DNA of 32,000 bases from positions 300,001 to 332,000 of the forward strand of contig NZ_AP023215.1 of assembly GCF_016593155.1 (NCBI RefSeq), read 5' to 3'. Positions 1-32,000 of the stretch are shown piece after piece. The notes beneath the pieces were generated by a model that had not been told where the DNA came from, made no database searches, and worked only from the letters and a program-made list of their open reading frames with translations. The DNA is from Candidatus Saccharimonadota bacterium (GTDB lineage Bacteria > Pseudomonadota > Gammaproteobacteria > Burkholderiales > Burkholderiaceae). Each line of letters begins with the position of its first letter. The stretch's first letter is position 1. The translations under genes were made by a program, and so were the position numbers.

Positions 1-29
1 TAATAAATAAATTCTAAAATTATTTAAAA

Positions 30-698
30 TTATATAAAAAAATTTTTAATAAATAAGTGTTGAATTTTTGAGGTTGTGGTATTAATTCCTAATTTTTTCA
101 TATCAACAATTACTAATCCAGAATAGCCACAAGGATTGATATTATTAAATGGCTCTAAATCCATTGAAACATTAATAGATACTCCATGATAAACATATCC
201 TTTGGTAGAAATTTTTAATCCTATAGAAGCAATTTTTGCCCCTGAAAAAGGACCGTTAGCGATATAAACTCCTGGTGCGTTTTTTTTTCTTTTACAATTG
301 ATATTATATTGTGATAACGTAAGAATTGTAGCTTCTTCAATATTTTCTATTAATTTTTTTATATATATTTTTATATTTTTACTATATTTTCTGCGTAAAT
401 CAATTAATAAATAAATTATAGCTTGACCTGGTCCATGGTAAGTTACCTCTCCGCCTCTATCTGATCGAATAATTGGAATATTATTTAAATTTTTTGAAAT
501 TAAAATATGCGAAAAATTAGATTTTAATCCTAATGTATATACTGGAAAATGCTCAACTAACCATAATTGATCTATTGTATAATTTGTACGATGAGAATTA
601 AATAATAACATTGCATTAAAACTAATTAAATATGGTTCCAATCCACGTTGAACTATTTGTAAATCAGAATGAATATTAGAAATAGAAGTAGAAAACAT
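30..698 (-). CDS. lipB: Octanoyltransferase (lipoyl(octanoyl) transferase) LipB
   Basis: 222-aa ORF. 'RSDRGGEVTYHGPGQ' matches the LipB RGGxxTxHGPGQ signature. The C-terminal 'NPCG' carries the acyl-thioester Cys. Confidence 0.9.
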   Translation of the reverse strand: MFSTSISNIHSDLQIVQRGLEPYLISFNAMLLFNSHRTNYTIDQLWLVEHFPVYTLGLKSNFSHILISKNLNNIPIIRSDRGGEVTYHGPGQAIIYLLIDLRRKYSKNIKIYIKKLIENIEEATILTLSQYNINCKRKKNAPGVYIANGPFSGAKIASIGLKISTKGYVYHGVSINVSMDLEPFNNINPCGYSGLVIVDMKKLGINTTTSKIQHLFIKNFFI

Positions 699-844
699 AT
701 TAAAAATAAATTATAGAGTTGTTTTTAAATATAAATTATTTTAATATATTTTTGCGGTTATTTATATAGTACTTAAAATAGCTGTTGTATTAATGTAAAA
801 TATGCTATTATATTTCAAAAATTTTAATTTTTTATGGATTTCTT

Positions 845-1390
845 ATGAAAACTATTGGTCAATCTCTCTCTTCTTATCGAATTATAGGAGTAAAACCAGG
901 ATTTAATTTACCTGAGGAAAATAATGTTTCAGCGTTTGAGGTTATTACAGAATCTTCTTTTCCTGGTAAATGGAAGATTTTTTATTTTTATCCAAAAGAT
1001 TTTACTTTTGTTTGTCCAACAGAAATTAGCGCATATAATGAATTAGTTAAAGATTTTAAAAAGCGTAATACTATTTTATTAGGCGGTTCAAGTGATAATG
1101 AATTTGTTAAATTAGCATGGCGTCGTGAAAATTCAACTCTTTATAAGTTAAATCATTGGCAATTTTCAGATACTACTGGTTCTTTAATTGATCAATTGGG
1201 AATTCGTCATGAAACTGGGGTTGCATTACGTGCTACTTTTATTTGTGATCCTAAAAATATAATTCAACATATTACAGTAAATAATTTAAATGTTGGTCGT
1301 AATCCAATAGAAACATTACGTATTTTAGATGCTTTACAAACTGGTAAACTTTGTGCTTGTAATCGCATTATAAATGGTAAAACTTTATAA
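845..1390 (+). CDS. ahpC: Peroxiredoxin, AhpC/Prx1 (2-Cys) family
   Basis: 181-aa ORF. 'FYPKDFTFVCPTE' is the peroxidatic-Cys motif. C-terminal 'LCACN' is a CxC resolving-Cys region. The 'NLNVGRNPIETLRILDALQ' block is typical of this family. Confidence 0.85.
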   Translation: MKTIGQSLSSYRIIGVKPGFNLPEENNVSAFEVITESSFPGKWKIFYFYPKDFTFVCPTEISAYNELVKDFKKRNTILLGGSSDNEFVKLAWRRENSTLYKLNHWQFSDTTGSLIDQLGIRHETGVALRATFICDPKNIIQHITVNNLNVGRNPIETLRILDALQTGKLCACNRIINGKTL

Positions 1391-1436
1391 ATAAATATAA
1401 TTTTTTTAAAAAAATTTTTATATTTTTATAATTTAT

Positions 1437-2468
1437 ATGAAATCTATTAGTTCATTTATTTATATAAGTGTAATAATTTTTTTTATATTATTATGCGCAT
1501 ATTTTACTACTGGTTTTTTTATTGTTCAAGAAGGTCAAACTGCGGTAGTTTTAACTTTTGGAAAATATAGTTATTCAGCTATATCTGGTTTTAATTGGAA
1601 ATGGCCTTATCCGATTCAGAATTATGAAATAGTAAATATATCTCAATTACGTACCGTTGAAATTGGATATCGAATCAATATTCACAATAAAAGACCAGAA
1701 GAGGCATTAATGTTAACAGATGATGAAAATATTATTGATATTCAATTTGCTGTTCAATATAAATTGAAAAATGCAGCAGATTGGATGTTTAATAATATTG
1801 ATCAGGAAAACATGATTCGACAGGTCGCTGAAACTGTAATTCGTGAAATTGTTGGCCAAAATAAAATGGATTATTTATTATACGCGGGAAGGGAAAAAGT
1901 TTCATTAGATGTTAATAAATTAATGCAGAATATTTTAAATTATTATAAATCTGGTGTACAAGTTGTTAATGTAACCATGCAAGGTATTCAGCCACCAGAG
2001 CAAGTGCAGGCTATATTTGATGATACAATAAAAGCAGGGCAAGATTGTAAGCGCTTAAAAAATGAAGGACAAATGTATGCTAATGATATAATTCTTAGGG
2101 CAAAAAGTTTGGCGTATCGTTTAATACAAGAATCAGAAGCATATAAATTGCGCGTAATAATAAACGCAGAGGGTGAAACATCACGTTTTCAACAAATATT
2201 AAATGAATATCAAAAATCTCCAGAAATTACTAAGGATCGTATGTATCTTAATACAATGCAGCATATTTTTAGTAATACAACAAAAATTATGTTGAATACT
2301 CATTCTGAAAATAATATTATTTATTTACCAATTGATAAATTAATGGAAAAAGATATTTATAATATTCATAAGTCGAATACAATAAAATCAAATAAAAATT
2401 TAGATTTTAAAAATAATTTTTCTTCTAAAATTAATTTTGAAAAATTAGTAAATTTACAATCTAAATAA
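1437..2468 (+). CDS. hflK: FtsH protease modulator HflK (SPFH/band-7 protein)
   Basis: 343-aa ORF with an N-terminal TM helix, then SPFH domain entry 'FIVQEGQTAVVLTFGKY'. It lies directly upstream of hflC, as in the conserved hflKC operon. The usual pre-TM N-terminal region is missing. Confidence 0.88.
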   Translation: MKSISSFIYISVIIFFILLCAYFTTGFFIVQEGQTAVVLTFGKYSYSAISGFNWKWPYPIQNYEIVNISQLRTVEIGYRINIHNKRPEEALMLTDDENIIDIQFAVQYKLKNAADWMFNNIDQENMIRQVAETVIREIVGQNKMDYLLYAGREKVSLDVNKLMQNILNYYKSGVQVVNVTMQGIQPPEQVQAIFDDTIKAGQDCKRLKNEGQMYANDIILRAKSLAYRLIQESEAYKLRVIINAEGETSRFQQILNEYQKSPEITKDRMYLNTMQHIFSNTTKIMLNTHSENNIIYLPIDKLMEKDIYNIHKSNTIKSNKNLDFKNNFSSKINFEKLVNLQSK

Positions 2469-2480
2469 AAAGAAAATATT

Positions 2481-3350
2481 ATGAATAATCGTTTTTTTAT
2501 TTCTTTGATTATTGGTGTAATAATTAGTTTTTGGTTATTAACTCTTACTTTTTTTATAGTAGATCAGAGACAATTTGCAATTGTATTTTCGTTTGGTGAA
2601 ATTAAAAAAGTTATAAAAGAACCTGGTTTGCATTTTAAATTACCTTTTCCATTTCAAAATATTATTTATTTAGATAAACGTATTTTAACAATTGATATTG
2701 ATGATATAGATCGTTTTATTACATCAGAAAAAAAAAATATCTTAATTGATACATTTGTTAAATGGAGAATATTTGATCCTCGTTTATATTTTATTAGTTT
2801 AGGAGGGGATGAAGAACGAACACAAGATCGTCTGATACAGATAGTAAAATATGCATTAAATGAAGAAATTACCAAACGAACGGTTCGTGAAATAATTTCT
2901 GAAGAGCGTGGAAAAGTAATGAATGCATTACAAATTAAAGTTAAAAAGGAGGCTAAACAAATTGGATTAGAAATTATTGATATTCGTTTAAAGCGTATTG
3001 ATTATATTAATAAAATCAATAATTCAGTGCATGATCGCATGAAATCAGAGAGAATGCGTATAACAAATAAATTACGATCTATAGGTTTTACGGAATATGA
3101 AAAAATAAGAACTAATGCTGATAAAGAATGTGCTTTAATTTTAGCTAAAGCATATCGTGATTCTGAAAAAATTAGAGGAATAGGAGACGCTAAAGCCTCT
3201 AGAATTTATGCAAATTTTTTTAATAAAAATCCAGAATTTTATAGATTTTATCAAAGCCTTAAATCATATAGATTATGTTTTAATAAATCTTCTGATATTA
3301 TTTTTTTAAACCCAAATTCTGAGTTTTTTAAATATTTTGAGAAAATATAA
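2481..3350 (+). CDS. hflC: FtsH protease modulator HflC (SPFH/band-7 protein)
   Basis: 289-aa ORF with an N-terminal TM helix, then 'FIVDQRQFAIVFSFGEI' SPFH entry. It starts 12 nt after the hflK stop. Confidence 0.88.
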   Translation: MNNRFFISLIIGVIISFWLLTLTFFIVDQRQFAIVFSFGEIKKVIKEPGLHFKLPFPFQNIIYLDKRILTIDIDDIDRFITSEKKNILIDTFVKWRIFDPRLYFISLGGDEERTQDRLIQIVKYALNEEITKRTVREIISEERGKVMNALQIKVKKEAKQIGLEIIDIRLKRIDYINKINNSVHDRMKSERMRITNKLRSIGFTEYEKIRTNADKECALILAKAYRDSEKIRGIGDAKASRIYANFFNKNPEFYRFYQSLKSYRLCFNKSSDIIFLNPNSEFFKYFEKI

Positions 3351-3378
3351 TATTAGTTTTTATAAAAATAATATTTTA

Positions 3379-5499
3379 TTATTGAATTAATTTTGAAAGA
3401 TCAGCTATTATATTTAATAATTTATATAGTTTTTTTATTAAAATTAAACGATTAGTTTTTAATAATATATCTTGAGTAATTATTTGTACTTTTTCAAAGT
3501 ATATATTTGTACTATCATATAATTTTATTAATAATTTTAATATTTTAAAAAATTCACCTTTAGAATATAAAATATTTATTTTTGGTTCAATTTTTTTAAT
3601 AATTATATATAAATTTATTTCTTCTGTTTTTTTAAATAATTCATATTGAATTTTTTTATTTTTTAAAAAAGAACTATCTATGTTTTTAAATATATTATGT
3701 ATACGTTTATTAATAGAAAGTATTTTTTTAGATTCTGGTAATAGAATAAATGAATGAATAGCAATAATTTTATCATTAATATTAGATATAATATCTGGTT
3801 TTTTTTTTATTATTGCTTGAATTTCATTAAATTTATATTTTTTTTTATTTAATAAAGTATATAATCTATCATAAATAAATTTTAGTAATTCTTTAGTTGG
3901 GTTATTGAAATGTATATTTTTTTTAAATATATTTACTGTATTATTTAATAATTCTAAAATTGATAACGGAATATTTTTTTCAATTAATATACGTAATATA
4001 CCCATTGTGCAACGACGCAGAGCAAATGGATCTTTATCACCTGTTGGTTTTAAACCAATTCCCCAGATTCCAACTAATGTTTCTAATTTATCAGATAAAG
4101 CCAATATTATGGATATAATATTTTTAGGTAAAGTGTCACCAGAAAAACATGGTTTATAATGTTCTTTTATAGATTTTATTATCTCTATAGATTCTCCATC
4201 ATTATACGCATAATAACCACCGATAATTCCTTGTAATTCTGGAAATTCTATAACCATACTAGTTAATAGATCAGATTTTGATAAAAATGCGGCACGTTCT
4301 ACGAGTTTTGAATTTTCATTAAGTAAGTTTGATATTTTTATTGATATTTTACAAATACGTAAAGTGCGTTCAAATTGATTTCCTAATTTATTATGATAAA
4401 TAACATTTTTTAATAAAGGAACTCTGTCAATTAATTTTTTTTTTTTATCTTGTTCATAAAAAAAATTAGCATCTAATAAACGAGAATGAAGTACTTGCTC
4501 ATTTCCTTTAATAATAAAATATGGATTATTTGTTTCTAAATTAGAAACTATTAAAAATTTAGAACATAAATTATTAGAATCCTTTAATGCAAAATATTTT
4601 TGATATTTTTGCATTATTAAAATTAAACATTCTTTTGGTATAGTTAAGAATGATTTATCGAATCTGCACATATGAATAATTGGCCATTCCACTAAGGCTG
4701 TTACTTCATCTAACAATATTTCAGGCATCAATATTTTGTATTTTCCAGCTGCTTTTAACAATAAATTTCTAATATATTTTTTACGATATTGAAAATTTGC
4801 AATAACTTTACCCTTTTTATTAAGGGTATCTGAATATTGTTCGGCAGAATTAATTTTAATAATTTTTTTTGATAAAAATCGATGACCTAGTGTTTTATTA
4901 CTGGAATTAAGTCCGAATAAGTTTATTTTTATAATATTATCACCATGTAATATAAGTAATTTACGTACAGGTCTTATAAAACAAAATATTTTTTGAGTAT
5001 TATTTATATTATTAAAATTTTGATAATTCATTATTATAGGTATTGGTAATTTAGATATAACTTCTTCTAAAATTTTTTGAAGAGATATTTTTAGTAAAAT
5101 TCCTTTTATAATATGATTATAAAAAAAAAATTCTACTTTTTTTTCTATATTTTTTTCTAATTGATTTAATTTAATTAATTTTATTCCAATTATTTTAGAT
5201 AAATTAGATAATTTTTTTTTTAATAAAACGGTTGGAGCTTTAGATATATTATTTAATGCTAATGAAACTGGAAGAATTTTTTTTCGAATTATTTTGTCAT
5301 GAGAAATTGAACATACATTAGTGATACTAACAGCTAATCTTCTTGGAGTAGCGTAAGGAATTGCAAAAGAATTTTTCTCTAAAAAATTATTTTTTTTTAA
5401 GATTTTATAAAGGATATTAGAAAATTCATTAGAAATTTTATTAAGTATTTTTGATGGTAATTCTTCTGTTAAAAATTCGACAAGTAATATTTTATTCAT
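3379..5499 (-). CDS. glyS: Glycine--tRNA ligase beta subunit
   Basis: 706-aa ORF. The N-terminus 'LLVEFLTEELP' matches the GlyS start (E. coli 'FLVEIGTEELP'). It lies directly downstream of glyQ on the same strand. 'DPFALRR' is a conserved block. Confidence 0.93.
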   Translation of the reverse strand: MNKILLVEFLTEELPSKILNKISNEFSNILYKILKKNNFLEKNSFAIPYATPRRLAVSITNVCSISHDKIIRKKILPVSLALNNISKAPTVLLKKKLSNLSKIIGIKLIKLNQLEKNIEKKVEFFFYNHIIKGILLKISLQKILEEVISKLPIPIIMNYQNFNNINNTQKIFCFIRPVRKLLILHGDNIIKINLFGLNSSNKTLGHRFLSKKIIKINSAEQYSDTLNKKGKVIANFQYRKKYIRNLLLKAAGKYKILMPEILLDEVTALVEWPIIHMCRFDKSFLTIPKECLILIMQKYQKYFALKDSNNLCSKFLIVSNLETNNPYFIIKGNEQVLHSRLLDANFFYEQDKKKKLIDRVPLLKNVIYHNKLGNQFERTLRICKISIKISNLLNENSKLVERAAFLSKSDLLTSMVIEFPELQGIIGGYYAYNDGESIEIIKSIKEHYKPCFSGDTLPKNIISIILALSDKLETLVGIWGIGLKPTGDKDPFALRRCTMGILRILIEKNIPLSILELLNNTVNIFKKNIHFNNPTKELLKFIYDRLYTLLNKKKYKFNEIQAIIKKKPDIISNINDKIIAIHSFILLPESKKILSINKRIHNIFKNIDSSFLKNKKIQYELFKKTEEINLYIIIKKIEPKINILYSKGEFFKILKLLIKLYDSTNIYFEKVQIITQDILLKTNRLILIKKLYKLLNIIADLSKLIQ

Positions 5500-5554
5500 A
5501 TTTATTTTTTTAAAATATTTTTATAAAAATAAGAATTTTAATTTTATTAAAAAT

Positions 5555-6463
5555 TTATTGTTTATTTAACAATGGAAAACCAAGTTTTTTACGTGTTTTA
5601 TAATAAATTTTTGCTATTTTACAAGATAAAGTACGTATTCTTTTTATATAAGAAGCTCGTTCTGTAACAGAAATAATGCCCCTTGCATCTAATAAATTAA
5701 AAGTATGCGTTGCTTTTAGTAGCATTTCATACGAAGGTAATATTAGTAAAAGTTTTAATAATCTTTTAGTTTCGGATTCATAATTATTAAACGTTAATAA
5801 TAAAAAATTAGTATTTGAATATTCAAAATTATAAGATGATTGTTCAAGTTCATTTTGATAAAAAATATCATTATAAGTTAAATGAGTATTTTTTTTTCCA
5901 TAATTATTTTTAATATTTTTTGCCCATATTAAATCAAAAACATTTTTTACTCCTTGTAAATGTACCGCTAATCTCTCAATACCATATGTAATTTCACCTA
6001 AAATAGGTTGACAATTAAGACCACCAATTTGTTGAAAATAAGTAAATTGAGTAATTTCCATACCATTTAACCAAATTTCCCAACCCACCCCCCATGCTCC
6101 AAGAGTAGGGTTTTTCCAATTATCTTCAACAAAACGAATATCATTTTGTTGTAAATTTAATCCAAGAGAAATTAAAGAATTAAGGTATAAATCAATTATA
6201 TTTTCTGGCGCTGGTTTCAGTATTACTTGATATTGATAGTAATGTTGAATGCGATTAGAATTTTTTCCATAACGACTATCTTTTGGGCGGCGAGATGGTT
6301 GTATGTAAGAGACATTCCATGGTTCAGGTCCAATGGCTCTTAAAAAAGTTGCTGTATGTGAAGTACCAGCCCCAACCTCGGTATCACATGGTTGCAGTAG
6401 TGCGCAACCATTAGAAGCCCAATAATTTTGTAAATTTAAAATAATTTGTTGAAATGTTAACAT
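5555..6463 (-). CDS. glyQ: Glycine--tRNA ligase alpha subunit
   Basis: 302-aa ORF. '[33 protein letters not shown]' and '[12 protein letters not shown]' match the highly conserved GlyQ core along its full length. Confidence 0.95.
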
Positions 6464-6573
6464 TTTTACATATTTTAATAATATAATTGTAGATTCAAAA
6501 TTTTTAAAAATTATATTTTAAAAATTAATTTTTATTTATTTTTATCAATGTACTTTAGTAATATCTAATTAAA

Positions 6574-7443
6574 TTAGTAATATAAAGGAGTAAAAATTCT
6601 TTCAGCTAAAATAATATGTACTTTACGTTCATCGGCTGAAATTATAGTAAATAAAATACCATCTTGTTCAAGTTTATCTCCCTTAACTGGGACTCTTCGT
6701 AAATTATTAGCGATAAAACCGCCTATAGTATTTGCATTTGTATTAGATAACTTGGTTCCAAGTACTTCATTGCAATGTGAAATTTCAGTTAATCCTTTAA
6801 TTTTCCAACAATGACCTCTTTCATTATCTTTAATAGGAAGAATATCATCTTTATCTTCATTTGTATCATATTCATCCTCAATGTCTCCAACAATTTGCTC
6901 AAGAACATCTTCAATTGTAATAAGACCAGATACACCCCCGTATTCATCTACTACAATTGCCATATGATTATGATTAGAACGAAAATCACGTAATAATATA
7001 TTTAAGCGTTTTGTTTCTGGAATAAAAATAGCTGGACGTATTGTTTTTCTTAAATCAAATGATTCATTAGCGTAATAGCGTAATAAATCTTTTGCTAACA
7101 ATATACCGATAACTTTATCTCGATCACTTTCAATTACTGGAAAACGTGAATGAGCAGTATTAAGAACATTTGGAATCCAACTTTTAATTGGTTGATTAAT
7201 ATCAATAATATCCATCTGCGATCGTGGTATCATGATTTTATGAACTGAGAGATCTAATACTTGAAAAACACCTTTAATCATTGATAATGTATCAGAATCA
7301 ATTAAATTACGAACATAAGCATCTTGCAATACATTAAGTAATTCCGTGCGATTTTCTGGTTCAGAAGATATAAAAGCTGTTAATCGTTCAAATAATGAAC
7401 GATTAGACTTATTAAAATTAGAATTATTTAAAAATTCTTGCAT
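6574..7443 (-). CDS. corC: CBS-domain Mg2+/Co2+ efflux-associated protein CorC (YbeX/HlyC-CorC family)
   Basis: 289-aa ORF with tandem CBS region ('IMIPRSQMDIID...SRFPVIESDRDKVIGILLAKDLL'), 'HMAIVVDEYGGVSGLITIEDVLEQIVGDIEDE' and a C-terminal CorC_HlyC module. It sits in the conserved position next to ybeY. Confidence 0.87.
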   Translation of the reverse strand: MQEFLNNSNFNKSNRSLFERLTAFISSEPENRTELLNVLQDAYVRNLIDSDTLSMIKGVFQVLDLSVHKIMIPRSQMDIIDINQPIKSWIPNVLNTAHSRFPVIESDRDKVIGILLAKDLLRYYANESFDLRKTIRPAIFIPETKRLNILLRDFRSNHNHMAIVVDEYGGVSGLITIEDVLEQIVGDIEDEYDTNEDKDDILPIKDNERGHCWKIKGLTEISHCNEVLGTKLSNTNANTIGGFIANNLRRVPVKGDKLEQDGILFTIISADERKVHIILAERIFTPLYY

Positions 7444-7540
7444 ATTGACTTTTTTTTAAAATAAATTTTTCTATAAAATAATTATATTTATAATTTTTTT
7501 TAAAATAGTAATTTTCAGTAAAAATCTTTTTTATTATAAA

Positions 7541-8002
7541 TTAATAATTATTATAGGGGTTTGATATATTTAATATTTTTAATAACTTAATTTCAATTTT
7601 TTTCATTTTATTGGCCTCGATAGTTGTTTTATGACAGTAACCTTGAGCATGCAATATACCGTGTATAATTAAATGCGCTACATGTTCTTCAATTATTTTG
7701 TTGTATTTTTTTATTTCAAATTGAAGTACATCCACACAAAGCACAAGATCTGCATGTATTGGTTTATTTTTTTTTGAATATACAAAAGTTAATATATTTG
7801 TAGCATATTTTTTTTTTCTATAATTATAATTTAATTTTTGTCCTTCAATAATATCAACGAATCTAATAGTTAATATAGCTGAAGAATATAAAGCCACTTT
7901 TACCCAGTGTTTAAGCAATGTGTATGGAAAAATTTTTTTTAAACTAGAATCTTTATATTGCACAAATAATAATAATGATTTTTTATGATTACTTAATAGC
8001 AT
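7541..8002 (-). CDS. ybeY: rRNA maturation endoribonuclease YbeY
   Basis: 153-aa ORF. 'HLIIHGILHAQGYCH' is the HxxxHxxxxxH zinc motif of YbeY. It lies between miaB and corC. Confidence 0.87.
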   Translation of the reverse strand: MLLSNHKKSLLLFVQYKDSSLKKIFPYTLLKHWVKVALYSSAILTIRFVDIIEGQKLNYNYRKKKYATNILTFVYSKKNKPIHADLVLCVDVLQFEIKKYNKIIEEHVAHLIIHGILHAQGYCHKTTIEANKMKKIEIKLLKILNISNPYNNY

Positions 8003-8026
8003 AATTTTAATTAAAGCTTTATAAAT

Positions 8027-9373
8027 TTATATAATTTTTGCTTTTAATGTACTTGAACAAATTTTTAAAATTTTAACATCAATTAATTTACCAATTAAAT
8101 TAAGATTATTGGAGTCGCTATTAAAATTAACAATACGATTATTTTCAGTTCGACCTTGCATTTCAGAAATATTTTTTTTAGATCTAGATTCGACTAAAAT
8201 TTTTTGTATACTACCAATCATTTTTAAATTAATGTTATTTACGTTTTTTTTTATTATTTCTTGTAAATATTTTAAACGTTTTAATTTGGTTTTATGAGAC
8301 ACATTATCTATTAAATTTGCAGCCGGAGTTCCTGGTCTTGGGCTAAAAATAAAACTAAAACTTTTATCATATCCAATATTTTTTACTAATTTAATTAATT
8401 CATTAAAATCTTCATTAGTTTCTCCTGGAAATCCAACAATAAAATCGCTAGAAATCGAAATATCTGGTCGTATTTCACGTAAGTTTTTTAATATTAATTT
8501 ATATTCATTAATAGTATAACCGCGTTTCATTTTTGATAAAATTCTATTTGAACCATGTTGTGCTGGTAGATATAAATGATTAACTAATTTTGATGTTTTA
8601 GAGTAAATATTAATTAAACGCTGAGTAAATTCTTTAGGATGACTAGTAATAAAACGAATACGTTTAATATCAGAAATATTTGCAATATATTCAATTAATA
8701 AAGAAAAATCAATAATTTGAGTTAATCCATTTCTATCAATTATTGTGTCTTTATAGGCATTTACATTTTGTCCGAGTAATGTAATTTCTTTTACCCCCTG
8801 TGAAACAAGTTCATATATTTCGTTTATTATACTATTAAATTTTCTAGAGACTTCTTCACCCCTAGTATAAGGAATTATACAATAACTACAGTATTTGCTG
8901 CAACCTTCTGTAATAGATACGAAAGCAGTAATTCCATTAATTTTAGCTGGAGGCATATAATCAAATTTTTCAATTTCTGGGAAATCAATATCAATTTGTA
9001 TTTTACCACTAATTTTACGCTTATAGATCATTTGAGGTAATCTATGTAAAGTTTTTGGTCCAAATATTATATCAACATATGGTGCTCTTTTTAAAATAGC
9101 TTTACCTTCTTGTGATGCAACGCATCCTCCAACACCAATCAATAAATTAGGTTTTTTTAATTTAAGTTTATATAATCTACCTAAGTTAGAAAAAAGTTTT
9201 TCTTGAGCTTTAATACGTACAGAGCATGTATTAAGCAAAATAATATCAGCGTCTTCTGGATAATTAGTTTGAATAATATTATTTGAATAGTTTAATATGT
9301 CAAAAATTTTATTTGAATCATATTCATTCATTTGACATCCAAAAGTTTTAATAAATAGTTTTTTTTGCATCAT
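8027..9373 (-). CDS. miaB: tRNA-2-methylthio-N6-dimethylallyladenosine synthase MiaB (radical SAM)
   Basis: 448-aa ORF. N-terminal '[14 protein letters not shown]' marks the UPF0004 domain. 'CSKYCSYC' is the radical-SAM CxxxCxxC motif. A C-terminal TRAM region is present. Confidence 0.92.
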
Positions 9374-9516
9374 TTATAAATTTAATTTTTTTTAGGTAAT
9401 TTTTAGATATTTTATACGAAATTATATAAGTAATAAAGTAACAAAAAATAATAAAAGAAATAATGTTATTTTTTATTAAATTTTTATATATTTAACTTTT
9501 ATTCAATAAATAATTT

Positions 9517-10662
<1,146 letters not shown>

Positions 10663-11347
10663 TTAATAAATATTTTATATGCCCTGTATTATTTATCCAA
10701 AAAATTAAGTTATTGATAAAATCACCTAATTTAGTAAAGAATAATAATAAGACAAAAAAAAAGAAAAGAATATTATATATGAAAATATTGTTAAATGACG
10801 ATATTGTTAATTGCTTTATACATTTTAAATGAATGATATATAAAAATTATTAATATTTAAATAAATTATTTTCCATAAAAATAAAAATAGTAACTTTGTT
10901 AATCCATTAATAGATGGCACTAAAATTTTGTAGAATTTATAATTTAAAATTAAAAGAGAATTTTTTTATATCTTTTTGTTTATTATAAAAATAATATAAA
11001 AAATTTTCTATAAGAAAATAGATTATTTTTCAAATTTTTTTAATGTATAAATTATAAAAACAGAACAATTTATTGTAAAAGAATATTTTTAAAAACATTA
11101 ATTAATATTATTATAAATAAAATTTTATAAATTTTTTTCCATTTAATAAAATTTTAAAATTTAATATAAAATTTTTATAAAATAATAAATTGTATAGATT
11201 AAAATAAATACATTAAACTGTGTGTCATTTAATATTGAATTTAAAAAATAGTTAATGTTAAATGCATATATATTTAATTAATATATTATTTATGAAATTT
11301 ATAAACTAGTTATGATTATTAGTATTATTAATAAAGGAGTATATTAA

Positions 11348-11590
11348 ATGACACGAATTTGTCAAATAACAAAAAAAAAACCAATAGTCGGTAATAATGT
11401 TTCTCATGCAAATAATAAAACTAAACGAAGGTTTTTACCTAATTTGCATAATCATCGTATTTTTATTGAATCAGAAAATCGTTGGGTTTCTCTTCGTATT
11501 TCAAATTCTGGTTTACGAATTATTAATAAAATTGGTATACATGCAGTTTTATCTAATATGAAAAAAAATAATAAAAAAATAATATTATAA
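11348..11590 (+). CDS. rpmB: 50S ribosomal protein L28
   Basis: 80-aa ORF. '[33 protein letters not shown]' matches the L28 N-terminus. A strong SD 'aaggag' at 11334-11339 sits 8 nt upstream of the ATG. Confidence 0.93.
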
Positions 11591-11628
11591 ATATCATAAA
11601 AATATCATAAAAGGAAAAATTATTTACA

Positions 11629-11796
11629 ATGGCTAAATCAAGGCGCGATAAAATAAAATTACAATCTACTGCTGGTACCGGACATTTTTATACAACAACT
11701 AAAAATAAGAATTCTAAATCAAAAAAAATTAAAATAATGAAATTTGACCCTAAAATAAGAAAACATGTTTTTTATAAAGAAAAAAAAATAAAGTAA
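11629..11796 (+). CDS. rpmG: 50S ribosomal protein L33
   Basis: Not in the ORF track (55 aa). My own translation from ATG 11629 is [55 protein letters not shown], with TAA at 11794-11796. '[11 protein letters not shown]' and 'KFDP..RKHV.YKE.K' are L33 hallmarks. It follows rpmB as in the conserved rpmBG operon, with an 'aagga' SD upstream. Confidence 0.88.
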
Positions 11797-11822
11797 TTAA
11801 ATTTTTAATATTTTAAAAATAG

Positions 11823-11848
11823 AATGCCATTTTCAATGGCATTATTTT
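11823..11848. terminator. Rho-independent, probably bidirectional, terminator between convergent rpmG and valS
   Basis: Perfect 9-bp stem aatgccatt (11823-11831) / aatggcatt (11835-11843) with loop ttc and three G:C pairs. 'atttt' follows on the + strand, and a T-run follows on the - strand (rc reads ...ctattttt). Confidence 0.6.
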
Positions 11849-11904
11849 AATAATTTAAATAAAAGTAATATTTTATTTAAATTTTAAAAAATAAAAATTA
11901 TATT

Positions 11905-14739
11905 TTAATTATTGGATATATTCTTAAACTTTAATAGCTGTTCTTTTAATTTATATAAAGCGGTAGAAAAATTATTAATTCGTTCTTGCTCTTTTATTAT
12001 TATTTTTTTTGGGGCTTTTTTCATAAAAAATTCATTATTAAGATTTTTTTGTGCTTTATTAATTATAATATTAATTTTATTGATTTCTTTAGAAATTCGT
12101 TTTTTTTCTGTTTTAACATTTATTTTTGTAATTAACATAAATTTAATATTATCAAAAATAATAACAGGAGATATTGAGTTAGTAGGTAAAGTATTAATTA
12201 CTTTTATATTTGATAATTTTGCTAATTCTTTAAGATATGGAAAGAAGGATATTAAATAATTATCATTATTTTTTGATTCTATGAATAATGGTATACGTAA
12301 TGTAGGAGATAATCTCATTTCCCCCCTTAAATTTCTACATGCATTAACATACATTTTTAATTGTTTTATCCATTTTTCAGATTTTTTATCTATTTTATTT
12401 AAATTAATTTTTGGATATTCTTGAATCATAATTGATTTTTTTTTTTCATTAATTTTTCCATTTTTTAATGGAAAAATTTTTTGCCATAAAGCTTCTGTGA
12501 TAAATGGAATAATTGGATGAGCTAAACGTAGTAAAGTTTCTAGCACATACAATAAGGTATTACAAGTATTTAGTTTATGGTATTTATCATTACTTTTTAA
12601 TTGAATTTTAGCAATCTCTAAATACCAATCACAATATTCATACCATATAAATTTATAAATAGTTGATGCAATATTATCAAAACGATGATTATAAAATTCT
12701 TTTCTAATCTTTACATTTGTTTTTTGTAATAAAGAAATAATCCAACGATCAGTTTTTAATAATTTTATTTTTTCGTTATTAATATTTTGATATTCAATAG
12801 AGTTATAATTACAAGATAAAACATTAATTTGCACAAAACGAGCTGCATTCCATAATTTATTACAAAAATTACGATAACCTTGACAACGATTTAAATCAAA
12901 ATTAATATTACGCCCTAATGTTGATAAGGAAATAAATGTAAAACGTAATGCATCAGCTCCAAACGCAGATATTCCATTTGGAAATTCCTTTTTTGTTATT
13001 TGTGTAATATTATCTATTTTTTTTAAATCTTTGAATGCACAAGTGCGCTTTTTAATTAAATCTTTTAGTTTAATACCATTTATTACATCAATTGGGTCTA
13101 ATATATTGTTTTTTGATTTAGACATTTTTTTACCGTAACTATCTCGCACAAGACCATGTATATATACTTTTTTAAATGGAATTTTTCCTGTAAAATGAGT
13201 GGTCATCATAATCATTCTTATAACCCAAAAAAATAAAATATCAAATCCTGTAATTAAAATAGAATATGGAATGAAAAATTTGTATTCTTGTGTTTTTTGA
13301 GGCCATCCTAATATCGAAAAAGGTAAAATAGAGGAAGAAAACCAAGTATCTAATACATCTTCATCTCGATATATTTTTTTTTTACCAGCTTGAATTTGTG
13401 CATCAAATTCATTACGAGCTACATAAATTTTTCCATCTTCATCATACCATGCTGGAATTTGATGCCCCCACCATAATTGACGCGATATACACCAATCTTG
13501 AATATTATTTAACCATTTTTGGTAAATATTATTCCAATCTTTAGGAATTAACTCTATTTCATTATTTTTAATTTTTTCTAAAGCTACTTCTGCGATTGAT
13601 TTTCCAGAGAAATATGTTTCTTTTGGGGTGGGTTTATTTACAGCAATGAACCATTGATTTGTTAACATAGGCTCAATTATTGATCCAGTACGATCCCCTC
13701 TGGGTATTAATATTTTATGAGATTTAATTTGTTCTAATAAACCCATCTTATTAAGATCATTAATAATTTTTTTACGGGCAATAAATCGATCTAATTTATG
13801 ATAAGCAATAGGTATAATATCTTTTTTTATTATTTTAGCATCTGATGTAAATATATTAATTTGTGGTAAATTATGTTTTTCTCCTATTATATAATCTATA
13901 AAATCATGCGCAGGTGTAATTTTCATACAGCCTGTTCCAAATGTTTTATCAATATATTCGTTTTCTTCAATAATAGGAATATAACGATTGCATAACGGTA
14001 ATTTTAATAATTTACCAATTAAATGAGTATAGCGTTTATCGTTTTTGGATACTGCTACCGCAGCATCTCCTATAATAGTTTCTGGTCGAGTGGTAGCAAT
14101 TGTAATATAATCACTTTTATCAGCTAATGGATAACGAATATACCATATAAAACCATCTTCTTCTTGTGATATAACTTCTAAATCAGATATTGCTGTATTT
14201 AATTTTGGATCCCAATTAACTATACGTTTACCTCGGTAAATTAAACCTTGTTCAAATAATTTTACAAAAACTTCTGTAACAACATTGGATGTGTTTTCAT
14301 TCATTGTAAAATATTCTTTACTCCAATCAACTGATATTCCTAATTGTCGCATTTGATTAGAAATATTAGAGCTAGATTTTTCTTTCCATTTTAATATTTT
14401 TTCAATAAATTTTTTTCTACCAATATTTTTTCGTGTTATTTTTTTTATGTCAAGTTCACGCTCAATTACCATTTGAGTGGCAATACCAGCGTGGTCAAAT
14501 CCAGGAATCCATATTGTATTGAATTTACGCATTCTATGATAACGAACTAAGCTATCTGTAATAGATTGATTAAATGCATGCCCCATATGCAAAATACCAG
14601 TAATATTTGGAGGGGGAAGTTGTAAAACAAAAAATGGGTTTTTTGAATTTATGGTTGCGGTAAAATATTTTTGCTTTTCCCACTCTTTTTTCCAAAAATT
14701 TTCAATTTTATTTGGTTCAAAAGATTTTATTAATTCCAT
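11905..14739 (-). CDS. valS: Valine--tRNA ligase
   Basis: 944-aa ORF. HIGH motif 'PPNITGILHMGHAFN', 'KMSKSKNN' KMSKS motif, and a C-terminal coiled-coil tail. Confidence 0.95.
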   Translation of the reverse strand: MELIKSFEPNKIENFWKKEWEKQKYFTATINSKNPFFVLQLPPPNITGILHMGHAFNQSITDSLVRYHRMRKFNTIWIPGFDHAGIATQMVIERELDIKKITRKNIGRKKFIEKILKWKEKSSSNISNQMRQLGISVDWSKEYFTMNENTSNVVTEVFVKLFEQGLIYRGKRIVNWDPKLNTAISDLEVISQEEDGFIWYIRYPLADKSDYITIATTRPETIIGDAAVAVSKNDKRYTHLIGKLLKLPLCNRYIPIIEENEYIDKTFGTGCMKITPAHDFIDYIIGEKHNLPQINIFTSDAKIIKKDIIPIAYHKLDRFIARKKIINDLNKMGLLEQIKSHKILIPRGDRTGSIIEPMLTNQWFIAVNKPTPKETYFSGKSIAEVALEKIKNNEIELIPKDWNNIYQKWLNNIQDWCISRQLWWGHQIPAWYDEDGKIYVARNEFDAQIQAGKKKIYRDEDVLDTWFSSSILPFSILGWPQKTQEYKFFIPYSILITGFDILFFWVIRMIMMTTHFTGKIPFKKVYIHGLVRDSYGKKMSKSKNNILDPIDVINGIKLKDLIKKRTCAFKDLKKIDNITQITKKEFPNGISAFGADALRFTFISLSTLGRNINFDLNRCQGYRNFCNKLWNAARFVQINVLSCNYNSIEYQNINNEKIKLLKTDRWIISLLQKTNVKIRKEFYNHRFDNIASTIYKFIWYEYCDWYLEIAKIQLKSNDKYHKLNTCNTLLYVLETLLRLAHPIIPFITEALWQKIFPLKNGKINEKKKSIMIQEYPKINLNKIDKKSEKWIKQLKMYVNACRNLRGEMRLSPTLRIPLFIESKNNDNYLISFFPYLKELAKLSNIKVINTLPTNSISPVIIFDNIKFMLITKINVKTEKKRISKEINKINIIINKAQKNLNNEFFMKKAPKKIIIKEQERINNFSTALYKLKEQLLKFKNISNN

Positions 14740-14778
14740 ATATCTTTTTATAAATATTGTTATAACAAAATTTAAAAA

Positions 14779-14850
14779 TTTTAAATCTACAAATATTTTT
14801 TATGAAATAACATAAATAAATTTATGAAGATTTTATTTGTAGATTTAAAA
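14779..14850 (-). repeat. Perfect 17-bp inverted repeat with 38-nt spacer (possible sodB terminator or valS leader element)
   Basis: Left arm ttttaaatctacaaata (14779-14795) is the exact reverse complement of tatttgtagatttaaaa (14834-14850). It lies between the sodB stop (14884) and the valS start (14739). In - orientation it is followed by 'ttttt'. The spacer contains a direct 'tttatgaa' x2. Confidence 0.4.
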
Positions 14851-14883
14851 TAGTATTTTAAAATAATTTTAAAAATTATTAAT

Positions 14884-15477
14884 TTAAATATAATTTTTTT
14901 TAAAATTTTTAAATACAAAATCCCAGTTAACGATATCTAGAAAATTTTCTATATATCGAAGACGATTATTTCGATAATCGATATAATAAGCATGTTCCCA
15001 AACATCCATTGTTAATAATGGGGTATCAGAGGTGTTTAAGGGTGTAATAGCGTTTGATGTATTGATAATTTCAAGTGAATTATTATTTTTTTTTATTAGC
15101 CAAACCCAACCAGAACCAAAATTATTAACTCCAAATTCTATAAAATTTTCTTTAAATTTTTTTAGAGATCCCCATTTATTTTTAATTTCAATAATTAATT
15201 GATTATCAATTTTTATATTATTTTCTGGGGACATGCATTTCCAATAAAATGAATGATTCCAGACTTGTGCTGCGTTATTAAAAATAGGACCAGAAGAAGA
15301 ATTTTTAATAATTTCTTCAAGAGACATATTTTCAAATTTTGTTTTTTTAATTAATTTGTTTAAATTATTTAAATAGTTTTTATGGTGTTTATTATAATGA
15401 AATTCTAATGTTTCTTTTGATATTCTCGGAGAAAGTGCATCGAATTTGTATGGTAATTCTGATAGAATATATACCAT
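14884..15477 (-). CDS. sodB: Superoxide dismutase [Fe]
   Basis: 197-aa ORF with 'FHYNKHH', 'FNNAAQVWNHSFYW' (Fe-type signature) and 'DVWEHAYYIDYRN'. Confidence 0.92.
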   Translation of the reverse strand: MVYILSELPYKFDALSPRISKETLEFHYNKHHKNYLNNLNKLIKKTKFENMSLEEIIKNSSSGPIFNNAAQVWNHSFYWKCMSPENNIKIDNQLIIEIKNKWGSLKKFKENFIEFGVNNFGSGWVWLIKKNNNSLEIINTSNAITPLNTSDTPLLTMDVWEHAYYIDYRNNRLRYIENFLDIVNWDFVFKNFKKNYI

Positions 15478-15672
15478 AATTTATTTCCTTTTTATTTTAA
15501 AGATTAATTATTTATATTTAATAACTCATATTATAATATATATTTATTTTTTTAAAAATAGTCATAATTAAAATTTTTAGAATAGATTATAAAATAAATA
15601 TATAAAAAAAAATTTTTTTAATTTTATTTAAGAACTTAAAAAATAAATTTATTTAAAAATTTTAGGAAAATT

Positions 15673-16338
15673 ATGCGTCTTATTATTTTAGGTGCACCTG
15701 GATCAGGTAAGGGTACACAAGCAATGTTTATTAAAAAAAAATTTCATATTCCTCAAATTTCCACAGGTGAAATATTAAGAGATATTATAAAATCTGATAA
15801 TAAAAATTATTTAAAAACTAGAATTTCTAATGACATAAAAAAAGGTAATTTAATTTCAGATGATATTATTATTGATTTAGTCATAAATCGTTTGAAATGT
15901 TCAGATTGTATTAATGGATATTTACTAGATGGTTTTCCTAGAACTTTATCACAAGCTCATGCTATAAAAGAAGCGGGTATTGTTATTGATTATATATTAG
16001 AAATTTATGTTTCTGATTCGGAGATTATTGAACGTATAAGTGGTCGTCGTATACACATTGCTTCTGGGCGTATTTATCATAATAAATTTAATCCACCCAA
16101 AATTAATGGAAGAGATGATTTTACTGGTGAATTACTTATTCAACGTGATGATGATACAATTGAAACAATTAGAAATCGTTTATCTATTTATCATAAACAA
16201 AAAAAAATTTTATTAGATTATTATAAAAATTTAAAAACTTTTAAAATTTTTGGTTTTCCAAGGTATTATAAAATATCTGGTTCTTTTTCAATAGATAAAG
16301 TTCGCAATAATATTTTTTCTATTTTAGTAAAAAAATAA
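15673..16338 (+). CDS. adk: Adenylate kinase
   Basis: 221-aa ORF. P-loop '[11 protein letters not shown]', 'LLDGFPRT', and a long Gram-negative-type lid '[14 protein letters not shown]' without zinc cysteines. Confidence 0.93.
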
Positions 16339-16383
16339 AATAATTATAATCTATATTAATACCATATTAATATAAAAATTTAT

Positions 16384-17649
16384 ATGAAATTTTCAGTTTT
16401 AATTATTAAATCTCTTGAAGAACTTTTAAGTAAAATTCTTAAATTTACCTGTTCTCCAAATAAATTATTATCTAATTATTTTTGTGAATATAAAAAATTA
16501 GGAATATTTGAAAGAAATATTATTTCTAAAGCTGTTTATAATTTATTATATAATAAATCTACATATTTTTATTTTATTTATAATAAATTTGGTGATAAAA
16601 CTATATCAGCGCGCAATTTAACTTTATTTTGTTTAAAAGATTTGATTAGTATTTCTTCTATTGAGGGATTATCTGAAAAAGAATTTTATTTTTTTAATAA
16701 GAAAATTGATTTTAATTTGGCTCCACCGTTAATAAAAAGTAATTTTCCAGAATGGTTATTTACTAAATTAGTAATTCAATATGGAGAATCAGAAACCTTA
16801 GATTTATCTAAAAAAATAAATCAATCTGCTCCTTTAGATTTAAGGGTTAACTTATTAAAATCAAAAAGAGAAATAATTATTAAAAAATTATTAGATTTTT
16901 CTATTTTTTGTACTCCTACTCCTTATGCGCCATTTGGTTTGAGGGTAATAAAAAAAGTTTCTTTAAAAAAAATAGATTTCTTTAAGAAAGGTATTATTGA
17001 AATTCAAGATGAAGGTAGTCAGTTACTTACTCATATTATTGAAATAAAACGCGGGCAATTAATAGTTGATTTTTGCGCTGGATCTGGTGGGAAAACACTT
17101 GCTATTGGTGCTTTAATAAGAAATACTGGTTGTATATATGCACTTGATATATCTAAAAAAAAAATAGAAGAATTAAAAAAAAGAGTAATTCGTAGTGGAT
17201 TATCTAACGTATATCCTATTGTAATTAAAAATGAAAATGATATTAAGATTAAATTTTTAGAACAAAAAGCTCATAGAGTTTTAGTTGATGCTCCATGTAG
17301 TGGATTAGGTACATTACGTCGTAATCCTTATATTAAATGGTATCAAAAATCTTTTTTTATAGAAAAAATAAATAGTAAGCAAATTAATATTTTAAATAAT
17401 GCATCTAAGTTAGTAAGAATAGAGGGATATTTAATTTATTCTACATGTAGTATATTAAAAGAAGAAAATGAAGATATTGTAAATAAATTTATAGAAATTA
17501 ATAAAAATTTTTGCTTAATTTCAGTAAAAAATATTTTAAAAAAACAAAAAATCAAATTATCAATTAACAATGATTATTATTTAAAACTATTAACTAATAT
17601 TCATAATACAGACTGTTTTTTTGCCGCAATTATGAAACGTATTGAATAA
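16384..17649 (+). CDS. rsmB: rRNA cytosine-C5 methyltransferase, RsmB/Sun (NOL1/NOP2) family
   Basis: 421-aa ORF. SAM site 'DFCAGSGGKT' and catalytic Cys motifs 'VDAPCSGLGTLRRNP' and 'YSTCS'. The N-terminal domain is diverged, so the exact substrate assignment is less certain. Confidence 0.8.
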   Translation: MKFSVLIIKSLEELLSKILKFTCSPNKLLSNYFCEYKKLGIFERNIISKAVYNLLYNKSTYFYFIYNKFGDKTISARNLTLFCLKDLISISSIEGLSEKEFYFFNKKIDFNLAPPLIKSNFPEWLFTKLVIQYGESETLDLSKKINQSAPLDLRVNLLKSKREIIIKKLLDFSIFCTPTPYAPFGLRVIKKVSLKKIDFFKKGIIEIQDEGSQLLTHIIEIKRGQLIVDFCAGSGGKTLAIGALIRNTGCIYALDISKKKIEELKKRVIRSGLSNVYPIVIKNENDIKIKFLEQKAHRVLVDAPCSGLGTLRRNPYIKWYQKSFFIEKINSKQINILNNASKLVRIEGYLIYSTCSILKEENEDIVNKFIEINKNFCLISVKNILKKQKIKLSINNDYYLKLLTNIHNTDCFFAAIMKRIE

Positions 17650-17664
17650 AAAATATATTAAGAA

Positions 17665-17735
17665 AGGCGGGGGTCGGAGTTGAACCGGCGTATACGGCTT
17701 TGCAGACCGTTGCATAACCATTCTGCCACCCCGCC
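17665..17735 (-). tRNA. tRNA-Cys (GCA)
   Basis: The reverse complement reads GGCGGGGTGGCAGAATGGTTATGCAACGGTCTGCAAAGCCGTATACGCCGGTTCAACTCCGACCCCCGCCT. The 7-bp acceptor stem is GGCGGGG/CCCCGCC. The anticodon loop is CT-GCA-AA and the T-loop is TTCAACT. There is one C:A mismatch in the T stem. No CCA is encoded (3' flank TTCT). It forms a GC-rich island in AT-rich DNA. Confidence 0.9.
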
Positions 17736-17752
17736 ATATTTATTTTGTATTG

Positions 17753-17825
17753 AGCGGGAAAAGAGTCTCGAACTCTCGACCTCAACCTTGGCAAGGTTGC
17801 GCTCTACCAACTAAGCTATTCCCGC
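17753..17825 (-). tRNA. tRNA-Gly (GCC)
   Basis: The reverse complement reads GCGGGAATAGCTTAGTTGGTAGAGCGCAACCTTGCCAAGGTTGAGGTCGAGAGTTCGAGACTCTTTTCCCGCT. It is near-identical in architecture to E. coli tRNA-Gly(GCC), with anticodon loop TT-GCC-AA. The 3' flank is 'CAA', so CCA is not intact. It lies 17 nt upstream of tRNA-Cys (gly-cys cluster). Confidence 0.92.
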
Positions 17826-17848
17826 ATTATTAAATTCAAAAATTAAAT

Positions 17849-17876
17849 TTTATAGATATATTTGTATTTTTGTCAA
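17849..17876 (-). promoter_or_regulatory. Candidate sigma70 promoter for the tRNA-Gly/tRNA-Cys transcript
   Basis: The - strand reads TTGACA (17876-17871), a 16-nt spacer, then TATAAA (17854-17849). The -10 element ends 23 nt upstream of the tRNA-Gly 5' end. A perfect -35 hexamer is uncommon here, but -10-like strings are frequent in AT-rich DNA. Confidence 0.4.
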
Positions 17877-17911
17877 GAAAATAACTTTTTATTTTTATAA
17901 AAAATTTTATA

Positions 17912-17964
17912 TTTTATATATTAAATAATATTTACATTTTTATATATTAAATAATATTTACATT
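17912..17964. repeat. Perfect tandem duplication, period 26 bp (2 copies)
   Basis: Positions 17912-17938 are identical to 17938-17964 (unit ttttatatattaaataatatttacat). I checked this base by base. The match breaks at 17911/17937 and 17939/17965. Confidence 0.9.
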
Positions 17965-18198
17965 AATTTAAATATAAAATAATTGCAATAATTATTAATG
18001 TTTGTTATGAGAATTTTTCTTTAATAAATTAAAATATTTTTATATAAAATTTAGAAAAAATAAAAATTTTACTATAATTAGTTTCTATTAATAGAATATA
18101 GTATAATTTTTTTTATATTAACTTATTCAATAAAAAATATTCTTAATAATTAGCATTTTTAATTAATATGTATTAATTTTTAATTATTTTTAATTTTA

Positions 18199-19008
18199 TT
18201 AAATATTTTTCTTTAAATTTTTTGGTAAAATAACTAAATTTTTAGTATTTGTCTTACTTAAATTATTTTCAATTAAAAATAATTTTTCTGAAGAAAATGA
18301 AATTTTTATTATAGAGGATCTTACTAAATTTAATGCTAAATTAGCGGCCATTTGTTCACCGGATCGGCGACTTGGTCCAATACCACAGGTTTTTATTTTT
18401 AATTTAGGAATTATACATATAATTTCAAATTTTTGATTATGAGCGGCGCCATAAGTAGCTAAAATTTTATATTCCGGTAATGGAATTTTTCTTTTTTGTA
18501 AATATTCTTGTAAAAGAGTTTTAGAGTCTTTTCCTGTTATTATTGAATTAATTGAATTAAGAATAGTTTTATATAAGGAATAGATTACTTTTTGCACATT
18601 ACCAAAGTGAGAATCTAGAAAAATTGCACCAAATATTGCTTCTAAAGTATCAGCTAAAATAGAAGGTCTATTACATCCACCAGATTTTATTTCACCATCA
18701 CCAAGCAATAGAAACTTTGATAATTCTAATTTTTTAGCAATTTCATGTAATGTTTGTTGCTTTACTAAATTAGCTCTAAAACGTGATAAATCACCCTCAT
18801 TTATTGAATTATAATGCTCAAATAATAATGAAGCAATTACGCAATTTAAGATAGAATCACCAAGAAATTCTAATCTTTCATTATGAATGCTGCTATAGCT
18901 ACAATGTGTTAATGCTTGTCTTAAAATATCAGTATTTTTAAATGTATATCCTAATCGATGTTCTAATGATAGATACCACATGATATCATTCATTTTTTTA
19001 TCTGACAT
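18199..19008 (-). CDS. rnc: Ribonuclease III
   Basis: 269-aa ORF. RNase III signature 'ERLEFLGDSILN'. The dsRBD runs 'KTLLQEYLQKRKIPLPEYK...GIGPSRRSGEQMAANLAL'. A low-complexity tail of about 38 aa extends beyond the usual C-terminus. Confidence 0.92.
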   Translation of the reverse strand: MSDKKMNDIMWYLSLEHRLGYTFKNTDILRQALTHCSYSSIHNERLEFLGDSILNCVIASLLFEHYNSINEGDLSRFRANLVKQQTLHEIAKKLELSKFLLLGDGEIKSGGCNRPSILADTLEAIFGAIFLDSHFGNVQKVIYSLYKTILNSINSIITGKDSKTLLQEYLQKRKIPLPEYKILATYGAAHNQKFEIICIIPKLKIKTCGIGPSRRSGEQMAANLALNLVRSSIIKISFSSEKLFLIENNLSKTNTKNLVILPKNLKKNI

Positions 19009-19052
19009 GCATATTCTTTTGTAAAATTATTTTATTATTGTGCATAAAATTT

Positions 19053-19747
19053 TTAATTAAAATTACCAATATGATTTAATTTTTTAAAATTCATCCATAT
19101 AAAAAATGTTTTTCTAATGATATTCTTATCTGAAATAAAATCCCAATAACAATTATCAAAATTATTATCACGATTATCTCACATTACAAAATATTTTTTT
19201 TGGAATAATGTAATTAAAATTTTTAGTATTAGAAAAAAATAAGTTTTTTTTAGGGAAATTATAGAAAATTGTTATGATATTTAATTTTTCTTTATTTTTA
19301 TTATTTAATATTTTATGTATGGGATTTTTTAAATTTTTTTAAAATTGATTTAAAAAAAATTAAGTTTTGTGTATATATATGGTATTTTATTTTTTTACTA
19401 TTTATTATTAATTTTTTATAATATATAATATTATTCCCTGGAATACCAATTATTAGTTTAATATAATTTTTTGAAATGTTCTTTGAGAAAAAAAATATAA
19501 TTATATTCCTCATTAAATCTCCTAATGATAAGTTGGTAATATTGAGTTAAATGAAATTACAAAAGGTTTATATAAAAATGAATGAAAAATAAAGATAATT
19601 ATAATAATTAGAAAAAATTTTTCGAAGTATTTTATCCAAAATATTTTTTATATTTGTATTTTTTTTTACAAAAATTATATTTAAAAATCAAATAATACCA
19701 GTAATTATAATTAAAATAAATAAAATTTTTGTAAAATTTATCGGTAT
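19053..19747 (-). pseudogene. lepB: Signal peptidase I (lepB) pseudogene: collinear LepB motifs spread over three frames with three in-frame stops
   Basis: My - strand translation gives four pieces. (1) From 19747, TM-like '...FTKILFILIIITGII*', with TGA at 19688-19690 where E. coli has 'LVTGILW'. (2) After a frame change, 'KIFWIKYFEKFFLIIIIIFIFHSFLYKPFVISFNSILPTYH*' is collinear with E. coli '[39 protein letters not shown]', ending in TAG at 19522-19524. (3) After another frame change (including the 66-aa track ORF 19313-19513), 'SLGDLMRNIIIFFFSKNISKNYIKLIIGIPGNNIIYY' compares with 'RGDIVVF...DYIKRAVGLPGDKV'. (4) In a third frame, 'KKYFVM*DNRDNNFDNCYWDFIS...IWMNF' compares with '[22 protein letters not shown]...IWMSF', with TGA at 19179-19181 replacing the Gly of GDNRDNS. 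It occupies the conserved lepA-lepB-rnc slot. Confidence 0.8.
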
Positions 19748-19758
19748 TAATTAAAAAT

Positions 19759-21555
19759 TTATTTTTTTTTATCTATTTTTAATATTGCTAAAAAAGCTTC
19801 TTTAGGTATTCCAACGACACCTATTTGTTTTAAATTTTTTTTTCCTGCTTTTTGTTTTTCAAGTAATTTTTTTTTTCTACTAATATCTCCTCCATAACAT
19901 TTTGCAAGCACATTTTTTCGTAAAGATTTTATATTTTCACGTGCAATAATATTTGCACCAATAGTCGCTTGAATGATTACATCAAACATTTGTCTCGGTA
20001 TTAATTCTTTCATTTTAGCTACTATTGCCTTTCCTTTGTGTCTACTATTAATACGATGTAAAATACTAGAAAGAGCATCAATTTTTTCATTGTTTATTAA
20101 TATGTCGAGTTTAATAACATCAGAAGATCGATATTCTTTAAATTCATATTCCATAGAAGCAAAACCATGAGAAATAGATTTTAAAGTATCAAAAAAATCA
20201 AATATTATTTCAGACATAGGAATTTCATATGTTAATTTCACATGCATACCATGATAATCTATATTAATTTGTATACCTCTTCTATGGATACATAAATTCA
20301 TAATAACACCAACATATTCTTTGGGTGTATATAAATTAATTATAACAATTGGCTCCTGAATTTCTAAAATTTTAATTGTTTCTGGTATTTTAGAAGGATT
20401 ATCTATCATTAATATAGTATTATTTTTCATTAAAACTTTGTAAATTACAGTCGGGGCAGTGGTAATTAAATCAATATTAAATTCTCTTTTTAATCGCTCT
20501 TGAACTATTTCCATATGTAATAATCCAAGAAATCCACAACGAAATCCAAAACCTAATGCTTGAGAAGTTTCTGGGTTATATTTTAATGCTGAATCATTTA
20601 ATTTAAGTTTTTCTAATGATTTTTTTAAGGTATTAAATTCATTATTTTTTAATGGAAATAATCCAGAAAATACTTGTGGTTGAACTTTTTTAAATCCCGG
20701 TAATGCATTTAAAGACGGAAAGTTTGCTAATGTTATAGTATCTCCAACTTTTGCTATTTTTACTTCTTTAATTCCAGCCACAATAAAACCAACTTGTCCA
20801 GCTGATAATGATGAGCATTTATATGATTTTGGAGTAAAAATTCCAATATTTTCTACTAAATGTTTTGTACCATTTGACATTAGTAAAATTTTTTCTTTAA
20901 TATGTAATTTACCATTAATAACGCGAACTAACATTACTACACCAACATAATTATCAAACCATGAATCAATAATTAAAGCTTGTAAAGGGGCATCAATATT
21001 ACCTTTTGGGTGTGGAATTTTAGAAATTAAATTTTCTAATATTTCTAAGACACCAAAACCAGTTTTACCTGAGCAAAATATTGCATTTTTAGAATTAATT
21101 CCAATTATATTTTCTATTTCTAAAAGAGTATTATTTATATTTGCGTTAGGTAAATCAATTTTGTTTAATACTGGTATTACTTTAACATTCATATCTATTG
21201 CCATATAACAATTTGCAACAGTTTGAGCTTCAACTCCTTGAGTTGCATCAATTAATAATAGAGCTCCTTCACATGCAGATAATGAACGATTAACTTCATA
21301 ACTAAAATCAACATGCCCAGGAGTATCTATTAAATTTAAATTATAGATTAAACCATTTTTTGCTTTATATGATAAAGCGGCGGTTTGGGCTTTTATAGTA
21401 ATCCCTCTTTCTCGTTCAATATCCATAGAATCTAAAACCTGAGATTCCATTTCTCGAGTAGATAATCCTCCGCAGATTTGAATAATACGATCTGCTAATG
21501 TTGATTTTCCATGGTCAATATGAGCGATAATAGAGAAATTTCGTATATTTTTCAT
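19759..21555 (-). CDS. lepA: Translation elongation factor 4 (LepA)
   Basis: 598-aa ORF. GTPase motifs 'AHIDHGKST', 'DTPGH' and 'NKIDL'. The LepA-specific C-terminal domain includes '[22 protein letters not shown]'. Confidence 0.95.
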
Positions 21556-21586
21556 TTTATTTATTTTTAAGAATTATAAATATTAA

Positions 21587-22846
21587 TTATAGTAATTTTA
21601 CTCGGATAAATTTACGTTTTCCAGCTTGTAATACAAAAATACCATTATTTAATTGTAAATTTTTATCACTAATTATAATTCCATTAACACGAATTCCTCT
21701 TTGTTCAATCATTCTTAATGCACTAGAAATAGAGGGGCATAAATTAATTTGTTTGAGTAAATTTCCAATATAAAATGGTGCGCCATATATTTCTAATTCA
21801 GGAATATTATCTGGAATTCCACCCTTAGAACGTTTTATAAAATCATATAAAGCATCATTAGACGCGGATTTTGAGTGAAAACGAGTGACGATTTTTTTAG
21901 CTAAAGTAATTTTAAAATCACGAGGATTTTTTCCAGAAATTATTTCAGTTTTAAAATTAGAAATAGTACTTGAGGAATACTTAAGTATTAATTCATAATA
22001 ACGCCACATCATTGAATCAGATATGCTCATTATTTTAGCAAACATAATATTGCTAGGTTCGGTAATACCAATATAATTATTTTTCGATTTTGACATTTTT
22101 TGAACCCCATCTAAACCTTCTAATAGTGGCATAGTTAAAATGCATTGAGGTTCTTGAGAATAATTTCTTTGTATTTCTCTAGCAACTAATAGATTAAATT
22201 TTTGATCTACCCCCCCTATTTCAAGATCAGATTTTAATGCTACTGAATCATAACCCTGAATTAGAGGATATAGAAATTCATGTATTGAGATTGATATTCT
22301 ATTTTTATATCTTTTTGTAAAATCTTCCCTTTCCATCATACGCGCTACATTATAATAAGATGTTAATTTAATAATATCTTTTGCGCTTAATTGATTACAC
22401 CATTTAGAATTGTAGCAAACTTCAGTTTTTTCTATATCTAATATTAAAGAAATTTGTGAAAAGTAAGTTTGCGCATTAAAATTAATTTGTTCATCTGTTA
22501 ATAATGGACGAGTAATATTTTTTCCGGTTGGATCACCGATGATTGCAGTAAAATCTCCAACTAAAAAAAATACTTGATGACCAAGATTTTGTAATTGATG
22601 TAATTTATCTAAGACTATAATATGTCCAAGATGGATATCAGGGCTAGTCGGATCAAATCCAAGTTTAATACGTAAAGGTTTATTGGTATCTTCGGAACGT
22701 ATTAATTTTTTTATAAGTTCTGATTCTAGTAGTAATTCTTTAATTCCATTTTTAATGATTTCTAAGGAATTAAATATTTTATCGGATATAAAAAGGGGCT
22801 GTATTGTAGAATTAGTATTAGTTTTAGATTTTAATTTAGGATTCAT
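21587..22846 (-). CDS. tyrS: Tyrosine--tRNA ligase (type 2)
   Basis: 419-aa ORF. HIGH motif 'PDIHLGH', 'KMSKSKNNYI' KMSKS motif, and a C-terminal S4-like domain 'SALRMIEQRGIRVNG'. Confidence 0.93.
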   Translation of the reverse strand: MNPKLKSKTNTNSTIQPLFISDKIFNSLEIIKNGIKELLLESELIKKLIRSEDTNKPLRIKLGFDPTSPDIHLGHIIVLDKLHQLQNLGHQVFFLVGDFTAIIGDPTGKNITRPLLTDEQINFNAQTYFSQISLILDIEKTEVCYNSKWCNQLSAKDIIKLTSYYNVARMMEREDFTKRYKNRISISIHEFLYPLIQGYDSVALKSDLEIGGVDQKFNLLVAREIQRNYSQEPQCILTMPLLEGLDGVQKMSKSKNNYIGITEPSNIMFAKIMSISDSMMWRYYELILKYSSSTISNFKTEIISGKNPRDFKITLAKKIVTRFHSKSASNDALYDFIKRSKGGIPDNIPELEIYGAPFYIGNLLKQINLCPSISSALRMIEQRGIRVNGIIISDKNLQLNNGIFVLQAGKRKFIRVKLL

Positions 22847-23069
22847 TCATAATAATTTAGTTGTTTTTAAAAATTTATTATTAATAATTTTTATTATGTT
22901 TTTAAAGAAAATTTTAAAAAGTTTTTTATGTTTTAATAAGTTTAAATTTATTTAATTATTTATTTTAAAATTAAATTGATGTAAATTTAATTTTATTATA
23001 CTCTAAGAATTGCTTAATAAAATTTTTTTAAATATATAAAAAGGAAAAACTTTAAATTTATTAAAAAAT

Positions 23070-23579
23070 ATGACTTTATTGCCTATTATTTATTATCCAG
23101 ATATACGTTTAAAAAAAATAGCGGAACCAGTTACAGAGTTTGATTTAAATTTAAAAAAAATAATTTTTAATATGACTGAAACTATGTATAATGCTACGGG
23201 AATTGGTTTAGCTGCTTCACAGGTTGATATACATAAACAATTATTAATATTAGATATTTCAAAAAATAGTAATAAATTGCAGGTTTTTGTAAATCCAAAA
23301 ATTATATGGTATAGCAAGGAAAAACAAATTTATAATGAGGGTTGTTTATCTTTACCTGGAATATTTAATAAAATAAAACGCTCTAAATTCATTCGAGTAC
23401 ATGCATTAAATATTGAAGGAAAAATATTTGAAATAATAGCTGAAGGATTATTGGCAATTTGTTTGCAGCATGAAATAGATCATTTAAATGGAAAAATATT
23501 TATTGAATATTTATCGAATTTTAAAAAAGAACGAATTATAAAAAAAATATTAAAAAAAAATAAAAAAATTAAAATATAA
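23070..23579 (+). CDS. def: Peptide deformylase
   Basis: 169-aa ORF carrying the three Def motifs 'GIGLAASQV', 'EGCLS' and 'QHEIDH'. Confidence 0.93.
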   Translation: MTLLPIIYYPDIRLKKIAEPVTEFDLNLKKIIFNMTETMYNATGIGLAASQVDIHKQLLILDISKNSNKLQVFVNPKIIWYSKEKQIYNEGCLSLPGIFNKIKRSKFIRVHALNIEGKIFEIIAEGLLAICLQHEIDHLNGKIFIEYLSNFKKERIIKKILKKNKKIKI

Positions 23580-23608
23580 TTTTTATAAAAAATAAATTCT
23601 AATTATTT

Positions 23609-24790
23609 TTATAAACGATGACTGCGATCGTATTGTAAAAATTTTTTAGGCCATTTTATATTATGACCTAATACTAGTATTTTAAATAATTCCCCCATTT
23701 CTCCTAAAGAAATTAATTTTTTTATACCATTAATTTGTTGCAGATGTTGTATAATATTATTTTTATTTTTAAACATAAATTTAGATAAAATATTACAAAT
23801 ACCAGAATTTATTAAAAATCCAGATTGACTAGTATAATTTAATAAATTTAAGCCATTATCAGTTGCTATTTTTGCAATTGCTGTAAAATCAATATGAGCT
23901 GTTATATCTTGTAAACCAGGCAAGTAAAATGGATCAAAATTTATATTATGTTTATAATGACACATCAAAGTTCCTTGAGATCGTTGATCTAAATAATATT
24001 CATTTGATGGAAATCCATAATCTATTAATAAAATTAATATACTATTATTTTTTGATTGATTATTTTTTTTATTTATTAATGTTTTTGCTAATGATGCTAT
24101 AAATTTTATAGCAACTGAATGTATTTCTGTTAAATATCCAATCGGAAGTAATTTTTCATTAGTTATTTGTTTAATAAAATTTAAGCTACAAGGACGATCT
24201 TTAAATATAAATTTTCCGTTTTTTTTATTATTAATCCATGTAACACCTCTTTCATACCAACAATTAATACCTTTTGTGACTAAAGATACTGGCATAGCAT
24301 CTAATACTTCATTAAGTATGATTAAACCAGAAAAATTCTTTGGACAATTATTTAACCATTCTATGTTTGTAAAATCAATTAACATTTTTTTTTGTCTATT
24401 ACGTAATTTAGGAGATAATTCAATAATAATATATTTTTCAAGTTTAATATTAAATAGATTAAATGCAGTAAGAATATCTTTAGCTAATTTCCCATTACCA
24501 GAACCAAATTCCATTATTATAGGTTCAGTTTGTTCAAAAATTTCGATTGCTAATTTGGTTAATGTTATACCAAAAAATGATGAAATTTCAGGTGCTGTTA
24601 TAAAATCACCATTTTCACCAAATTTAATAGAATTATTATTATAGTAACCTAAATTTTTTGCGTATAAGGCTAGTTCCATATAACGTTTAAATGAAATCCA
24701 GCCATTTTTTTTGTATATATCTTTTATAATTAAATTTTTTAGTAAATTAGAAAAAAAAATATCTTTATTGAAAGTATCAATATTATGCAT
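23609..24790 (-). CDS. Class I SAM-dependent methyltransferase, MidA/NDUFAF7 (DUF185) family
   Basis: 393-aa ORF. 'GDFITAPEISSFFG' and 'EFGSGNGKLAKD' (SAM-binding GxGxG), followed by 'NEVLDAMPV', are the characteristic MidA-family blocks. Confidence 0.8.
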   Translation of the reverse strand: MHNIDTFNKDIFFSNLLKNLIIKDIYKKNGWISFKRYMELALYAKNLGYYNNNSIKFGENGDFITAPEISSFFGITLTKLAIEIFEQTEPIIMEFGSGNGKLAKDILTAFNLFNIKLEKYIIIELSPKLRNRQKKMLIDFTNIEWLNNCPKNFSGLIILNEVLDAMPVSLVTKGINCWYERGVTWINNKKNGKFIFKDRPCSLNFIKQITNEKLLPIGYLTEIHSVAIKFIASLAKTLINKKNNQSKNNSILILLIDYGFPSNEYYLDQRSQGTLMCHYKHNINFDPFYLPGLQDITAHIDFTAIAKIATDNGLNLLNYTSQSGFLINSGICNILSKFMFKNKNNIIQHLQQINGIKKLISLGEMGELFKILVLGHNIKWPKKFLQYDRSHRL

Positions 24791-25343
24791 TTTTAAAATG
24801 TAAAATTTAAAAAAAATAGTTATGCGAATTAATTGAGAAGAAGTTCTAGATGTTATTTTTTAAGAAAAACAAAAATTAGAAGAAGTAATTATTAATTATT
24901 CTACTGATTATATATTTAATGGCACAAAAAAATAAAATATATCATGAAGATAATTCATAATTAATCTGATATATATTGGATTTTTAAAATTAGTTAGATA
25001 TATAATTCTTCTGATAATAATTTTATAAGAAGAATTTTTATATTAAAAAGAAAAATTGAAAATAGTTTCTGATCAATTAGAAATTTAAATTTAGTTAAAA
25101 ATTATTAGTTCTAAAAAAATTTTAAATTTACAATTAGAATATATTCATTTAACAAGCGATATTTATAATATAATGACATTTAGTAAAACATGGTATAAAT
25201 TATGCCTTATTTGTTATTAATTACTTACGCATAAATTTAATGAATATATCTAATAATATTAAAATTATATCAATTCTTTCTAAATTGTATTTTGTTTGTA
25301 TGAAATTATTAAAAATAATAATTAATTAAATTAATATATAAAA

Positions 25344-25718
25344 ATGGAATTAGAAAATATTATAAATATAAATTATCAAACTATTGTTGCTTATAATAAT
25401 TATAGCGTTAAATTTAGAAATGGAATTTTTTATAAAAAAAGTTTTTTAGTATCACCAACAATAGATCCTATTTTTTGGTCGATAAATGGATATAATTTTC
25501 TTACTAAAAAAGATTTTATTTATATTTCTAAATTTAATCCAACTATAGTTATTTTAGGAACTGGTAGTATTCAACATTTTATTCATCCAAAATTAACTTA
25601 TATTTTAACTCAAAAAAATATTGGAATTGAATGCATGAATAATCAAGCAGCATGTCGTACTTACAATATTTTAGTATTTGATGATATTAAAGTCATGTTA
25701 GCTCTTATTTTTGATTAA
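25344..25718 (+). CDS. Mth938-domain (DUF498, NDUFAF3-like) protein
   Basis: 124-aa ORF. 'VILGTGSIQHFIHPKL...GIGIECMNNQAACRTYNILVFDDIKVMLALI' matches the conserved GTG...G(I/V)E.M....A.RTYNIL core of this family. Confidence 0.75.
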   Translation: MELENIININYQTIVAYNNYSVKFRNGIFYKKSFLVSPTIDPIFWSINGYNFLTKKDFIYISKFNPTIVILGTGSIQHFIHPKLTYILTQKNIGIECMNNQAACRTYNILVFDDIKVMLALIFD

Positions 25719-25729
25719 TAAAACAATTA

Positions 25730-27088
25730 TTAAACATTATTAAATTTAGTATATTGACCAGAAAAGGTTAGTCGAATATTACCAATTGGACCATTGCGTT
25801 GTTTGCTAACAATAATTTCAGCAATACCTTTATCAGCTGAATTTTGATTATAAACTTCATCGCGATATATAAATAAAATAAGATCAGCATCTTGCTCAAT
25901 AGCACCTGATTCACGTAAATCTGACATTATAGGACGTTTATTTTGACGTTGTTCTAATGAACGATTTAATTGTGATAAAGCAAGTATTGGGCAATTAATT
26001 TCCTTAGCTAATCCCTTTAAATTTCGAGAAATTTCAGAAATTTCAGTAGCTCTATTTTCCCCGCTAGAACTTGCGGACATTAATTGTAAATAATCGATTA
26101 TAATTACACCAATTTTTCCACATTGTCTAGATAAGCGTCTTGAATTCGCTCGTAATTCTATTACATTTAAAGATGGAGTTTCATCAATATATAATTGAGA
26201 TTTATTAATTTTTTTAATTGAATCATTTATTCTCGGCCAATCATCACTAGAAAGACGACCAGTTCGTAATTTATGTTGATCTAGTTTTCCAACTGAACCA
26301 AGCATTCTCATGGCTAATTGAGCTCCACTCATTTCCATTGAAAATATAGCAACAGGTAATTTATTTTTAATTGCAATATGCTCTCCTATATTAAGAGAAA
26401 AAGCAGTTTTTCCCATAGAAGGTCTTCCCGCAACAATGATTAAGTCTCCAGGCTGTAATCCAGATGTTATTTTATCAAGTTCAAAAAATCCAGTTGAAAT
26501 ACCGGTAACATCATTATTATTAATACCTTGATTATATAATTTATTAATACGTTCTATAACCCGATTTAATAATGGTTGAATTTTCTGGAAACCTTTATTT
26601 ATGCATATTTCTTTTTCCGCAATTGAAAAAATCTTTGATTCTGCTTCATCTAATATTTGTTTTACTTCTTTTCCTTCAGAAATAAAAGCCTGACTAGAGA
26701 TTTCATCAGTAATTGTAATTAATTTTCTTAATATTCCTCTATCTCGTACTATTTCAGCATAACGTCGAATATTAGCGGCTGATGGTATATTTTGCGCTAA
26801 AGAATTTAAATAAGATAAACCTCCTATTTCTTCAGCATTACCGGTATTAGATAATGAATCAAATACAGTAATAACATCCGCTGGATGTGATGAATTAATT
26901 AATTTTGTAATATGCTTAAAAATTAATTTGTGATCATAACGATAAAAATAATCTGAATTTAAACAATCTGCAATTTTATCCCAAGCAGAATTATCAAGCA
27001 ATAATCCTCCTAAAACAGATTGTTCTGATTCAATAGAATGTGGTGGTACACGAAATTTTTCATTTTTGATATTAAATGGTGCATGCAT
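25730..27088 (-). CDS. dnaB: Replicative DNA helicase DnaB
   Basis: 452-aa ORF. N-terminal 'PPHSIESEQSVLGGLL', Walker A 'GRPSMGKTAF', 'IIIDYLQLM', and 'SQLNRSLEQRQNKRPIMSDLRESGAIEQDAD'. Confidence 0.95.
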   Translation of the reverse strand: MHAPFNIKNEKFRVPPHSIESEQSVLGGLLLDNSAWDKIADCLNSDYFYRYDHKLIFKHITKLINSSHPADVITVFDSLSNTGNAEEIGGLSYLNSLAQNIPSAANIRRYAEIVRDRGILRKLITITDEISSQAFISEGKEVKQILDEAESKIFSIAEKEICINKGFQKIQPLLNRVIERINKLYNQGINNNDVTGISTGFFELDKITSGLQPGDLIIVAGRPSMGKTAFSLNIGEHIAIKNKLPVAIFSMEMSGAQLAMRMLGSVGKLDQHKLRTGRLSSDDWPRINDSIKKINKSQLYIDETPSLNVIELRANSRRLSRQCGKIGVIIIDYLQLMSASSSGENRATEISEISRNLKGLAKEINCPILALSQLNRSLEQRQNKRPIMSDLRESGAIEQDADLILFIYRDEVYNQNSADKGIAEIIVSKQRNGPIGNIRLTFSGQYTKFNNV

Positions 27089-27308
27089 ATATACTAATAT
27101 TAATTTAGAAATAATTATTTTTTTAAAATTTTTTTATTATTTTTTTTAAATTTTAAAATTCAGTTATTATAAATAGTTCATTAACGTCAAAAAGGATAAA
27201 AAGACTTTTTTTAAAATTATTCTTTTGCTGTTATTATGAACGTATGGTTATTTTTCAATATGTGAATAATTATAATTGTTATTTATTTAATTTTTCAAGA
27301 GAGTATAT

Positions 27309-27653
27309 ATGCGTCATTATGAAATTATATTTATTGTACATCCAGATCAAAGTGAACAAGTTTCAGAGATGATTGAACGTTATAAAAAAATTGTAATTTC
27401 CGGAAAGGGAAAAATACATCGTTTAGAAGACTGGGGGCGTCGATCTTTAGCTTATCAAATAAAAAAAGTAATAAAAGCACATTATATATGTTTTAATGTA
27501 GAAATTAATAAAAAAACTTTATTGGAAATTGAAACAAGTTTTAGGTTTAATGATGCAATTTTAAGATATTTAACGATAAAAACTAAAAAAGCCGAAACTG
27601 AAACATCATCTTTTTTAAGATTAATTCAGAAAGAGGAAAGTATTAAAAAATAA
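27309..27653 (+). CDS. rpsF: 30S ribosomal protein S6
   Basis: 114-aa ORF. '[18 protein letters not shown]' and '[12 protein letters not shown]' are canonical S6 blocks. An SD-like 'aagagag' lies upstream. Confidence 0.93.
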
Positions 27654-27737
27654 TAAATTTTTAAAATTTTAATTTTTATATTTAAGATAATACAATAAAA
27701 TGTTTTTTATATTTTATAAATAATAGGGGTTTTAAAA

Positions 27738-28022
27738 ATGATATTTGGTAAAAAAAATGACAAGAATAAATTTAAGAAAAAACGTCAACAGCAAAATCCA
27801 CTTTTTAAAAGAAAAAAATTTTGTAGATTTACCGTGATGAATATTAAGCAAATTGATTACAAGAATATTGAGATATTAAAAGATTTTGTTCAGGAAAATG
27901 GAAAAATTATAGCCGCAAGATTAACTGGAACACGTTCTCATTATCAACGTCAAATGGATACAGCAATTAAACGTGCTCGTTTTTTAGCATTATTGCCATA
28001 TACTGATTTACATAATAGATAA
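27738..28022 (+). CDS. rpsR: 30S ribosomal protein S18
   Basis: 94-aa ORF with '[13 protein letters not shown]' and '[38 protein letters not shown]'. The long basic N-terminus resembles betaproteobacterial S18. Confidence 0.93.
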
Positions 28023-28039
28023 TTTTTATAAGGAAGAAT

Positions 28040-28495
28040 ATGCAAATTATTTTATTAAAAGATATTCCTAATTTAGGAAAATTAGGTGAAATTATAAAAG
28101 TAAAAAATGGTTATGCGCGTAATTTTTTAATTCCACAAAATCAAGCTCGACACGCGACAAAATTTGTTATTAAAGAGTTTGAAGAAAAACGTATTAAATT
28201 AGAAAAAACTGCTTCTACAATTTTTTTAAATGCTAAAAAAATGGGAGAAGAAATTCAAAAATTAAATATAAATATTATGAAAAAATCTGGAATTGATGGG
28301 CGATTATTTGGTTCTGTAACTAATTCTGATATTGTTAAGGAATTTGAAAAAAAAGGATTAAAAATTAAAAAAAATAAAATTAGATTACCAAATAATCAAA
28401 TAAAAAAAATTGGAAATTATTATATAAATATATCATTACATAGTGACTTAAAAATTAATAAAATGATTTCTATTACTAGTGAAATAAAAACTTAA
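28040..28495 (+). CDS. rplI: 50S ribosomal protein L9
   Basis: 151-aa ORF. 'MQIILLKDIPNLGKLGEIIKVKNGYARNFLIPQ' is the canonical L9 N-domain. SD 'aggaag' at 28031-28036. Confidence 0.93.
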   Translation: MQIILLKDIPNLGKLGEIIKVKNGYARNFLIPQNQARHATKFVIKEFEEKRIKLEKTASTIFLNAKKMGEEIQKLNINIMKKSGIDGRLFGSVTNSDIVKEFEKKGLKIKKNKIRLPNNQIKKIGNYYINISLHSDLKINKMISITSEIKT

Positions 28496-28565
28496 TTAAA
28501 TTTAATAAATATTAAATTAATAAATAATTGTATTTTAAAATTATTTAATTTTTTTATAAAAAATT

Positions 28566-30014
28566 ATGATAGATGGAAATTCTACTTTTCTTTGGTATGA
28601 TTATGAAACATTTGGTTTAAATGTTCGAAGAGATAGGCCATTTCAGTTTGCTGCAATTAGAACTGATATTATGCTTAATGAAATTGATAATCCAATTATG
28701 TTATATTGTAAACCGGCTCCTGATTTTTTGCCTAATCCAAAGGCTTGTTTAATTACAAAAATTACTCCTCAATTTTGTTTAAATAATGGTATACCAGAGT
28801 ATAAATTTGCATCTATTATTGAAAGTATTTTTTTAAAACCAGGTACGATTAGTGTTGGTTATAATACAATTTCATTTGATGATGAAGTTACTCGATTTAT
28901 GTTTTGGAGAAATTTAATTAATCCCTATGAAAGAGAATGGAAAAATAATTGCAGTCGCTGGGATTTAATTAACGTAATAAGAGCTTCTTATGTATTACGT
29001 CCATATGGAATAATATGGCCATATAAAAATAATGGTAAACCAAGTTTAAAATTAGAGCATTTAAGTTTTGTTAATAATTTATTACATAAAAAATCGCATG
29101 ACGCCTTATCAGATGTTCGTGCTACATTAGGTTTAGCTAGATTAATACGTAATAATAATCCTAGATTGTTTAATTTTGCTTTATCATTACGAAAAAAAAA
29201 ATATGTTTTAATGGAGATAGGGTGGCCAATAGCTCGTCCATTTTTTTATATTTCTCATGCATTTTCTGCTAAAAATGATTATATTTCTCTTATGTGGCCT
29301 ATTTGTATACATCCAATGAATAAAAATATATTAATTACTTGGAATTTATTATATGATCCTAAACAATTTTTATTAAATGATATTAATAAAATTCGCGATT
29401 ATTTATGTTTTAAAAAGAATTCCTTAAATGAAGATATTATACCAATAAGTATGATTCATTTAAATAGATCACCAATAGTGATAAGTAATTTAAAAATATT
29501 ATCATCAAATTTAATATTTCGCTGTAAATTTGATTTAAATTGTGCTTTTAAAAATATAAAATATGCCTCATCTATATTGAGTAGAACTCATATTTGGAAA
29601 AAAATTTTTTTAGATTATAAAATTAATAATTCTAATTTAGAATTAAATATTGATGAAGAATTATATAATAATTTTATTAGTAAGAATGATAATTTAAAAT
29701 TAGCCATTTTAAGATCTATGTCTCCTCAAGAATTATCTGATGTTAATTTTTGTTTTGAAAATAAAAAGTTAAAAGAGTTAATTTTTCGTTATCGAGCAAG
29801 AAATTTTATAGAAACATTATCTTTAAAAGAATTAAAGCGCTGGGAGAAATATCGTATTTCTCGATTTTATAATAAAAAAAATAATAATTACACCATAAAT
29901 ATGTTTTATTTAGAAATACAATCTTTATTAAAAAAGGTAAATGAATATGATAAAAAAATATTAAATGCATTATTGATGTATGGAAAAAATATTATCCCAA
30001 AATATGGTTATTAA
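28566..30014 (+). CDS. sbcB: Exodeoxyribonuclease I (ExoI)
   Basis: 482-aa ORF. N-terminal 'FLWYDYETFGLNVRRDRPFQFAAIRTD' carries the DEDDh exo I motif. 'GYNTISFDDEVTR' and 'SHDALSDV' (H-x4-D) follow. Full ExoI length. Confidence 0.9.
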   Translation: MIDGNSTFLWYDYETFGLNVRRDRPFQFAAIRTDIMLNEIDNPIMLYCKPAPDFLPNPKACLITKITPQFCLNNGIPEYKFASIIESIFLKPGTISVGYNTISFDDEVTRFMFWRNLINPYEREWKNNCSRWDLINVIRASYVLRPYGIIWPYKNNGKPSLKLEHLSFVNNLLHKKSHDALSDVRATLGLARLIRNNNPRLFNFALSLRKKKYVLMEIGWPIARPFFYISHAFSAKNDYISLMWPICIHPMNKNILITWNLLYDPKQFLLNDINKIRDYLCFKKNSLNEDIIPISMIHLNRSPIVISNLKILSSNLIFRCKFDLNCAFKNIKYASSILSRTHIWKKIFLDYKINNSNLELNIDEELYNNFISKNDNLKLAILRSMSPQELSDVNFCFENKKLKELIFRYRARNFIETLSLKELKRWEKYRISRFYNKKNNNYTINMFYLEIQSLLKKVNEYDKKILNALLMYGKNIIPKYGY

Positions 30015-30069
30015 TATTTTATATTAATTTCTTAAAATATTGATTTTTTAAATTATAAATAATTTTATT

Positions 30070-30918
30070 ATGCGCAATACTTTATTATTAGTAGATGGTT
30101 CTAGTTATATATATAGAGCATTTTACGCGTTACCTGATATAAGAAATATAGATAATTTTCCAGTTGGCGCGTTATATGGTACAATAAACATGTTACGTAA
30201 ATTATATAAAAATTATCAGGCAACTTATATTGCTTGTATATTTGACGCGAAAGGAAAAACCTTTAGAAATATTTTATATCCAGCTTATAAAGCTACGCGA
30301 AAAAAAATGCCATATAATTTAATTTTACAAATTAAGCTAATTCACACAGCGGTACGTGCAATAGGTTGGCCAATTTTAATAATGAAAGGAGTTGAAGCTG
30401 ATGATGTAATTGGCACACTCGCTAAGCAGGCGATCATTAAATATAATTTAAAAGTTATTATCTCAACTAATGATAAAGATATGGCACAATTAGTAAATAA
30501 TAAAATTATTCTTATTAATAATAATAAAATATATGATCGTACAGCTGTTATTTCTAAGTTTGGTGTGTCACCAGAAAAAATTGTTGATTATTTTAGTTTA
30601 ATAGGTGATGTATCAGATAACTTACCTGGAGTTAAAAAAATTGGACCTAAAACAGCTATTAAATTATTAAATCAATATCATTCTTTAGAAGGTATTATAA
30701 AGAATTCCAATAAAATTAAGGGCGTAATTGGAGAAAATTTACGGTTTTCATTAAATTGGTTACCAAAAATAAAAAAATTATTAACAATAAAGACGGATTG
30801 TAATCTTACTGAAAATATAGTATCAATTCCAGAATCCTTAATTATTCAACCTAAAGATGAAAAATTATTGATAAAATTATTAAATCAATATAAATTAAAA
30901 GAAAAATTTTTATATTAA
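30070..30918 (+). CDS. polA: Stand-alone 5'-3' exonuclease / flap endonuclease (Pol I N-terminal domain only)
   Basis: 282-aa ORF with 'LLLVDGSSYIYRAFYALP', 'GVEADDVIGTLA', 'TNDKDMAQL' and 'GDVSDNLPGVKKIGPKTA' (H3TH). It ends at 'LLIKLLNQYKLKEKF', collinear with the end of the Pol I 5'-nuclease domain (E. coli '...LLGLFKKYEFKRW'). No 3'-5' exonuclease or polymerase domain follows. Confidence 0.88.
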   Translation: MRNTLLLVDGSSYIYRAFYALPDIRNIDNFPVGALYGTINMLRKLYKNYQATYIACIFDAKGKTFRNILYPAYKATRKKMPYNLILQIKLIHTAVRAIGWPILIMKGVEADDVIGTLAKQAIIKYNLKVIISTNDKDMAQLVNNKIILINNNKIYDRTAVISKFGVSPEKIVDYFSLIGDVSDNLPGVKKIGPKTAIKLLNQYHSLEGIIKNSNKIKGVIGENLRFSLNWLPKIKKLLTIKTDCNLTENIVSIPESLIIQPKDEKLLIKLLNQYKLKEKFLY

Positions 30919-31073
30919 TTAATATTTAAATATTTATTACTTTTTAAAAATGTGTAATAATATCATTAATTATAAAAAAGTTATAATAGTTATGTAATTA
31001 AGCTATTTTACGATTTTAAAAAAATTTAGTATTTTAAAATTATCTAATTCAATTTAAATCATATAAAAATATT

Positions 31074-31814
31074 ATGACTAAACAAAAAAAAAAAATATTA
31101 TCATCTCAAGTTGATGTTTTTAAAACTATTGATCATAATACACTAAATATACCATTAAAAAATAATGATGATAATATCGCTGATACAGATTATGATATTG
31201 ATTGTAGTGATGCTAAATCGTTACTTGATTTAACTAATCATTTTTTAATTGCTATGCCTGGTTTTTCTACTCCATTTTTTGATGGGGCAGTAGTATATTT
31301 ATGTGAACATAATACGAATGGTGCATTTGGTATTATAATTAATAAACCTACTGATATGACTATAAATATTTTATTAGATAGCGATAGTAATTTAAAACTA
31401 AGATTAGTTCCTAATACTAAAGAATTTATTTTAGAAAAAACTACAAAACCTATTATGTTTGGGGGGCCAGTTCAGATTGATCGAGGATTTGTATTACATA
31501 ATATTGTTAATGAAAAATCATCATTTTTTAATTCAACTTTAAATATAACTTCTGATATTTCATTGACTACATCTAAGGATATTTTAGAATCTTTTTCTAG
31601 AGGAGATGGGCCTTCTCAATTATTAATTAGCTTAGGTTGCTCAGGATGGGGTTCTGGTCAATTAGAGGCAGAAATTATTAATAATCATTGGTTAATAGTT
31701 GATGCTAATTCTGAAGTTATTTTTAATGTTCCGTGTGAGCAACGATTTTTTGCTGCAGTAAAATTATTAGGAATTAACCCATTAATGCTAAGTAATCAAT
31801 ATGGATATGTCTAA
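31074..31814 (+). CDS. yqgE: YqgE/AlgH family protein (UPF0301)
   Basis: 246-aa ORF. From residue ~54, 'NHFLIAMPG...VVYLCEHNTNGAFGIIINKP...MFGGPVQIDRGFVLH...GCSGWGSGQLEAEI' is collinear with E. coli YqgE. The ~50-aa N-terminal extension is unconfirmed. Confidence 0.87.
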   Translation: MTKQKKKILSSQVDVFKTIDHNTLNIPLKNNDDNIADTDYDIDCSDAKSLLDLTNHFLIAMPGFSTPFFDGAVVYLCEHNTNGAFGIIINKPTDMTINILLDSDSNLKLRLVPNTKEFILEKTTKPIMFGGPVQIDRGFVLHNIVNEKSSFFNSTLNITSDISLTTSKDILESFSRGDGPSQLLISLGCSGWGSGQLEAEIINNHWLIVDANSEVIFNVPCEQRFFAAVKLLGINPLMLSNQYGYV

Positions 31815-32000
31815 TAATTTAATTAAATCTTTTTCTAATATTGAAATTATATTTGGTTTTGATTTTGGATTTAAAAGAATAGGAATTGCATTTGGAAATA
31901 CCTTAATAAAACATGCAAAACCTTTGAAAATTATTCATTCAATAACTAATAACGCGAAATTTAATGAAATTTCTAAATTAGTAGAAAATTGGAAACCAAA
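31801..32000 (+). CDS. ruvX: Putative pre-16S rRNA nuclease / Holliday-junction resolvase-like YqgF (RuvX), 5' partial at window edge
   Basis: Not in the ORF track. My own translation from ATG 31801 is MDMSNNLIKSFSNIEIIFGFDFGFKRIGIAFGNTLIKHAKPLKIIHS...LVENWKP. 'GFDFGFKRIGIAFG' matches the YqgF N-terminal motif (E. coli 'LGFDFGTKSIGVAVG'). It overlaps the yqgE 3' end by 14 nt in the conserved yqgE-yqgF order. The ORF is still open at 32000. Confidence 0.8.
   Translation, partial: MDMSNNLIKSFSNIEIIFGFDFGFKRIGIAFGNTLIKHAKPLKIIHSITNNAKFNEISKLVENWKP

Follow-up and report, generated by a model that had tools for sequence, protein, structure and literature searches.

The window analysed here is a 32,000-nt stretch of DNA that corresponds to positions 300,001-332,000 of the published Profftella_Dco chromosome, such that a published coordinate is the window coordinate plus 300,000. 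The window is strongly AT-rich (16-30% GC per kb), and its LepA matches elongation factor 4 of Candidatus Profftella armatura from Diaphorina cf. continua (Dco) at 100% identity, LepA of the D. citri Profftella at 96%, and the next relatives, which belong to free-living Oxalobacteraceae, at 74%. The Profftella_Dco genome was determined by MiSeq and Sanger sequencing and carries 355 CDSs and 10 putative pseudogenes (PMC7643613), with lepA (PADco_2400) at 319759-321555 and rnc (PADco_2380) at 318199-319008 (Table S1, PMC7643613). Both genes are intact in the window, and the gap that separates them (19009-19758) holds the remains of a signal peptidase I gene, lepB. The features of the locus are as follows.

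19759-21555, minus strand: lepA (elongation factor 4), intact, upstream neighbour of the lepB remnant
19053-19762, minus strand: whole lepB pseudogene, 710 bp, from the start-equivalent ATA (19760-62) to the stop codon TAA of the original frame (19053-55)
19643-19762, minus strand: segment 1, N-terminus and TM1 (tblastn, 48% identity over 31 aa, LepB residues 9-39)
19531-19641, minus strand: segment 2, TM2 and box B 'NSILPT', in the +1 frame relative to segment 1 (tblastn and frameshift-aware alignment)
19340-19528, minus strand: segment 3, 'SLGDLM', a deletion of 26-29 codons, and box C/D 'IIIFFFSKNISKNYIKLIIGIPGN' (alone 27.5 bits on PF10502)
19198-19338, minus strand: segment 4, remnant of variable domain II, in the third frame (frameshift-aware alignment)
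19056-19196, minus strand: segment 5, box E and C-terminus (tblastn, 54% identity over 50 aa; 32.1 bits on PF10502)
19313-19513, minus strand: 66-aa ORF, PADco_2390 'hypothetical protein', the open stretch of segment 3, starting at the Met of 'GDLM'
18199-19008, minus strand: rnc (RNase III, PADco_2380), intact, downstream neighbour of the lepB remnant

The relationship of the remnant to signal peptidase I is evident from profile, protein and position comparisons. The stitched translation of the remnant matches the full Pfam Peptidase_S26 model (PF10502, model positions 1-168) with 75 bits (E 9.2e-21), where the gathering score is 22.9 bits, and two single fragments exceed this threshold, namely box C/D (27.5 bits) and box E with the C-terminus (32.1 bits). 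The S26 profile search of all six frames of the gap, as proposed in the original prediction, gave matches in the three minus-strand frames only (minus 0, model 8-101, 27.9 bits; minus 1, model 1-39, 12.5 bits; minus 2, model 131-168, 25.1 bits), with no match in plus frames 0, 1 and 2. A search of 5.8 billion proteins with the stitched translation gave E 5.7e-40 with 100% of the query covered, the best matches being the signal peptidases I of Undibacterium and other Oxalobacteraceae/Burkholderiales. These matches lie well beyond chance. A frameshift-tolerant protein-to-DNA alignment to the Herminiimonas LepB extends from residue 9 to residue 306, and 90 of the 221 codons aligned are identical (41%). 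LepB residues 1-8 were matched by eye from the frame translation, in which the upstream in-frame residues 'I N F * L I P I N F' pair with 'M T F Q D I L G N F' of LepB; thus, the gene start still lies at the lepA stop, and the remnant is colinear with residues 1-306 of the 307-aa free-living protein.

Position leads to the same family. In Herminiimonas glaciei the gene order is lepA-lepB-DUF4845-rnc-era, with lepB at 7791-8714 of L006 (307 aa) and the lepB start overlapping the lepA end by 4 nt (lepB 7791.. vs lepA ..7794), and the same arrangement is present in Collimonas sp. The remnant occupies the orthologous lepA-lepB-rnc slot, and its closest relatives are from the same clade as those of LepA; the DUF4845 gene that lies between lepB and rnc in the relatives is absent here. 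Taken together, profile and position assign the remnant, by descent, to the signal peptidase I genes (S26A, PF10502).

The lesions are distributed along the entire length of the remnant. At its 5' end an ATA (19760-62) that overlaps the TAA stop of lepA replaces the lepB start codon, an in-frame TAA (19751-53) stands at the position of Gln4, and TM1 reads 'NFTKILFILIIITGII*FL', with a TGA (19688-90) at the position of Trp25. An A9 run lies at 19659-67, and the first frame change falls near 19642-56, adjoining A and T runs. TM2 and box B read 'FHSFLYKPFVISFNSILPT', with box B at 19531-45 and the catalytic Ser codon intact at 19543-45. The frame of segment 2 is ended by a 1-nt deletion (TTA -> TA, 19529-30) in the Leu codon that follows 'SILPT', and the TAG at 19522-24 is the first out-of-frame stop downstream of this deletion. 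The 26-29 missing codons were located between 'GDLM', after box B, and box C, and the cytoplasmic loop between the two helices (∼38 residues) is gone. Box D, 'YIKLIIGIPGN', is at 19433-65 and contains the catalytic Lys codon (19457-59); the codons of the catalytic Ser/Lys dyad therefore both survive, but in different reading frames. Segment 4 lies between frameshifts near 19339 and 19197, in or adjoining A runs, the positions of which are approximate owing to the low outgroup similarity in domain II. Segment 5 reads 'KYFVM*DNRDNNFDNCYWDFISDKNIIRKTFFIWMNF..', and box E, '*DNRDNNFDNCYWDF', spans 19137-81, with a TGA (19179-81) in place of the Gly of GDNRDNS. Set against the consensus GDNRxxSxDSRYWG, box E reads '*DNRDNNFDNCYWD', such that Gly is replaced by a stop, Ser by Asn twice, Arg by Cys, and Gly by Asp. 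The pieces are thus distributed over three frames with four frame changes (near 19642, 19529/30, 19339 and 19197), and the remnant offers no single uninterrupted ORF with a start codon, its box E is damaged, and its catalytic fold is incomplete between boxes B and C. With no canonical start, three in-frame stops, four frameshifts and a deletion of 26-29 codons, the locus is unable to make LepB.

Much of this had been anticipated in the original prediction, which described a lepB pseudogene in a 750-bp lepA-rnc gap. The length of the gap is exact, the landmarks (TM helix, box B, box D and box E) do follow one another in the right order, all on the minus strand, and their division over three frames, the internal deletion between boxes B and D and the A9 tract near the first frame change were all found. 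The proposal that three stops arose by substitution holds for the TGAs at 19688-90 and 19179-81; the TAG at 19522-24 is instead an out-of-frame stop exposed by the 1-nt deletion. Its list of lesions named both TGAs correctly and left out the ATA at the start position, the TAA at 19751-53 and two further frameshifts.

The sister lineage, a comparison also called for in the original prediction, carries a shorter and more decayed relic in the same slot. In the Profftella of D. citri (CP041281), 571 bp without a called gene separate lepA from rnc, and this gap is identical in three assemblies (one from NCBI and two independent Logan assemblies). It aligns to the Dco remnant, but its deletions are complementary to those of Dco and its stops far more numerous. 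The alignable part of the D. citri remnant has shrunk to LepB residues 81-168, 88 aligned codons that are interrupted by at least 5 stops and two frameshifts, and the score of this remnant on PF10502 is 12.6 bits (E 0.14). The stretch 'ILVNKFNYKIFLPIF', which comprises the codons deleted from the Dco remnant, is still present in D. citri, whereas boxes C/D and E, which were lost in D. citri, are kept in Dco. Such complementary deletions imply that the common ancestor of both Profftella lineages had the full-length sequence. At the positions of the two Dco TGAs the D. citri copy has TTG and GAA, and it stays in frame past the SILPT site (S I L F N L * S R N *); hence, the Dco TGAs and the frameshift at SILPT are lineage-specific. 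No further Profftella lineage was present in a scan of GTDB genomes with LepA, which returned only free-living Burkholderiales at <=73% identity that were used as outgroups, and the protein search contained two Profftella clusters only; an exact-sequence look-up of the window LepA in public assemblies gave no match.

The rate and composition of the remnant are those of a sequence released from coding constraint. Three classes of site were compared between Dco and D. citri in a 14.6-kb alignment, as follows.

lepB remnant: ungapped identity 78.5%, 192 gap columns
Third codon positions: ungapped identity 80-91%, few gap columns
Short intergenic spacers: ungapped identity 86-94%, few gap columns

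The lepB remnant therefore decays no more slowly than the near-neutral classes compared here, i.e. third positions and short spacers. Its GC content is 13.7% in Dco and 8.4% in D. citri, short spacers have 6.7-8.3% in three cases out of four and 13.6% in the fourth, and in four genes whose GC was measured by codon position the averages are about 22-27%. By codon position the Dco remnant has 13%, 17% and 11% GC, a periodicity that is not significant (p = 0.21). Since the values at the first and second positions (13% and 17%) are well below those of working genes, the inactivation in Dco is not very recent. The remnant is a pseudogene in each of these respects, as it evolves at or above a near-neutral rate, has drifted towards a non-coding composition and is further decayed in a close relative. 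The pseudogene call of the original prediction is thus sustained, on the strength of independent lesions, the more decayed sister remnant, the near-neutral rate, the falling GC content and, as set out below, a UGA codon that has not been reassigned. We consider it very probable that the 750-bp spacer is a non-functional, vertically inherited lepB remnant that has come under relaxed selection, with the timing of the loss differing between lineages.

The evidence for a difference in timing comes from a relative-rate comparison. At outgroup-polarised amino-acid sites the ancestral residue is kept by Dco alone in 35 cases and by D. citri alone in 2 (binomial p = 1e-8), an asymmetry that is present within TM1 alone (5:0), whereas the flanking LepA and Rnc proteins are symmetric in the same comparison (8:5). 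An asymmetry of 35:2 between symmetric flanks indicates that selection went on acting on the Dco copy well after it had ceased on the D. citri copy, and that lepB died much earlier in D. citri than in Dco. The most likely reading is two separate losses of lepB in the two Profftella lineages, or at any rate losses far apart in time.

The rival that survives best is a single ancestral inactivation, in which lepB was already dead in the common ancestor and has decayed neutrally since, with differences in preservation due to chance or local rate. Two changes are common to both lineages. The first is the ATA at the start position, seen in both as ATAA at the lepA stop/lepB start, where the relatives have a lepB start overlapping the lepA end by 4 nt. 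The second is a TAA or frameshift between TM1 and TM2 (19648-50), where the shared block AAATATAAAAAATATTTT, on an alignment reading, places one or the other, and every minimal reconstruction of the TM1-TM2 junction requires a shared TAA or a shared frameshift. If these changes are ancestral the gene was dead before the split, and the GC content of the Dco remnant, already far under the coding level, would fit such an early death. This conflicts with the 35:2 asymmetry and the symmetric flanking genes unless the changes arose in parallel by GC-to-AT mutation; both are single GC-to-AT steps that may easily occur in parallel in an AT-biased genome, and no other stop or frameshift is common to both lineages. 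The GC content of the D. citri remnant equals that of most short spacers, whereas that of Dco is intermediate, and as Dco is without ung, decay would if anything be expected to proceed faster there. A single ancestral inactivation is therefore judged unlikely, though it keeps an appreciable chance of being correct, and staggered loss remains our preferred reading.

The published annotation offers a different view of part of the remnant, as PADco_2390 (319313-319513) is identical in sequence to the 66-aa ORF (Table S1, PMC7643613). The ORF has an ATG start, an open frame and a CDS entry in that table, as a genuine small protein gene would. It is nevertheless a native-frame LepB fragment containing box C/D, which alone scores above the PF10502 threshold and is without the catalytic Ser; it sits in a region that evolves faster than third codon positions; and it has no D. 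citri orthologue, none being given in Table S1 and the stretch consisting mostly of alignment gaps in that lineage. That PADco_2390 is a real gene is accordingly very improbable. Neither 'lepB' nor 'S26' occurs in the supplementary tables of the Profftella_Dco genome paper (PMC7643613), and no paper in the literature searched names both Profftella and signal peptidase, so that the decay of lepB in Profftella and the misannotation of PADco_2390 appear to be unreported. The result is mainly one of curation: the PADco_2390 CDS should be dropped, the 710-bp region annotated as a lepB pseudogene, and the lepA-rnc spacer of D. citri recognised as the same lepB relic.

An intact gene disguised by sequencing or assembly errors in AT-rich homopolymers is scarcely credible. 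Three of the four frameshifts are in or adjoin A or T runs and the Dco strain is represented by one assembly, with the multi-assembly check covering the D. citri lineage only; against this, three of the lesions are in-frame stops that read as base substitutions, the TTA -> TA frameshift at 19529-30 lies outside any homopolymer, 26-29 codons are deleted and the start codon is missing, GC and several conserved residues of box E have been eroded, and the genome was built from both MiSeq and Sanger data (PMC7643613). The strongest argument comes from the independently sequenced D. citri lineage, which is also without lepB, and its more decayed remnant, the same in three assemblies, excludes sequencing error.

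Continued expression of lepB by recoding, with UGA read as Trp (code 4) and transcriptional or ribosomal slippage at A runs, has next to no chance of being right. Slippage at A runs is described for some endosymbiont genes, an A9 run is found near the first frame change, one TGA is exactly at a conserved Trp position, and the two TGAs of the remnant are the only TGA codons in coding context within the window. Yet prfB (RF2) is kept as an annotated gene, all 85 Trp codons in the 29 window genes are TGG with no in-frame TGA (all 29 genes end in TAA), and UGA is therefore a stop codon here; genetic code 4 was rejected on these grounds, and the second TGA moreover replaces Gly rather than Trp. Rescue by poly(A) slippage was likewise rejected in view of the three stops (one of them an in-frame TAA), the absent start codon, the frameshift at 19529-30 away from any slippery run, and a catalytic domain that is short of 26-29 codons, with four further conserved residues of box E replaced.

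Nothing in the lepB remnant pointed to a new regulatory element or RNA either. Promoter-like sites in 18900-19900 numbered 13 vs 13.0 +/- 3.5 expected, no terminator was found in the same interval, repeats in the remnant region were AT-rich low-complexity matches only, and an Rfam search of the window returned two tRNAs only. A tblastn search of the other long spacers (17826-18198, 24791-25343 and 10651-11904) with era and further neighbouring genes from four free-living relatives gave nothing at E <= 0.01.

The original prediction had offered three ways in which the loss of LepB might be borne, namely no signal-peptide cleavage, a second paralogue or a host-supplied peptidase. The evidence speaks against a second paralogue. 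The annotation contains no other S26 gene, the 'peptidase' products in Table S1 of Profftella_Dco being sppA, map and lspA only; a protein search with the stitched translation found no Profftella S26 protein on record; and no other LepB-like sequence was found in the remainder of the 32-kb window. The strings 'GDNR' and 'DNRDN' had no match in the protein cells of Table S1, which is weak evidence as long cells are possibly incomplete, the product names being the stronger guide.

Secretion itself has been reduced but is retained in part. The Profftella_Dco table keeps secA, secE, secG, secY, yidC, ffh, ftsY, lspA and sppA, and its product names include no outer membrane, bamA, periplasmic, tolC or porin entry and nothing beginning with omp, lpt, lol, tol or penicillin. 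The argument that few substrates are left draws on these product names in the published table rather than on signal-peptide prediction, and covers named products only. The one obvious candidate substrate of signal peptidase I is DipK (PADco_1280), a LivK-like binding protein of the diaphorin cluster with a classical signal peptide at its N-terminus (MTLMRYHYIPK-INIIFHILFFLFFFIIIF-PGKITYS/KEIKIG). SecA, SppA and DipK are kept, so some export persists, which counts against an argument from a complete lack of substrates.

A course of events that would fit these observations is one in which genome reduction removed nearly all exported proteins and thereby relaxed selection on lepB, after which the two lineages would have lost the gene separately, D. 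citri early and D. cf. continua much later. Profftella would now live without type I signal-peptide cleavage; membrane proteins would still be inserted via SecA/SecYEG/YidC/SRP, any lipoproteins would be processed by LspA, and the remaining proteins with signal peptides, such as DipK, would probably be tethered to the membrane by the uncleaved peptide. Gram-positive binding proteins work while membrane-tethered, and DipK could plausibly function in the same state. Of the three alternatives, no signal-peptide cleavage by signal peptidase I is the most likely, and since few substrates are left, the loss can be explained without a host-supplied peptidase. A testable prediction is that DipK and other signal-peptide proteins keep their N-terminal peptide.

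The fuller proposition, that Profftella dispensed with type I cleavage altogether, twice and at different times, while keeping SecA, SecYEG, YidC, SRP, LspA, SppA and at least one conserved protein with a classical signal peptide (DipK), we regard as distinctly improbable; under it the remaining precursors would possibly function in an uncleaved, membrane-tethered form. More radical still is the option that a host-encoded or other non-S26 peptidase processes the precursors, which, if true, would amount to organelle-like dependence. The loss of lepB alone is no pointer to organelle-like protein import; the decay of lepB is a routine case of gene loss during the shrinkage of a symbiont genome. 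Its interest lies in that two stages in the decay of one essential gene are visible side by side in sister lineages, which is unusual and allows the order of events to be studied, with the exported proteome lost first and the peptidase later. Profftella would thereby join the few bacteria that live without an S26 signal peptidase, and it is a well-studied and agriculturally relevant member, as its host is the vector of citrus greening.

The LepB of free-living Oxalobacteraceae/Burkholderiaceae (MEROPS S26A) is encoded at the same site after lepA and has the same order of TM1, TM2, box B, box C/D, domain II and box E. Relative to lepB of Herminiimonas glaciei and Collimonas sp., the Profftella_Dco locus has no start codon, three stops, four frameshifts and a deletion, and both the loop and the DUF4845 gene are gone. 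The weight that the original prediction gave to the loss of an essential peptidase was overstated, as the gene is missing elsewhere among reduced genomes. In the gene table of Candidatus Carsonella ruddii, co-resident in the same bacteriome and with a much smaller genome of 174 kb, the peptidases are map and clpP only, with neither lepB nor lspA. No gene for a type I signal peptidase is present in Mycoplasma genitalium (PMC539234, citing Fraser et al. 1995). Like Profftella it has a minimal genome without an S26 gene, but M. genitalium is a Mollicute that lacks a cell wall, carries numerous lipoproteins on its surface and shows no visible lepB remnant. Both the Sec machinery and lipoprotein signal peptidase II are retained in M. 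genitalium, whose treatment of type I signal peptides is a matter of continuing debate. A further parallel is Candidatus Portiera aleyrodidarum, the primary symbiont of whiteflies, in which lepB was lost independently on two branches and retained in one strain (PMC5322561). Both are highly reduced insect endosymbionts, and repeated, staggered loss of lepB is the most likely reading for Profftella as well. Portiera is a gammaproteobacterial nutritional symbiont with one strain in which lepB is intact, whereas neither sequenced Profftella has an intact gene, and unlike Portiera, Profftella shows both stages of the decay side by side.

In free-living relatives, a DUF4845-like small gene of 123-129 aa lies between lepB and rnc (positions 8735-9124 of the Herminiimonas glaciei locus L006, and 8729-9100 of locus L003). 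In Profftella, the stop of the lepB remnant, the signal peptidase I pseudogene, lies just 47 bp from the rnc start (window 19009-19055), so the DUF4845-like gene has been lost entirely by deletion.

Several other stretches of the window lack an open reading frame and are of low GC content, as listed here with the two ribosomal protein genes that adjoin the first of them.

10651-11347, ORF-less stretch of ~700 bp upstream of rpmB, 11.6% GC
11348-11590, rpmB
11629-11796, rpmG
17826-18198, ORF-less spacer of 373 bp between tRNA-Gly and rnc, 7.5% GC
24791-25343, ORF-less spacer of 553 bp flanked by the Methyltransf_28 and DUF498 genes, 14.3% GC

Between the Profftella of D. cf. continua (Dco) and that of D. 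citri, the tRNA-Gly/rnc spacer retains 78.6% identity with 98 gap columns, a divergence on par with that of the lepB remnant. As rnc is followed by era in free-living relatives, this spacer is a possible relic, and it may represent a fully decayed copy of era or of some other gene; a tblastn search gave no match to the neighbouring genes of free-living relatives. The spacer at 24791-25343 exhibits the highest divergence in the 14.6-kb comparison of the two lineages (74.6% identity, 286 gap columns) and looks like one more relic under erosion. For the stretch upstream of rpmB and rpmG, comparison with those neighbouring genes of free-living relatives likewise revealed no homology.

Outside the window, PADco_2800 (Profftella_Dco chromosome 369252-369440; Table S1 of PMC7643613) is probably a further pseudogene fragment published as a CDS, comparable with PADco_2390, the LepB box C/D fragment. 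Its length is 62 aa, much below the size of DppA.

Across the whole window, TAA is the stop codon in 29/29 genes and TGG accounts for all 85 Trp codons of these genes; TGA is thus unused as a stop in the 32 kb, although the genome keeps prfB, the RF2 gene. Finally, ung (uracil-DNA glycosylase) is present in D. citri Profftella and absent from the D. cf. continua genome, whereas xthA shows the opposite pattern, being present in the latter and absent from the former (Table S2, PMC7643613). This difference is relevant to lineage-specific mutation spectra in Profftella, and renders mutation rate a less easy explanation for why lepB has decayed more slowly in Dco.
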